From Candidatus Latescibacterota bacterium (lineage in GTDB: Bacteria > Latescibacterota > UBA2968 > GCA-2709665): DNA of 64,000 nt. Made by a program: the position numbers and the translations under genes. Location of the stretch: the NCBI GenBank assembly GCA_965219995.1, contig CBDCOX010000002.1:5152001-5216000 (forward strand). Reading direction: 5' to 3'. Numbering within the stretch: the first letter of the stretch is position 1; every line of letters starts with the position of its first letter. The notes under the pieces were generated by a model, which searched no databases, was not told the DNA's origin, and saw nothing but the letters and a program-made list of their open reading frames with translations. Shown piece after piece: positions 1-64,000 of the stretch.

Positions 1-1138
1 ACGCCGCTTCTCCGATCACCTCGTCCGCCAGCAGCGCGCGGTGGTGCTTCGCGTCGCCGAGCAGCACCTGGCCGTGCATCTGCCGCTTGAAGAAGAGGTG
101 CACGTAGCACTCCCAAGTGAACCCGATGCCGCCGTGGAACTGCACGGCGCGGCTCGCCGTCGTGACCGCCATGTCGCTGGCTGCTGCTTTCGCCATGCGC
201 GCATACCGCAGCGCCCGCTCCGGCTCGTGGTCCACCGTGCAGGCCGCGTGATACGTCAGCGACCTCGCGGCGTCGATGTCGATCATGCAGTTCACCAGCG
301 GGTGCTTGATCGCCTGGAAGAAGCCGAGCAGCCGGTCGAACTGCGTGCGCGTGCGCGCGTACTCCGCCGTCGTCTGCAGCAGCCACTCGCCCGAGCCCAC
401 CATGTCCGCGGACACGACGCAGAGCATGGCCGGCAGGGCCGCGGCGACGGCGGCATCCCCCTGTCCCGGCGCCGCAATCTCGACCGCGTCGACCGACTCG
501 AAGGACAGCGTCGCCTGGTCTCGCGTCAGGTCCACGATCGCATCGGATTCGATCGAGAGCCCCGGGGCGCCGGCGTCCACGACGTAGAGCCCCGTGCCCC
601 GTGTGTCCCGCGCACGCACGAGGAACCGTTCCGCCTTGCGCGCTTCCTGCACGAAGGCGGCCTCGCCGGAGAGCCGTCCGTCCTCGCACGTCACGTCCGT
701 GGCGCCATCGCCGAAGTCCCCGCGGCGGTCGTGGATCGCGACGCTCGTCGCCGCGCCCGCCGCGATGTCGCGCAGGGCCTGCTGGGCGGTCGTGGTCCCG
801 CAAGCGTTGAGCAGAAACGTCGCCTGGAACGTACTCAGGAGCGGTGCAGGGAAGCCCGCCCGGCCCACTTCCTCCGCGAGGGCGACCGCCGCGACCAGGG
901 GCATGCCGACGCCCCCTTCGCGCTCGGGCACGCACACCGCGGGCCAGCCGAGCTCGACGATCTGCGCCCAGTCTTCCCGGACCCAAGCCGCCTCGTTGGG
1001 CCGGTGCATGTCGTGGTCGTGAGCCACCAGCGCGTGCAGCTTGTCCGGGCTGTAGCGATCCTCGAAGAACCTGCGCGCCGAGTCGCGCAGCATCGCCTCG
1101 TCGGCGCCGAATCCGAAGTCTCCCGGTGCTTCCGCCAT
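1..1138 (-). CDS. Acyl-CoA dehydrogenase family protein (3' end outside window)
   Basis: Manual minus-strand translation from ATG at 1138 gives MAEAPGDFGFGADEAMLRDSARRF... and later RTQFDRLLGFFQAIKHPLVN (ACAD motif). Lies directly downstream of a second ACAD. Confidence 0.85.
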   Translation of the reverse strand, partial: MAEAPGDFGFGADEAMLRDSARRFFEDRYSPDKLHALVAHDHDMHRPNEAAWVREDWAQIVELGWPAVCVPEREGGVGMPLVAAVALAEEVGRAGFPAPLLSTFQATFLLNACGTTTAQQALRDIAAGAATSVAIHDRRGDFGDGATDVTCEDGRLSGEAAFVQEARKAERFLVRARDTRGTGLYVVDAGAPGLSIESDAIVDLTRDQATLSFESVDAVEIAAPGQGDAAVAAALPAMLCVVSADMVGSGEWLLQTTAEYARTRTQFDRLLGFFQAIKHPLVNCMIDIDAARSLTYHAACTVDHEPERALRYARMAKAAASDMAVTTASRAVQFHGGIGFTWECYVHLFFKRQMHGQVLLGDAKHHRALLADEVIGEAA

Positions 1139-1155
1139 TCCCGGCTCCAGGCCCG

Positions 1156-2391
<1,236 letters not shown>

Positions 2392-2553
2392 CGCGCACCG
2401 TGGGCTTCGGTCAAGGGCTGCAGCCTCATTGGATAGCAGAAGCGCTCCCCTCCGCAAATCGACCGCACCGGACGGGCGGCCGACATGCAAACGCGCAGCT
2501 GTAGGACTACGCTGCACCGGTTTCGGCGGCAGCGCGTGCGCAGGAGGCGGCTA

Positions 2554-3588
2554 ATGAACCGATGGTTGATCGTCACGGCCCTGGCCCTGCTGCCGTTCGG
2601 TATCGAGAACGCTCCGGCGTCCGCCGCCGAGTTCCCCCTGGAACTCGCCGCCGCCCTCCAACTCACTGCCGAGGAAGCGGAGCGTCTGGAAGCGCTTCTG
2701 GAGACCGACCCGGACCACGTGCAGACCCGGAGCAAGCTCGTCGTGCATTACCTCCAGCAAGCCATCCTCGATCCGGCTGTCCGGCGGACTCGCAACCAGC
2801 ACCTGCTCTGGCTGATCCGAAACGCCCCGCAGGCGGACGTGTTGAGTACGCCACACGCGCAGATCCAGCCCTTCCAGGACAGGGCGAGCTACGACGCCGG
2901 GAAGTCCGCGTGGCTCAGCTACATCGAGCGGGAGCCGAGCAACGTCACCTTCGTCTGCCACGCAGCGAACTTCTTCTCGCCCCTGGCGGATCTTGAACTC
3001 CACATGGAGACGTTGCTGAAGGCGCAGGCGCTCGATCCCGACAACTACCACTGGCCATTCGTGTTGGGTCAGCAGTACCTCCGGGACGCGATGTTCAACG
3101 AAGACCCGTCGACCGCGGTGCTGGCCCTCGAGCAGTTCGAACGGGCGTACGAGGTCGCCGCCAGCGACCACGAGCGGTCATTTCAACTGGTCTCACTCGC
3201 CAAGTCCGCATTCCTGGCCGAGCGACACGACGATGCGAGCGCCTACGCGACGGCCATGCTGGAGGACGCCCCCGGCGGCTGGGACCAAGGGAATCAGCTT
3301 CATCACGGGAACCTGATTCTCGGCAGAATCGCCCTGCTGGAGGACGACGTCGAGGCGGCGAAGCAGCACCTGCTCCAGGCGGGCAAGGTCTCCGGATCAC
3401 CCCAGTTGGGTTCTTTCGGTCCGAACATGCGCCTCGCGGCGGATCTGCTCGAGCGCGGCGAGCGCGAAGTCGTACTCGAGTACTTCAGGCTGTGCGCGAA
3501 CTTCTGGCCCCGCGACGAACTGAAGGACTGGACCGCGCTCGTCGAGGCCGGCAAGGCGCCAGACTTCGGGGCGAACCTGGTCTACTGA
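2554..3588 (+). CDS. Exported TPR-like helical-repeat hypothetical protein
   Basis: AGGAGG RBS, signal peptide MNRWLIVTALALL, TPR-like segments (KAQALDPDN, LGRIALLEDDVEAAKQHLLQA). Confidence 0.7.
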   Translation: MNRWLIVTALALLPFGIENAPASAAEFPLELAAALQLTAEEAERLEALLETDPDHVQTRSKLVVHYLQQAILDPAVRRTRNQHLLWLIRNAPQADVLSTPHAQIQPFQDRASYDAGKSAWLSYIEREPSNVTFVCHAANFFSPLADLELHMETLLKAQALDPDNYHWPFVLGQQYLRDAMFNEDPSTAVLALEQFERAYEVAASDHERSFQLVSLAKSAFLAERHDDASAYATAMLEDAPGGWDQGNQLHHGNLILGRIALLEDDVEAAKQHLLQAGKVSGSPQLGSFGPNMRLAADLLERGEREVVLEYFRLCANFWPRDELKDWTALVEAGKAPDFGANLVY

Positions 3589-4256
3589 AAAGGTCCCGAG
3601 AAGACGGCCCCGCCGAACCCGTCCACCGTCGCAAAGTCCCCCACCGGCTTGCGCGTGAGCCGGGTCAACTGCCTGACGGGCTTGCCGATCGGCACCATCG
3701 CGGCGAGCGCATGGCTCTCCGGAATGCCGAACAGCGCCTTCGCCTGCGGCTCCTGGGCGACCAGGAAGGTCGTCAGCACCCCGCCCAGCCCTTCGTTGCG
3801 GGCGGCGAGCAGGATGTTCCACACGAACGGGTAGATGGAGCCGCCGGGGACCACCCCGATGCGGGACAGGTGCTGGTCCATGGCGGCCACCACCGAGAGG
3901 TCGACCGTGACGAGCAGCAGCACGGGTGCGTGTACCAGGCCCTCGATGAAGCCGCGCGGAATCCTTGTCGCGTCGATGGCGGCCTGGTCGACATCGGCCG
4001 GCTCGACCGTGTTCCAGGGGTTGGCGCCGGCCCGGACCTCCGCCAGGTAGCGCTTGAACGTAGGTTCGATCAGGGGACCGAGCGCCGCGCGTTTCGCCGG
4101 GTCGCGCACCACGATGACGTGCCAGCCCTGCCGGTTGCCCCCGCTCGGCGCGAAGCGGGCATGATCCAGGATGCGGTGCAGCACCTGGTCGGGCACCGGC
4201 TCGCCGGTGAACTCCCTGGCCGCGAACGTGGTTCGCATGGCGTCGTACAGGTCCAT
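3582..4256 (-). CDS. Nitroreductase family protein
   Basis: ARFAPSGGNRQGW and NILLAARNEGLG motifs. Confidence 0.9.
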   Translation of the reverse strand: MDLYDAMRTTFAAREFTGEPVPDQVLHRILDHARFAPSGGNRQGWHVIVVRDPAKRAALGPLIEPTFKRYLAEVRAGANPWNTVEPADVDQAAIDATRIPRGFIEGLVHAPVLLLVTVDLSVVAAMDQHLSRIGVVPGGSIYPFVWNILLAARNEGLGGVLTTFLVAQEPQAKALFGIPESHALAAMVPIGKPVRQLTRLTRKPVGDFATVDGFGGAVFSGPFQ

Positions 4257-4311
4257 GTCAGGCCTCCTCCCGTCGATCTCGAGGCGCGATTCCGCCGCCG
4301 ATTCCGGAGCG

Positions 4312-5085
4312 CTATCGCCCCGTGTTCACCATCACCCGGTGCATCACCCGCGGATGCGGCTTGTCGCGCACGATGTAATGCTGGGTCTTCTCGTTGTCCC
4401 AGATCACCAGCGTCCCCGGACGCCAGGAGACGCGGAGCTGCAGCTCCGGCACCGCGGTCTGGCGGAACAGGTAGGCGAGCAGCGTGTCGCTCTCCTCCTC
4501 GCGCAGTTCGCGGATGCGTGTCGTGTAGAGCTGGTTGACGTAGAGCGACTTGACGCCGGTGTCCGGGTCCTCCATGACCACCGGATGCACGACGGGCTCC
4601 GCGTCGGGCTTGGCGCTGCCCCAACTGTTGAGCGCGGTCAGTGTCTCAAGGAACTCCCGGAGCGGCGGCGACAGCCGGCGGTAGGCGCCCTCCATGTCGG
4701 CGAACAGCGTGTCGCGGCCGTAAGGGGGCACGTCGATCGCCTGCAGGAACGTGTACCACTGGGTCTTCTCGCGGGGCGGGCCGTCGGTGTGCCAGCTATC
4801 TCCCACGTCGACGCCGGTCGGGTACTCGCTGCCCGTGATCCGCTTGACGCCCACGTGTCCCGGGACGTCGTCCCAGATCGGATGCGCCACGCGTTCCGCG
4901 GCACCGAACTCCTCGGCGAAGGCGAGCAGGTCGTCGGGCTGCACCGCGGCCTGGTCCCGCAGCACCAGGACCTTGTGCTGACGCAGGGCACGTTTCACCT
5001 CGCCCACGGCGCCGGCTTCCCGGCAGCGCAGGTCCACGCCGTCGACGCGCGCCCCGAGGGTTCCGTTCAGCGGTTGCAGGTCCAC
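4312..5085 (-). CDS. TauD/TfdA family Fe(II)/2-oxoglutarate dioxygenase
   Basis: WHTD (HxD), DTLFAD, HPVV and WDNEKTQH motifs. Confidence 0.9.
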   Translation of the reverse strand: MDLQPLNGTLGARVDGVDLRCREAGAVGEVKRALRQHKVLVLRDQAAVQPDDLLAFAEEFGAAERVAHPIWDDVPGHVGVKRITGSEYPTGVDVGDSWHTDGPPREKTQWYTFLQAIDVPPYGRDTLFADMEGAYRRLSPPLREFLETLTALNSWGSAKPDAEPVVHPVVMEDPDTGVKSLYVNQLYTTRIRELREEESDTLLAYLFRQTAVPELQLRVSWRPGTLVIWDNEKTQHYIVRDKPHPRVMHRVMVNTGR

Positions 5086-5095
5086 GGCCCTGGCG

Positions 5096-6220
5096 TCAGT
5101 CCGTTGGCTCGCCCCGCGGCACGTGCTGGAACTGCCGGTGGATCTCGACGATCCCGAAGGACGCCACCGCCGCCCAGGCCGCGAAGGCCGCAGCCACCCA
5201 GGTCGCCGGGAGCACCAGGAACGCGGCGAGCCAGCCCGCGGTGAAGAAACGGATGCGGCGCATCATCTTCGGCGCAGGGACCGATGGCGTATCGCCCTCC
5301 CGGCCCAGCGGAAATGCCCGCGGACGCAGGAACCAGCCATGCGCCAGGAGGATGCTCAGGAAGACGGGCCACGAGACGTCCTTCCTCGCGAATTCAGGCG
5401 CTTCGTCCAGCGGCGCGTCCGAGGCGTCCCTACCGAGCCGCGACTCGATCTCGCGCCACACGTACTGGGGCGTGGGGCGCTGACCGGCGCCGCTCATGTT
5501 GCTGTACTGCGGACGGCACCGCCACCGGTAGAGGATGCGGCCGCCGCGCCCGACCGCCAGCACGGCGGGCTGGAAGTAGCCCTTTGGGTGACTGGCCCAG
5601 GAACGCATCCGGAGGTGTCCGTAGTCTTCGTTGGCGAACAGGCTGAGCCAGCCCCGGTCCCGCAGGTCGTCCCGGATTTCGTGGTGGGGGTCGCCGACGC
5701 AGGGGAAGCCGATCTCCCAAGCCTCTTCCGCCTCCGTCGCGAGGCTCTGCGGCTCGCTGGTCATCCCGAAGACCTCGCCGCCGGCGGCGCGCACGGCGTC
5801 CAGGACACCGGACTTCACGTAGCTCCGCAACTCGGAGCGGCAGGGAGGTCACCATAACCCGCGGTAGTACAGCAGCAGGATGAAGTCGTGCCGTTCGAGC
5901 TGCTGGTCGAGCCATTCCCCGCGTATGCCGACCGGCGGATCGAGGTGGGCAGGGATCCCCGCGGCCCCGGCCGGGATACCGGTCACTTCAAAGCCGCCGC
6001 CAACCGCACTGACCCGCACCTGCTCGCGGATGCAGAGATCGCCGTCGCACAGCACGAGGCCCAGGTCCAGCGGCTCTCCCGCGTTCCCGGCGAGCGCCTC
6101 CTCCGGGTCGACGAGTCCGGTAATCCGAAACCGTGCGTCCTGTTGGGCATTGATCCAGGCCAACGCCGCCTCCGCGGCGGGCTGCAACCGCTCGGGGATT
6201 TCCTCCACAACGCTTGGCAT
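5096..6220 (-). CDS. Putative selenoprotein, AhpC/TSA (peroxiredoxin-like) thioredoxin fold with UPPC motif; in-frame UGA at 5849-5851
   Basis: ORFs 5849..6364 and 5096..5830 share a frame and read through as YYRGLW-UGA-PPCRSELRSY. A SECIS-like hairpin follows the UGA. GGGAGG RBS precedes ATG 6220. Confidence 0.8.
5822..5838 (-). promoter_or_regulatory. Putative bacterial SECIS hairpin
   Basis: Minus strand reads GCTCCG-AGTTG-CGGAGC. The loop begins 16 nt after the UGA and has G at loop position 2. Confidence 0.65.
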
Positions 6221-6315
6221 ACTGCCTCCCGGCCCGTGGCCGCATTGGACAGCAGAAGCCCGCCATTGTGCAATCGCCGCCGCCGGATCACCCGACAACG
6301 AGCAGGAGCGAACCC

Positions 6316-6780
6316 ATGGCCGACATGCATCCCGAAGCGCGGGAATTCCTCGAGGAGCGGACACGGCTGGGCGTCGTGACCACCCTGCGGAAGGACGGTT
6401 CCCCCTGCACCGTGCCGCTCTGGTACGACTGGGACGGCACGACCGTGCGGTTCTTCTCCGGGGCCACGTCCGCGAAGCTCGCGCGGCTCGAGAACGACTC
6501 GCGGATCACCCTGGTCGTCTCCAGCGAGATGGACGAGGAACTCTACCGGTGGGTGTCGTTCGAAGGGCGGGCGAGCGTGTCGCGGGAAGGCGTCAGGGAA
6601 CTGGCGGTGGCGCTGGCGGAGCGCTACGCGGAACGCCAGCCGGACAATCCCAGGGCCCGGGAACTGATCAGGACGCTCGAGGGCATGTCCGAGAAGTACG
6701 GGCGGACGGTTGCGTTCACGCCGGAGCGCGGACACTGCATGCTCGGCGACGACCGCGTCGTCGAGCTGTTCCAGGCCTGA
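6316..6780 (+). CDS. Pyridoxamine 5'-phosphate oxidase family (PPOX-class, F420/FMN split barrel) protein
   Basis: VVTTLRKDGSPCTVPLWY and KLARLENDSRITL motifs; AGGAG RBS. Confidence 0.85.
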   Translation: MADMHPEAREFLEERTRLGVVTTLRKDGSPCTVPLWYDWDGTTVRFFSGATSAKLARLENDSRITLVVSSEMDEELYRWVSFEGRASVSREGVRELAVALAERYAERQPDNPRARELIRTLEGMSEKYGRTVAFTPERGHCMLGDDRVVELFQA

Positions 6781-6801
6781 GACCGCGCGGCTTCCCGCCT
6801 C

Positions 6802-7284
6802 ATGCCGATCTCACGCAAGCTCGCGCTCGACGACGCCCAGGTCGAGGAAATCATGACCACGACCTGGAACTGCCGCATCGCCACGCTCGGCCCCGGCGAC
6901 CGCATCAACCTGACGCCGATGTGGTTCGCGTGGGCGGGCGGACGGGTCTACATCTACGGACGCGGCCAGAAGGTGGTGAACCTGCGCCGCAACCCCGCCT
7001 GCTCCATCGTCGTGGACCGCAACGAGCGCTTCCCGGAACTGCAGGCCGTCACGATGCAGGGCACGGCCACCGTGCTCGAGGATGCCGAGGCCGAGGCGGC
7101 GGACCCGCACCTGGCCGAGGCGCGCGTCCGGTTCGGGCGCAAGTACAACGGCGGGCACGGGCAGGCCGCCGTGGACGACCCGCCGCCCAACATGGCCTCC
7201 GCGCGCGGCAGGAACGCGCGCTGGATGGTGTTCGTGCCCGACCGGCAGGTGACCTGGGACAACTACAAGCTCAAAAGCCTTTGA
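6802..7284 (+). CDS. Pyridoxamine 5'-phosphate oxidase family (PPOX-class) protein
   Basis: IATLGPGDRINLTPMWF, QKVVNLRRNP and C-terminal TWDNYKL. Confidence 0.85.
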   Translation: MPISRKLALDDAQVEEIMTTTWNCRIATLGPGDRINLTPMWFAWAGGRVYIYGRGQKVVNLRRNPACSIVVDRNERFPELQAVTMQGTATVLEDAEAEAADPHLAEARVRFGRKYNGGHGQAAVDDPPPNMASARGRNARWMVFVPDRQVTWDNYKLKSL

Positions 7285-7321
7285 AAGCTAGAATGCTCAC
7301 CCCCGCATTCAGGGCAAAGCG

Positions 7322-7768
7322 ATGACCGCACCGGAGACCGCCCCGAAGTTCGAGTTCAACCCCGAGGTCGCCGACAGCTTCCTCGCCAACCGCAGGAAGT
7401 CCGGCGGGCTGCACGACTTCCTCGGGTTCACGACCGTCGATGTCGGCCCTGGCACCATGCAGGGGCGTTTCGAGGTGCGCGACGAGTTCCTCACCCCCTT
7501 CGGCAACATGCACGGCGGCGTGCTCTCGGCCTTCTGCGACCACCTGCTCGGGACCGTCTGCTACCCCGTCATGAAGGACGGCCAGTGGGCCGCCACCACG
7601 GAGTTCAAGATCAACCTGACGCGCCCCGTCACGAAGGGCGAGGTCGACGGCTACGCGACGATCGTCACCATGGGACGCACACAGGCGGTGGTGCGCATCG
7701 ACGTGCACAACGCCGGGCGTCTGTGCGCGATGGCACAGGGGACGGTCACCATCATGGACCCGAGATAG
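7322..7768 (+). CDS. PaaI family (hot-dog fold) thioesterase
   Basis: PFGNMHGGVLSAFCD and TTEFKINLTRPV motifs. Confidence 0.9.
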   Translation: MTAPETAPKFEFNPEVADSFLANRRKSGGLHDFLGFTTVDVGPGTMQGRFEVRDEFLTPFGNMHGGVLSAFCDHLLGTVCYPVMKDGQWAATTEFKINLTRPVTKGEVDGYATIVTMGRTQAVVRIDVHNAGRLCAMAQGTVTIMDPR

Positions 7769-7779
7769 GGCTACCCGCG

Positions 7780-8529
7780 GTGTCTCCGGAGGAGCGGTTC
7801 CGCTTCGACCTGCAGGGCTACGTCGTCGTTCCGGGCGTCCTGACCCGCGACGAGTGCGCGGAGCTCTCCGAGCTGGCCGACCGTGCCTGGCCGCGCGTGC
7901 CCGGGGACGGTCCGTACCGGCGCCTGGAGGCGTTTTCGCGCTGGGGCAAGCCGTTCCTCGACCTGATGGACCACCCGACCGTCCTGCCCTACCTGATCGA
8001 ACTCCTCGGATCGCGCCTGCGCGCCGACCACGACTACACGATCTTCACGCGGCAAGGCACGGATCCGCATCGCCTGCACGGCGGACCCCGCCGCTACGAG
8101 ACGGACCACTGGTACTACTACAGCGACGGCATCATGCGGAACGGCCTCACCGTCGCGACCTGGGCGCTCACGGACGTGGGTCCCGGCGACGGTGGCTTCG
8201 TCTGCATCCCGGGCAGCCACAAGACGAACTTCCTCCCCAACCTGCCGGACGACGTGCGCCGCCAGGAGCGCCTGCCCGACTACGTCCACCAGCCTCCGGT
8301 CCGGGCCGGAGACGTGCTGATCTTCACGGAGGCGCTGATCCACGGCGCCGCGCCGTGGCGGGCCGGGCACGAGCGCCGCGCGCTGCTCTACAAGTACAGC
8401 CCTCCGCACTCGACGTGGCGGAAGGAACCCTACGACATCGGCGCGTATCCCGAGGCCACCGAGCGGCAGCGGCGGCTCATGGCGCCGCCTTCGGTGGAGG
8501 ACCATCCCAAGGTGCTCGAAACCCCTTAA
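7780..8529 (+). CDS. Phytanoyl-CoA dioxygenase (PhyH) family protein
   Basis: FDLQGYVVVPGVL, GGFVCIPGSHK and AGDVLIFTEALIHG motifs; GTG start at 7780. Confidence 0.85.
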   Translation: MSPEERFRFDLQGYVVVPGVLTRDECAELSELADRAWPRVPGDGPYRRLEAFSRWGKPFLDLMDHPTVLPYLIELLGSRLRADHDYTIFTRQGTDPHRLHGGPRRYETDHWYYYSDGIMRNGLTVATWALTDVGPGDGGFVCIPGSHKTNFLPNLPDDVRRQERLPDYVHQPPVRAGDVLIFTEALIHGAAPWRAGHERRALLYKYSPPHSTWRKEPYDIGAYPEATERQRRLMAPPSVEDHPKVLETP

Positions 8530-8617
8530 GGGACGCTGTCCGTCCCGGCGCGAGTCGCGGTCGTCAATAACGATGTAGTGTGCGATAGTCAGGGCGCGAA
8601 CCAGCGAAGGGAATACG

Positions 8618-10703
8618 ATGAGCGAGAAAGCACCACTGTTCACGCGCTTGGGCGCCGCTGTCGTCGCGACGATGCTGGCCACTTCCGGGACCGCCGGCGA
8701 AGCGGGTGAGGCAGGCGACGCAAGCGCGCAGGGAACCAGCGTGATCGAGGAGGTCATCGTCACCGCGAGAAAACGCTCGGAGAACGCCATGGACGTCCCC
8801 ATCGCGCTCACCGTCCTGGACGAGACCACGATGCGAGACAACAGCGCGAGGAGCATCTACGACGTGCTCGAGCTGGCTCCCGGAGTGAATCTCTCCGACG
8901 ACACCGCCGGGGGCGCCCAGCGGATCACGATCCGGGGAAACCTCCACCACGTCAGGGTCGCAGACGGTCGGCTACTACGTGGACGATGTGCCGTTCGTCG
9001 GCCTGGTGCTGCCCATCAATCCAGACGTGCGCGCCTTCGACATCGAGCGCATCGAAGTCCTGAGGGGTCCGCAGGGCACGATCTTCGGCGACGGTTCCAT
9101 GGGGGGAACCGTGCACATCGTGACACGCGACCCCGACCCGTCGGCCTTCGGGATGCACGTGGACGCCTTCTACGGGAGCTTTGGGGACGGCACTACCAAG
9201 GGCGCCCGCGGGATGATCAACGTTCCGCTGGTCGAAGACCAACTGGCGCTGCGCGTGGTCGGCTTCGACGAGGACCGCGGCGGCTGGCTCGACAACGAGA
9301 ACGAGGACGACGCCAACGACCGTGACGCCAGCGGTTACCGCGCCAAGCTGGCATTCACGCCCAACGACGCCATCAAGATCGTCGCTACCGCCTGGCTGAA
9401 CGAGCAACGCGGCTGGGACGCGGAAGACAGGGCGCTCGACGACGGCACGATACCTCCAGGGGGTGCATACGGCGAGACGGAGTATGACCGTTACACGCTG
9501 GCCGCGACCGTGAGCCTCGGCCCGGGCGAAGCCCTGTACGCCTATGGAACGACGGAATACGATCACCTGCTCACGATTCCCGCCTTCGCCGGCTTCGTCA
9601 TCTTCGCGAACATCGGTGCAGAGATAGACACCCATGAGCTGCGTTACTCCGGGACGGCAGACCGCTTCACCTACACCGCCGGCATTTATTCGAGAGACGC
9701 GGAGGTTCCTTTCGGCCTGAAGTTCGTTGCCGGAGGCATTCCGATCGTCGATACGGTGACCCTCCAGAACAACGAAGTCCGCGCCGTTTTCGGCGAAGTC
9801 GAATACAGCCTGTCGGACGAGTGGGCCGCCGCCCTGGGGTTGCGCTTTTCCCAGGAGGACCTCCACAACTTCGATACCCAGACGCTGATCGAAGCGGAAA
9901 TCGACGCCGACTACGTGCTGCCGCGTTTCAGCCTCAGCTACCAGCCCGATGACTCCGCCATGTTCTACGGCAGCGTGGCGAAAGGAGCCCGCAGCGCCGT
10001 GCCGAACTTCACCGACGCGATTTTCCTGATCGACACCCTCGGGCTCCCGGTTCCCTACGAGCTGGTTCTGGATGCCGATTCGATCCTGACCTACGAGCTG
10101 GGTGTCAAGGCGGCCCTTGCGGAAGGCCGCTGGACCGTTGAAGCCGCCGTCTACTACAGCGACTGGGAGGACCTGTCGACAACGGTGCCCGTCGTTGGAC
10201 TGGGAGGGCTGGTACTGCAGGTCAACACCGACGGCGCGGACATCCGGGGACTCGATCTCGCAACGACCTATGTCGCAGGCAACCTGACCCTGCATGCCGG
10301 AATGAGCTGGGTGGACAGCGAACAGAAGGCGGATGTCCCGAACACCGACCTGATGGAAGGCGATACCCTGCCCGAGGTCGCCGAGTTCATGGCCAACGCG
10401 CACGCACACTACGGCTGGCCGCTTGCGGGCTCCTTCGAGGGCTTCAACGGCATGGCGCGGCTGGGCATTCGACATGCCGGAGAGCGGGAGGACCTCACCA
10501 ACCTCGCAAACATGCCAGGCGATGCAATGACGATGGTCGACGCGCGGTTCGGCATCGAGAGCGACCGCCTGGGCGTCTACCTCTTCGGCACCAACCTCAC
10601 GGATGAAGACGGCGCCCTGAAAGCCAGGGGAGTGGCCTCGGGCTTCGCAGCCACGCGGCCGGTCCCACGGACGTTCGGCATCGAGGTGAGTGTCCGCTAC
10701 TAG
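8618..10703 (+). CDS. TonB-dependent receptor (+1 frameshift near 8938, probably a sequencing error)
   Basis: Signal peptide and IEEVIVTARKR plug start in ORF 8618. After an extra A in GGGGAAAC the protein continues in the 8979 frame (TVGYYVDDVP...DIERIEVLRGPQGT...PRTFGIEVSVRY). Confidence 0.85.
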
Positions 10704-10719
10704 GAGCCTCCGCAGTCGC

Positions 10720-12096
10720 ATGACGACAAGGATCGACAGTTCAAGACTCAAGGTCCTGAAACAGCGTGAGGAGGCGCGCTACCTCGCGGAACGCCCGAAA
10801 TCGGTGGCACTGTACGAGAGGGCGAAGGGCTCCCTGTTCGCCGGTGTGCCCCACTCCTGGATGAACGACTTCATGGGCCGTCTTCCCCTCTTCATAGAGG
10901 AAGGCCGGGGAGCCTACGTGACCGACGCCGACGGTCATCGCTACCTGGACCTCCTTGGAGCCGACCACGGAGCGATATTCGGGCACTCGCCGCAAGCCGT
11001 CGCCGATGCCGTAGCCGATCGCGTGCAGCGAGGCGTCATGTTCACGCTTCCCTCGTCGGACGCCATCTGGGTCGGGGAGGAACTGGCGCGCCGCTTCGGT
11101 CTGCCGTACTGGCAGATCCACATGACGGCCAGCGATTCGAACAGGACCGCGATCAAGATCGCCCGCGAGATCACCCAGCGGAACCTGATCCTTTGCTTCA
11201 ATGGTTCCTATCACGGCACCGTGGACGAAACGCTGGTCACCGTCGTGGACGGCCGGATGATCACCGATCCCTATGGCGGCGCCTCGTATGGCATCGGGGC
11301 GTTACCTGACCCTGAGTCCAGGACGCGCGTAGTCGAGTTCAATGACCTCGATGCGTTGGAGAAGGCACTGTCCCCCGAGGACGTTGCCTGCGTGCTGACC
11401 GAGCCGGCGATAGCGCAGATGTCCGTTTACCCGCCGGATCCAGGCTTTCATGAGGGACTGCGGGAACTGACCCGCCGCTTCGGCACGCTGCTCCTCATCG
11501 ACGAGACCCACAACATCGTTGCCGGCGCGGGAGGGTTCACGCGTCTCTGGAACCTCGAGCCGGACATCTTCGTCTTGGGGAAAGGGATTGCGAGTGGCAT
11601 CCCCGCCTCCGTCATGGGTCTCAGCCAGGAGGTGGCCGACAGGGCGCTGCCCCTCTTCGAGAAGAACTTCGTACAGGGCATCGGGACCACGTTGTCCGGC
11701 AATGCGCTGGCGGTCGCCGCACTGAGAGCGACCCTGGAGCATGTCATGACGGACTCGGCTTACGAGCGGATGACGTCCGGCGCGGAGCGGATGGCCGCTG
11801 GCATGGACAGGGTGATCAAGGCCGCCGGCCTGCCATGGCGCGTGGACTGTCTCGGCTGCAGGGTGGTGCTCCGCTTCTCCCAGGCGGTGCCCAGGAACTT
11901 CGCCGAACAGCGGGTGGAAGGGAGGGGGCTCCAGGGACTGGCCGAAACGGGCATGTACTTCCATGCGTTCTATGCCAATCGAGGCATCCTTGTTCCGCCG
12001 GGCTTCTTCGCGTTGATCTCGCCCGAAGTCACGGAGGACGATATCGACTTCCACAACCAGGTGTTCGGTGAGTGCGTAAACGACCTGGTTGGCTAA
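10720..12096 (+). CDS. Class III aminotransferase (glutamate-1-semialdehyde aminomutase-like)
   Basis: GAYVTDADGHRYLD, FNGSYHG, LLLIDETH and PDIFVLGKGIASG (PLP lysine) motifs. Confidence 0.88.
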   Translation: MTTRIDSSRLKVLKQREEARYLAERPKSVALYERAKGSLFAGVPHSWMNDFMGRLPLFIEEGRGAYVTDADGHRYLDLLGADHGAIFGHSPQAVADAVADRVQRGVMFTLPSSDAIWVGEELARRFGLPYWQIHMTASDSNRTAIKIAREITQRNLILCFNGSYHGTVDETLVTVVDGRMITDPYGGASYGIGALPDPESRTRVVEFNDLDALEKALSPEDVACVLTEPAIAQMSVYPPDPGFHEGLRELTRRFGTLLLIDETHNIVAGAGGFTRLWNLEPDIFVLGKGIASGIPASVMGLSQEVADRALPLFEKNFVQGIGTTLSGNALAVAALRATLEHVMTDSAYERMTSGAERMAAGMDRVIKAAGLPWRVDCLGCRVVLRFSQAVPRNFAEQRVEGRGLQGLAETGMYFHAFYANRGILVPPGFFALISPEVTEDDIDFHNQVFGECVNDLVG

Positions 12097-12160
12097 GGCG
12101 CTTGCGCCTTTGCAGTTTCGCGTCAGCGAAACTCCCAACGCGACCGTCAGGTCGCGCTAG
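12093..12160 (-). repeat. Dispersed double-hairpin element, copy 1 (intergenic)
   Basis: Reverse complement CTAGCGCGACCTGACGGTCGCGTTGGGAGTTTCGCTGACGCGAAACTGCAAAGGCGCAAGCGCCTTAG matches 36686-36752. Confidence 0.85.
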
Positions 12161-12181
12161 AACCCGTCCTGACCGCACGCC

Positions 12182-13173
12182 TCAGCGCATCAGCCACCGC
12201 AACGAGTCGGCGAAGATCGCGCCGCCGTGGTACAGGCTGTGGCCGCCCTCGCCGAAGACGTAACGGTCTCGTACCCCGCGTACTCGAGCGCCGAGGCCAT
12301 CAGCCGGTTCGCGAGCGGCCAGTTGCCGAAGATGATGTCGAGGTCTCGCTTCCCGCTCTGCAGGAACACCCGGAGGGGCTTCCTGGGCGTCGACCGGATG
12401 AGATACGGATAGTTGTGGCCGCCCCGGATGTTCACGAAGGACCCCACGTGAGAGAGCACCCGGCCGAACGCGGACGGATCGTGCCAGGCCGCGTTGAACG
12501 CGCAGATGCCACCGCTCGATATGCCACAGATCAGGCGCTTCGACGGATCCTGCGCGAACCGCACGCCGGCCTCCGACTCCACGAACGGCAGGAGTTCGTC
12601 GACGAGGAACCGCACGTGCGCAGCCGTCACGGCGTCGTACTCCATGCTGCGATTGATCGTGGCTTCGTCCTCCGTCATTCCCGGGCGCCGGCCCGGCATG
12701 ACGAACACCGCGACCGTCGGCGGCAGTTCCCCCGCGTGGATGAGCGAGTCGAGCACCGCCGTGACCCGCACCGCGCCTTTCGGGTCGAGGTACAAGTCCC
12801 CATCCAGGAACACCATGAGCGAAGGCGCCGCCACGGACTCGAGCTGCTCCGGCAGGTATACCCAGACGTCACGGACAGTCCCCCGGTAGATCCGGGTCCT
12901 GTCCCAACCGAGGAACTCGCGCACGGTACCGCGCGGAACGTCCGGCCCCGGATGCGCCTCGGGACCCGGGTGGTACTGCCGGTCCCCCGGCACGTCCAGC
13001 GCGTCGAGCGCCTCCATGTTGGAGCGGCCGTTCACCTCGGCGTCGAGGCCCAGCTCCAGGAAGGACCTGTCGAGTCCCAGGCGGCGGAAGTCTTCGACCT
13101 CCATCGCCAACGCCGGCACGCCCGCTGCCGCCAGCGCACCCATCAGGCTACGTCTCGTGATCCCGATCGTCAC
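12182..13173 (-). CDS. Enterochelin-esterase-like alpha/beta hydrolase with Tat-like signal (frameshift near 12265)
   Basis: TRRSLMG twin-arginine motif, GISSGG nucleophile elbow, PRKPLRVFLQSG. Restoring one C gives the C-terminus VFGEGGHSLYHGGAIFADSLRWLMR. Confidence 0.82.
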
Positions 13174-13290
13174 TCCCACTCTCCGTCTCGTATCCCCTGC
13201 CGGGTTCCCGAGATTCTCGCACCGACGAGGGTGCGTCGAAACCGGCCGGGCCGGTAGCCCGGTCCCGGCCAAGACTTGGGAGCTTCGCCG

Positions 13291-14814
13291 ATGTTGCAAG
13301 GATTCCTGGCCAGGAAGTCTCGCGAGAACCTGGACACGTTGACCGGCGAAGTCGGAAACGCCCTCTCCGCGGTGACGTTGGGGTTCGTTTCTCCCGGGAC
13401 GGAAAAGAAGATGTACTGGTGGGGCGTACCCAGTCTCGGCCTCATGGGCGTGAGCGACTTCCTCACGCTCTTCCTGCTCTACTACTACAACCAGATTCTC
13501 GGGCTATCCGCCGTCCTGGCGGGACTCGCCCTATTCATTTGCGTGGTCTTCGACGCCGTTTCGGATCCTGTCATCGCTTACTGGTCCGACAGGCACAAGG
13601 GGAAATACGGCAGGCGAATACCGTTCATGTTGGTCGGCATCGCTCCGATGACCCTCTCCTGCCTCGCTCTCTTCGTCCTGCACCCCGGAGACGCACAGTG
13701 GATACTGTTCGTGCAACTGACTGTCCTGATGTCCATATTCCAGGTCGCCAATACGGCCTTCGCGGTACCAAGACTTGCTCTGGGCGTGGAGCTGTACAAG
13801 GACTATTCGAAACGGAACCAGCTACTGGGTACCGACCGGATCTTCGAGATCTCCGGAACCGCCGTCTGCGTATGTCCGATCCTCTTCCTGATGCCCGATT
13901 GGGATCAGGCACACCTTTATCCCTGGGCAGCCCTCTGGGTCTGCTGCCTCCTGGGTTGGTCGCTTTACCTGGGGACGGTGAGGCTCAGCGCGGTCGAGAG
14001 CAACCTGCTTGAGCTGGATCGGACCGGAAAGGTCTCCGACTTTTCCTTTCCGATGCTGGCGAAAGAAATCAGGGCGTTGCTTTCCAATCGCAACTGGATG
14101 ACCTTGCTCATCGCGTTCCTGTTCATCAGCGTCAACGGCGGCATCCAGACGAGCGATCAGGTCTATTTGAACAATCACCTGTTTCAGTTCGACCCCCGCG
14201 ATCTGTTTTGGGCGACCCCCCTGCAACTTGGCGGAGGCGCCATCGCCGCCGTCCTGACCTGGCGTATCGCAACGGGGAGAAGCAAGCGGAACCTGGTGCT
14301 GATTTCCAGCGGACTGAGCTTTTTCGTCTCCCAGCTACTGATCGGGCTGATGGCCATGGACTACTACTTTGGCTACACCCTGGTACCCGATGCCGGAGGC
14401 GGGGTGCTGAGTCCCCTGTGGTGGATCTGGGCGTTTCACGGTTGCCTCAACGGGGCGATCTGGACCTTCTTCATGATACTGGTGGTGTCCATGTTCGCCG
14501 ACGTCGTGGAGGAACATCAGGCGTCGACCGGGCCGAGATCGGACGGGCTTGTCCTGGTGGGCCGCAATCTCGTCACGAAGCTGATCGCGAGCGTCGGCGT
14601 CCTGCTCGCCGGCTTCATGATCAGTTGGGCAGGATTCGACGATGCAACCACCGCCGAGGCGAAGGAAGTAGCGGTCTACAAGTTCGTGGTGATCAAGATC
14701 GCCGTTACCGCCGTGTTGATTCCCATGGCCGTGTTCTTCTTGGCGAGATACTCTCTGACCGAAGCTCAGCATCGAGCCAATCTGAGGAAACTGGGGTACG
14801 AGAAACAGATTTGA
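13291..14814 (+). CDS. MFS transporter, GPH (Na+/melibiose symporter-like) family
   Basis: FDAVSDPVIAYWSDR..GRRIPF and SMFADVVE motifs, many hydrophobic helices. Start position uncertain. Confidence 0.85.
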   Translation: MLQGFLARKSRENLDTLTGEVGNALSAVTLGFVSPGTEKKMYWWGVPSLGLMGVSDFLTLFLLYYYNQILGLSAVLAGLALFICVVFDAVSDPVIAYWSDRHKGKYGRRIPFMLVGIAPMTLSCLALFVLHPGDAQWILFVQLTVLMSIFQVANTAFAVPRLALGVELYKDYSKRNQLLGTDRIFEISGTAVCVCPILFLMPDWDQAHLYPWAALWVCCLLGWSLYLGTVRLSAVESNLLELDRTGKVSDFSFPMLAKEIRALLSNRNWMTLLIAFLFISVNGGIQTSDQVYLNNHLFQFDPRDLFWATPLQLGGGAIAAVLTWRIATGRSKRNLVLISSGLSFFVSQLLIGLMAMDYYFGYTLVPDAGGGVLSPLWWIWAFHGCLNGAIWTFFMILVVSMFADVVEEHQASTGPRSDGLVLVGRNLVTKLIASVGVLLAGFMISWAGFDDATTAEAKEVAVYKFVVIKIAVTAVLIPMAVFFLARYSLTEAQHRANLRKLGYEKQI

Positions 14815-14910
14815 GCAAGCTGATCGCAACCCAGAACCCTGTCTCGATCCTCGAGGACACCCGCCTGCAATAGAACAGGCGGGGATACCGGCCACCTCGC
14901 GTGTTGCGTC

Positions 14911-15606
14911 CTAGCGTCCCCCGCGGCCGCGCTCCTGGGCCTCCCGGCGTTGCCGCCGCTCGGCCAGCCGTTGCTTCTCGGCGCGCGACTGCTCCACGGT
15001 ACGCACCCACTCCGCGCACCACGCCGCCATTTCGTTGGCCGGCAGCCGCGAGACGATCTCGCCGCGTTCGAGCACACACTGCTCGACCGGTTGCGGAATC
15101 CCCAGCGAGTCCGGGCGCGAGTTGTCGAGCACTTCCAGTTGGTCAAACTGCTCGACGGTACGACGCAGATTCGACAGCGAATAGCGGTAACGCTCCGGCA
15201 CCCGCCCGGGATCCACCCGGTGCCCGGTGTGCTCCAGTACCCGCCGCTCGATCCGCGCCACGTTGATCTCGGGGGACTCCGTGCCGATGTAGATGCCCTC
15301 GATGCGGTAGTGGGCACGCCGCACCCGCTCGACCATCTCCCGGCCGGGCCGGCCAGAATAGGTGCTCTCGATACCGAAGCTCATGCGTGCCTGGAGCGCC
15401 GTGCCGACTTCCTCGTCGACGTACCGACGTGTGCGCTGCCGCGCATCCTCGCTATCCCAATCCCCGATGCCGCCCGCAATGGAATCCTGGTCAAAGTACC
15501 GGTCTGGCAACCGGTCGTAGTTGGCGCGCTTCCAGGCGCTCTTGCCAGAGCCGTTGCACCCCATGACGATGGTGAACACAGGCCGGGAGTCAAGTTGATC
15601 AGCCAT
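14911..15606 (-). CDS. Zeta-toxin-like P-loop kinase/ATPase
   Basis: VMGCNGSGKS Walker A, SFGIESTYSG, INVARIERRV..GH, EVLDNS. Confidence 0.8.
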   Translation of the reverse strand: MADQLDSRPVFTIVMGCNGSGKSAWKRANYDRLPDRYFDQDSIAGGIGDWDSEDARQRTRRYVDEEVGTALQARMSFGIESTYSGRPGREMVERVRRAHYRIEGIYIGTESPEINVARIERRVLEHTGHRVDPGRVPERYRYSLSNLRRTVEQFDQLEVLDNSRPDSLGIPQPVEQCVLERGEIVSRLPANEMAAWCAEWVRTVEQSRAEKQRLAERRQRREAQERGRGGR

Positions 15607-15908
15607 TTTCAGCCCCGGAGCGGGAGTTTCCCGGGTGCGGGCTGGAGACGATCGTCCAGTGCTTCCCGCTGGCGCACGATGTACAAGCGCTCCGCCGATC
15701 GCATGTTCGTTTGCGGAAGCTCGACCATGCGCTCTGCTCAGTGAGGCCGCGGCCGCCGCGCAGGTCCCGGAGCCGGGCCGTACGGGACCGGTAGAACTGT
15801 CGCGCCTCGTCGACCCCGCGTCGGTACCCCACCGGATCGAGCACCTTGCCCGCCAGGCGAATCGCGACGTCCACCTGCTCCCATGTCTTCTACCCTTCTG
15901 CCCGGGGG

Positions 15909-16196
15909 TCAGTCGGCCTCGGCCGTCACCGGATCGATCATGCGCTTGACCGGCGTGACCACGCTCGCCGGGAAGCCGCTGCGCTCCGCGTGCTCGTCGA
16001 TCAGGGCGGGGTCGTCTGCGATGTAGATGCAGAACGTCTTGTCGCCGGCGACGTAGGAGTGCTCCCACTGGATGTTCTTGTTCTCGGCCTTCATCTCGGC
16101 CAGCACGCCGTTCGACTTCTGGGACGCCTCGCGCAGCGCGTCGCGCTCGGCCGATCCGATCTCCGGGATGTCTCTCTCGATCACGTACCTGGGCAT
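15909..16196 (-). CDS. DUF4242 domain protein
   Basis: MPRYVIERDIP...IQWEHSYVAGDKTFCIYIA...EHAERSGFPA; GGAGGAG RBS. Confidence 0.85.
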   Translation of the reverse strand: MPRYVIERDIPEIGSAERDALREASQKSNGVLAEMKAENKNIQWEHSYVAGDKTFCIYIADDPALIDEHAERSGFPASVVTPVKRMIDPVTAEAD

Positions 16197-16260
16197 GGTT
16201 CTCCTCCGGGCTGTTCGTGTCGCTCGACACGGGCGAGCCGGGGAGCCTACGCTAGCCGCG

Positions 16261-16525
16261 ATGCACGCGCCACACCGGGTCATCGACGTCCACGCCCACG
16301 CCGTCCTCGAGGCCGGGTTCGGCGCGGCGGGCAGGCATGGGCCGGAACTCATCGTGGACAGCCGCGGTTCCTCGTCGTTCCGCGTCGGCGAGTTCCGCGA
16401 GGTGCGCAAGCTCTGGTTCGATGCGCAGGTCGAGGGACAGGGGGCGCTCGACCTCTTGATCGAGACCGTCGGACAGGACCGGCTCGCGTACGGCACGAAC
16501 TTCGGCGGCTGGGATACGCCTAAAA
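16261..16525 (+). pseudogene. Amidohydrolase_2 family remnant with a large internal deletion
   Basis: N-terminal VIDVHAH is joined within about 45 codons to C-terminal motifs LWFD...VGQDRLAYGTNFGGWD. Confidence 0.6.
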
Positions 16526-16645
16526 CGCTAGCGCTAGCCCATGCGCCCACAGGCATTCCCCGGACCGCGACCCGGCACGGTCGCCAAGCAACCTCCGAAC
16601 GCTAAAATTGCGGCCTCACCACCGTTGCGGGACAGGACGGATTGA

Positions 16646-17968
16646 ATGAACCGAACTGAGCTCGCCGAACTGATTCGGAACGGCGAAAACTCGGGCGTCG
16701 AGTTCAAACGCGACGACGTGACGCCGCGAAGCCTGGCCAAGGAAATGGCCGCGCTGCTCAATCTCGAGGGTGGCCGTATCCTGCTGGGCGTCGAGGCGGA
16801 TGGCGGCGTCTCCGGCCTGACCCGGGAGCCCGGGAAAAGCGAGGAATGGGTGATGGAGGCAGCGCGGACCCATCTACGGCCGTCGGCCACCCCGTTCTGG
16901 GAAACCGTCTCCTGGACCGATTCCACAACGGTAGGGATCGTCTCCGTTCCCGCCGACGCACCCGACAAGCCCTACAAGTATAAGCGTGGTTCGGCATGGG
17001 TTACGCAGATCCGTGCCGGTACGACGTCACGCGATGCAACCGACGAAGAAGAAGCACGCCTGTACATGCAGTCGGGACGCCTGCAATACGACCGCAAGCC
17101 CGTTCCAGGCACCGGCCTCGAAGACTTGGACATGCGCAGGCTGGTGAACTACTTCCGCGACATGCGCAGGCAGTCCTGCCCCGCTGCCCACGACCACGCG
17201 GCATGGACCCGGCTGCTCGTCAACACCGAGCTCATGCAAGTGGATCGCGGACGCGCGATGCCCAGTGCAGGCGGAATGCTGCTCTTTGGCCCGCGGCCCC
17301 AAAGACACCTACCTCAGGCCGGAATCAGCGCGGCCGCCTACACCGGGACCGAAAAGGACTACGACGCCAGGGCGCGGGCAACCCTGCGGGGCCCCGCGGT
17401 TTCCCTGTACCCGGCCCCGAGCACCGAACCCGGGCACCTTCAGTCGGAGTTGCCGGTTTCCTTTTCGGAAGCCGACAACGCCGTTGAAGACGGGGTCATC
17501 GGGCAAGCGATGGATTTCGTACGCCGCAACATCGAGATCGAAGCCTCGATAGACAGTGGCGGCAGGCGCGTGGAGCGTTGGGACTATCCGATCGAGGCCG
17601 TTCGCGAGGCCATCGTGAACGCCGTCGCGCACCGCGACTACACCATCAGCGTGATGGACATCGAACTCTCGATCTACTCGGACCGGCTGGAGATCATCTC
17701 CCCCGGCCGATTGCCGAACACCGTCACCGTGGAGAAGATGCGCGCAGGCTACCGCGCTTCCCGCAACGAGCTGATCAAGGAGGTGTTGCGGGACTACCGG
17801 TATGTCGAGGCAACCGGTCTGGGCGTGCCGCGCAAGATCGTCGCAAGCATGGCAGCGCACAACGGCACGGATCCCGATCTCGTCGAGGAAGAAAGCCGTT
17901 TCGTCGTGCGTCTGTGGAAGCACCGCCGCGATCCGACCGCCGGCGATCGACCCGCGGGAGCGGCATAG
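16646..17968 (+). CDS. Schlafen/AlbA_2 domain plus HATPase_c_4 (RecG-C-like) protein
   Basis: GENSGVEFK, ALLNLEGGRILLGV, AVREAIVNAVAHRDY, IYSDRLEIISPG and TGLGV motifs. Confidence 0.88.
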   Translation: MNRTELAELIRNGENSGVEFKRDDVTPRSLAKEMAALLNLEGGRILLGVEADGGVSGLTREPGKSEEWVMEAARTHLRPSATPFWETVSWTDSTTVGIVSVPADAPDKPYKYKRGSAWVTQIRAGTTSRDATDEEEARLYMQSGRLQYDRKPVPGTGLEDLDMRRLVNYFRDMRRQSCPAAHDHAAWTRLLVNTELMQVDRGRAMPSAGGMLLFGPRPQRHLPQAGISAAAYTGTEKDYDARARATLRGPAVSLYPAPSTEPGHLQSELPVSFSEADNAVEDGVIGQAMDFVRRNIEIEASIDSGGRRVERWDYPIEAVREAIVNAVAHRDYTISVMDIELSIYSDRLEIISPGRLPNTVTVEKMRAGYRASRNELIKEVLRDYRYVEATGLGVPRKIVASMAAHNGTDPDLVEEESRFVVRLWKHRRDPTAGDRPAGAA

Positions 17969-18061
17969 TGACCATCGCGAGCCAAGAGGTTCGGCAGGCT
18001 CACGCCGGCATCTGTAGCGGTGCCGTCACTCGCGCAGCAAACTACATTAGCACGCTGTTGA

Positions 18062-18290
18062 TCACGCCCCGTCGATGACCATTGTTCTGGCCGGGAGACG
18101 TACCCCGCCGCGTCCGACGCCAGGAACATCGGGCACTCCGCCACGTCGTCCGCCGAGCCGATCCCTTCGAGGGGTACCGCGTTGCCGCGCGACTCGCGTG
18201 TCGCGGGATCCCGGTAGAACCGAGCAGCCACCCGCGCCGATGAACCCCGGCGTGATCGAGTTGACGCGGATGCCATAGACATGCGTGTAG
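18062..18290 (-). pseudogene. SDR oxidoreductase C-terminal remnant
   Basis: GIRVNSITPGFI in one frame and VPLEGIGSADDVAECPMFLASDAAGYVS in another. No Rossmann N-terminus. Confidence 0.6.
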
Positions 18291-18389
18291 TACCCTTCAA
18301 ACGTCAGGTTCGCGAACGACTCGCTGGACATGACAGGGACCGACGACGCGACCGAAGCTCCGAATCAACACCCCCCAAAAGGAGACCTC

Positions 18390-19157
18390 ATGCAACTCGA
18401 CTTCACCGACAAACGCGTCCTCGTCACCGGCGGCACTCGCGGCATCGGCCGGGCGATCGTCGAAGCCTTCCTCGACGCCGGCGCGCGCGTCGCGGTCAAC
18501 GGCAGCACCGGGGAGACCACCGGGAAGGCGGTCGCCGAACTCGACGGCGGCGACCGCGTCGTCGCGGCACCGGGCTCCGTCGGGCCCGAAGCGGCCTGCA
18601 AGTCGATCGTCGACGCCGCCGTCGGCGGGCTCGGCGGGCTCGACGTGCTCGTCAACAACGCCGGCGTCGGAGGCGGCGGGCCCGTGGAGAAGACCGAGGA
18701 GGCGGACTGGGACCGGGTCGTCGACATCAATCTCAAGGGCGTCTTCTTCATGACCAAGCACGCGGTCCCGCATCTGCGAGAGTCGCGCGGCAACATCATC
18801 AACGTCTCTTCGGTGCTGGGGCTGGTCGGTAGCCCGTACGGCTCGCCCTACTCGGCGTCGAAGGCCGGCGTCATCAGCCTGACCCGTTCCCATGCGCTCG
18901 AGTTCGGCAGGGCGAAGATTCGCGTCAACGCGGTCGTTCCGGGGGGCGTCGACACGGACATGCTGCGCGGCCTGGCGCTCAGCTTCGCCGACACCGTGGA
19001 GGCGGGCTACGAGATTCTCGCGAAGGACGCCAAGGCGCAGCGCCGCATCGCCGACCCCAGCGAAATCGCCGGCCCGGTGCTGTATCTCGCCTCGGAGCTC
19101 GCGAGCTTCGTGACCGGCGCCACCCACGTCGTGGACGGCGGCGAAGTCATCGACTGA
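18390..19157 (+). CDS. SDR family oxidoreductase
   Basis: TGGTRGIG, NNAG and YSASK motifs; AGGAG RBS. Confidence 0.93.
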   Translation: MQLDFTDKRVLVTGGTRGIGRAIVEAFLDAGARVAVNGSTGETTGKAVAELDGGDRVVAAPGSVGPEAACKSIVDAAVGGLGGLDVLVNNAGVGGGGPVEKTEEADWDRVVDINLKGVFFMTKHAVPHLRESRGNIINVSSVLGLVGSPYGSPYSASKAGVISLTRSHALEFGRAKIRVNAVVPGGVDTDMLRGLALSFADTVEAGYEILAKDAKAQRRIADPSEIAGPVLYLASELASFVTGATHVVDGGEVID

Positions 19158-19866
19158 CGAAGTCGTAGTTCAGGATCCCGTCGCTGTGCGTGCTGACGCG
19201 CCAGCCGGGCGGGTCGCCGCGTTCCGGTTCGATGGGGCCGAGAGGCATGCGGCGGCCGCCGATCAGAACTTCCCGGATCCGTGACCGGTCGACCAGGACG
19301 GTCACGTCCTCGGACGGGTCCCCGTCGACGATCACGAGATCCGCGAGGCGCCCCGCCTCGACCGCTCCGGTCTCCCCGTCGAGCCGCAACGCCAGGGCGC
19401 AGGCGCTCGTGCCGGCCCGGATCGCCTCCAGCGGCGTGAAGTCGAGGTCCCGGACGAATGTCTCGAGTTCCCGATAGTGCCAGTCCCCGTACGGGGTCGG
19501 CGAGAAGCCGCTCTCCGTCCCGCACAGCAGCGGTACGCCCTCGCTGCGGGCGCGCTTCAGCATCGCCGCGCTGTCCTCGATCTCCCGCCGGAAGATCTCC
19601 TGCAGGCCCGGCGACGCGCGGACCGCCTCCCCGTGGTCGGCGAGGTTCGCCTGGAAGGTGAAGGTCGGGACGATGGGCACCCGCGCCTCGATGACGGCTT
19701 CGAGGGCCTCCTCGTCCATGTACGTCGCGTGCAGGATCAGGTCGAAGCCGGCCCGGGCGATGTTGCGCACGCTGGTGGCGCCCCGGCAATGCCCGACGAC
19801 GGGCGTGTCGAGTTCATGGGCCGTGTCCGCGACGAGGCGCAGTTCGTCGAAGTTCCACACCTGCAG
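19147..19866 (-). pseudogene. Metal-dependent amidohydrolase (prolidase-like), C-terminal half only
   Basis: VVGHCRG, LILHAT, LCGTESG and GAVEAGRLADLVIVDGDP are present. The N-terminal PGLID.HxH half is absent and only about 100 bp separate it from the upstream gene. Confidence 0.65.
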
Positions 19867-19961
19867 CCGAAGGGGGGAACGCCAACACTTCCTTACGCGT
19901 CAGCGGCCGAGGGAGCTTCCCCGGCTGAAGGCTCCCGGGCATCGGGAGCCCGCGCGACGGA

Positions 19962-21401
19962 TTACGCCGCCAGCTCGACCCGCGCCTCGTCCTCGATGCG
20001 CGTGCCCTTGAAGAAGTCCGAGTTCGGCCCGCCGTACAACTGCACGGAATGGGTGAAGGCGAAGTTGCGGAAGTCCGCCTCGTCGATCAAGTCGTACTCC
20101 AACTGCTCGTACGCTTCGGCGGCGGCGTGCCCCATGTCCGTCACGTCCCAGTGCCCGAGGTCGAAGCTCATGATCGCCCGCACCTGCTCGCCGAACGGGT
20201 TGGCCTTGCGGTTGAACGCGAAGCACGCGTGCGGATCGTCGGACTCGCAGCCGAAGTAGAAGTTCGGGATGAAGCGTTCCGGGATGTCTTCCGCCTTCGA
20301 GACGCCCATGGCGGCGAAGTCGTCCCGCACCTCCGGCGGAATGTCATGCCCGTCCATGCCGAGCGCGCGCGGCAGCTGCTCGAGCGTCGCCCGGGTGCCT
20401 CCGTCGCCGTACCGCTCGAAGAGCCCCTTCGCCTGCTCCAGGTCGATGTTGGCCGGGTTCAGGTTCTCGAGGGCCTGCACGTTGCGTTTCTTCCAACGGC
20501 CGACGATGTCCGCGTACAAGCGCGTCCCGCTGACGACGCCGCCCTCGAGCAGGGCGACCCGCAGGTCGGGGAAGCGATACGTCACGCCTCCCATCAGCAG
20601 GCTCTTGGCCAGCACCTCGCCGGCCGCGGCAAAGTGCCCCATATGGTTGTGCATGTAGTTCGAAATGGAACTGCGTTCGTGGAATCCCATGCCGCCGGAG
20701 TGCGCGGCCACCGGGAACCCGAGTTCCACGCACCGCGCCCAGAACGGGTCGTAGTCGTGCTCGCTGTCGACGGACAGGTTGTCGAGCCAGAACACCTCGT
20801 TCGCCAGCTCCGGATACTCCCGCGCCACCCGCGGGACCGGCCGGCGGACGTAGGACGGGATCATCGCCACCTTGAGCCCGAGGGCCCGGGCGTGCTCCAG
20901 CTCCCGGATGCCCTCTTCCGGGGTGTGCAGCGGCACCGCCGCCGCCACCGTCATGCGATCGCCGTACTCGGCGTACGCCGCGGCCGCGTACTCGTTGTAC
21001 GCATGGCAGACCAGTTGGCGGAACTCGTCGTCGGGGATGCCGTGGAAGAACAGCCCCGTGGTCGGATACAGGACCGCGTAATCGAGCCCGAAGTCGTCCA
21101 TCCGCTCGTGGTAGAGCTTCGGCAGCATCGCGGTGCAGCGGTCCAGCGTGTTCTTCGTCGGCAACGCCCACCACGGTCCGCGGATCGCCCGGTTGTCCTT
21201 CCGCTCTTCCCAGTTCATCTGGTACCAGCCGGGGCCGCTACGCCCGCCCCGCATGTGGGTGGCGAAATCGGTGACGGCGTCCTCGCCGCCCGCGGCCTTG
21301 ATGAAGTCCATCAGGACCGGCGTGTATTCGATGATGTGCGAGTCGCCGTCGATCAGCGGATGATCGAGCTTGGCGCGGATTTGCGCTGAGGCCGTCGTCA
21401 T
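19962..21401 (-). CDS. Amidohydrolase_2 family protein
   Basis: LIDGDSH, YDPFWARC.ELG.PVAAH, RFPDLRVALLEGG and DLGHWD motifs. Confidence 0.88.
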   Translation of the reverse strand: MTTASAQIRAKLDHPLIDGDSHIIEYTPVLMDFIKAAGGEDAVTDFATHMRGGRSGPGWYQMNWEERKDNRAIRGPWWALPTKNTLDRCTAMLPKLYHERMDDFGLDYAVLYPTTGLFFHGIPDDEFRQLVCHAYNEYAAAAYAEYGDRMTVAAAVPLHTPEEGIRELEHARALGLKVAMIPSYVRRPVPRVAREYPELANEVFWLDNLSVDSEHDYDPFWARCVELGFPVAAHSGGMGFHERSSISNYMHNHMGHFAAAGEVLAKSLLMGGVTYRFPDLRVALLEGGVVSGTRLYADIVGRWKKRNVQALENLNPANIDLEQAKGLFERYGDGGTRATLEQLPRALGMDGHDIPPEVRDDFAAMGVSKAEDIPERFIPNFYFGCESDDPHACFAFNRKANPFGEQVRAIMSFDLGHWDVTDMGHAAAEAYEQLEYDLIDEADFRNFAFTHSVQLYGGPNSDFFKGTRIEDEARVELAA

Positions 21402-21553
21402 TCTCTTTCCCTCTTGTCCCCTCGTCGCCCGAGTGTACTACGGAGGCAGCAACGCGCCCGCCGGCCCCAGCGGCGCTGCTTCCGCGCCCGGACAAGGGCG
21501 ATCCGCACGCCATGTGCCAGAATCACGACCCCACCGGAGCGGGCCGGAAAGAA

Positions 21554-23209
21554 ATGAAGTGGATTGCGGGAGTTGCGTTGGCGCTGGTCGTGCTGCTGGG
21601 CGCCGGCTGGATTTTCAGGGCGGAGATCGCCCTCTTCGGCATCGGTCTCATGACCACCTCCCAGCAGGACATCGGCCCGACACGGGAGATCAACTGGTCC
21701 ACCGGCGTGGATAGCGAGGGGCGCGACCCCGCCAGTCGCCCGCCCAACATCGTACTGATACTGGCCGATGACCTGGGATGGAACGATGTATCCATGAACG
21801 GCGCGAACCCGACTGTCCCGACCCCGCACATCGATGCGCTGGCGGCAGGGGGAGTGACCTTCTCGCAGGGCTACGCCGCCAACGCGACCTGCGCGCCCTC
21901 GCGGGCGGCACTGATGTCCGGGCGCTACGGCACCCGCTTTGGTTTCGAGTTCACGCCCACGCCCTCAGGCTTCATGCCCATCGTCAGCCTGGTCGGCGGC
22001 ACGATGGACCGGCCGCTACTGCCGGCCGCGGTGCCGAACCCCGAGGCGTCCAGCCTCGGCTTCAGCGAGATGGGCATGCCACCCTCGGAGATCACCCTGG
22101 CCGAACTGCTGGCCGAACGGGGCTATCACACGGCGCACATCGGCAAGTGGCACCTGGGGGGCGCCAACGGCATGGCCGCCCATCACCAGGGATTCGCCGA
22201 AAGCCTGCTGATGGCCAGTGGCCTGTACGGACGGCGCGACGACGAGGATGTGATCCAGGCAAGGCAGGACTTCGACCCGATCGACCGGTTTCTCTGGGCC
22301 GTCCTGAGCTTCGCCGCCAGTTTCAACGGCGGCCCCCTGTTCGAGCCGCCGAAGTACCTCACGGATTACTACACGGACGAGGCGGTCAAGGTCATCGAGG
22401 CCAACAGGGATCGTCCCTTCTTCCTGTACCTGGCGCACTGGGCGCCCCACACGCCGCTGCAGGCGACCCGGGAAGACTATGAAGCGCTGTCGGGTATCGA
22501 ACTGCACCGCGAACGGGTGTACGCCGCAATGATCCGGTCCCTCGACCGGGGCGTGGGCAGGGTGATGGAGGCCCTCAAGGCCAATGGCCTGGACGAGAAC
22601 ACGCTGGTGATGTTCACGTCCGACAACGGCGGCGCCGGCTACATCGGCCTGCCGGATGTGAACGACCCGTACCGAGGCTGGAAGATCACCCTGTTCGAGG
22701 GCGGCATCCGGGTCCCCTTCCTGGCGCGTTGGCCGGCGAGACTGCCCGCCGGTGCGACCTATGATGCGCCGGTTCATCACTTCGACATGTTTGCCACCGC
22801 CGCGGCTGCGGCCGGCGCCGACCTGCCGACGGACCGGGTGATGGACGGCGTCGACTTGACGGGATTCGTGACCGGCGTCGACACGACGGCGGCGCCACAC
22901 GACTACCTCTTCTTCCGCAGCGGCGCCGCGCAGGCGGTTCGGGATGCGCGTTGGAAGCTGGTGGTGAGTGCACCACGGGGCCTGCCCCGCAAGGAATGGC
23001 TGTTCGACCTCACCGGCGAAGGGGAGTGGACCGATCTCCTGGCAGAGCACCCGGAAGTCGCCGATCGGCTGCGCGGCGTGCTTGAGGCCCACAACGGCGA
23101 GCAGGCCGAGCCGCGCTGGCCCTGGACCGTGACGACGGTCGTCAACGTCGACCGCGACCTGTCGCAGGAGGACCAGCCGGGCGATGAGTTTGCGTACTGG
23201 AGCAACTAG
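21554..23209 (+). CDS. Arylsulfatase (formylglycine-dependent sulfatase)
   Basis: PNIVLILADDLG, CAPSRAALMSG (CxPxR), GKWHLG and FTSDNG motifs. Confidence 0.93.
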   Translation: MKWIAGVALALVVLLGAGWIFRAEIALFGIGLMTTSQQDIGPTREINWSTGVDSEGRDPASRPPNIVLILADDLGWNDVSMNGANPTVPTPHIDALAAGGVTFSQGYAANATCAPSRAALMSGRYGTRFGFEFTPTPSGFMPIVSLVGGTMDRPLLPAAVPNPEASSLGFSEMGMPPSEITLAELLAERGYHTAHIGKWHLGGANGMAAHHQGFAESLLMASGLYGRRDDEDVIQARQDFDPIDRFLWAVLSFAASFNGGPLFEPPKYLTDYYTDEAVKVIEANRDRPFFLYLAHWAPHTPLQATREDYEALSGIELHRERVYAAMIRSLDRGVGRVMEALKANGLDENTLVMFTSDNGGAGYIGLPDVNDPYRGWKITLFEGGIRVPFLARWPARLPAGATYDAPVHHFDMFATAAAAAGADLPTDRVMDGVDLTGFVTGVDTTAAPHDYLFFRSGAAQAVRDARWKLVVSAPRGLPRKEWLFDLTGEGEWTDLLAEHPEVADRLRGVLEAHNGEQAEPRWPWTVTTVVNVDRDLSQEDQPGDEFAYWSN

Positions 23210-23212
23210 CTG

Positions 23213-23641
23213 ATGAAGGTACTGAAGTGGTTGGGAGTCCTGTTCGGGATCTACGTGGTTTTCGTTCTACTGTTCGAGTTCGTCTATCTCGGGTACATGC
23301 AACCCAGCTTCGAGGAAGCCGGGATTCCGATGCTGGACATCACGACGACGGACGGCAGGGGCGAAGCCCGGGTACGCAGGTTGGCGCGGTTCGAGTCGGA
23401 AAACGGCAGTACCTACGTCTCGGCCCACCACTGGCCCCGCGGCTGGTACCACGAGCTGATGGTCAATCCCCGGGTCACGGTCGAGATCGATGGCGTAGCC
23501 GCCGAGTACATGGCGGTGGCCGTCGAAGGTGAGGAGTTCGACCGGATCGCCGCGGAGTTCCCGCTGGGCTTCGTCGTTCGGTTCCTCATGGGTTTCCCGC
23601 CGGAGCGAGACATCGTCCGCCTCGATCCCGCGGCCGGCTGA
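23213..23641 (+). CDS. Membrane-anchored deazaflavin-dependent nitroreductase/quinone reductase-like (DUF385-like) protein
   Basis: N-terminal TM helix, LDITTTDGRG and WYHELMVNPRVTVEI motifs. Confidence 0.65.
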   Translation: MKVLKWLGVLFGIYVVFVLLFEFVYLGYMQPSFEEAGIPMLDITTTDGRGEARVRRLARFESENGSTYVSAHHWPRGWYHELMVNPRVTVEIDGVAAEYMAVAVEGEEFDRIAAEFPLGFVVRFLMGFPPERDIVRLDPAAG

Positions 23642-23695
23642 GTCCCGGGTGAGCGCCAACCCGCGCTCGGCGCAGGACCCCGGTTGTTCCCGGCG

Positions 23696-23956
23696 TCAGT
23701 CAAGTTCCTCGGGGACCGCATCGCCAGGGTCCGCCGGCGCGCCGCCATCGCGGCGCAGGATGCGCAATGCGGCATCGACATCCGCTTCGTCACGCCGCAG
23801 CGCGAAGAACTCCGCCGTTTTCATGGCGGAGACCTTCTCGGCGACGGCCATCGCAACGAACTGATTGATGCTCGTGCCCTCTTCCCGACTGATCTCGGCC
23901 ACCGCCGCCTTCAGCGAAGCGGGTAGGCGGAGCGGGTAGGTACTCGTCTGCTTCAT
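23696..23956 (-). CDS. Ribbon-helix-helix (HicB-like) antitoxin
   Basis: YPLRLPASLKAAV..SREEGTSINQFVAMAVAEK; ATGA overlap with the upstream PIN fragment. Confidence 0.8.
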   Translation of the reverse strand: MKQTSTYPLRLPASLKAAVAEISREEGTSINQFVAMAVAEKVSAMKTAEFFALRRDEADVDAALRILRRDGGAPADPGDAVPEELD

Positions 23957-24122
23957 TGCCGAATCCTCCTCAATGCCTCCCGGGGGCGGATCAGTTCGAT
24001 GCCAAAACGGTGCGGCGTGTCGCCGTAGTCCCGGAGGTTGAATGTGACCAGCGTGTCGGCGTTCCCGTTGATGGCGGTCTCCAACACCATCTCGTCCGCT
24101 GGATCGCGCAGTTGCGGGCGCC
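23953..24122 (-). pseudogene. PIN-domain toxin, C-terminal fragment
   Basis: Manual translation gives RPQLRDPADEMVLETAINGNADTLVTFNLRDY...; the N-terminal VxDTNV half is missing. Confidence 0.7.
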
Positions 24123-24358
24123 GATCCGGCGGCCATCGAGGCGGTGCTGAAGCACTATACTTGCGTGAGATGGCTCATGCGTTGCGCTGCTCCCCATCGG
24201 GGTCTGGAAGCCGATTCGGGGATGGCATGGTGAGCGGATCGAGTCCTTCCGGGCCGGACGGGGCCTCATTTGACGAGCCCTCAGCCCGTAGGCGCTTGAT
24301 CGCAAGCCGCGAGTTGCCGGTTGCGCGCCGACGCCGGAGTCGATGAGAGGAGGAAACC

Positions 24359-24661
24359 ATGGCGGCGGGAACGATTGAATTGATTGCGCGGTTTGTTCGC
24401 GAAGCCCGCAGATTTCCCTTGACATCCGAAAAACGGCCATTCGATACAATGCTCCGCCGAGCCGAGCCGAGCCGAGCCGAGCCGAGCCGAGCCGAGCCGA
24501 GCCGAGCCGAGCCGAGCCGAGCCGAGCCGAGCCGAGCCGAGCCGAGCCGAGCCGAGCCGAGCCGAGCCGAGCCGAGCCGAGCCGAGCCGAGCCGAGCCGA
24601 GCCGAGCCGAGCCGAGCCGAGCCGAGCCCGCTACTTGGGTCTTCATGGAGCGGCCACTTAG
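24359..24661 (+). CDS. Leader ORF containing the (GCCGA)n tract; probable out-of-frame 5' part of the large surface-protein gene
   Basis: AGGAGG at 24348-24353 lies 5 nt before ATG 24359. The ORF reads through the repeat as (AEPSR)n and stops 36 nt after it. Confidence 0.6.
   Translation: MAAGTIELIARFVREARRFPLTSEKRPFDTMLRRAEPSRAEPSRAEPSRAEPSRAEPSRAEPSRAEPSRAEPSRAEPSRAEPSRAEPSRARYLGLHGAAT
24456..24625 (+). repeat. Perfect pentanucleotide simple sequence repeat (GCCGA)34
   Basis: Counted directly: 170 bp, 34 units, followed by a partial GCC. Confidence 0.97.
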
Positions 24662-24816
24662 GGCTATCCGCCTCTCCGCCTGAGCCTTCCGCCCCCTGCC
24701 GTCTCGGCGAACGCCGGCCCGCTTCTCCCTCCAGCAGACTCGATCTTCCTGCCTCCCGCGTCCTCGCGGGCTTTCGCCGTGCCGGCCGATGCCTTTGGAG
24801 CGGTTCCCTGGCGGCC

Positions 24817-27800
24817 ATGCTGCTCTGCGCCCTCGCCGTTCCAGCCGCCGCACAAACCGTCTCCGTCCCGGCTACCCAGACAGTCGCTGAACCGGCAACG
24901 CACACCCGTGTGTCCATGACCTTCACGGGTCCCGGAGGTGATGGTGACTACGCGACACCGGAGATAGTTTCTGGGGGAACTGCGAGCGGGCGGGAAACAA
25001 ATGGGTCCATATCCTGTGCTGTCGGCGACGACTTCGTGGTGGACCGGAGTGACAATGGCATCACAATTACTGCAGGGCAGAGTACGCACACTCATGATAC
25101 CTTCACAGTCTGCGCGGACACCGTGGACGAACCGGACGAGACTTTCACCATCGGTTGGGCCACGAGTGTAGGAAACCCGTTTGACGCAAACGCCTCCAAT
25201 TGCACTAACAATTTCTATTGCACCACCACCTTCACAATCACCGACGACGACCCGACGGAGGTGAGCCTTGCGCGGGTGGGTTCGGGCGCGGTGACCGAGG
25301 GCGGCAAGATCGAGTTTACGGTGACACTGGGCCGTGCGCTGGTGGCGGGCGAGACCATAGACGTGCCGCTTTCGATCGGCGGCACGAACGTCACCGCCGA
25401 CGATTGGAGCCTTGCGCTGAAACCGGGCGCGGTCAACACCGGGGTCGCCCGGCGCATCGGGAGCGTCGTCCGCTTCTCCGGCGCGGGCGCGCGGACCGCG
25501 ACGCTGGAACTGACCGCGGTGGACGACGGCACGGCGGACCATAACGAAACCTTCGACATCGCGCTCGGCGCCAACACCGACTTCGACGACTCCAGCCTTG
25601 GCACCAACGTCGGCGGCGGCGCGGACCCGCACAACACCGACAACGCCTTCAGCGTGACTGTCAATGAGCCTCCCCCGGACGTGTCCGTACACCCCTCCGA
25701 TGCGATCGGCCGCGAAGGGGGCGGCGACTGGGCGGGGGTGGAGCTGCGTCTGGCGCGCGCCCTGGAATCGGGCGAGACCCTGACGGTCGACTACCGCATC
25801 GACATTGGTCTCGGCGCGGTGAACGAATCTCACGATGGCGTGTCGGTCACCCGCGCGGTGGCCAGCGGCGTCACGAGCGGCACGCTGACGATCACCGGCC
25901 CGAACGCCCCGCGAAACATCACTCTCCGGCTGAGACCCGCGGCCAACAGCGTGGACCGTTGGGAATCGGCCGTGAAGACGGCCGAGTTCAAACTGACGAA
26001 CGTCTCGGGCGTCTCGGGCGCCGAAGCGGTGGCGGGCGCGGACAGCGCGAAGGTCTTCGTGAACGACGGCTCGGCCAGCCGCTACACCTACATGAACGTG
26101 TCGGGCGGGTCGACCAATGCCACGACCACCCGTGTGGTCAATGGCGCGACGACCGTGCGGCTGGACGGCAGCATCGTCGAGGAGGGGGGCAGGGTGTTGG
26201 TGCTGCTGGACGGCAAGGCGGGACGGAAACGGAATGCGGGAAGGCCCTACGACCCGCACAACGTCACCGTCGGCGTGCAGCACCTCACCACCGACTTCGA
26301 CGACCTCGGCGAAGCCCACCGCGGCCACGATGCGTTCGTCGGGTTCCTGAGGCGGGATGTGGCCACGAAAACCGACTACTACAACGTGGGGGTGCTCGGC
26401 ATGGGCTTCTCCGCCGAGATGTGGATTCCGATATCAAGCGACGGCGTGGCCGAAGGCGACGAGCGCTTCCGGGTGTTCATCGCCGGGACGCCCGACTACA
26501 TGGGCGTGGAGGGCGCCTACAACGCGACGAACGACAGGGCGCCGGGCGTCGACTTCACGATCAGGGGCCAGCCGGGCGGCGGCCAGCGGGCCGAGGAGCA
26601 ACAGGCCGTGGCGCCGCCTGCGCCCTCGGAGACTGTATCCAACGTCCAGGTGACGGCCGTGGACGCCGCCAACGCAAAAGTGACCTGGGATGCGGTGGAG
26701 CACGCCACGAGCTACGAGGTGGAATACGAGACCACCAGCACCCTGGTGGATGAAGACAACTACGTGCAGGGCGTCGCGTTGGACTGGACGGACACCGAGT
26801 GGACCTTCCAGCACGACGCCGCCGAAGCCATGACGCTCACTGTTACCGTCACTCCGGCCTACGAGGACGAATACGGCGACGCGCAAGTACTCGACAATCT
26901 GGCCGGCACCGCCACCATCGACGTGGCTCCGTCGGGCGGCGGCGATTCGATCCGCGGCGGCGGTTCCACGGACAACGTGGACGCGGGAACCGGCAATACG
27001 CCGCAACAGCCCGACTACAGCGCCCTGAAGGACACGGTGCGGGGGTATGCGGAAGAAACCCAGCACGGGGACGACCATGTCAGCCGCTGGAAGCGCGCGC
27101 TGGCCGGGCTGGGGGACGAGGACGCCATTGCCGAAGGCTACACGCCCATGACGGCCGACGAGGCCCAGGACATGGCGGACACCTATTCCGCCAGCCGCTG
27201 GAACCCGATCGTGGAGGCCCTGACCGATCTGGAGTCGAGACAGAGCGCGGAGCCGGAGCCCGATCCCATTCCCGAGCTGAGCCTGTCGCCAGGCTCGGCC
27301 GTGGATGAAGGCGCCAGCGCATCGTTCACGATCCACGCCAACCCGGCGCCCGCTTCCGACGTGACGGTCAGCGTGACCGTAAGCCAGTCCGGCGATTATC
27401 TGGATTCGCCCGGCGCCGGCGCCCGCACCGTCACCCTCGCCGCAAGCTCGGCAACGTCCAGTCTCGCGGTCGCCACCGTCAACGACGGCGCCGACGAGTC
27501 CGACGGCTCGGTGAGCGTAAGCATCGATAGCGGCGCGGGCTACACCGTGGCGTCATCGAACCATACGGCTTCGGTCACGGTGCGCGATGACGACGAGCCT
27601 CCGCCGGCGAAGACCCTGGGCGCGTGCGTGAGTGTTTCCCAGTGGGATACGGTGGCTGGCTATTACGACAGCAACGCCTACCGGTCTCCGAACTACGGAG
27701 CGAACTGGTATCGCGTGCTGATCGCCTATCACGAGGACCGCGGCGACCAGACGATGCCGGACTGGGTCGGTTCCACATCGAAGCCTTCGAGTGCCTATAC

Positions 27801-29340
27801 CGTGGAGGAGGCCGAACGGGGCGAGACCGTGTGGTCCGGCTGGACGCCGGTGCGCAAGGTGCTTCAGTGCCTTGAGAAGGAAAGCGGCCAGTCGTTCGCC
27901 CCGCTGCTGCCGAGCTCCTCCAATTCGGCCCATGAAGGCGTGGTGCGCTTCGTCAATGCCTCCCCGCAAGGCGGCTCGGTGAACATCCGGGCCACCGACG
28001 ACAGCGGCTGGAGCCCGCCCCCGGTCACGCTTCATGTCGGCCCCGGCGAATCGATCCATCTGACCACCCGGGATCTCGAGCAGGGCAACGCCGCCAAGGG
28101 GCTGAGCGGTTACCTCGGCGCGGCCACGGGCGACTGGCGCCTGGATGTGTCGAGCGAACGGGACATCGAGGTGCTGCCCTACGTGCGCGCGCACGACGGC
28201 CTGCTCGCGCCCATGCGCGCCATCGCGGAGGCGGAGCGCGGGGTGCACCGCGTATCGACCTTCGCCCAGGCGCACGATCCGGGCGCCCCGGGCCAGACGG
28301 GCCTGCTGCGGCTGATCAACCGGGGAGGCGAGGCGCTTGCGGCGCACATTGCCGGCACGGACGACGGCGGCGCGACAAGCGGCGAGGTATCGCTGGCCAT
28401 TCCCGCGGGCGCGTCCGTCCTTCTCACCGCGGCCGAACTCGAAGGCGGCGCTGCCGGACTGCGGGGCGCGCTCGGCGACGGCCGGGGGATGTGGCGGCTG
28501 AACATCGCCTCGGGGGGCGACCTGGCCGTCATGAACCTGCTTCGGAGCGGCGGCGGGCATCTGACGAACCTGTCGAGCGGCGCTTCTCCGGCACTGCGCT
28601 CCGGAGAAGTACACACGGTGCCCTACTTCCCCTCGGCCTCCGACCCGCTGGGCCGGCAGGGCCTGGTGCGCATCGTGAACGATACGGCGACCGACGCCGT
28701 GGTGCGCGTGCGAGCCCACGACGGGACCGGAAGGTACTACGAGCCGCTGACGCTCGCACTGGGCGCGGGCGAGGCGGCGCATCTGAACTCCCGGGATATG
28801 GAGATCGGCAACGCCTCCGGGGGGCTGTCCGGGCGCACCGGGTCGGGGACGGGCGACTGGCGGCTGGACATTGCGGGCCCACCGGGCGTCGGGGTGCTGG
28901 CGTACGTGCGCACGCCCGCGGGCGCTCTGGCGCCCGTGCACGACGTGGCGGACGCATCGGGGCGAACCCACGAGTTGCCGATGTTCAATCCGGCGGGCGG
29001 CGCCGACCAGGCGGGCCAACTGCGGATCGTGAATCCGGGGCCGCTTCCCGCGCGGGTGTTGATCCGCGGCAGGGACGACGGCGGCAACCCGTCCCGCGAT
29101 GTCGTGTGGCTGACCGTGGACGCGGGCGAGTCGAGAGTCGTGGAGGCCGCGGAACTGGAGACCGGCCGGGCGCTGCGGGGCGCGCTCGACGGCGCGCTGG
29201 GCGACGGCGCCGGCAACTGGCGCCTCGAGGTCGAATCCGACCGGCCCGTCTTGCTGATGAACCTCGCCGCAAGCCGCGACGGGCGAATCGTCAACCTGTC
29301 CTCCGGCACGAGACGAGCCGCGGCCGGCGTGAATCGCTGA
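24817..29340 (+). CDS. Large exported surface protein/adhesin (Calx-beta/Ig-like and FN3-like modules, four C-terminal ~120-aa repeats)
   Basis: Signal-like LLCALAVPAAAQ; Calx-beta-like DTVDEPDETF, DGVAEGDERF and NDGADESDGSVSV; FN3-like VTWDAVEHATSYEVEY; four repeats of G.(V/L)R..N...GxWRL. Confidence 0.8.
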   Translation: MLLCALAVPAAAQTVSVPATQTVAEPATHTRVSMTFTGPGGDGDYATPEIVSGGTASGRETNGSISCAVGDDFVVDRSDNGITITAGQSTHTHDTFTVCADTVDEPDETFTIGWATSVGNPFDANASNCTNNFYCTTTFTITDDDPTEVSLARVGSGAVTEGGKIEFTVTLGRALVAGETIDVPLSIGGTNVTADDWSLALKPGAVNTGVARRIGSVVRFSGAGARTATLELTAVDDGTADHNETFDIALGANTDFDDSSLGTNVGGGADPHNTDNAFSVTVNEPPPDVSVHPSDAIGREGGGDWAGVELRLARALESGETLTVDYRIDIGLGAVNESHDGVSVTRAVASGVTSGTLTITGPNAPRNITLRLRPAANSVDRWESAVKTAEFKLTNVSGVSGAEAVAGADSAKVFVNDGSASRYTYMNVSGGSTNATTTRVVNGATTVRLDGSIVEEGGRVLVLLDGKAGRKRNAGRPYDPHNVTVGVQHLTTDFDDLGEAHRGHDAFVGFLRRDVATKTDYYNVGVLGMGFSAEMWIPISSDGVAEGDERFRVFIAGTPDYMGVEGAYNATNDRAPGVDFTIRGQPGGGQRAEEQQAVAPPAPSETVSNVQVTAVDAANAKVTWDAVEHATSYEVEYETTSTLVDEDNYVQGVALDWTDTEWTFQHDAAEAMTLTVTVTPAYEDEYGDAQVLDNLAGTATIDVAPSGGGDSIRGGGSTDNVDAGTGNTPQQPDYSALKDTVRGYAEETQHGDDHVSRWKRALAGLGDEDAIAEGYTPMTADEAQDMADTYSASRWNPIVEALTDLESRQSAEPEPDPIPELSLSPGSAVDEGASASFTIHANPAPASDVTVSVTVSQSGDYLDSPGAGARTVTLAASSATSSLAVATVNDGADESDGSVSVSIDSGAGYTVASSNHTASVTVRDDDEPPPAKTLGACVSVSQWDTVAGYYDSNAYRSPNYGANWYRVLIAYHEDRGDQTMPDWVGSTSKPSSAYTVEEAERGETVWSGWTPVRKVLQCLEKESGQSFAPLLPSSSNSAHEGVVRFVNASPQGGSVNIRATDDSGWSPPPVTLHVGPGESIHLTTRDLEQGNAAKGLSGYLGAATGDWRLDVSSERDIEVLPYVRAHDGLLAPMRAIAEAERGVHRVSTFAQAHDPGAPGQTGLLRLINRGGEALAAHIAGTDDGGATSGEVSLAIPAGASVLLTAAELEGGAAGLRGALGDGRGMWRLNIASGGDLAVMNLLRSGGGHLTNLSSGASPALRSGEVHTVPYFPSASDPLGRQGLVRIVNDTATDAVVRVRAHDGTGRYYEPLTLALGAGEAAHLNSRDMEIGNASGGLSGRTGSGTGDWRLDIAGPPGVGVLAYVRTPAGALAPVHDVADASGRTHELPMFNPAGGADQAGQLRIVNPGPLPARVLIRGRDDGGNPSRDVVWLTVDAGESRVVEAAELETGRALRGALDGALGDGAGNWRLEVESDRPVLLMNLAASRDGRIVNLSSGTRRAAAGVNR

Positions 29341-29563
29341 GCCCCCGGCGGCGGCAGGGGCGCCCGACGGCGCCTCGCCGCCGTCGGCGATCGACTTCGG
29401 GGGTTCGGGAGCCCACCCCACCACGGCGCGGTGCAACGCCGTGCGTCGTTGATGCCAACGCCCCTGTTCGGGTACACGTCCAAGGCATCCTGCCAACCGT
29501 TGACTCCACCGGGACGCGAGCGTAGCGTCCGACGAAACGTACGTGACGACGGGGCAAGGAGCG

Positions 29564-30652
29564 ATGCAACGACACTCCCTCACCGCGCTGCTGGCGGGCT
29601 TGGCCGTCCTGCTGGCCGGCGCCGGCGCCATCGCCGAGGCGCCGCGCATGGACGACGGCAAGCCCGACTTCTCCGGCACCTACGACATCACGACCCTCAC
29701 GCCCTGGCAGCGCAACCCCGACCTGGGCGAACGGAGGCACTTCACCGCGGAGGAGGTCGCGGAGATCAAGAACACCTCCTACGGCCGCGTGGAGCAGGCC
29801 GCGGCGCCCCTCGACCCGGACCGCGCCGCCCTCGAGGCGCCCACCGGGGAGGCGCGTGACCGCGGCGTCGACCGCCCCGGCGGCTTCGCGCCCGGCAGCT
29901 ACGACTATCACTGGTTCGACTGCGGGGGGAAGCAGTGCGACCTGTACCGGATCGACGGCCAGTACCCCTCGTCGGTGATCGTCGACCCGCCAGACGGCCG
30001 GATCCCGGAGGTCTCCGAGGCCGGCAAGGCGCGCCGGGCGACGCTGCTGCCGTACTACAAGGCCAAATACCCCGGCGAGGCATGGTGGCTCGAGGACGGC
30101 ACCGACCCCTACGACAACCCGGAAGCGCAGTCGGTGGGCGATCGGTGTCTGTACATGGGCCTCACCGTGCCGTCGCAGCCGGTCGTCTACAACAACACCA
30201 AGACGATCGTGCAGAACGACGACCAGGTGCTCATCGTCACCGAATGGATGCACTGGCCGCGCATCGTGCGCCTGAACTCCGAGCACCTCCCCGAGGACAT
30301 GCGCTCCTTCGGCGGCGACGCCATCGGCTGGTGGGAAGGCGACACGCTCGTCGTCGAGACGACGAACTTCATCGACTTCAACGCCCCGCATCCGCCGAGA
30401 GAAGGGCTCAAGGTCATCGAACGTTTCAGCCCCATCGACGGCGACAGCCTCCTCTACGGATTCACGGTGCACGACCCCGACTACGTGGCGCCCTACTCCG
30501 GCGAGTTCCCGTGGCACAGGAGCGACTACCCCATGTACGAGTACGCTTGCCACGAAGGCAACTACTCGATGGCGAACACGCTGTCCGGCGCGCGGGCGCT
30601 GGAGCGCAAGTGGATCGCGGAGCACGGGACGCCGGAATCCGAGGAGGAGTGA
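29564..30652 (+). CDS. Exported conserved hypothetical protein (PDFSG...YEYACHEGN family)
   Basis: Signal peptide; GKPDFSGTY, GWWEGDTLVVETTNF, ERF and YEYACHEGN motifs. Confidence 0.75.
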   Translation: MQRHSLTALLAGLAVLLAGAGAIAEAPRMDDGKPDFSGTYDITTLTPWQRNPDLGERRHFTAEEVAEIKNTSYGRVEQAAAPLDPDRAALEAPTGEARDRGVDRPGGFAPGSYDYHWFDCGGKQCDLYRIDGQYPSSVIVDPPDGRIPEVSEAGKARRATLLPYYKAKYPGEAWWLEDGTDPYDNPEAQSVGDRCLYMGLTVPSQPVVYNNTKTIVQNDDQVLIVTEWMHWPRIVRLNSEHLPEDMRSFGGDAIGWWEGDTLVVETTNFIDFNAPHPPREGLKVIERFSPIDGDSLLYGFTVHDPDYVAPYSGEFPWHRSDYPMYEYACHEGNYSMANTLSGARALERKWIAEHGTPESEEE

Positions 30653-30659
30653 GGGCCGC

Positions 30660-31502
30660 ATGACCAGAAGCATCCCCGCACTCGTCCTCCTCGCATGTCT
30701 CGGCTGCGCACCGGCGCAGGAGCCCTCCGAGTGGCAGGCGCCCCGGGGACCCGGCGGCGTGCATCCCGACCTCAACGGCGTCTGGCAGGCCCTGAACGAG
30801 GCCAACTGGGACCTCGAGCGGCACATGGCCCGCGCCTCGGTACAACTCCGCGACGGTCCCATGGGGCCGGTGCCGAGCATCCCGACGCTCTACATGGGCG
30901 CGACCGCGGCCGTCCCGCCGAGCCTCGGCGTGGTGGACGGCGGCAAGCTGCCGTACAGGCCCGAGGCGCTCGCGAAGCGCGACGCCAACCGCGCGAACTG
31001 GAGCGGACTGGATCCCGAGGTGAAGTGCTTCCTGCCGGGGATCCCCCGGGCGAACTACCTCCCGCAGCCGTTCCAGATCTTCCAGTCCCCGAACCAGATC
31101 GAGTTCGTCTACCAGTTCGCGAGCGCGAACCGGAACATCCTGATGGAGGATCCGGGGCCGGCCCCCGCGCCGTCGTGGATGGGCCAATCGGTGGCCCGTT
31201 GGGAAGGCGACACCCTGGTCATCGAGGTGACGGACCAGAACGACCAGACCTGGTTCGACCGCGCCGGCAACCACCACAGCGAAGCGATGACCGTCGTCGA
31301 ACGCTTCACGCCGATGGGCCCGAACCACCTGGCCTACGAGGCGACCATCGACGACCCGGAGACGTTCACGGAGCCGTGGACGATCCGCATGCCGCTGTAC
31401 CGGCGCATGGAACCGGACGCGATGCTGCTCGACTTCAAGTGCGTCGCGTTCGTGGAGGAACTGATGTACGGGGAGCTGCGGCGTTACCCGCTGCCCCGCT
31501 GA
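30660..31502 (+). CDS. Exported or lipoprotein conserved hypothetical protein related to the upstream gene
   Basis: LGC lipobox-like signal; HPDLNGVW, DPEVKC, ARWEGDTLVIE, ERF and DPETFTEPW motifs. Confidence 0.75.
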   Translation: MTRSIPALVLLACLGCAPAQEPSEWQAPRGPGGVHPDLNGVWQALNEANWDLERHMARASVQLRDGPMGPVPSIPTLYMGATAAVPPSLGVVDGGKLPYRPEALAKRDANRANWSGLDPEVKCFLPGIPRANYLPQPFQIFQSPNQIEFVYQFASANRNILMEDPGPAPAPSWMGQSVARWEGDTLVIEVTDQNDQTWFDRAGNHHSEAMTVVERFTPMGPNHLAYEATIDDPETFTEPWTIRMPLYRRMEPDAMLLDFKCVAFVEELMYGELRRYPLPR

Positions 31503-31519
31503 CGCTGGAGCTCGAGAAG

Positions 31520-31945
31520 ATGAAACCCCCAGGCATCCTGTCCATCGCGGTCCTGGCGCTGTCCGCCCCCGCCGCCACCGCCCATCACGCGTTCGGCGCC
31601 GAGTTCGACCCGAACCTGCCCGTGCAGTTGCGCGGTCCCATCCAGCGCATCGAGTGGGTGAATCCCCACGCCTGGTTCCACGTCGAGCACGCCAACGAGG
31701 ACGGCAGCACGACCGTCTGGATGGTCGAGGCCGGCACGCCCAACACCCTCTTCCGGCGGGGCATCACCCGCAATACCGTGCCCCTCGGCACCGAGGTGAT
31801 CATCGACGGCTTCCAGGCGAAGGACGAGTCCCTGCGCGCCAACGGCCGCCGCATGACGTTCACCAACGGCGAGACCCTCTTCATGGGATCGAGCGGCACC
31901 GGCGCGCCGCGGGACGGGGCCGACCCGACGGAGCCGGGGATTTAG
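31520..31945 (+). CDS. DUF6152 family protein
   Basis: Signal peptide followed by AHHAFGAEFD; EWVNPHAW and WMVEAGTPNTL motifs. Confidence 0.8.
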   Translation: MKPPGILSIAVLALSAPAATAHHAFGAEFDPNLPVQLRGPIQRIEWVNPHAWFHVEHANEDGSTTVWMVEAGTPNTLFRRGITRNTVPLGTEVIIDGFQAKDESLRANGRRMTFTNGETLFMGSSGTGAPRDGADPTEPGI

Positions 31946-31995
31946 GGCGTCAGGGGTGGCCACGCCGAGCGCCGGCCGGCCGTCGCGCTAGTCGC

Positions 31996-32415
31996 CTAAA
32001 CCGGGAACGGATTCTCGATGGTCAGCGACTGAATGCGCTGACCGTGCTGAAGGTCCTCGCTGTACAGGCGGACGCAGCCAGACTCGACCGCACCCGCAAC
32101 AATCATCGAGTCGTAGAAGCCGAAGCCGTACCTTTCGCGCAACGCCAGTCCGTGCGCGTACAGTTCCACGCTGGGTTGGACGGTCCAAAGCGGCCGAAGC
32201 ACATTCGACAGCAGACTGTCCGCGTCGCCGGCCGAGAAGCCGAGCTTCTTCGTCGCCACGTTGAGCGTTTCCTGTACGACCTGAAAGCTGATGCAGCCGC
32301 TCCCCGTCTCGATGCTGCGTCTCACCAGCTCCCCGGCGCGCTGACGTTTTACCTCGTCCGTGTCGTCGAGCATGTACACGAACACGTTCGCATCCAGGAA
32401 GTCCTCAACGCTCAT
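31996..32415 (-). CDS. PIN-domain (VapC-like) toxin
   Basis: FLDANVFVY, QVVQE, FYDSMI and LYSED motifs. Confidence 0.9.
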   Translation of the reverse strand: MSVEDFLDANVFVYMLDDTDEVKRQRAGELVRRSIETGSGCISFQVVQETLNVATKKLGFSAGDADSLLSNVLRPLWTVQPSVELYAHGLALRERYGFGFYDSMIVAGAVESGCVRLYSEDLQHGQRIQSLTIENPFPV

Positions 32416-32626
32416 TCAACTCGTCCCTGGTGAACTTGCGCCCACCAGTCGCGTACTTGGCCCGGAGCTCGCACACGGCATGCATGGCGCGATTCGCCCG
32501 GTAGCGTCGAGAGTACGCCTCCAGCCAGCTTCGAAACTCGGCGTTGAGGGTCGTGCTCTCCGCCGCCGCCCGCTGCCGGGCCGCGTCTATCGTGTCCGCG
32601 TCCGCGCTCAGGGTGATGTTCCGCAT
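32405..32626 (-). CDS. VapB-like antitoxin
   Basis: MRNITLSAD...TTLNAEFR...KFTRDELNER; overlaps the PIN gene start. Confidence 0.8.
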   Translation of the reverse strand: MRNITLSADADTIDAARQRAAAESTTLNAEFRSWLEAYSRRYRANRAMHAVCELRAKYATGGRKFTRDELNER

Positions 32627-32874
32627 GTGCATTTCGTCGCCGCCCCCCGCTGGCCCGATTCCGAAAACGGAGTTTGGCACGGGATATAGAACACTGCAAT
32701 GAGAACACTGGCGCCAGTTCACTGCAAGAAAGCCACTGCCCATGCCGAGCAGAACACCGGGCGGCGTCTCTTCCCCGGCGTGCCGTTGCGGCTCTGAGGG
32801 GCGGGAGCGCCTTCAAGCGGTCGATGTCATGTAGAGTGCGCCCCTTCTACGGATGGCGACCCGACGGGAAACGC

Positions 32875-33291
32875 ATGTTCAAACGGCTCGATCACGTGTC
32901 CATCGGCGTTCTCGACATCGACAAGGCGCGCCGGCTGTTCTGCGATGTCCTCGGGGGCGAACCCCTGCCGGACGCGGGCACGTCCAGGGCGGAAGGCTTC
33001 GACTGGATGACCTTCATGCTCGGCGGCAGGAAGATGGAACTCGTCACGCCCAGCACCCCCGGGGAAGGCGGCGTGGGGCGCTACCTCGAGAAACAAGGCG
33101 AGGGCTTCCATCACATCTGCTGCACGGTCGAGGACATCCCCGCCGCCATCGCGCACTGCGAGGCCCACGGGATCAGGATCCTCGGCGGAGACGGCCGTCG
33201 CTACTTCTACCTGCATCCCCAGGACACCTTCGGCGCGCTGATCCAGGTCGTCGAGGAGACCCCGGAGACGCTCTCTTTGGCGGGGCCGTGA
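32875..33291 (+). CDS. VOC family protein (methylmalonyl-CoA epimerase-like)
   Basis: LDHVSIGV, MELV, GEGFHHIC and HPQDTFGALIQVVE motifs. Confidence 0.85.
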   Translation: MFKRLDHVSIGVLDIDKARRLFCDVLGGEPLPDAGTSRAEGFDWMTFMLGGRKMELVTPSTPGEGGVGRYLEKQGEGFHHICCTVEDIPAAIAHCEAHGIRILGGDGRRYFYLHPQDTFGALIQVVEETPETLSLAGP

Positions 33292-33295
33292 TCCC

Positions 33296-34644
33296 GTGAT
33301 ACACGCGCGGGGCGCCGCATTCGTGAGCGGCGCCCGTGCGCTGCTCGCCCTGGCGGCGACAGGCTCCGAAGGACCGGCCACGGCGATCGTCGGGGCCGCG
33401 CTGATCGACGGCACCGGCGCGCCGCCCGTCGAGGACTCCGTCGTCCTCGTACGCGGCGATGTCGTCGTGGCGGCCGGCCCGCGCGCGGACGTCCCGGTGC
33501 CGGAGGACGCCACCGTGATCGATGCCGCGGGCACGTTTCCTCATGCCGGGACTCATCGACCTGCACAATCACTACGGCGGCGGGCGAGAGGGCTTCGAGC
33601 GGCTTCTCGCGCTGCAGCTCGAGTTCGGCGTCACCACCGCGCGAAGCCTCGGCGCCGACGGCCCCGAGAACATGGCGGTCATCGCCGACGCCAAGGCCGG
33701 CAGGATCCCGGCGCCGCGCCTGTACACCGCGGGCGCGGGCTTCTCCCACCCAAGGGGCATGCCGCCCGGAGGCGTCATCCAGCGGCCGACCACGGTGGAC
33801 GAAGCCCGGAAGATGGTGCGCGACCTCGCCGCCGCGGACGTCGACCTCATCAAGATGTGGGTCGACGACACCCTCGACGGCCGGCTCGAGTGGACCTTCG
33901 ACTGGAACGACGGCAGGGCGCCGATCCCGAAGATCAGCCCCGAGATTCGTACCGCCCTGGTCCAGGAGGCGGCGCGTCACGGCCTGCCCGCGGTCGCCCA
34001 CATCTACAACGAGGAGGACGTCCGGCAACTGGCCGCGGTGGGCGTACGGCAGTTCGTGCATACCGTGCGCGCCGCGCCCGTGGACGCGGAGTTCGTGCGC
34101 TGGGCGAAGCGTCAGGCGCTCTCCTTCGCACCCGCCCTCGCCAAGGCGCAGGATTCCTGGTTCATGGCCGAACACCCGGAGGTCCTGGACGATCCGACCC
34201 TCCTGCGCGCCTGGGGGCAGGAACGGATCGACCGGATGAAGGCGCCGGAGACGCAGGCGGGCATGCTGGTGAACCCGCAGGGCGCGCAACTCCGCAAGGT
34301 CTACGGGCGCATGCAGCGTTTTCACCGGGCAGATGCAGGAGGCGGGAGTGACCGTTGCCCTCGGCTCCGACAGCGGCGCCGGCAACGTGCCGTTCGGCTG
34401 GGGCACCCACCACGAACTCGAGCTGCTGGTCGAGGCGGGACTCACGCCGTTGCAGGCGATCGCGGCCGGCACGTCCAATGGGGCGTGGGTGCTGGAGGGC
34501 GAAGACCCGCCCTTCGGTACGGTCGCAGCCGGCAAGGCGGCCGATCTCGTGCTCCTCTCTCGGGATCCGAGCGCCGACATCGGCAATTCGCGTAGCATCG
34601 AGCGGGTCATGCAGGCCGGTCGCTGGCTCGACGCCCCCGACTGA
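33296..34644 (+). CDS. Exported amidohydrolase family protein (two +1 homopolymer frameshifts near 33537 and 34320)
   Basis: LIDGTG..., MPGLIDLHNH, AVAHI, LGSDSG and GKAADLVLL are spread over three overlapping ORFs. Each junction has an extra T in a T run. Confidence 0.8.
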
Positions 34645-34668
34645 CATCCGCCGAGGAGGGACAAGCCC

Positions 34669-36654
34669 ATGTTCAAGCGTTACCGGCTCCTGTTGCCCGC
34701 CGCGTGCGCGCTGCTGCCGTCCGCATGCGAACCGACCGCCGAGCATCCGCCGGGGTACGGCGATTGGCCCCACCACCAGGGCGACCTGGCCGCTTCCAAG
34801 TATGCGCCCCTCGACCAGATCACCCCGGAGAACTTCGAGCGGCTCGAGGTGGCGTGGCGCTGGGAGTCGGCGGACCGGCGCCTCGGCGATGTCTACGACA
34901 CCGGAACGTACGTCGCGACGCCGCTGAAGGTCGGGGACCGTCTCTACACCGCCACCTCCCACGGGCAGGTCGTCGCGCTCGACCCGGCCACCGGGCAACA
35001 GCTCTGGCTGCACGACCCCCGGAGCTGGGCGGAAGAGATGCCGACCCAGCTCCCCCGGCACACCCGGGGCGTCGAGTACTGGTCCGACGGCGAGATCGAA
35101 CGCATCTTCGTCGCCACCCTCGGCAAGCAGCTCGTGTCCATCGACGCGGCGACCGGCAAGCCGGATCCGGCCTTCGGGGTCAACGGCGTCGTGGACCTGA
35201 AGAACGACCTCGGCGACGGGGCCTGGGTCACGGCGCATCTCGGCCACCGCGCACCGCCCCTCGTCGTTCGGGACGCGGTCGTCGTCGGATCGGGCGTCCA
35301 CGACTACATCTCCGAGATGCCCAATCCGCCGGGTCACGTGCGCGCCTACGACGTCCGCACCGGAACCCTCAAGTGGCGCTTCGACACGATCCCGCCGAAG
35401 GGCGCACCGTTCGCGGACACCTGGCCCGAAGACACGATCGAGAAGCAGGGCAACACCAACGTCTGGACGTACATGTCGGCCGACGAGGAACTGGGCCACG
35501 TCTACCTGCCGACCTCCACGCCGACCAACGACTACTACGGCGGAGAACGCCACGGCGACAACCTGTTCGCGGAGAGCATCGTCGCCGTGGACATCGAGAC
35601 GGGCGAGCGGGTGTGGCACTTCCAGACGGTCCACCACGGCATCTGGGACTACGACATCGCCTCCGCGCCGAACGTCATCGACGTCGAGATCGACGGCCAG
35701 CCGAGGAAGGTGCTCGCCCAGATGTCGAAGACCGCCTTCGCCTACGTCTTCGACCGTGTGACCGGAGAGCCGATCTGGCCGATCGAGGAGCGCCCGGTGC
35801 CGCAGAGCACGGTCCCCGGCGAGAAGACCGCGGCGACCCAGCCGTTCCCGACGAAGCCGGCGGCCTTCGACCGCCAGGGCGTCACCGAGGACGACCTCAT
35901 CGACTTCACGCCGGAACTCAGGGCCGAAGCGCTCCGGATCGCCGCCCAGTTCCGGCTCGGCCCGATCTTCGAGCCGCTCATCGTGGAAGGCGACGGCGGC
36001 AAGCTCGCGACGTTCGTCGTCCCCGGGGCGGGCGGCGGCGCCTCCTACCCCGGCGCCTCCTGGGATCCCGAGACGGGCGTCCTCTACGTGGAGTCGAAGA
36101 CGCGGCCCACGACCATGGCCGTCGTCAAGCCGGAAACCGGCCAGTCGGTCACCTTCGGCCTCCCGGAGTCGGGGCAGTCGGATTTCGCCTACGAGGTCAA
36201 GTACCACTCCACCGACGGCCCGCGGGGACTGCCGCTCCTGAAGCCGCCCTACCGCCGCCTGACCGCGATCGACATGAAGACCGGCGAGCACCTGTTCCAG
36301 GTGCCGCAGGGCCAGGGTCCGACAGACCATCCCGCCCTCGCCGGCCTCGACCTCGGACCGCTGGGAACGGCCTACCGCGGCGTCTCCGCCGGCGGCATCG
36401 TGGTCACGAAGACGATGCTCATCGGCTTCGTCGCCAAGGACCGGCCGTACGGGGCCGACGCCTACCCCGCGGGCGCCTGGCTGCGCGCGCAGGACAAGGC
36501 GACGGGCGAGGTCCTCGCGGAGATCGAGGTGGACCGCACCCTGCAGGGCTCGCCCATGACGTACATGCACGGGGGGCGTCAGTACATCGCCATCGCCGGC
36601 GGGGGCAGCGGCGAACCGCAGGAACTGCTCGCCTTCGCCCTGCCCGTGCAGTAG
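34669..36654 (+). CDS. PQQ-dependent dehydrogenase (glucose/quinate/shikimate-type family)
   Basis: KYAPLDQITPEN, WHFQTVHHGIWDYD, FDRVTGEPIWPIEERPVP and PMTY..GGRQYI motifs. Confidence 0.92.
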   Translation: MFKRYRLLLPAACALLPSACEPTAEHPPGYGDWPHHQGDLAASKYAPLDQITPENFERLEVAWRWESADRRLGDVYDTGTYVATPLKVGDRLYTATSHGQVVALDPATGQQLWLHDPRSWAEEMPTQLPRHTRGVEYWSDGEIERIFVATLGKQLVSIDAATGKPDPAFGVNGVVDLKNDLGDGAWVTAHLGHRAPPLVVRDAVVVGSGVHDYISEMPNPPGHVRAYDVRTGTLKWRFDTIPPKGAPFADTWPEDTIEKQGNTNVWTYMSADEELGHVYLPTSTPTNDYYGGERHGDNLFAESIVAVDIETGERVWHFQTVHHGIWDYDIASAPNVIDVEIDGQPRKVLAQMSKTAFAYVFDRVTGEPIWPIEERPVPQSTVPGEKTAATQPFPTKPAAFDRQGVTEDDLIDFTPELRAEALRIAAQFRLGPIFEPLIVEGDGGKLATFVVPGAGGGASYPGASWDPETGVLYVESKTRPTTMAVVKPETGQSVTFGLPESGQSDFAYEVKYHSTDGPRGLPLLKPPYRRLTAIDMKTGEHLFQVPQGQGPTDHPALAGLDLGPLGTAYRGVSAGGIVVTKTMLIGFVAKDRPYGADAYPAGAWLRAQDKATGEVLAEIEVDRTLQGSPMTYMHGGRQYIAIAGGGSGEPQELLAFALPVQ

Positions 36655-36661
36655 CGGATAC

Positions 36662-38701
36662 TTGTCCCGGCCGCGCGTCCTGCCGCTAGCGCGACCTGGC
36701 GGTCGCGTTGGGAGTTTCGCCAAGGCGAAACTCCTACGGCGCAAGCTCCTAGCCTGGGCCGCGTGCCTCCTGGCCGGCTGCGCGCAGGAACTGCCGGACT
36801 CCGACGCGGCGGTCTACCTGGGCGATGCGGGGGGGAGCCACTTTTCCCCGCTCACCCAGATCCACCCCGGCAACGTCGCCACCCTCGAGCCGGCCTGGGT
36901 CCACGACACGAACGAGTTCGGCGACGGCGTCTCCACGATGGTCACCAGTCCGCTGGTGGTCGACGGCACGCTCTACGGGCTGACGCCGCGGCTCAACGCG
37001 TTCGCCCTGGACGCCGCGTCCGGGACGGTTCGCTGGCGCTTCGAGACGCCGGAGTCCGCCGGCATGCAGCGCGGCTTGAGCTGGTGGGAAGACGGCGCGG
37101 CAGCGCGTCTCTTCTTCGGTGCGGGGCCGTGGCTGTTTGCACTCGACCCGCGGACCGGCACGCCCGTGTCGACATTCGCCGACACCGGCAGGCTGGACCT
37201 CCGTACGTTCGCCGGCGGCGCCGACGTCACCGCTCCGTCGCCGGCCGCAGTCTTCGAGGACCTCGTCGTCGTCGGCCTCGACGGAGACACCGAGGGCGCC
37301 TCCGTCCTCGCGGTCGACGCCAGGACGGGGACGCCCGCATGGCACTTCCGCGCGGGGGTGTCCGCCGGTGTCGGCACGGCCCTCGACGCGGACCGCAGGC
37401 TCCTCCTGGTCCCCACCGGACCGCCGATTCCCGCGCATCTCGGCACCGGACGACCCGACGACCCGTTGTCGGACAGCCTGCTCGCGCTCGACATCCGCAC
37501 GGGCGAACTCCGGTGGGGCCGTCAGCTCGTCCGTGAAGGTCTGCGCGGCCATGAACTCACCGCCCCACCCGTCCTCGTCCGGGTATCGCACCACGACGCG
37601 CTGGCGGACGCCGTGGCATTGCCGACGCGCTCGGGCTACCTGCACCTCTTCGACCGCAACACCGGCGCGTCGCTGCTCGAAAGCCGGGAAGTCAGCGCAC
37701 CGCCGAGTACCATTCCCGGCGAGCGCGCCGCCCCGGCACACACCACCTCGTCGGTCAGCCTCACGCGCCAGGAGTTCGCCCTCGCTGAGCGGGAGGCGGC
37801 CACCGGCCTGCCCGAGTCCCAACTCGCCCGCCTCGTGCGCGAACCGTTCGCGCCGCCCTCGATCGCGGGAACGCTCCTTTTCCCCGGCGTCGGCGCCGGT
37901 GTCGGCTGGGGCGGCGCGGCCTACGAGCCCGCGTCCCGCAAGCTGTTCGTCAACGTTCAGGAGACGGCGTCCGTCCTGCGGCTGATCGAAGTCCCGAAGG
38001 GCTTCAGCGCCCAGGACGCCTATCTCGCGCACTGCGCGCGCTGTCACGGCGTCGACCGCAAGGGCCTCTTCATGGACCGCCAGGACCGCTACGGCGCCGG
38101 CGGTCCGAGCCTCGTCGGCATCGGCGCGCGATTCACGGAGCGCGAGATCGAAGCGACCATCGTCAGGGGGCGGGGCGCGATGCAGCCCATGCCCGAGGTC
38201 GGGGAACTGGATCGTGCCGGGATCGTGGAATACCTGGTCGCCGAGCCCGATTACCTCACCTACGACGGCCGCACCACGGAGAGCGCCCACGTCGAGGTCG
38301 AGCCCGTCACGCTTCGGGGCGCCGACAGGCTACCCGCGAACGCGCCTCCGTGGGGTTCCCTCCTCGGCCTCGACCTCGACACCGGCCGGGTCGACTGGCG
38401 CGTGCCCCTGGGCAGCTATCCCGGGCATCCGGAACCGGAGGTCGGCGCGGAGAACGCCGGCGGGCCGTTGCTCACCGCATCGGGACTCGTGTTCGTCGGC
38501 GCCACGCCGGACAGCAGGTTCCGCGCCTACGACGCGTCGAATGGAACGCTCCTGTGGGAGGCGGAACTCGACGCGCCTGGGTACGCGACACCCGTCACCT
38601 ACGCCGTGGGAGGCAGGCAGTACGTCGTGATCGCGGCCGGCGGCGGGCTCCTCGGGCCGCCGTCGGGGTCCACCTACGCGGCTTTCCGGCTGCCCGACTG
38701 A
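36662..38701 (+). CDS. Divergent PQQ beta-propeller lipoprotein with internal cytochrome c domain
   Basis: LLAGC lipobox, FSPLTQIHPGNV, CARCH haem motif with a distal Met (GRGAMQPM), GGPLLTASGLVFVG and ATPVTYAVGGRQYV. Confidence 0.85.
   Translation: MSRPRVLPLARPGGRVGSFAKAKLLRRKLLAWAACLLAGCAQELPDSDAAVYLGDAGGSHFSPLTQIHPGNVATLEPAWVHDTNEFGDGVSTMVTSPLVVDGTLYGLTPRLNAFALDAASGTVRWRFETPESAGMQRGLSWWEDGAAARLFFGAGPWLFALDPRTGTPVSTFADTGRLDLRTFAGGADVTAPSPAAVFEDLVVVGLDGDTEGASVLAVDARTGTPAWHFRAGVSAGVGTALDADRRLLLVPTGPPIPAHLGTGRPDDPLSDSLLALDIRTGELRWGRQLVREGLRGHELTAPPVLVRVSHHDALADAVALPTRSGYLHLFDRNTGASLLESREVSAPPSTIPGERAAPAHTTSSVSLTRQEFALAEREAATGLPESQLARLVREPFAPPSIAGTLLFPGVGAGVGWGGAAYEPASRKLFVNVQETASVLRLIEVPKGFSAQDAYLAHCARCHGVDRKGLFMDRQDRYGAGGPSLVGIGARFTEREIEATIVRGRGAMQPMPEVGELDRAGIVEYLVAEPDYLTYDGRTTESAHVEVEPVTLRGADRLPANAPPWGSLLGLDLDTGRVDWRVPLGSYPGHPEPEVGAENAGGPLLTASGLVFVGATPDSRFRAYDASNGTLLWEAELDAPGYATPVTYAVGGRQYVVIAAGGGLLGPPSGSTYAAFRLPD
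36686..36752 (+). repeat. Dispersed double-hairpin element, copy 2 (in frame inside a signal peptide, CTAG-flanked)
   Basis: CTAG at 36686 and 36749, 63 nt apart. Hairpins CGCGACC/GGTCGCG and GGAGTTTCGC/GCGAAACTCC. Confidence 0.85.
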
Positions 38702-38728
38702 CCTCCGGTCGGCGCCAGGCGCCAGGCG

Positions 38729-40123
38729 TCACCCCTCCCGTTGCACGGAGGCGAGCGTCTCGTCGAGCGCCCGCTCGAGCTTCGTGAACAGTTCGTCCAC
38801 CTGCGCGTCGGTAATGACGAGCGGCGGACACAACGCCAGGATGTCGCCCAGGCTGCGCACGATCAGGCCGTGCTCGAGGGCGCGGTCCATGCAGTGGTTG
38901 CCGACCTGAAGCGCGGGGTCGAAGTTCCGCTTCTCTTCCTTGTCGGCCACCAGTTCCACCGCGCCGATCAACCCCTTGCCGCGCGCGTTTCCAACCAGCG
39001 GATGCTCCGCGAGCGCCGCCAGGCGGGCCTGGAACGTCTCCCCGACCCGGGCCGCGTGCGCGAACACCTCCCGCTCCTCCATCAACTCGAGGGCGCGCAG
39101 GGCGACCGCGGAGCACACGGGGTGTCCCGAGTACGTGAAGCCGTGCGCGAAGTTGCCCACTTCGGAGCTCGCCGCGACGAACGCCTCGTACATCCACTCG
39201 GGGACGAGCACCGCGGAAATCGGCAGGTAGGCCGAGGAGAGCGCTTTCGCGACGCTCATCGTCGTCGGCGCGATGCCCATGGTCTGCGCCCCGAAGGGGT
39301 TTCCGGTGCGCCCGAAGCCACAGATCACCTCGTCGTCGATGAAGTGGACGCCGTACTTCCCGAGGACCGCCTGGATCTTCCGGTAGTACCCGTCCGGCGG
39401 CACGATGACGCCGCCCGCCCCGAGCACCGGTTCCGCGATGAAGGCCGCCACCGTCTCCGGTCCCTCCGCGCGGATCAGGGCTTCGAGTTCGTTCGCGAGC
39501 CGCGTCGTGAAGTCGTCCTCCGTCTCACCCTCGCGGGCCTGCCGGTAGTAGTGGGGATTGGCCGTGTGCAGGACGTTCGGGATCGGCAGGTCGAAGTGCT
39601 TGTGGAACGGGGGCAGGCCCGTGAGGCTGCCGCTCGCGACGGTCACGCCGTGGTACGCGCCGAGACGCGACACGATCTTCTTCTTTTCGGGCTTCCCGAT
39701 CAGGTTGTGGTAGTACCACATCAGCTTGACCTGGGTGTCGTTCGCGTCCGACCCCGACAGGCCGAAGAACACGCGCCCGGCGTCGAAAGGCATCATCGCC
39801 TTCAGCTTCTCCGCCAGCAGCACGCTCGGCTCGTTGGTCTTGCCCCCGAAGAGCTGCGAGTACGCGAGTTGCCGCATCTGCGCTTCCGCCACGCGCGCGA
39901 GTTCCGGCTCCCCGTAGCCCAGCGCCGTGCACCACAGCCCGGCCATGCCTTCCAGGTACTGCTTCCCGCGGTCGTCCCACAGGTAGACGCCCTCGGCGCG
40001 CTCATGCACCGACGGACCGCGGAGCTGGTGGTCCGCCAGGTTAGTCGTCGGGTGGAGCACGTGCCGGAGGTCCTTCGCTTCGATGGACTCGGGCGGAAAC
40101 TCGTTGTGCAGGGGATCGGCCAT
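38729..40123 (-). CDS. Class III aminotransferase (omega-amino acid/putrescine:pyruvate type)
   Basis: GMAGLWC, SGSDAND, AFIAEPV, DEVICGFGRTG and VAKALSSAYLP motifs. Confidence 0.92.
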   Translation of the reverse strand: MADPLHNEFPPESIEAKDLRHVLHPTTNLADHQLRGPSVHERAEGVYLWDDRGKQYLEGMAGLWCTALGYGEPELARVAEAQMRQLAYSQLFGGKTNEPSVLLAEKLKAMMPFDAGRVFFGLSGSDANDTQVKLMWYYHNLIGKPEKKKIVSRLGAYHGVTVASGSLTGLPPFHKHFDLPIPNVLHTANPHYYRQAREGETEDDFTTRLANELEALIRAEGPETVAAFIAEPVLGAGGVIVPPDGYYRKIQAVLGKYGVHFIDDEVICGFGRTGNPFGAQTMGIAPTTMSVAKALSSAYLPISAVLVPEWMYEAFVAASSEVGNFAHGFTYSGHPVCSAVALRALELMEEREVFAHAARVGETFQARLAALAEHPLVGNARGKGLIGAVELVADKEEKRNFDPALQVGNHCMDRALEHGLIVRSLGDILALCPPLVITDAQVDELFTKLERALDETLASVQREG

Positions 40124-40180
40124 GGATGACTCTCTCCTATTGGCTGGCAACTTCGACGGTGGCGCGGGCCATGCGCCCAT

Positions 40181-40786
40181 TCACGTCCAAACGCCTTGGG
40201 CGACACGACCGCGAAGGGCCGCGATTGCACGAGCAAGGCTTGGAGACCGGACGGCCCCCCGTTCAACGTCCCAAGCGCCTCGGGCGAAGTCCGAAATCCG
40301 ATTGGCGTACTCGGGACCGACGGAACGACCACTGCCGGGACGCGGGGGGACGCTGCGCTGCACCGCTCGCGACGTTGAGTGCCGGCAGACATCGACCACG
40401 TGGCGTTTCGGGTCAGGCAATTCATCGGGGCGCACGGCTATTCGATTTGGCCTGACCGAGAACGTGGCGGCAAATCCGTCAACATCCGCGAGAAGCCAAT
40501 TCTCCATTTTGCGCACCGGTACGCGCAAGCAGAGACGCTCGTCGAGCTTCACGCCGGCCGGCAGACCGTCAATCAACACCGGAGGACAGGACACAGCGTC
40601 CAGATCCCTCAACACAAGCCAGTTCAGGGCGCGACTCGACCGGCTTACCTCCCTGACCCGCTGATCGAGCCTCCCGGCGCTCCGCGCGGTGATCGCCGGC
40701 AGCGGTTCGAGGCCCACATGCCTGATCAGTCGCTCGGCCACCGGAATGTCGGTATCGCCCTCCACGGCGATGTACACGAACGTCAC
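40181..40786 (-). CDS. TOPRIM-like (DUF4276-type) putative nuclease
   Basis: AVEGDTD, VLRDLD (DxD), MENWLLAD and SPSL motifs; GTGA overlap with the ATPase stop. Confidence 0.75.
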   Translation of the reverse strand: MTFVYIAVEGDTDIPVAERLIRHVGLEPLPAITARSAGRLDQRVREVSRSSRALNWLVLRDLDAVSCPPVLIDGLPAGVKLDERLCLRVPVRKMENWLLADVDGFAATFSVRPNRIAVRPDELPDPKRHVVDVCRHSTSRAVQRSVPPRPGSGRSVGPEYANRISDFARGAWDVERGAVRSPSLARAIAALRGRVAQGVWT

Positions 40787-41946
40787 GTCCCGGCGAGCCG
40801 CCTGGGCAAATCGGTCACCTCGTCCGGCTCCGTGCGTGGGCCAAGAATCTCTGCGAGGCTCAAGCCGCACTCCAACAAGGCATGGACATCCGGCACAGAC
40901 GTGGCGGGCAACGCCACCGTCCCGTCGTTTCCCGGCGTGAGCAGCACAACCTCGTCAACGCCAAGCCCCGGATCTTCCAGGATCTCATTCGAGTGGGTCG
41001 TCAGGAGGATCTGGGGGCCACCAGCGCCCGCGACACGATTGAAGACCGTCGGCAACTGCTTCACCACGGACGTGTGGAGTGATAACTCCGGCTCCTCCAG
41101 CAGCACGGGGCCCCGACCCCATTCTCCCTCCAGCAATGACCAGAGCAGGCCGATCATTCGCAGCGTACCGTCCGAGAACAGCCGTTCGTCCTGGATGGCC
41201 GGGTGGGAACGCCAGTGTTCGTAGCGGGCTCCCAGATGCCAATGCCCGATCTCGTCCTGAACGAGTTCGATCTGGTCCATCTGTGGAACCGCCGCCCGCA
41301 GTCCCTCCCCGATTCTCCGCAGGCGGTGAGATCGCGTGGTCGAAGGGGTCCTGGCCATCCTGAGCAGCAGGTCCGACCCGTAGGGGTCCTCTCGCACGCT
41401 GCCGGCACGCTCGGGCTCACGAATCAGGTGCGGGACGAGATGTAGGTAACGAACGGACCCCAGGAACTCCGAAATCTCCCGAAAGTCCCTGTTCGCGTTC
41501 ACCTGTTCCAGGTGGGTCTGAGTCATGCGCTCTGGATCGTCCTCGTCCTCCGGGGTCGGCCGCTCGAGGACAGGTCGCCCGCGGTTGCAGACAATCTCGT
41601 GCGTCAAAACCGGTCGATGACGCCCACGCTGCTCGGCGGTGAACGTCATCTCGTAGCTCCACTCGTCCGGGCACTCATCGCTCCCGATGCTGATGTGGAT
41701 GGTCACGCGCCCGTGGTTGTAGTTTCGTGCTGCCAGACAGCGCAGGCGCGGGATGCCTCCACGAGTCTCCACGGCATCTTGAAAGCCGCCTGCCGGCGAC
41801 GCGATCTGCTTCAGGAACCGGAGTGCGTCCAGCAGGTTGGACTTCCCTGACGCATTCGGGCCAACGATCACCAGCCGCTCGCGCAGGTCGAAATCCGCCT
41901 GCTTGAAGTTGCGCCAGTTCTTCAGCGTGAGATGAGTGATTCGCAT
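40783..41946 (-). CDS. ABC-type AAA ATPase (AAA_21/AAA_15 family)
   Basis: LKNWRNF, GPNASGKS, FSDGTLR, LLEEPELSLH and LTTHS motifs. Confidence 0.9.
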   Translation of the reverse strand: MRITHLTLKNWRNFKQADFDLRERLVIVGPNASGKSNLLDALRFLKQIASPAGGFQDAVETRGGIPRLRCLAARNYNHGRVTIHISIGSDECPDEWSYEMTFTAEQRGRHRPVLTHEIVCNRGRPVLERPTPEDEDDPERMTQTHLEQVNANRDFREISEFLGSVRYLHLVPHLIREPERAGSVREDPYGSDLLLRMARTPSTTRSHRLRRIGEGLRAAVPQMDQIELVQDEIGHWHLGARYEHWRSHPAIQDERLFSDGTLRMIGLLWSLLEGEWGRGPVLLEEPELSLHTSVVKQLPTVFNRVAGAGGPQILLTTHSNEILEDPGLGVDEVVLLTPGNDGTVALPATSVPDVHALLECGLSLAEILGPRTEPDEVTDLPRRLAGT

Positions 41947-42112
41947 CGCGGCAATGTTAGCAAGAGGGGCGCGCACGGAGACGACAGTGGGAGGTCCCAG
42001 AACCGCGTCTCGCGCCGGGGATCTCGGTAGGCGGTTCCGAAGCCGGGGCATTGCGCCCCGGCTCCTCCGCTTCCCTGCCGGCAACCCAGCGGGCCGCCTC
42101 TCCTTGCGAACG

Positions 42113-43294
42113 TTACGCCGTGCCGCCGCCGGCCCTGGCGGGCCCGCGGCCCCCGGGGAAGCTGTCGCTCGCCCCGGGGGCGGGGGGATGGTCGGCACCC
42201 GCACGGGAGCCATTGGCGGCCGCCAACGCTTCCGCGACCGCCGGGTGCCGTATACGACCGGCGTGAACGTTCAAGCCCTGGGCGAGGCACGGATCATCGA
42301 CCAGCGCGGTGCGCCAGCCCTTGTCGGCCAACGTCTGGACGAAGGGGAGAGCGACGTTGTTGAAGGCCAACGTCGACGTCCGCGCCACCGCCCCGGGCAT
42401 GTTGGTAACGCAATAGTGCACCACCCCTTCCGCGACATAGGTCGGGGCGTCATGCGTGGTCGGGCGACTCGTCTCGGCACAGCCGCCCTGGTCGATGCAG
42501 ACATCGACCAGCACGGTGCCGTCGCGCATCGACCGTACCAGTTCCCGGGAGAGGAGCTTCGGCGCGGCTGCGCCCGGCACCAGCGCCGCTCCCACGACGA
42601 GGTCGGCGCCACGGACGGCATACTCGATGAGATCGGGACGCGCGCAGAGCACGCGCGCCCGGTTCCCGAAACACTTGCGCCGACGCATCAGGCGCGCCGG
42701 GTCCTTCTCGATGATCGTGACATCGGCGCCGAGGCCCAGCGCCATCCGCGCCGCATTCACCCCCGCCACGCCTCCGCCGAGGATCACCACGCTCGCGGGC
42801 ATCACGCCCGTCGCGCCCGAAAGCAGTACGCCGCGTCCGCCGCTCGCGCACTGCAGCGCGGTCGCGCCGACCTGGATCGACATCCGACCGGCGATCTCGC
42901 TCATGGGAGCGAGCAGCGGCAGGGTGCCGTTCCCGGCCGTCACCGTCTCGCAGGCGATCGCCGTGACCCGGGCGTCCAAGAGGTGCGCCCCGAGTTCCGG
43001 ACACGCCGCCAGGTGCAGGTAGCAGAAGAGGACCTGACCCGACCGCAGCCGCCGCCACTCCTCCGGCTGGGGCTCCTTGACCTTGACGATGAGTTCGGAG
43101 TCGAAGACGACCTCGGCGCTCGCCACCCGCGCCCCCGCGAGGAGGTACTGCTCGTCCGAGAAGCCGACGCCACCGCCGGCGCCCGCCTGCACGGTCACCT
43201 CGTGACCCGCTCCGGTGAGCACGGAGACCGCGGACGGCGCCAGGCCGACCCGGTGTTCCTGGCTCTTGACTTCCCTGGGGATACCGATCCGCAT
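42113..43294 (-). CDS. ald: Alanine dehydrogenase
   Basis: MRIGIPREVKSQEHRV, KVKEP, PLLAPMSEIAG, GGGVAG, IDQGGC and NMPGAV motifs. Confidence 0.95.
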   Translation of the reverse strand: MRIGIPREVKSQEHRVGLAPSAVSVLTGAGHEVTVQAGAGGGVGFSDEQYLLAGARVASAEVVFDSELIVKVKEPQPEEWRRLRSGQVLFCYLHLAACPELGAHLLDARVTAIACETVTAGNGTLPLLAPMSEIAGRMSIQVGATALQCASGGRGVLLSGATGVMPASVVILGGGVAGVNAARMALGLGADVTIIEKDPARLMRRRKCFGNRARVLCARPDLIEYAVRGADLVVGAALVPGAAAPKLLSRELVRSMRDGTVLVDVCIDQGGCAETSRPTTHDAPTYVAEGVVHYCVTNMPGAVARTSTLAFNNVALPFVQTLADKGWRTALVDDPCLAQGLNVHAGRIRHPAVAEALAAANGSRAGADHPPAPGASDSFPGGRGPARAGGGTA

Positions 43295-43514
43295 GTCTCG
43301 CACTGTAGAGCACGCGGCGCGGCAGGTGCTTGCGTTGTTGCGCGTCTCCAGCGGGCGACTCGCAAGATTCGACGACGCAGGCCACTTGCGGCGACCGATT
43401 CTGCTCCGTGGCTCGCCCATGTGAATCGGAACGAGTCCCCAGCCACCAGCACCGCTTGCTTTCTTGATCCAGCCACCACACGATTCGCAACAATCTTCTT
43501 CTGACTACCTGAAC

Positions 43515-43997
43515 GTGAAGAATTTTGCCGATCTGGACCGATCCGACCGAAAGATCCTGCACGAGCTTCAGAACGACGGGCGGCTCACCAACACAGCGTT
43601 GGCGGCACGCGTGAATCTCTCCGAGTCCGCCTGCCTGCGCCGAACGCGCAACCTCGAAGCGAGCGGGTTCATCCGCGGCTACGTCGGCCTGGTCGACCAG
43701 GCCCGGGCCGGATACCCGGACAACGTGTTGGTGCAGATCACGCTCCACTCCCAGCAGCGCGACGACCTGCTTGCCTTCGAGGAGGCCGTGCGCCACGTCC
43801 CCGAGGTGATGGAGTGCTACCTGATGTCCGGCGAGGCCGACTACCTCCTGCGCGTGATCGTGCGCGACGCGCCTGACTACGAGCGCGTGTACAGCCGCCA
43901 CCTGACGGGGCTGCCGGGCGTGAGCCGGGTACACTCGAGCTTCACGCTCCGCACCGTCATCAAGAAAACGGAGCTGCCCGTACGCTCGGCGGGCTGA
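43515..43997 (+). CDS. Lrp/AsnC family regulator (AldR-like), divergent from ald
   Basis: LDRSDRKILHELQNDGR, HTH LSESACLRR and ECYLMSGEADYLLRV. Confidence 0.93.
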   Translation: MKNFADLDRSDRKILHELQNDGRLTNTALAARVNLSESACLRRTRNLEASGFIRGYVGLVDQARAGYPDNVLVQITLHSQQRDDLLAFEEAVRHVPEVMECYLMSGEADYLLRVIVRDAPDYERVYSRHLTGLPGVSRVHSSFTLRTVIKKTELPVRSAG

Positions 43998-44000
43998 CAC

Positions 44001-44267
44001 TAGTGTCGTGTCACGCGTGTTCTGTCGCTTCAGAGTTCGCCCTGCGCGTCAATGCAAGGCGTGGTCCGCAGGGAATATCGAGCATATTGGCAAGGACCAC
44101 AACGCGGCAGTGGCGTGCAGGGCGACCTCCCGAAGGGCGCGCCCCACGGGGCCTGTGGCGGTGTTGCGCCCCTTGGCAATATGCCCGATATTCCCTGCGG
44201 GGAACGCGCCTTGCCACAGACCCCGTGGGACGCGCTGAAGCGGCAGAACACGCGTGACACGACACTA
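44001..44267. mobile_element. MITE with 33-bp terminal inverted repeats ending in TA (IS630-like non-autonomous element)
   Basis: TAGTGTCGTGTCACGCGTGTTCTGTCGCTTCAG (44001-44033) matches the reverse complement of 44235-44267 with 1 mismatch. Internal inverted repeat at 44066-44089/44177-44200. No transposase. Confidence 0.85.
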
Positions 44268-44293
44268 CCCCGCCACCGACAGGAGCCACCGAC

Positions 44294-45028
44294 ATGCAGA
44301 TCCAGGTCGACGACGCCACGCTCAACGTGGAGGCGGACGGTCCCGAGGACGCCCCCGCCCTGCTCCTCTGGCACGGAGCGAACTGCACCCTGCGCTCCTG
44401 GGACCTGGTCGTGGCGCGGCTCGCGGACCGCTACCGCATCGTCCGCTTCGACGTCCGCGGGCACGGGGAAAGCGCGCCCGCGCGGGATCCCGTCACCGAC
44501 TACACCTTCGCGCGGTACGCCGACGACGCCGACGGTCTCCTGGACCACTTCGGCGTGCAGCGGTGCCACGTGTGGGGCTTCGCCTGGGGAGCGCGCGCCG
44601 CCCTGGCATACGGCGCGCTCCGTCCGGCACGGGTGCTGACCGCGGCGCTCTACGACGCGAGCATCGTCAGGCCCGACGTGAAGGCCCAGCGGGAGGGGAC
44701 TCGGGAAGCCGTACGCCGCCAGCGGGCGGCGGGCATCCGCTTCCAGCCGCCGGAAGGCTGGGACGCGCACGCGGATCCGGAAGCCGCCCGGGCGAGTCTC
44801 GGCGCGATGAACGGCTTCGACCTCCCGGCCGCGGTCGACCGACTCGCGATGCCCGTGCTCGTCGCCACCGGCGACCTCGATCCCAACCTCGCGTCCAGCC
44901 GGGACCTGGTCGCGCGCGCGGCCGATGCGCGGCTCGTCGTCCTGGCCGACGTCGGGCACGGTTCCGTGCTCCAGCGCCCCGACCTCACGGTCGAGACGTG
45001 GCTCGAGTTCCAGGGGTCGGTCGCGTAA
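44294..45028 (+). CDS. Alpha/beta fold hydrolase
   Basis: LLLWHG, RFDVRGHGES, GFAWG (Ala at the nucleophile position) and VGHG. Confidence 0.85.
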   Translation: MQIQVDDATLNVEADGPEDAPALLLWHGANCTLRSWDLVVARLADRYRIVRFDVRGHGESAPARDPVTDYTFARYADDADGLLDHFGVQRCHVWGFAWGARAALAYGALRPARVLTAALYDASIVRPDVKAQREGTREAVRRQRAAGIRFQPPEGWDAHADPEAARASLGAMNGFDLPAAVDRLAMPVLVATGDLDPNLASSRDLVARAADARLVVLADVGHGSVLQRPDLTVETWLEFQGSVA

Positions 45029-45058
45029 CGCTCCGGCCCGGGCGACTGCCGGGCCGAA

Positions 45059-45871
45059 TCAGACCAGGTCGGCGGGCTCCAGGCCGAACTCTTCGATCAC
45101 CTCGTCCGCATAGGCGATGCGGCCGGTGATGCTCGACGCGTCGCCATGGCACAGCCGCAGGCACGCTTCCGCCATGTGCTCGACCGGAGTCACGCGGTCC
45201 TTGTTCGTCTCGTTGATGAGCTTGTGATGGACGACGCCGGGCGTGGCCACGAGTCCGGGGGAGATGACGTTGACGCCGACACCCTTGCCGTACAGTTCCT
45301 GGGCCAACCCCGTCGTGAAGCGTTCGAGCGCCGCCTTGCACATGCCGTAGACGGTCCCGCCGTGGCCGCCGGCCGCATTCGCCTCCGGATGGATGGCGGC
45401 GTGCGACGAGATGTTGAGAACCCAGCCCGAGCCGCGTTCGACCATGCCGGGCAGCACCATCTGCGTGAGTTCGAAGGGCGCGTAGACCTGCACGTCCATC
45501 ATGGTGCGGTAACGCTTCTCCGAGAAGTCGATCACCGGCAGGAACCAGGTTACCGCGGCGTTGTTGACGAGGATGTCCACCGGGCCGAACGTGCTCTCGG
45601 TCTCGCTGATGAGCCTCTGACGCTCCTCCGGGTCGGCCAGGTTGGAGCGTATCGCCGCGACCGTGCCTCCCGCCGCCTCGATGTCGGCCACGCACTGCTT
45701 GATCGTGCCCGGGAGGAAATGGTCCGACGCCTCGACGGTGCGCGCCGACACCACGACCTTCGCGCCTTCCATCGCGAAGCGCTTCGCGATCGCCTCGCCG
45801 ATACCCCGGCTCGCGCCCGTGACGACGGCGACCTGCCCCTTGAGCACACCGTTCGCGTTGACTTCGGCCAT
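45059..45871 (-). CDS. SDR family oxidoreductase
   Basis: TGASRGIG, NNAA and YGMCK motifs. Confidence 0.92.
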   Translation of the reverse strand: MAEVNANGVLKGQVAVVTGASRGIGEAIAKRFAMEGAKVVVSARTVEASDHFLPGTIKQCVADIEAAGGTVAAIRSNLADPEERQRLISETESTFGPVDILVNNAAVTWFLPVIDFSEKRYRTMMDVQVYAPFELTQMVLPGMVERGSGWVLNISSHAAIHPEANAAGGHGGTVYGMCKAALERFTTGLAQELYGKGVGVNVISPGLVATPGVVHHKLINETNKDRVTPVEHMAEACLRLCHGDASSITGRIAYADEVIEEFGLEPADLV

Positions 45872-45913
45872 GAACCATCCCCCTCAGAAACTCGCGCGGC
45901 GAAGAGCCGCCGA

Positions 45914-46912
45914 TCATACCCCAACCGCCGCGGGCAGATGGCGCCGCGCGACGCGCCGGCCGATGCCGGTGAGCACCTCGTAGGCAATGGTGTCCGACCA
46001 CGCGGCGACCTCGTCGACGCCCACCGTCGGGCCGAAGAACTCGACCCAGTCACCCCTTTCGACGGCGATGCCGGTGGCGTCGACCTGGGTCAGGTCCATC
46101 GACACCCGACCCAGGATAGGCAGCCGGACGCCGCGGACGGCGACCTCGCCCCGATTCGACAGCAGCCGCGGGACGCCGTCGGCGTAGCCCGCGCCGACGA
46201 CCGCCACCGTCGTGTCCCGCGCGAGGACGCGCGACGCCCCGTAGCCCACGCTCTCTCCGGCCCGCACCTCACGCACCTGCAGGACCTGGCCCTCCAGCGT
46301 CGCGACGCACCGCATCGGATTGTCCCGGTCGCTGTAGGGATTGCCGCCGTACAGGCCTATACCGGGCCGGCCGATCCCCCGCACGCCGTTCAGGACGCCG
46401 GCCGAGTTCGCGATACTGACCGGGACCCCGGGGAAACGGGCCGCGACGGTCTCGAAACGCTCGAGCTGCACGGCGTTCATCGGATGATCCGGCGTGTCGG
46501 CACAGGCCAGGTGCGTCAGCAGCAGGACCACCTCCGGGTGGTCCGGCACGTCTTGCGGTGCGAAACCGAGGCGCTGCATGCCCGTGTCCACGTGGAACGC
46601 CACCGGCCCCGCGCGAAGCTGCGACGGCTGGTTGACGACGGGAACGAGGCCGTCCGCGGAGGCCTCTCCCGAGAAGACAAAGATGTCGCAATCCCCGGCG
46701 AGCGTCTCCCGCAGGGCGAGTCCCTCCGCCTCGGTCGCGACGAAGAACCGGGTGCAGTCCTCCGCCGCCAGCCGCGCGGCCACCGCTTCCATCCCGAGCC
46801 CGTAGGCATCGGCCTTGACGACCGCCGCCACCCCGTCCGGCGCGCGCGCCCGGAACGCGCGGTAGTTGGCCGCGAGCGCATCGAGGTCGACGGTCAGGCG
46901 CGCCAGCGTCAC
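45914..46912 (-). CDS. alr: Alanine racemase
   Basis: AVVKADAYG, VDTGMQRLG, RPGIGLYG, GYADG, GRVSMD and TIAYEVL motifs. Confidence 0.95.
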   Translation of the reverse strand: MTLARLTVDLDALAANYRAFRARAPDGVAAVVKADAYGLGMEAVAARLAAEDCTRFFVATEAEGLALRETLAGDCDIFVFSGEASADGLVPVVNQPSQLRAGPVAFHVDTGMQRLGFAPQDVPDHPEVVLLLTHLACADTPDHPMNAVQLERFETVAARFPGVPVSIANSAGVLNGVRGIGRPGIGLYGGNPYSDRDNPMRCVATLEGQVLQVREVRAGESVGYGASRVLARDTTVAVVGAGYADGVPRLLSNRGEVAVRGVRLPILGRVSMDLTQVDATGIAVERGDWVEFFGPTVGVDEVAAWSDTIAYEVLTGIGRRVARRHLPAAVGV

Positions 46913-47066
46913 GCCCTACTTCCCCGCGGGCGCGGAGCGCAACCGTGGAGCAGGCGCGGCCGGCCTGCAAACGCGCCGTCCGGAAATCCGTGACATCCGC
47001 TCCGCCCATCGCGCGGAGCGCCTGACCGACGCCTTGCGCCCACTGCCCTCTCCCGGTACGCCGACG

Positions 47067-49073
47067 CTACAACCCGAGCAGGCCGAGCAGTTCCTCTCGG
47101 GACAGCGTCGCCGAGAGATCGATGGTGACATCGTCGATGAGTTGGTCGAACAGAGCCTGTTTCTTCGCCAGCAACCGGTCGATTCGTTCCTCGATGGTGT
47201 CGACGCACATGTACTTGACCACGTGTACCTTGACCGTCTGACCGATGCGATGCACGCGATCCTCGGCCTGCTTCTCGACCGCCGGATTCCACCATCGGTC
47301 GAGATGAAACACGTACGACGCTTCCTGCAGATTCAGGCCGACGCCACCCACGCCGAGCGATACGATCAGCGCCCGATGACCGGGGCGGGTTCTGAACGCA
47401 TCCACCAACGCCGGCCGGTCGGGGGCCGGCGTATCCCCTGTCAGGACTACCGGGTCGAACTCGGCGAGGCGCCTGGACGCCAGCCCCACGCCAGCCGTCG
47501 CGCTGACGTACTGCGAGAACACCACCGCCTTGTGGCCTCGTCCCGACAGTGCAGCGAGCCGTTCCGCGATGTCGTCCAGCTTGCTGGAGTCGCCGGTTCT
47601 CGGATCGGCATTGCAGATCTGCTTGAGCCGGGTGATCAGCTCGAGGACATGCACGATGGTCACATCCCCGCCAAGGGCCTTGAGGTAGACGATCCCGTCC
47701 CGTTCGGCGCGGTCGTAGCTGGCCCGCTGCCCGGAGGACAACTCGATGTCCCGACGGGTCACGAGCTTGTCCGGCAGGTCCTCCAGGACATCGGACTTGC
47801 GGCGGCGCAGTTGCAACTCACGGTGCCGGGCGAAAAGCGCTGGACCCGGCGCGTAGCGCTTGAGTGGCACACTGCCGTCGTGATCGACGAACTCCATCAC
47901 CGAGGCCAACTCGTCCTCGCGGTTTTCCACGGGTGTGCCGGTCAACGCCCAAGAGCGCACTCGGCCCAAACGCTTCACGGCTTCGCTGGTTTCGACGCCG
48001 CGGTTCTTGATCCGCTGAGCCTCGTCCGCCACCACCGTGTCCCAGGCCCGGCGCACCTCCTGGCGCCAAGCATCCGCGCGCAACACACCGTAGCTCGTGA
48101 GCGTGACGTCCGGTGCGGCCCGCCACTTCCACGCGCGCTCCGCCGCGGAACCGCGCACGACGATGGCCGTGAGTTCCGGCGCCCATCTCGCGATCTCGCG
48201 CCGCCATTGGTCGAGGATGCTGGTGGGCGCGACGACCAGGACCCGGCCCAAGCCGCCCCGCGACCGCCGTATGCGCAAGGCCGCGATGACCTGGATGGTC
48301 TTGCCGAGCCCCATGTCGTCCGCGAGCAACAGCCCCGGCATGTCGAGCAACGCGCGCACGCCCTCTTGCTGGAACGGCATCAGCGGGGCCGGCCAGGACA
48401 GCGGGCCCGACCCGTCGGCGGGAGAATCGCACAGGTCGGGGGGAGGACAGAGAATGTGGCGCAGCCGCCCGGGCAGATCGGGTGTTCCCGAGTCCGGAGG
48501 GGAGGTCTCCGTCAGCGGCAGCGTAACGGTCACGGCGAAACCCGGGATCGTGGTCACCCCACGCACCCGGCCATCCCCGAACGCCGCATCCGCCGCCACC
48601 GATACACGGCTCAACGGCTCGAGTCCGCGGGCGTCGGCCGACAGGCGCCGCATGGTCCGTTCGGCGACCGCAGTGGGTTCCCGCGCCCACGACGGCATCT
48701 GCGGCGCGCTTCCCGCCGCGTGCTCGGGAATCCGGTACACGGGCACCTGCACTGCGGCGGCAGTGGATCCGTCGAGTTCCTCCGCCGCTGCCACGATCAG
48801 CACTGGCCGTTCCGGTCCGCCGTCGAGCAGCGCGTCGATGGCCGCGCGCAACGGGTACGAGGCCCCCACCGGCGCGTCGGTTCGGGCGGCTTCAAAGCTG
48901 GCGAACCGGAAACGGATCGGCGTGCCGTCGACGCCTGACTCGAACAGCGCCACACGCGATCCGGAGCCGTCCGGCGCCCGGGACACCCGCAACCACGCTA
49001 CCGACCCGGTATCCGGCCGCTGCGGCGCAACGACCCCACGGTCCGCAACCGCAATTCCCCCTTCCCGGTTCAC
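47067..49073 (-). CDS. SNF2 family helicase/ATPase
   Basis: LADDMGLGKT, DEAQ, LTGTPVEN, GVGLNLQ and WWNPAVEKQAEDRVHRIGQ motifs; GTG start overlaps the upstream TGA. Confidence 0.92.
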   Translation of the reverse strand: MNREGGIAVADRGVVAPQRPDTGSVAWLRVSRAPDGSGSRVALFESGVDGTPIRFRFASFEAARTDAPVGASYPLRAAIDALLDGGPERPVLIVAAAEELDGSTAAAVQVPVYRIPEHAAGSAPQMPSWAREPTAVAERTMRRLSADARGLEPLSRVSVAADAAFGDGRVRGVTTIPGFAVTVTLPLTETSPPDSGTPDLPGRLRHILCPPPDLCDSPADGSGPLSWPAPLMPFQQEGVRALLDMPGLLLADDMGLGKTIQVIAALRIRRSRGGLGRVLVVAPTSILDQWRREIARWAPELTAIVVRGSAAERAWKWRAAPDVTLTSYGVLRADAWRQEVRRAWDTVVADEAQRIKNRGVETSEAVKRLGRVRSWALTGTPVENREDELASVMEFVDHDGSVPLKRYAPGPALFARHRELQLRRRKSDVLEDLPDKLVTRRDIELSSGQRASYDRAERDGIVYLKALGGDVTIVHVLELITRLKQICNADPRTGDSSKLDDIAERLAALSGRGHKAVVFSQYVSATAGVGLASRRLAEFDPVVLTGDTPAPDRPALVDAFRTRPGHRALIVSLGVGGVGLNLQEASYVFHLDRWWNPAVEKQAEDRVHRIGQTVKVHVVKYMCVDTIEERIDRLLAKKQALFDQLIDDVTIDLSATLSREELLGLLGL

Positions 49074-50113
49074 GCCGGCCGTGGGGTCAGCACGAGGTCG
49101 GTGCCGAAACCCAATCCCCCGACCTCGGCCGCCGCGCGCATCTGCTTCTCTTTCGTCGCGTTGTTGCTGTTGGTCGCGAGCCACCAGCCACCGACGAGCT
49201 CCGTGGCGTGCTCCCGCAGGTCTGGCCTGTGAGGGTAAAGCGCCTCGGGGTTCCGAGCGATGTACCGACGCGTTCTGTCGCCACGCTCTCGACCAGCGAA
49301 GACCGGGTGCGCGGCGCATCGTTCCAGAAACGTCTCGTCACGCGCGTGCAGATCCCGCAAGACCACCACCAGCGCGTCCTTCATGTTCGCGAAGTCGTGC
49401 TCCCGACCCTCGACCGTGACCGTCCCCCGCCTGTGCGTCCGGCGTCGCGTCCCGGAACCTGACGCCGGGATCGAAGCGCGCGGACCGGGCGCCGCTTTCG
49501 CAAGGAAGCACCTGACGTCGCCAGCATCGGGCCTGACACCAGCCGAGTCCCACACTTCATCGCGGAGCAGTTCCACCAACTGGCCGTCCGCCCGCGACAC
49601 CAGCCGCTGCCAGGCCCGCGGAATGGCGCGCCGCATCACCGCTTCCTTGACCGAAGCGCCAGAGACGACGTGCCCGCTCGACAGAAAACGGTCCAGAACC
49701 TCCGCAGTGTCCTCGCTCGTCCGCAAGTCCAGCGCGAAAACCGGTTCCGCATCTTCTCCGTCTTCCGCGAAGAACAGCCGCCATGTCGGGCCATCGGTCA
49801 CAAGCAGCAAAGGAACGCCCGCGCGCCGCGCCCGCGGGAGAACCTCCGTAACGGCGTTCCCCTCGCGCCAGCGCCCTTCGAGCTCGACGACGCAGTGCGG
49901 GCGTGCCAACGGCGTGCCGCACAGCGCAAGATCAACGCGATGCCGCCCCAGGGCAAAGTCCGGCACCACGGCGGAGGTGTCGAACACGTCCCACCCCAGT
50001 TCCTGGAGTAGGGGCAGGACCATGCCGTTGAGCACCGCCTGGCGTCCCCTTGCGGGACTCGCGCCGAACCGCCCGACGGCTTCCGCGATGCGCCGCTGCA
50101 GCGAGGCGTTCAC
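49070..50113 (-). CDS. HsdR-N-like (PD-(D/E)xK) domain fused to a SeqA-C-like DNA-binding domain
   Basis: N-terminal PLLQELGWD...VDLAL...LLVTDGPTWRLF. C-terminal RTRRYIA...WWLATNSNNATK recalls SeqA RTRVYFA...YWVITNTNTGRK. Confidence 0.65.
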   Translation of the reverse strand: MNASLQRRIAEAVGRFGASPARGRQAVLNGMVLPLLQELGWDVFDTSAVVPDFALGRHRVDLALCGTPLARPHCVVELEGRWREGNAVTEVLPRARRAGVPLLLVTDGPTWRLFFAEDGEDAEPVFALDLRTSEDTAEVLDRFLSSGHVVSGASVKEAVMRRAIPRAWQRLVSRADGQLVELLRDEVWDSAGVRPDAGDVRCFLAKAAPGPRASIPASGSGTRRRTHRRGTVTVEGREHDFANMKDALVVVLRDLHARDETFLERCAAHPVFAGRERGDRTRRYIARNPEALYPHRPDLREHATELVGGWWLATNSNNATKEKQMRAAAEVGGLGFGTDLVLTPRPA

Positions 50114-51396
50114 GCTTGCTCCGTCCCGCCCTCCGGGTCGCCTTCGAGGTCACGGTCCTCGCGGTAGTCGGGGGCGAACTGCTCCGTCTCGGTCTCCGGC
50201 ACGGCCTCGGGAACGAGTCGGCGAAGATCCCACGCGTTGATGGCGGCGCGGACCTTGTAACGCATCCGGCCCTGGAAGCCCGCGCCTCCGGCGTCCAGAT
50301 CGAGCGTCGGCGCCGCCCAGCCATGCGCCTTGCCGTAGATGCCCCGCAACCGCTCGACCGCCTGCGTCACGTCCACGTCCGTCGGCGCACGCAACGTTAC
50401 GCAGTCGTCGCGCAATGCCCGCATGCCCGCTTCGGCCAGATTCGCGAGGTGTGCGTGACGCAGGCTGCCGAGCAGTCGCGGACGTACGTTGTCGCAGTCC
50501 TGCTTGCCGTCCGCGCTGATGACGGCCGACGCGAAGTCCTCGGTCAGCGCACCCGCCACGGCGATGCCCCCCTGGGGGCCGTCGTCTTCTCCCAACCAAC
50601 GCGCCACTTCCGCGTAGGCACGCCCGCGTTGAAGGATCGAATAGGAGCCGATGAGTTCCAGCTCGTCCAGCAGGACGACCCATCCTCGATACCCGGCGCC
50701 CTTCACGAGTTCCAGCGCGAAACGGAGCCGCTGTCCCGGCAACTCCGCGGCGCGCGGCGCCCGGAAGCGGTGTCGCTGCAACTGTCCTATCTCCCGCAGC
50801 CCAGCGCGCACCCGGGATAGCAGGATACGGTCCCCGGCCCAGAAGGACTCGATCGCCCTCTTCAGGTCCGGGTCCCCGGAGTCCTGGTAGACGGTGAGCG
50901 TTGCCGGGAATATGCCGCTCAGCATCCCGCCGGCTGCCGCTTCCTCCGCCCATCGCAAGAGGGCGTACTCTCTTCCCGACGCCCGCAGAGCCTCCCCCAG
51001 TTCCTCGATCAGCCGGCCGCCCCGGTCCGGCATGAGGGCGCTCTCGATGGCTGCGGCGAACACCTTCCCCAGATCGTAAAGCGGGGTTTCCTTGCTCACG
51101 GCGACCTTGCTGCATACGAAGCCCTGCGCGAGCGCGAGTTCCTGAAAGTGCGCGAGCACGTGCGACTTTCCGGAACCGAAGTCGCCAGAGAGGAGCATGC
51201 CGCGGTGTCCGTCCGGAGCGGCGTCGAGGAGCGTCCGAAACCGCGCCTCCGCAGCCTCCTGATTGCAGCCGAGCAGGCGCACGGCAGCGCGGTTCGGCAC
51301 TCCGTTGCGCAGCGCCTCGAGGGCTTGCCGGCAGTCGCGTTGCGAGGCGTCGGCGGCCTCTCCGGGCCGGATGCCGGTGGCGTGCTGCCGGCTCAC
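50110..51396 (-). CDS. BrxD/DUF2791-like P-loop ATPase
   Basis: ALEALRNGVP, GDFGSGKSH (Walker A), SKETPL and GWVVLLDELE (Walker B). Confidence 0.82.
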   Translation of the reverse strand: MSRQHATGIRPGEAADASQRDCRQALEALRNGVPNRAAVRLLGCNQEAAEARFRTLLDAAPDGHRGMLLSGDFGSGKSHVLAHFQELALAQGFVCSKVAVSKETPLYDLGKVFAAAIESALMPDRGGRLIEELGEALRASGREYALLRWAEEAAAGGMLSGIFPATLTVYQDSGDPDLKRAIESFWAGDRILLSRVRAGLREIGQLQRHRFRAPRAAELPGQRLRFALELVKGAGYRGWVVLLDELELIGSYSILQRGRAYAEVARWLGEDDGPQGGIAVAGALTEDFASAVISADGKQDCDNVRPRLLGSLRHAHLANLAEAGMRALRDDCVTLRAPTDVDVTQAVERLRGIYGKAHGWAAPTLDLDAGGAGFQGRMRYKVRAAINAWDLRRLVPEAVPETETEQFAPDYREDRDLEGDPEGGTEQA

Positions 51397-52364
51397 GGCG
51401 GCGCGCCCTCCAGGCCGAGTCGCACCAGCGCCGCCATCGGATTGACGTGGCGGCGGTCCCGCACGTCATCCATCACGCGCGTACGCAACGCGTCGTAGAT
51501 GCGCCAGCCGCGCGGCGCCTGATCGTCCACGAAGTCCGGGCTCGTCGCGACGATCAGCAGCGTGCCCGTCAGGCGGTCGATACCGTCGACGAACTCGCGC
51601 AGCAGTTCGTAGTGATCGATCGTCATGGCTCGCGTGTAGTAACGTGCTCCGTCCCGCGGGTTGCGCGCCACCGTGACACGGCTGGTGTCGAAGACGATGG
51701 CGGTGCCCGTGTAGGCGCTGGCCGCCAGCCACCGGAGGGCGGACTCCATGAAGTAGCGGGCCGTGGTCCGATTGATCGGCGTGCCGATCGAGAAGGGCCG
51801 CAGGGGGCCTATGCGGTTGTTCTCGCCGGTCAGCCAGTCCAGCAGGGGCTGACAGGCATCACGCCCACCCCCGGCGCCGCACTCCGCCATGCAAAGGTGA
51901 TACATCGCCCTGCGGAAGTCCCGTCCCATGCCCGGGTCGTCCAGGACGCGACCCTGCACTTCGCGCCGCAGCTCCAGCAGCACCGTCTGGACGGTCAGCC
52001 CGCTCTGCGCCCCGATGCCCTCGGCGACCGGCGTCGTCTCCTCCACGCCGTCCGCGACCATTCCCAGACCCGCGGCGAGGGCCAGGATGCGCCGCCGCGC
52101 GAGCAGCCACCAGTCGATCCGCGTCGCTATCGCGTGAAACACATCCTGCGGCATGTGGGCGCGGCAATCGCGGGCGTCGACCCGGACCGCGAAGTACCCC
52201 CGTTCGACACAACGCTGCGCCAGCCCCCGCGCCAGCTGCCGCCGCTCGGTCTCGTCGCCGACCGCGATCTTGAACGCGGCGCCGCCCTCCGCAACAAAAG
52301 TCCGCAAGTACTCGCGGTCCAGAACGTCGAGCCAACGCTCGACAGATATGCCGTGCTGCATCAA
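51393..52364 (-). CDS. BrxD/DUF2791-like protein with degenerate P-loop
   Basis: YLRTFVAEGGAAFKIAV, YELLREFVD and IYDALRTRV family features. GKS/T is absent and the Walker-B region reads IVFDTS. Confidence 0.65.
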   Translation of the reverse strand: MMQHGISVERWLDVLDREYLRTFVAEGGAAFKIAVGDETERRQLARGLAQRCVERGYFAVRVDARDCRAHMPQDVFHAIATRIDWWLLARRRILALAAGLGMVADGVEETTPVAEGIGAQSGLTVQTVLLELRREVQGRVLDDPGMGRDFRRAMYHLCMAECGAGGGRDACQPLLDWLTGENNRIGPLRPFSIGTPINRTTARYFMESALRWLAASAYTGTAIVFDTSRVTVARNPRDGARYYTRAMTIDHYELLREFVDGIDRLTGTLLIVATSPDFVDDQAPRGWRIYDALRTRVMDDVRDRRHVNPMAALVRLGLEGAPP

Positions 52365-53161
52365 CCTGCGTCGCTGAACTTGACGCCGTAGTACTCGAGG
52401 TTCTCCCCGGCCGGATCGACGAACGAGAACAGGTCCGCCGAACGAACCCGCGTTCCGGTCGAGGCGGGGAACGACACGACGAAGCCTCTTCTGGTCTCCC
52501 GCGGTCCCTTGGCATCGAGCGTGTAGATGTCCCGCGCGAAGTCGCTACGGTCGTAGTCCCGGCTCGCGCCCGGCAGGGCCGTCAGGACCTTGTAGATGCG
52601 TGCCAGCGGCAAGACGCGGCCACCGCCGCTCCCCGCCAGGTCCCCGCCCGCCTCCCGCAGCAGCTCGTCGTAAACCAGGTACAGCGTCTCGAGGAAGCGC
52701 GCGGGTGCAAAGCCGCTGGTCCGGCGCTGGTTACGCAGGAGTTGGGCCGCCAGGAACGAGGGACGGATACTCCTCAGGCGCTTGCGGTCGACCCGGACGG
52801 CGCGTTCCGCAGGCAGGATGCGCACCATGGACGGGTACGCGACCAGATAGCCGTCCCGCTCGTGGAGCGTCACCCCCGCCGCTTCCGCCGCCCCGCGCAG
52901 TTCTTCCGCGTATCCCGCCTCGAGGTATGCCTCTTCCTCCTGCGGCGCGAAAGGCCAGGCGGCGCCCGCGGTACGTACTTCGCCGTCAAGGGCTGCGCAT
53001 GCCAGGTCGAGATCCGCCTGGGCCTTGCGTAGCGCGCCGATGTTGCCCTCCCGAGCGGCTTTCGCCATTGCCCGGGCCTTGCCGGCGACGCCGGCCGCCG
53101 CCTTGCGAGTCGCCTCCGCGACCGCCTCCGCGCCCTCGAAAGCCTGTTCGATCACGTGCAT
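52361..53161 (-). CDS. Conserved-looking hypothetical protein (N-terminal coiled coil)
   Basis: Strong coding bias; first gene of the 4-nt-overlapped operon; RPSFLA and YDRSDFARDIYTLD segments. Confidence 0.75.
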   Translation of the reverse strand: MHVIEQAFEGAEAVAEATRKAAAGVAGKARAMAKAAREGNIGALRKAQADLDLACAALDGEVRTAGAAWPFAPQEEEAYLEAGYAEELRGAAEAAGVTLHERDGYLVAYPSMVRILPAERAVRVDRKRLRSIRPSFLAAQLLRNQRRTSGFAPARFLETLYLVYDELLREAGGDLAGSGGGRVLPLARIYKVLTALPGASRDYDRSDFARDIYTLDAKGPRETRRGFVVSFPASTGTRVRSADLFSFVDPAGENLEYYGVKFSDAG

Positions 53162-53333
53162 CCTGCGTCCCGCCCGTTGCTCGACCGGAATATAGCATCG
53201 CGATCCGCCGCCGGTTCAACGGTCCGGCCGGCGCCACGCCCCCGGAGAGTTCTTGCCAGGATCTGCTCTCGGGGTCGAACGGCCTCCGGCTGTCTGCGGT
53301 TAGACTGCGCATCCGCTCGGACCTGGAGCACAC

Positions 53334-54254
53334 ATGAACTCACCCCCGCGCGCAATGGGCATCCTGCTCACTGCACTTTGCTGTGCGGCGTGGCCCACCG
53401 CCGCCGACCTTCTCGACCGCGTCGAGCACAAGTACGCCGACAACGACGGCGTCTCCATCCACTACGCCCTCGCGGGGGAAGGCCCCCTCGTCGTCGCGAT
53501 CCACGGATTTCCGGACTTCTGGTACACGTGGCGCGACCAGATGGAGGCGCTGGAAGGGGACTACCGCATCGCGGCGGTCGACCTGCGCGGCTACAACCTG
53601 AGTGACCAGCCCGAAGGCGTCGCGAGCTACGCGATGCCGAACCTGGTGGCCGACATCGCGGCGGTCATCGCCGCCGAGGGCGAGGACTCCGCGGTCGTCG
53701 TCGGGCACGACTGGGGCGGAGCGATCACCTGGAACGTCGCCATGGCGCGACCGGACCTGGTCGATGCGCTCGTGATCCTCAACCTGCCCCACCCGGCGGG
53801 GCTCAGCCGGGAACTCGCGACCAATCCCCAGCAGCAGGAGAACAGCCAGTACGCGCGGAACTTCCAGCAACCCGATGCGCACACCTACCTGACCGCCGAG
53901 GCGCTGACGGGGTGGGTGCGGGACGAGACCGCCAAGGCGCACTACGTCGCCGCTTTCGAACGGTCCGACTTCGAAGCGATGCTGAACTACTACAAGGCCA
54001 ACTATCCTCGAGCCTCGGGCGACGCGATGGCGCCGGGACCGGAGTTCCCCAAGGTGCAGGCTCCCGTGCTGATGTTCCACGGCCTCGACGACCAGGCGCT
54101 GCTGCCGGGCGGCCTGAACGGAACCTGGGACTGGCTGGAGCGCGACCTCACCCTGGTGACCATCCCCGGCGCCGGGCACTTCGTGCAGCAGGACGCGAGC
54201 CGGCTCGTGTCCGAGACGATGGAGGACTGGCTGGGACGGCGGGTGGGAGGTTGA
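53334..54254 (+). CDS. Epoxide-hydrolase-like alpha/beta hydrolase (exported)
   Basis: [25 protein letters not shown] and AGHFVQ motifs. Confidence 0.92.
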
Positions 54255-54469
54255 ACGCGAACCGCGCCGGACCCAGGGTGGCCTCACGCCAGTTTCCGAA
54301 AGCGAAACAACCCGATCCGCTATTTCGATTTCGGCGCTAAATCAAGATAAGCCGGCGGCTCGCCGTTCGGTGCGACAATCGGACTCCAGGGCCTCCGTCG
54401 ACGCCAGGGGAGCAGTCGCCGCGAACCTGTGAAGCAGGCTTTCCACCACGCGAACCGGAGAACCCCGAT

Positions 54470-55303
54470 ATGAGCCTCAAGGAATTCGACCTCGCGGGCC
54501 GCACCGCCATCGTCACCGGGGCCGCCCGCGGCATCGGGAAGGGCATCGCGCTGACCCTGGCCGACGCCGGGGCGGACGTCGTGGCGACGGACGTGCTGCC
54601 GGAGATCGAGCAGACGAGCGAGGAGATCCGGGAGAGGGGCCGCCGCAGCCTGGCCATTCCGACGGACGTGCGCCAGACGGAGCAGGTGGACGCGATGGTG
54701 GAAGCGACCGTCGCGGAGTTCGGCAAGGTCGACATCCTGGTCTCCAACGCGGGCATAGACATCAAGAAGCCGCTCATCCTGGTGGACGGCGGCTCCCCAC
54801 TGCGGATGCGCGCCGATGCGCACTTCGACTCACCCCTCCTCGAGGAGGAGTGGGAGGCGATGCTGGACATCAACCTGAAGGGCTACGTGCGCTGCGCCAT
54901 CGCGGTCGGCCGCCACATGATCGAGCAGAAGAGCGGCCGGATCATCGCGATCGGTTCCGTCGCCGGCCTGCGCGCCGGGGACATCGGCACCATCTACGCC
55001 GCCTCCAAGGCCGGCGTGCACCAGTTCTCGTGCGCGCTGTCGCGGGAGTGGTCGCCGTTCAACATCACGGTGAACTGCATCGCCCCCGGCGCCATCGGTC
55101 CCACCGAGTCGTGGTACGTGCCCTCCTGGAACATCTCCCGCGAGGAACACGAGGAGAGCTTCAGGCGCGTGGTCCGGAGCGTTCCCCTCAAGCGATTCGG
55201 TTCCACGCGGGAACTGGGCATGCTCACGGTCTTCCTGGCGTCGGAAGCCGGCGCCTACATCAGCGGGCAGGTCATCGCCCACGACGGCGGATTCAGCGCC
55301 TGA
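54470..55303 (+). CDS. SDR family oxidoreductase
   Basis: TGAARGIG, SNAG and YAASK motifs. Confidence 0.92.
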   Translation: MSLKEFDLAGRTAIVTGAARGIGKGIALTLADAGADVVATDVLPEIEQTSEEIRERGRRSLAIPTDVRQTEQVDAMVEATVAEFGKVDILVSNAGIDIKKPLILVDGGSPLRMRADAHFDSPLLEEEWEAMLDINLKGYVRCAIAVGRHMIEQKSGRIIAIGSVAGLRAGDIGTIYAASKAGVHQFSCALSREWSPFNITVNCIAPGAIGPTESWYVPSWNISREEHEESFRRVVRSVPLKRFGSTRELGMLTVFLASEAGAYISGQVIAHDGGFSA

Positions 55304-55329
55304 GCGCCGGCGCGAACAAGAGAGGCGGC

Positions 55330-56265
55330 ATGGACATTCCCGAAGAGAAGCTCCTCTGGATGTACCGGACGATGGTCACGACGAGAAAGCTCTACGAGAC
55401 GATGTACGAGATGTACCGGCACGGGTCGAGCCTCGGCAACTTCGTCGCCGGCGAAGGCGAGGAGGCCATCCCCGCGGCCATCTGCGCGAACCTCCGGCGC
55501 GAAGACTCCTACAAGCCCAACTTCCGGCAGACGAGCTGCCTGTTCGCCAAGGAAGGCTACGAGCTCGCGGACATCTTTTCGGGGAACCTCTTCGATGCCG
55601 AGCGCGGCTACCTGGGCTTCAGCCTGGCCCTCGGCGAGGACGTGGGCGTCTACACCGGCTTCGCCCTCGCGGCGCAGATGCGTGGGACCGACCAGGTGTG
55701 CGTCTGCACGTTCGGGGAGGGCACGGCGAGCAAGGGCTCCATCCACGAGGCGATGGTCGTCGCCGCCGCGTGGCAGCTGCCGATCGTCTTCGTGCTGCAG
55801 AACAACCAGTACTGCGGCGGGACCCGGTACTCGAAGGTGTACCGGTTCGACGACCTCGCCGACCGTGCCCGGGGCTACGGCATCCCGGGGCGCAGCGTGG
55901 ACGGGAACGACGTGATCGCGACCTACGCGGTCGTCCGGGAGTTCGTCGAGCGGGCCCGAACGGGCGGCGGCCCGGGCCTGATCGTGGCGGAGACGTATCG
56001 CCTGAGCCCGTATTTCGAGCGGGCTCCCGGCGAGATCGTCATCGAAGGGTACCGGCCCGACGGCGAACTCGAGGAGGCGCGCGGGAACGATCCCATCCCC
56101 CGGTTCCGCAAGACGCTCTCCGAGCTGGGTCTGCTGACCGTCGGGGATGTCGAGCGGATCGACCGGGACGTGGAGGACGAGATCGCGCGGGCCATGTCGG
56201 ACGGCAGACAGCGGCCCAGGGTCGACTACGACCAGTACATCCAGTACGCGGTCGCCGAGCTGTAG
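55330..56265 (+). CDS. TPP-dependent dehydrogenase E1 alpha-like subunit (divergent)
   Basis: FGEGTASKG..HEAM..AAAWQLPIVFVLQNNQY, VDGNDV and GPGLIVAETYR motifs. Confidence 0.85.
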   Translation: MDIPEEKLLWMYRTMVTTRKLYETMYEMYRHGSSLGNFVAGEGEEAIPAAICANLRREDSYKPNFRQTSCLFAKEGYELADIFSGNLFDAERGYLGFSLALGEDVGVYTGFALAAQMRGTDQVCVCTFGEGTASKGSIHEAMVVAAAWQLPIVFVLQNNQYCGGTRYSKVYRFDDLADRARGYGIPGRSVDGNDVIATYAVVREFVERARTGGGPGLIVAETYRLSPYFERAPGEIVIEGYRPDGELEEARGNDPIPRFRKTLSELGLLTVGDVERIDRDVEDEIARAMSDGRQRPRVDYDQYIQYAVAEL

Positions 56266-56302
56266 GCGGTCTGGCCGGGCAGGCCAAGCGGAGGAGAGGA
56301 CG

Positions 56303-57337
56303 GTGGCGGCGAATCCCGAAGCGAAAGTGCGGATGCTCGACTGCGGCGAGGCGATCAACGCCGCGTTCCGCGAAGAGATGCGCCGCGACGAGCGGGTGGT
56401 GATGTGGGGCGAGGACGTGATCACCATGGAGTCGCCCACCGCCGGCGCGGACCTCTGCACGCGGGGCCTGTTCGAGGAGTTCGGCGGCGACCGGATCCGC
56501 GACACCCCGGTGGTCGAGGCGGCGATCATCGAGACCGCGATCGGCGCGGCGCTGGCGGGGCTTCGGCCCATCGCCCACGTGATGACGGGCGGCTTCCAGA
56601 TGGGCTGCTTCGACCCGATCTTCGCCCGGCTCGGCACGGCGTACCAGGAGTGGAAGCATCCCGGTACGCTGCCGGTGGTGGTCATGGCCTCCGTCCTCGG
56701 CGGGGCGGCAAAGGGGGCGGACCACGCCCTGTCGCCCGAGGCCCTGTTCATGCACAGCCCGGGGCTGAAGGTCGTCATGCCGTCCACCGCGTACGACACC
56801 AAGGGACTGCTGAAGACCGCGATTCGCGACGACTTCCCCGTGATGTTCTACACCCACCGGGAGGTCATGATCCGCGAAAAGAAGGAAGCGATACCGGACG
56901 AGGAGTACCTGATCCCGTTCGGTCAGGCCCACGTCAAGCGGAACGGGGAGGACGTGACGATCGTGACCTGGTCGGGCATGGTCCTGCGCGCCCTCGCGGC
57001 CGCGGAGGAGCTCGCCGGCGAGGGCATCCGCGCCGAAGTGGTCGACCTGCGCACCCTCGTGCCGATGGATGTCGACACGATAGTCACGTCCGTCCGGAAG
57101 ACGGGCGCGCTCCTCATCGTGCACGAGGCCATGAAACGCGCGGGGGCCGCGGGCGAGGTCGCCATGCGCGTGGCCGAGGCCGCCCCCGACGTCGTGCGCA
57201 CCCTCAAGGCGCCCATACGCCGGCTCGCGGCGAAGAACGTCGCGCTACCCACGAGTCTCAGGATCGAGCGCCGGTTGGTGCCGCAGGTCGGGGACATCGT
57301 CCAGGCGGCGCAGGACCTGGTTCAGGAGAGCAAGTAG
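56303..57337 (+). CDS. TPP-dependent dehydrogenase E1 beta-like subunit
   Basis: GEDV, RIRDTPVVE, PGLKVVMPSTAYD and EVVDLRTLVPMD motifs. Confidence 0.9.
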   Translation: MAANPEAKVRMLDCGEAINAAFREEMRRDERVVMWGEDVITMESPTAGADLCTRGLFEEFGGDRIRDTPVVEAAIIETAIGAALAGLRPIAHVMTGGFQMGCFDPIFARLGTAYQEWKHPGTLPVVVMASVLGGAAKGADHALSPEALFMHSPGLKVVMPSTAYDTKGLLKTAIRDDFPVMFYTHREVMIREKKEAIPDEEYLIPFGQAHVKRNGEDVTIVTWSGMVLRALAAAEELAGEGIRAEVVDLRTLVPMDVDTIVTSVRKTGALLIVHEAMKRAGAAGEVAMRVAEAAPDVVRTLKAPIRRLAAKNVALPTSLRIERRLVPQVGDIVQAAQDLVQESK

Positions 57338-58144
57338 ATGGCGAAGCTGCTGTACGAAGTGAAGGACGGGATCGCCTGGACCCGGTTCAACCGGCCGGAG
57401 ATCCTGAACGCGCTGGACTCCGACGAACTCGGCGCGTTCGTGCGGGCGCTCCAGGAAGCCGCGGACGATCCAGAGGTCAAGGCGATCGTCATCTCGAGCG
57501 TCGGCGACTCGTTCTGCGCCGGCGAGGACCTGAAGAACGCCCTCAGGGAGTACCCGCTGCTCCAGACCGGCGAGATGCACCCCATTCTCGACATCGTCGA
57601 GGACATCACCGAGGGCCTGCAGGCCATCCCCCGCATCATCCGCATGGCGCGCAAGGTCGTGATCGCGTCGGTCCGCGGACTCGCGGTGGGCGGCGGCTTC
57701 GAGATCGCGATCGACTCGGACCTGATCGTGGCCGCCGAGAGCGCCCGCTTCGGCTTCCCGGAAGGCAACGCCGGCATGACGATCACCGGCGCCGCCACGA
57801 AGCTGCTGCCGCTCAGTATCGGCCTGCACCGCGCCCGCGAGCTCGCCCTGACCGGCGAGTTCATCGACGCCGCCGAGGCCTATCGGATCGGTCTCGTGAA
57901 CCGGCTCGTGCCAACGGGGGAGGAAGACGCCGAGGCCGAGCGGCTCGCCCGGCGCATCATGACGCGGGCGCCGTTCTCCGTCGTCAACCACAAGCGCCTG
58001 CTGCAGAACGCGGCGGAGATCGGCTTCGAGGCGACCCTCGAACTCGAGAAGCAGACCATCACGAACATGATCTACACCGAGGACTACGGCGAAGCGATCA
58101 CGGCCTTCGGCGAGAAGCGCACGCCCACGTTCAAGGGCCGTTAG
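57338..58144 (+). CDS. Enoyl-CoA hydratase/isomerase family protein
   Basis: FCAGEDL, GLAVGGGFE and FGFPE motifs. Confidence 0.92.
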   Translation: MAKLLYEVKDGIAWTRFNRPEILNALDSDELGAFVRALQEAADDPEVKAIVISSVGDSFCAGEDLKNALREYPLLQTGEMHPILDIVEDITEGLQAIPRIIRMARKVVIASVRGLAVGGGFEIAIDSDLIVAAESARFGFPEGNAGMTITGAATKLLPLSIGLHRARELALTGEFIDAAEAYRIGLVNRLVPTGEEDAEAERLARRIMTRAPFSVVNHKRLLQNAAEIGFEATLELEKQTITNMIYTEDYGEAITAFGEKRTPTFKGR

Positions 58145-58165
58145 CCATCGCCGCCGGGTCGGGCG

Positions 58166-58198
58166 TGTCGGAGGAACGGTATTTCCGACATTCGGAAA
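58166..58198. promoter_or_regulatory. Palindromic putative operator upstream of the AbrB-PIN module
   Basis: TTTCCGA-CAT-TCGGAAA (58182-58198) plus an additional TGTCGGA half-site at 58166. Confidence 0.45.
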
Positions 58199-58240
58199 CT
58201 CTGCTAGCCTGTGCGAGTGTCCGGCCAACCGAGCCTACAG

Positions 58241-58492
58241 GTGCCCCAGACGCTGATCGTATCCAACCGCGGCCAGATCACGCTCCCGGCCGCAACCCGC
58301 AAGCGCCTTGGCATCAAGGGCGGCGATGTCGTCATCATGGAATACAGAGACAACGAAATCGTGCTCAAGCCAGGCGTCGTGCTTGAGGTCGAGATCTACG
58401 CCGACGAGCAGATCGCGGAGTGGGTTGCCGCCGACAGGCTCGATGACGAGGAGCGCGAACGCATCGTCGATGCCGTCACCCGTCCGAAGTGA
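58241..58492 (+). CDS. AbrB/MazE/SpoVT family antitoxin
   Basis: VSNRGQITLPAATRKRLGIKGGD motif. Confidence 0.88.
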   Translation: MPQTLIVSNRGQITLPAATRKRLGIKGGDVVIMEYRDNEIVLKPGVVLEVEIYADEQIAEWVAADRLDDEERERIVDAVTRPK

Positions 58493-58899
58493 AGCTGTTT
58501 CTCGACGCCAACGTCCTGTTCACAGCCGCGCACAACCCAGGAGGCAAGGCGTCGTTGATCATCGAACTCCAGGCGCAGGCCATCTGGGCGCTAGTCACCA
58601 GCACGTTTACCCGTGAAGAAGCGCTACGGAACGTACGCGCGAACGCCCCGGAGGCGGAAGATCGCCTGCGCGCCATTCTGAGAGATCTGGAGGTCGTCGA
58701 GCATCCGCCCGACCTGGAATGCCCGGCGGGTCTCGTGGAGAAGGACCGGCCTGTCTTTCAGGCGGCCCTCGGCTGTGGCGCCAGTCATCTGCTGACCGGC
58801 GATCTCAAGCACTTTGGCCAGTTCATGAACAGGCCGGAGGACACGTCCGGTGTTCACGTCCAGACGGTCGCGGCGTTCCTGGAGTCGCTGAGTGGCTGA
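58489..58899 (+). CDS. PIN-domain toxin
   Basis: LFLDANVLF, KDRPV and LLTGDLKHF motifs; GTGA overlap. Confidence 0.88.
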   Translation: MKLFLDANVLFTAAHNPGGKASLIIELQAQAIWALVTSTFTREEALRNVRANAPEAEDRLRAILRDLEVVEHPPDLECPAGLVEKDRPVFQAALGCGASHLLTGDLKHFGQFMNRPEDTSGVHVQTVAAFLESLSG

Positions 58900-58990
58900 A
58901 GGATCTACGTCGCAGACGTCGCCGAGGTCGCCGTCGTCTGTGGCGCCGTGCGCGGCGGTTACACTCATCGGTTTGCTGACGGGCTAAGCG

Positions 58991-60943
58991 ATGAGAGCAG
59001 CCTTTCCCACCGCCTGCCTGCTGCTCGCCGCCGCGGGCAGCGCCGACGAACCGGGCACGATGATCGAGTGGCCCCATGTCGGCGCCGATCAGGCGCACAC
59101 CAAGTACTCCGCCGCCGCCGACATCCGCGTCGCGAACGTCGGGGAGCTCGGAATCGCCTGGCAATGGCAACCGAACGAGGCGCCGTTCCCGGAGTACGGC
59201 AGCAAGCCCGGCAGGTTCATGACGACGCCCATCATGGTCGACGATGTCCTGTACCTGTCGACCATGTATACCCGGGTGGTCGCTCTCGACGCGCAGACCG
59301 GCGCCGAACTGTGGGCTTTCGACCCCAAGGCATACGAGGGCGGGTCGTGGGGCGTCCGCCCCGCCGGGTTCGAGCACCGCGGCGTCGCCCACTGGCGCGA
59401 TGGGGACGACGCCCGCATCTTCCTCAACAGCCGGGACCGGCTGTACGCGGTCGATGCCGACACCGGCGAACTCGACACGGGCTTCGGCGACCGCGGCAGC
59501 GTGTTGCTGAGCGCAGGCCACGGCCGCTCGGTAAGCGCATCCGAGTTCGACCAGACCTCGCCGCCCGTGGTGTTCGAGGATCTGGTGATCGTCGGCAGCC
59601 GCATCCCGGACCAGGTCCAACGCAGATTCGACCCGCCGGGAACGGTGCAGGCCTTCGACGTGCGCACCGGAGAGCGCCGCTGGGTCTTCTTCACCGTGCC
59701 GCAGTCGAAGGACGACTACGGCGCCGACACCTGGAAGGACGAATCCTGGCGTTTCGCCGGCCATGCCAACGTCTGGGGCCTCATGTCGGTGGACGAGCGG
59801 CGCGGCCTGCTCTATGTGCCGACGAGTACGCCGAGCAGCGACTACTGGGGTGGGCGGCGGCTCGGCGCAAACCTGTTCGCGGACTCGCTGGTGTGCCTCG
59901 ATGCGCGCACCGGCAAGCGCCGGTGGCACTTCCAGGCCGTGCATCACGGCCTCTGGGACTACGACTTCGGCGCGCCGCCGAACCTGGTATCGATCACGGT
60001 CGACGGGCGCGAGATCGACGCCGTCGCCGAGGTGTCCAAGCAGGGCTTCACCTATGTGTTCGACCGTGTGACGGGCGAGCCGGTCTGGCCCATCGAGGAG
60101 CGGCCGGTGGACGTGGCGACCGACGTGCCGGGCGAAGTACCGCATCCGACGCAGCCGTTCCCGACCAGGCCGCCGCCGTTCAGCGGCCAGGGCGTCGCCC
60201 TGGAGGACGCCAACGACCTGACGCCGGAGATCCATGCGCTGGCGCTCGAGGAGATGCGGCAGTTCAGGTTGGGTCCGCTGTTCACGCCGCCCAGCCTGCG
60301 CGGAACGCTGCAGCGTCCCGGCACGGTCGGCGCCGCATCCTGGGGCGGCGCGGCGTTCGATCCCGAGACCCGGCTGCTCTTCGTGAGGACATCGGAGAGC
60401 GCCGATACCAACCAGGTCTGCGAGGATGCGGGCGAGAACCCGGAAGTCGATGTGCCCTACAGCAACGACTGTCCCCACGGCGCGACGCTCGTCATGTTCC
60501 GCGGCGCACCCGGATCGCGGGGCGCGGAGGCCCCGCCGCGCACACTCGGCCCGATACCGGTCATCAAGCCGCCCTACGCGCATCTGGTGGCGATCGACAT
60601 GGACGCGGGCGAGATCGCCTGGAAGGTGCCCTTCGGGGAAGGCAGCGCCGAGATCCGCGAGCACCCGCTGCTGCGCGGCGTCAAGCTGCCGGATCGGCTC
60701 GGCACGTTCGGCAGGGGCGGCCCGATGGCAACCGCGGGCGAACTCGTGTTCGTCGGCGGCGGCGATCCCTACCTGTACGCATTCGACCAGGCGACCGGCA
60801 CCGAGGTCTGGCGCGGCGCCACGCCGCAACCAACGGAAGGCAACCCCATCACCTACCGCACGCGATCCGGGCGACAGTTCGTCGTCATTGCCGCCGGTGC
60901 GGGAGAGGATGCGGTCCTGGTCGCCTTCGCGCGGCCCGAGTAG
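58991..60943 (+). CDS. PQQ-dependent dehydrogenase (glucose/quinate/shikimate-type family)
   Basis: WHFQAVHHGLWDYD, FDRVTGEPVWPIEERPV and GGAAFDPET motifs. Confidence 0.92.
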   Translation: MRAAFPTACLLLAAAGSADEPGTMIEWPHVGADQAHTKYSAAADIRVANVGELGIAWQWQPNEAPFPEYGSKPGRFMTTPIMVDDVLYLSTMYTRVVALDAQTGAELWAFDPKAYEGGSWGVRPAGFEHRGVAHWRDGDDARIFLNSRDRLYAVDADTGELDTGFGDRGSVLLSAGHGRSVSASEFDQTSPPVVFEDLVIVGSRIPDQVQRRFDPPGTVQAFDVRTGERRWVFFTVPQSKDDYGADTWKDESWRFAGHANVWGLMSVDERRGLLYVPTSTPSSDYWGGRRLGANLFADSLVCLDARTGKRRWHFQAVHHGLWDYDFGAPPNLVSITVDGREIDAVAEVSKQGFTYVFDRVTGEPVWPIEERPVDVATDVPGEVPHPTQPFPTRPPPFSGQGVALEDANDLTPEIHALALEEMRQFRLGPLFTPPSLRGTLQRPGTVGAASWGGAAFDPETRLLFVRTSESADTNQVCEDAGENPEVDVPYSNDCPHGATLVMFRGAPGSRGAEAPPRTLGPIPVIKPPYAHLVAIDMDAGEIAWKVPFGEGSAEIREHPLLRGVKLPDRLGTFGRGGPMATAGELVFVGGGDPYLYAFDQATGTEVWRGATPQPTEGNPITYRTRSGRQFVVIAAGAGEDAVLVAFARPE

Positions 60944-61006
60944 CCGCGGCTGCGTGGTTCGGGCGCCGCCCGTCGCCATCGTACCGGCCGGCGCGCTCCG
61001 GAAGGG

Positions 61007-62704
61007 TCACTCGACGCGCACGGAAACCACGTCCAGGTCGTGGTATTGCCGATGGTCCAGAGACGACGCGTAATGCAGCAGCAGCCTGAGGGACGCCTCG
61101 GACTCGCGCGGCAGGTCGGCCACGTCGATCACCGACGCCAGGTCCTCGAGATTCTGGTTGCCAACGCTCGCGAGGAACTCCAGCGTGAGCGCCTTGCCGT
61201 CCGCCTGCGCCACCACGAGCAGGCGGCGCTCGGCCCCGTTCTGCATGAGTGTGTGCAACGTCTCCTCGCCGACGGCGCGCAAGCGATGGGTCGTCTCTTC
61301 ACTGGCATCGACGCCGGCGGCGAATCCGGTCAGGAATCGGTCCACCGCCGCAACCGCCTCGTCGTCCAGCGCGACGCGCAGACGGCGCGGCCGGCGCCGG
61401 GTGACGCTGAGCATGACCGACAGCAGCACCACGGTCAGGCCGCCGGCGGTCATGCCGTTGCCGAGCAGGTCGCCGACAAAGCCCGTCATGTACTCGGGAA
61501 CAATCAGATCGAACTGGCAGGCGAGGCCGACCCAGAACCCCAGTCCGACGATCAGGCTCTTGCGGTAGTCGAGCCCTTCGGCGACCAGGATCCTGATCCC
61601 GAACATGCCCAGTAGCGCAATGACGACCACGAGGTAGGCGGCGGCCACCGGCCCCGGAATCGCCACGACCACCGCAAGCAGCTTGGGCAGGAAGGCAAGT
61701 GCGACGAAGATGGCACCCACCCAGACACCCACCGAGCGGGCGGCGACGCCGGTGACTTCGGCGATCGCGATACTGCTGCCGTAGGTGGTGTTGGGCACCG
61801 TCCCGGCGCATCCGGAGAGCAGGTTGCCCACGCCATCCGCGTTGATCGCCCCCTGCACGGCCCGGAAGTCGATGGCGCGAGGCGTGCGCCAGGATGCCCG
61901 CTGAATGGCGATGCTGTCCCCGAGCGTGTCCATGGCGCCCACCAGGGTGATCATCACGAACCCGGGGAGCAGCGCCCAGAACATGACGCCGAAGCCGAGG
62001 TCGAGCCCCGGCCAGCCGCTCGGGTCGGGCAAACCGATCCATGCCGCATCGACGATCCGGTCCACGTCGTAGATGCCGAACCAATGGCCCACCAGGCAGC
62101 CCACGACGAGTCCGATACCGAGGGACCAGAGCCGCAACGCGCCGTCGAAGCGCAGCGCCAGGAACACGATGGTCAGCAAGGCCACCCCGGCCGTTATCGG
62201 GCCGGCGGCCGGATCGGCATGTTCGGGAACCTCCGCCATCTTGCGCAGGATCAGCGGCGCGAGGCTGACCGGGATGAGCAACAGCACGGTCCCCGCCACC
62301 GTCGGGGTGAACACTTTCCGCAATGCCGCCATCTTCCAGCCCAGGCCGAACTGCACCAGCGAGGACAGCAGGATCAGGGTCGCCAGCAGGGCCGGGCCAC
62401 CCGCCTCGAGGGCGCCCACGCAGACGGGCAGATAGGCGGGGGTGCTGCCCATCACCAGGATGTAGCCGGCGCCGACGCGGCCAATGCGCAAGCCCTGCAC
62501 GATCGTCGCGACGCCGCTTACCGCCACCGCGGCGAACACCGCCCAGGCCAGGTATTCCTCCGAGCCTCCGCCGAGCGTCACCAGAACCACCGGGGGAAGC
62601 ACGACGGAGGTAATCGCAAGCGTTGCGAACTGGGCAGCTATACCAAAGGACAAGGCGGGCGACGCGCGTTCGTCCGCTTCGAACCGCGGGCCGTCGCTAC
62701 TCAC
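61007..62704 (-). CDS. NCS2 (xanthine/uracil permease) family transporter with C-terminal soluble extension
   Basis: INADGVGNLLSGCAGTVPNTTYG.SIA (NAT-motif region), many TM helices and a ~130-aa soluble tail. Confidence 0.85.
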   Translation of the reverse strand: MSSDGPRFEADERASPALSFGIAAQFATLAITSVVLPPVVLVTLGGGSEEYLAWAVFAAVAVSGVATIVQGLRIGRVGAGYILVMGSTPAYLPVCVGALEAGGPALLATLILLSSLVQFGLGWKMAALRKVFTPTVAGTVLLLIPVSLAPLILRKMAEVPEHADPAAGPITAGVALLTIVFLALRFDGALRLWSLGIGLVVGCLVGHWFGIYDVDRIVDAAWIGLPDPSGWPGLDLGFGVMFWALLPGFVMITLVGAMDTLGDSIAIQRASWRTPRAIDFRAVQGAINADGVGNLLSGCAGTVPNTTYGSSIAIAEVTGVAARSVGVWVGAIFVALAFLPKLLAVVVAIPGPVAAAYLVVVIALLGMFGIRILVAEGLDYRKSLIVGLGFWVGLACQFDLIVPEYMTGFVGDLLGNGMTAGGLTVVLLSVMLSVTRRRPRRLRVALDDEAVAAVDRFLTGFAAGVDASEETTHRLRAVGEETLHTLMQNGAERRLLVVAQADGKALTLEFLASVGNQNLEDLASVIDVADLPRESEASLRLLLHYASSLDHRQYHDLDVVSVRVE

Positions 62705-62776
62705 TCGAAACGCTCGACCGGCCCGGCCTTCAACGAGGCCAGCCCGCGCACGGGACGCCGTCCATCAGGCCCCGGC

Positions 62777-63847
62777 CTAGCGTTGCAACCGCGGCAGCAC
62801 GTGTTCGGCGAAGCGGGCCCCGGCGGCCCGCGCCTCCGCGGACGTGTCGACGAAGTCCGGCCCGATGACGCCGAACTTCACCACGCCCAGCTCCGCAAGG
62901 TGCGCCAACTGCTCGGCGCAGTGGCCGGCCGGCCCCACGATGGCGTAGCGGTCCATGAAATCGTCCGTCAGTGCCGTCGTCTGGCGACCGCCCTGGTGGC
63001 CGTGCGCGTTCATGTCGTAGCGTTCGTGGAGCCCGCGAAACACCTCGAGCTGGCGCTCGTCGGCCGGGCCGGCCACTTCCCCGTACATCGCCGAGAAGCG
63101 CGCGAACAGACCCGTCGGCCCACGGCCAAGCTCGCGCCCCGCGGCGGTATCCTCGTCGCAGACCACATTGACGTAGGCACCGAAGCTGAGCGTGGCCGGA
63201 TCGCGGCCGGCCGCACCGGCAGCCTCGCGGGCAACGTCCATGCCCCACGCGATGCGCTTCGGATCGGCGCCCACGGCGAGCATCACTCGGTCGGCGTGGC
63301 GGGCCGCAATGCCGATGACCCGCGGCCCGGTGGCGGCGACCTCCACGGGAACCTTGGCGGCGTCGTCGGGGGCCCAGCGAATGGCGCTCGCCTCCGGCGT
63401 GTTCGCAAGGGCCAGTCGCTCCGCGGGCGGCGCCGCCTCGTCGGGGATTCCGAATCCATCGAACGGCACTCCGGAACCGGAGAGATAAGCTTGCAATTGC
63501 TCCAGGTAGGTCTCGAACCAACGCAACCGGGCCGGCGCACGGCCGAGGTGCGCCAACGCGCTGTCGCCACGACCCAGGCCCAGCACCATGCGTCCCCCGG
63601 AAAGGCGCTGCAGCGCAAACGCGGACGAGGCCGTCACGGCGGGATGTCTGGTGACCGGGTTGGTTACGGATGTCGCCAACCGCAGCGTGGTGGTGTTGAC
63701 GGCGGCAAGCCCGATAAAGACGTACGGATCGCCCGTCAGGCTCTGCGAGTCTCCCACGCCAATGCCGTCCCAGCCAGCCGCCTCGGTGCGCTTGGCAAAA
63801 TCGGCGCTCTTGGTCGGCTCCGCTACCGTCCAGGTCCAGAACTCCAT
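62777..63847 (-). CDS. LLM-class flavin/F420-dependent oxidoreductase
   Basis: GDSQSLTGDPY, TSVTNPVTRHP, LSGGRMVLGLGRGD and VAATGPR motifs. Confidence 0.9.
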   Translation of the reverse strand: MEFWTWTVAEPTKSADFAKRTEAAGWDGIGVGDSQSLTGDPYVFIGLAAVNTTTLRLATSVTNPVTRHPAVTASSAFALQRLSGGRMVLGLGRGDSALAHLGRAPARLRWFETYLEQLQAYLSGSGVPFDGFGIPDEAAPPAERLALANTPEASAIRWAPDDAAKVPVEVAATGPRVIGIAARHADRVMLAVGADPKRIAWGMDVAREAAGAAGRDPATLSFGAYVNVVCDEDTAAGRELGRGPTGLFARFSAMYGEVAGPADERQLEVFRGLHERYDMNAHGHQGGRQTTALTDDFMDRYAIVGPAGHCAEQLAHLAELGVVKFGVIGPDFVDTSAEARAAGARFAEHVLPRLQR

Positions 63848-63938
63848 GCGCGTACCCTTCCGCCGGAACCGAGCTACTAGAGCACAGATCGTCGCCACGC
63901 GCGAGCGCGGCTCGCCTCGGAACCGCCGGCAGCCGCCG

Positions 63939-64000
63939 TCACGCGAACAGGTACCGATACAGCTTCAGCGCGAGCGGCGCCTCGTGTTCCTCGAGCCACC
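63939..64000 (-). CDS. 3' end of an unidentified gene continuing beyond the window
   Basis: Reads ...WLEEHEAPLALKLYRYLFA-stop with GC-rich third positions. Confidence 0.4.
   Translation of the reverse strand, partial: WLEEHEAPLALKLYRYLFA

Follow-up and report, generated by a model that had tools for sequence, protein, structure and literature searches.

We were curious to see whether five consecutive minus-strand genes in a Candidatus Latescibacterota genome form a conserved system, and what such a system might do. The genes lie in a 64,000-nt stretch of DNA that was analyzed as a whole (the window). The original prediction had read them as a stand-alone anti-phage or anti-plasmid operon built on an active/inactive ATPase pair, a DNA reader, and a SNF2 translocase. 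Our analysis indicates that the locus is a variant of a horizontally spread cassette of four genes, A-B-C-E, with an additional gene, D, between C and E; with moderate confidence, we take defense against phages or mobile DNA to be its most likely role, by the mechanism proposed below. The features are as follows.

45914..46912, minus strand, alanine-racemase-domain gene (flank)
47067..49073, minus strand, gene E, 668 aa, SNF2-family DNA translocase (SNF2-rel_dom, Helicase_C)
48015..48026, minus strand, SNF2 motif II of E (DEAQ)
48297..48320, minus strand, SNF2 motif I of E (DDMGLGKT)
49070..50113, minus strand, gene D, 347 aa, accessory HsdR_N-type PD-(D/E)xK-fold protein (by family matches of relatives)
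50110..51396, minus strand, gene C, 428 aa, active-looking BrxD-like P-loop ATPase, ORC/Cdc6-type AAA+ (PF10923)
50656..50673, minus strand, Walker B of C (LLDELE)
51163..51186, minus strand, Walker A of C (GDFGSGKS)
51393..52364, minus strand, gene B, 323 aa, catalytically dead BrxD/SngB-like paralog (PF10923 and profile alignment)
52239..52259, minus strand, degenerate Walker A position of B (GDETERR; alignment to a relative)
52361..53161, minus strand, gene A, 266 aa, orphan protein (open reading frame)
53162..53333, no strand, divergent intergenic region of 172 nt upstream of A (geometry from open reading frames)
53334..54254, plus strand, alpha/beta hydrolase (flank)

All four 4-nt overlaps that had been predicted between successive genes (52361-52364, 51393-51396, 50110-50113, and 49070-49073) were present in the open reading frames, and the junction letters (TTGA at A/B and GTGA at each of B/C, C/D, and D/E) establish that they are real. 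The A/B junction could alternatively read TGATG, if the next ATG (52361) is the start of B, which would then have 322 aa. Gene E starts at an in-frame GTG at 49073, and its longest open reading frame extends to 49319. The expected flanks, an alanine-racemase-like gene and an alpha/beta hydrolase, were both found. The region between A and the hydrolase is presumably the promoter region; a consensus scan of it returned no sigma-70-like site. No integrase, tRNA, or flanking repeat marking the window copy as an insertion was found.

A search for conserved neighborhoods, as the original prediction had suggested, recovered related loci that were all from metagenome-assembled genomes. The order A-B-C was kept in all 79 related loci with downstream DNA and was followed by E in 70 of them, an arrangement far beyond chance; the conserved unit is A-B-C-E. 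The gap between A and B was -4 or -1 nt in 57 of the 63 loci from which both genes were extracted, and E mostly lay 8-40 nt from C. E was also present in all seven same-genus copies of the cassette. The related loci span at least six phyla (Pseudomonadota, Chloroflexota, Acidobacteriota, Binatota, Gemmatimonadota, and Thermodesulfobacteriota).

Alignments support a reading of B and C as one dead and one live ATPase paralog. Gene C passed the Pfam BrxC_BrxD model (PF10923; E 8.1e-17, 61.7 bits against a cut-off of 22.2) and matched PADLOC BrxD (E 9.7e-14) and SngB (E 2.2e-4, 18.5 bits, with no single stretch passing alone); its score against the NCBIfam equivalog BREX_BrxD (NF033438) was 49.8 bits, below the curated cut-off of 350, over residues 18-119 only. 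The predicted GDFGSGKS and LLDELE were both located in C, and residues G71, G74, G76, K77, S78, D244, and E245 were invariant among 30 sequences. B matched PF10923 (E 1.4e-8, profile positions 163-331), and a profile of 26 B orthologs aligned with a full BrxD/SngB-like ATPase over positions 8-318 (97.2%, E 3.4e-11). Where this full-length relative has an intact glycine-rich GKT Walker A, B has GDETERR, in agreement with the predicted loss of the lysine, and D-T/N replaces D-E at Walker B. Direct similarity between B and C was weak (BLASTP E 0.34, hhalign 29.6%).

Multimer modeling, another of the suggested checks, gave a B-C complex with a score of 0.83 in three runs, compared with at most 0.00 in three controls; the mark for this score was reached by 58 of 80 solved complexes and two of 110 mismatched pairs, a rough calibration since own alignments were used. 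At least 93% of contacts agreed between runs, with a partner pLDDT of at least 88. The modeled interface involves residues 19-37 and 380-417 of C and residues 22-30 and 287-311 of B, segments that coincide with invariant blocks of both families. The complex model thus supports binding of B and C in a heteromer, and with it the active/inactive hetero-oligomer that had been proposed.

Gene E, predicted to be a SNF2 translocase, is a complete SNF2 motor with every motif kept. It has motifs I, II (DEAQ/DEXH), III, and VI of the SNF2 family together with the Helicase_C lobe, and DDMGLGKT, DEAQ, LTGTP, and QAxDRxHRxGQ were invariant in 28 sequences. Pfam matches were to SNF2-rel_dom (1.9e-45) and Helicase_C (4.1e-17), and the top PDB sequence match of the E profile was the Sulfolobus SNF2/Rad54 core (1z63; E 3e-82). 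Outside the core, the N-terminal region (~220 aa) is variable and matched no family, and the first 225 residues hold no acidic residue that is invariant in the 28 sequences. The top NCBIfam matches, both far under their cut-offs, were the SCO1167/SCO6262 family helicase (9.2e-82) and the pilus-expression-regulating Snf2 helicase (3.7e-73). The best PADLOC matches, confined to the core, were ZorD (6.2e-76), DpdE (2e-68), and DrmD (3.8e-44); against NCBIfam ZorD, E scored 161.9 bits, with a cut-off of 1500.

The first gene, A, had zero family matches in Pfam and PADLOC (E ≤ 0.01) and in NCBIfam, and its own family comprises 862 sequence-cluster representatives (E ≤ 1e-3). In AlphaFold models (pLDDT 86.8 and 86.5), the protein begins with a helical hairpin, continues into a small alpha+beta part, and ends in a part that resembles a winged helix. 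The best VIA-align matches of the C-terminal part were mostly winged-helix domains, weak at Z 5-6.6 and all below 8 (7a6h_P, Z 6.6, rmsd 3.8, 98 aligned; 7qen_C, Z 6.5, rmsd 3.6, 87 aligned; 5oqd_B, Z 6.1, rmsd 3.1, 79 aligned), and Foldseek returned no match for it at E ≤ 0.001.

Gene D had been proposed as the DNA reader of the system, a place that its distribution does not bear out. It is whole in only two of the 79 related loci (L024 and L028), a remnant in one more (L025), and absent from all seven same-genus copies, and is therefore accessory. The window's own D matched no family at E ≤ 0.01 in Pfam, PADLOC, or NCBIfam; its likeness to HsdR_N and SeqA comes through its relatives, 19 of which were aligned (HSDR_N, PF04313, in 13; HSDR_N_2, PF13588, in 12; SeqA, weakly, in three). 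The C-terminus is weakly SeqA-C-like, and the D profile matched PDB SeqA 3sk7_A at E 0.007. The catalytic D...(D/E)xK triad is incomplete in the window protein, which reads D...E-L-E with the motif lysine replaced (VVELEG). Among the aligned relatives, the window-like subgroup (P0004 and P0125-P0129) likewise has E, Q, or H in place of the lysine of D...EVK; P0004 and P0126 (L028) of this subgroup are known cassette members. Some active PD-(D/E)xK enzymes carry E or Q at the lysine position, so D may still be active.

The cassette was named by no PADLOC, NCBIfam, or Pfam model, nor in the literature searched, in which we found no experimental work on any of its members; the suggested screen for defense systems, made with PADLOC and NCBIfam models, likewise matched no described system. 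In type 2 BREX, BrxD is paired with a helicase, and a role in helicase loading has been proposed for BrxD and BrxHI, which form a tightly linked dyad (PMC12839542). As in this dyad, which belongs to type 2 (Pgl) and type 6 BREX, a stand-alone ORC/Cdc6-like AAA+ BrxD-type ATPase adjoins an SF2 helicase, and C matches BrxD models. The cassette, however, lacks BrxC, PglX, PglZ, and PglW, its helicase is SNF2 rather than Ski2-like as in BrxHI, and it has two ATPase paralogs, one dead, as well as the orphan A. Shango (a TerB-like protein, an ATPase, and a DEAD/DEAH helicase), which is reported to protect against phages (10.1101/2022.11.11.516204), is similarly a small cassette of accessory protein, BrxD-like ATPase, and helicase, and C matches SngB weakly (2.2e-4). 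It differs in that A has no TerB match, the dead ATPase is extra, and E is SNF2, with SngC not among the best 25 PADLOC matches of E. Zorya I (ZorD), Dpd (DpdE), DISARM (DrmD), and DUF499-centered BREX-related systems share a SNF2 helicase with the cassette, in the core only, whereas the operon has no ZorABC, DpdA-K, DrmABC, DUF499, or methylases (PADLOC gave no Zor match in A-D).

Related genomes hold a sister cassette (L018-L023), for which our searches also found no name. It has the same gene order, with an A-like protein, two BrxD/SngB-like ATPases (SngB, 4e-33), and a 1900-aa helicase with DEAD, PD-(D/E)xK, and SF1 parts (BrxHI, 3.6e-85; SngC, 2e-71). Homology to its first two genes extends over the C-terminal 190 residues of A (hhalign 96% probability, E 4.7e-9) and all of B. 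Its first ATPase, however, retains an intact GKT Walker A, and in place of the SNF2 motor of A-B-C-E it has a BrxHI/SngC-like helicase that includes an SF1 module.

The cassette has spread patchily. Of 14 other genomes of the genus, eight carry A; across the phylum, 13 of 168 genomes do. The window copy grouped with five Pseudomonadales MAGs (support 100), and the seven same-genus copies fell in another clade, among Chloroflexota, at a locus other than that of the window copy; these seven genomes hold the cassette at one syntenic position. Phylum labels need nine changes on the tree against a minimum of five. The tree is in conflict with taxonomy, and one genus carries two unrelated lineages at different loci. 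A tblastn search with A gave zero matches in 72,556 plasmid records and 50,697 phage records. A scan of neighbors within two genes (24 of 80 loci, hand-picked; raw tallies without a background control) recorded complete Septu PtuA/PtuB (L027), a type I methylase with a Schlafen/Fic protein (L025), an HEC-01/AriA-like ATPase with DUF4276 and HNH (L043), PIN/Phd pairs (L066), and transposases (L041, L043, and L071); immediate neighbors were mostly ordinary metabolic or transport genes. The patchy spread, the discordant tree, and the presence of some Septu, methylase, toxin-antitoxin, and transposase neighbors are compatible with a mobile defense module.

We infer a role in phage or mobile-DNA defense from family resemblance, the patchy horizontal distribution, and the minority of defense or mobile neighbors. 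Points against this role are the mostly metabolic or transport genes next to the cassette, the zero matches of A in plasmid and phage records, the lack of insertion marks around the window copy, and the loci that keep A-B-C without E. In the mechanism that we propose, dead B and live C, both BrxD-type and ORC/Cdc6-like, would form the modeled heteromer, which fits the conservation pattern, and the heteromer would serve as an ATP-driven switch. A, with its coiled-coil and winged-helix-like parts, might help it to recognize some feature of the invader's DNA or nucleoprotein. The heteromer could then load or activate E on invader DNA, by analogy with the proposed BrxD-BrxHI loader, and E may strip or remodel proteins or stall replication. 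A conserved catalytic nuclease site was apparent neither in A, B, and C nor in the head of E; this is unusual for a DNA-targeting defense system and suggests the motor E as the core effector. In the window clade, D would add a PD-(D/E)xK-fold, SeqA-like module for DNA binding or cutting. To our knowledge, the mechanism is not known even for Shango or the BrxD-BrxHI pair of BREX. More tentatively, the cassette could possibly confer modification-independent immunity, with an A-guided dead/live BrxD pair loading onto invading DNA a SNF2 translocase that, in place of a nuclease, would be the effector, and with swappable modules such as D tuning recognition.

Rather than immunity, the ATPase pair and SNF2 motor might serve genome maintenance or transcription-linked remodeling, as do RapA-type and other bacterial Snf2 proteins, by resolving stalled replication or transcription complexes or by regulating expression. 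The best NCBIfam matches of E (SCO1167/SCO6262 and pilus-regulating helicases, below cut-offs) lend themselves to such a role, as do the many loci among housekeeping genes, the lack of plasmid and phage matches, and the single syntenic position in seven genus genomes. We nevertheless consider it rather unlikely, given how rare and patchy the cassette is in genus and phylum, the conflict of its tree with taxonomy (two unrelated lineages at different loci in one genus), and the kinship of its components to BrxD/SngB; E has only an N-terminal region and the core, without RapA-type extra domains. A-B-C could instead work by itself, as a sensor or switch that has its own output, with the helicase an exchangeable add-on and the SNF2 motor not central to the mechanism. 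Nine of the 79 loci have intact A-B-C without E, seven of them forming one Vicinamibacteria clade with short branches, and no E ortholog was found elsewhere in five genomes with such loci, so the motor would be dispensable for the job of A-B-C; the sister cassette, too, joins an A-like protein and an ATPase pair to a quite different helicase. This we find improbable: E follows C in 70 of 79 loci and in all seven same-genus copies, Pfam, PADLOC, and NCBIfam gave no effector domain in A, B, or C, and the branch of the E-less L100 is long (0.6), as decay would predict.

Given that C matches BrxD models and that type 2 BREX pairs BrxD with a helicase, the locus might also be a stray or decayed piece of BREX (type 2 or 6) or Shango, an explanation with very little to recommend it. 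PF10923 occurs genome-wide only in gene C of the operon (two stretches of one frame), so the genome is without BrxC/PglY, and the operon stands alone as predicted, with no BREX core inside. PglZ had no match in the five proteins or flanking genes, the sole PglZ-domain ORF (G000:C2:1176980-1177558) lying ~4 Mb away, and no methyltransferase model (PglX/BrxX; in type 4, PAPS reductase) matched operon or flanks. The claimed absence of pglX, pglZ, terB, and a methyltransferase held for all five proteins, and the four-gene unit recurs in 70 loci. A remnant of BREX or Shango is refuted for this genome, barring a BREX locus missed by the assembly (98.6% complete).

If the cassette is a defense system, it would enlarge the ATPase-plus-helicase class by a widespread family. 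The dead/live pair, with its confidently predicted interface, would offer a concrete way to learn how BrxD-type ATPases cooperate with helicases, and the variants found in nature (with or without D, lacking E, or with another helicase) are ready-made dissection experiments. Finally, we noted that the GC3 of genes A-E was 0.80-0.87, compared with 0.86-0.94 in the neighboring genes checked.

The operon in the window comprises a conserved four-gene cassette, A-B-C-E, with an additional gene, D, between C and E. The original prediction had placed five overlapping genes on the minus strand, and this layout was borne out by the open reading frames (ORFs) and by the sequences of the four junctions (TTGA, GTGA, GTGA and GTGA):

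A, 52361-53161, minus strand, ORF of 266 aa (orphan protein)
B, 51393-52364, minus strand, ORF of 323 aa (dead ATPase paralogue)
C, 50110-51396, minus strand, ORF of 428 aa (BrxD-like ATPase)
D, 49070-50113, minus strand, ORF of 347 aa (accessory protein)
E, 47067-49073, minus strand, ORF of 668 aa counted from the GTG at 49073 (SNF2 motor)

An alternative start of B, an ATG one codon later, gives a 1-nt A/B overlap. GC3 was 0.80-0.87 across the five genes and slightly higher (0.86-0.94) in the neighboring genes that were checked. The operon is flanked by an alanine-racemase-domain gene and an alpha/beta hydrolase, beyond which lie dehydrogenases, an Lrp/AsnC regulator and an alanine dehydrogenase. 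A PQQ-dependent alcohol/glucose dehydrogenase (window 58991-60943; PF01011, E 1.1e-189) is found ∼6 kb from the operon, amid fatty-acid/ketoacid metabolism genes. A promoter/terminator scan of the operon returned no promoter-like sites and one terminator-like site, inside B, compared with 2.9 expected by chance; there were no Rfam matches at the operon.

A-B-C-E is a real, conserved cassette. Pattern scanning, with each species represented by one genome, yielded 203 confirmed relatives, of which the best 80 loci were kept, all with record titles starting with "MAG". One of the 80 ends just past A, and downstream counts are thus given on 79. Within this set of best loci, tblastn placed B and C directly 3' of A in 79 out of 79 and E in 70 out of 79. 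In 57 of the 63 loci from which both A and B were extracted, the two genes were spaced by -4 or -1 nt; C and E were mostly 8-40 nt apart. Seven genomes of the window's genus have the order A-B-C-E without D. A was present in 13 out of 168 sampled genomes of the window's phylum and in eight out of 14 other genomes of its genus.

We inferred a FastTree phylogeny of C from 87 sequences: those of the 79 loci, that of the window and those of the seven same-genus copies. The window grouped with L024-L028, all titled as Pseudomonadales MAGs (support 100), and the same-genus copies formed a separate clade amid Chloroflexota rows (support 91-96). Phylum labels required nine changes along the tree (minimum five; shuffled mean 39.2). 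The same-genus copies share one common locus, with PLP decarboxylase, ankyrin-repeat protein and GNAT genes, unlike the locus of the window. The separate clades and different loci indicate that the cassette entered this genus two or more times. Ankyrin-repeat proteins, which are more usual in eukaryotes, adjoin the same-genus cassettes at several positions (Ank_2 down to 4e-20; L012:5158-6444, L015:4964-6238 and 12779-13381, L014:11592-12866, L011:4258-5310). An empty-site search with flank DNA found only short dehydrogenase-motif matches in five same-genus genomes, and the racemase-like and hydrolase proteins gave nothing at E ≤ 1e-30 in the same five, which thus yielded no empty-site counterpart. 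At the window copy, flanking repeats were short and at chance level and no tRNA was found; A had no match in plasmid and phage collections.

D was found whole in two of the 79 loci (L024, 95% identity; L028, 45%), with a 61-residue remnant in L025. In the six-member clade of the window, it is whole in three members, a remnant in one and missing in two, and this uneven presence makes D a clade-specific, dispensable add-on. The earlier view of the five genes as one unit therefore stands for A-B-C-E, found together in 70 of the 79 loci, and falls for D. Window D matched no Pfam, PADLOC or NCBIfam model. Most of its 47 relatives are ∼365 aa long and carry the source names "predicted type IV restriction endonuclease" or "HsdR N-terminal domain-containing", and the 19 aligned members included 13 with HSDR_N, 12 with HSDR_N_2 and three with a SeqA C-terminal domain (best E 9e-4). 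Positions 257-349 of the D profile aligned with SeqA (3sk7_A; E 0.007). Most relatives have D...E-V-K; in window D and the proteins closest to it, P0125-P0129 (the D of L028 among them), E, Q or H takes the place of the lysine. D may read or cut DNA.

Six genomes related to that of the window (one of its genus, two of its family and three of its order) carry a sister cassette. It begins with an A-like protein of ∼300 aa, followed by two ATPases (the first of 430 aa, the second of 409-487 aa). A helicase of ∼1900 aa completes it in five of the genomes; in the sixth, L020 (genome G011), the ATPase pair has no such helicase after it. The 430-aa ATPase matches PF10923 (down to 1e-57) and the PADLOC models for BrxD (8e-43) and SngB (4e-33). 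The helicase matches BrxHI (3.6e-85) and SngC (2e-71) at its N terminus and has an SF1 module at its C terminus. This makeup implies that the theme of an A-like protein, two BrxD-type ATPases and a helicase is broader than the SNF2 form. By homology, this theme ties the window's cassette to BrxD-BrxHI and Shango components. No PADLOC system-level name was evident for the sister cassette, an example of which (L022:7339-16449) has a helicase with DEAD, PD-(D/E)xK and SF1 parts.

Within the ATPase pair, C matched Pfam BrxC_BrxD (PF10923) at 8.1e-17, PADLOC BrxD at 9.7e-14 and SngB at 2.2e-4, and scored 49.8 bits against NCBIfam BREX_BrxD (cut-off 350). Its Walker A (G71, G74, G76, K77, S78) and Walker B (D244, E245) residues were invariant across 30 sequences. 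B matched only the C-terminal half of PF10923 (E 1.4e-8); 26 B sequences lacked a P-loop and shared the invariant blocks HMPQD, INRTTARY, DHYELLRE and ALRTRVMDDVRD. Direct similarity between B and C was weak: BLASTP gave an E of 0.34, and hhalign a probability of 29.6% for a 44-column stretch around the Walker B strand. B profile positions 8-318 aligned to the full-length BrxD/SngB-like ATPase of the sister cassette (97.2%, E 3.4e-11), and where that ATPase has an intact GKT Walker A motif B has GDETERR, just as D-T (D-N in orthologues) stands against its D-E. We consider the homology of B to the ATPase family settled through this sister ATPase and not through the direct comparison with C. The replaced Walker A and B motifs opposite intact ones mark B as a dead paralogue, in line with the original prediction of a dead relative of C. 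PDB searches with the two profiles gave nothing under E 0.01 other than generic P-loop rows for C.

A model of the C-B complex scored 0.83 in three runs (best of three controls 0.00), with contact agreement of at least 93% and partner pLDDT of at least 88. This mark was reached by 58 out of 80 solved complexes and two out of 110 mismatched pairs, a calibration that is rough here because our own alignments were used. The model supports the predicted binding but does not demonstrate it. The modeled interface (C 19-37 and 380-417; B 22-30 and 287-311) coincides with the invariant N- and C-terminal blocks of both families, an observation independent of the model's own confidence. It also includes C F73, E245 and L248 and the invariant R255 of B, and B could possibly supply an arginine to the ATP site of C.

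Protein A had no match in Pfam, PADLOC or NCBIfam, and its profile found nothing under E 0.01 in the PDB. A protein search identified 149 relatives at E ≤ 0.001; among the 120 listed, any name given was "hypothetical protein", and none had a precomputed Pfam domain. An exhaustive profile search gave 862 cluster representatives at E ≤ 1e-3, a number that fell to 647 at a threshold of 1e-10 and to 281 at 1e-30. No fused forms turned up in the 467-2000 aa size range, but this evidence is weak. The AlphaFold model built with the family alignment is confident (pLDDT 86.8) and shows residues 4-66 as a helical hairpin, after which comes an alpha/beta region. Since Foldseek found nothing at E ≤ 0.001 for whole A and the hairpin took up its VIA-align list, we modeled the C-terminal 196 residues separately (pLDDT 86.5). 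Foldseek found no match for this part either, and an atlas look-up returned unnamed clusters only. The VIA-align rows were mostly winged-helix (RNA polymerase III subunits, kleisin C-termini, ORC/Cdc6, forkhead and linker histones), at Z 5.0-6.6, under the level where such matches are trustworthy. Over residues 71-263, A showed homology to the protein that opens the sister cassette (96%, E 4.7e-9; also 94.7%, E 6.2e-8).

E carries SNF2-rel_dom (1.9e-45) and Helicase_C (4.1e-17), with all SNF2 motifs invariant across 28 sequences. Its core is matched by the ZorD, DpdE and DrmD models and, far under their own cut-offs, by the SCO1167/SCO6262 and pilus-regulating Snf2 equivalogs. Among solved structures, the Sulfolobus SNF2/Rad54 core (1z63, E 3e-82) comes closest in sequence. 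The first ∼220 residues are variable and matched no family in Pfam or a PDB profile search; W27, L82, P111, G178 and L185 were the only invariant positions, with no invariant acidic residue in the first 225 across the 28 sequences. An atlas look-up with this head returned SWIM/SNF2_assoc-bearing clusters (0.90, 131 shared features), which we regard as a lead only.

A-B-C was intact without E in nine of the 79 loci with downstream DNA. Seven E-less loci from Vicinamibacteria formed one clade adjoining L070 in the C tree. L070 retains E and lies, like them, between an upstream radical SAM gene and a downstream ATP-grasp CoA ligase, which points to a single deletion of E. The seven loci (L077, L084, L086, L087, L090, L091 and L102) are syntenic from the radical SAM gene (HMPTM-type) to the ligase. 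A whole-genome search of five E-less genomes found no E orthologue elsewhere: two had no match at all, and three had only SNF2-core matches in larger unrelated proteins (37%-44% identity).

A fragment of a known system is very unlikely in this genome, as PF10923 occurs in the window's genome in this operon only and the sole PglZ-domain ORF is ∼4 Mb away. That lone ORF (G000:C2:1176980-1177558; 530-aa open frame, 65.4 bits) has no BrxC-like gene nearby. A 2026 BREX survey (PMC12839542) describes BrxD as an AAA+ ATPase of the ORC/Cdc6 type with a tight linkage to BrxHI; its new BREX-related systems center on DUF499 with a methylase, and the window operon has neither. Shango (10.1101/2022.11.11.516204) joins an ATPase and a DEAD/DEAH helicase to a TerB-like protein, and its protection against phages ranges from modest to strong. 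Neither BrxD nor SNF2 is mentioned in a modularity-network preprint (10.1101/2025.09.30.679545). In the literature searched (main texts), no paper joined DUF2791 with SNF2, and the one that dealt with DUF2791 alone was unrelated. PADLOC v2.0.0, NCBIfam 20.0 and Pfam lack models for A and D, and for B they offer none besides PF10923. The cassette belongs to the ATPase-plus-helicase class and, as far as we searched these models and this literature, has no name.

We surveyed two genes per side (96 proteins) in 24 of the 80 loci, chosen for taxonomic spread. Directly upstream of the cassette in L027, a Pseudomonadales MAG, lies a complete Septu pair (PtuA 3.1e-167, PtuB 1.7e-67; L027:7910-9843). 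L025 has a type I methylase (8.6e-195) and a Schlafen/Fic protein, and L043 an HEC-01/AriA-like ATPase, DUF4276 and HNH. The defense neighbors in these three loci are clear, and those in L056 and L081 are probable. Toxin-antitoxin pairs or transposases adjoin L066, L071 and L041, and the remaining neighbors were metabolic or transport genes. These defense neighbors, counted in chosen loci, are no more than suggestive. We lean toward defense as the most likely, though putative, role of the cassette.

Two metatranscriptome runs of one study (X1 and X2) yielded contigs of 150-361 nt, 95%-99% alike to the operon region, that partly cover E, D, C, B, the A/B junction and the hydrolase; the RNA libraries possibly contain DNA, and uncovered parts are uninformative. 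The contigs show the presence of a close relative in the libraries, not transcription of the operon. Both runs are labeled "sponge metagenome", with contigs falling within window 46000-54300, and the level of identity indicates that a close relative lives in this type of sample.
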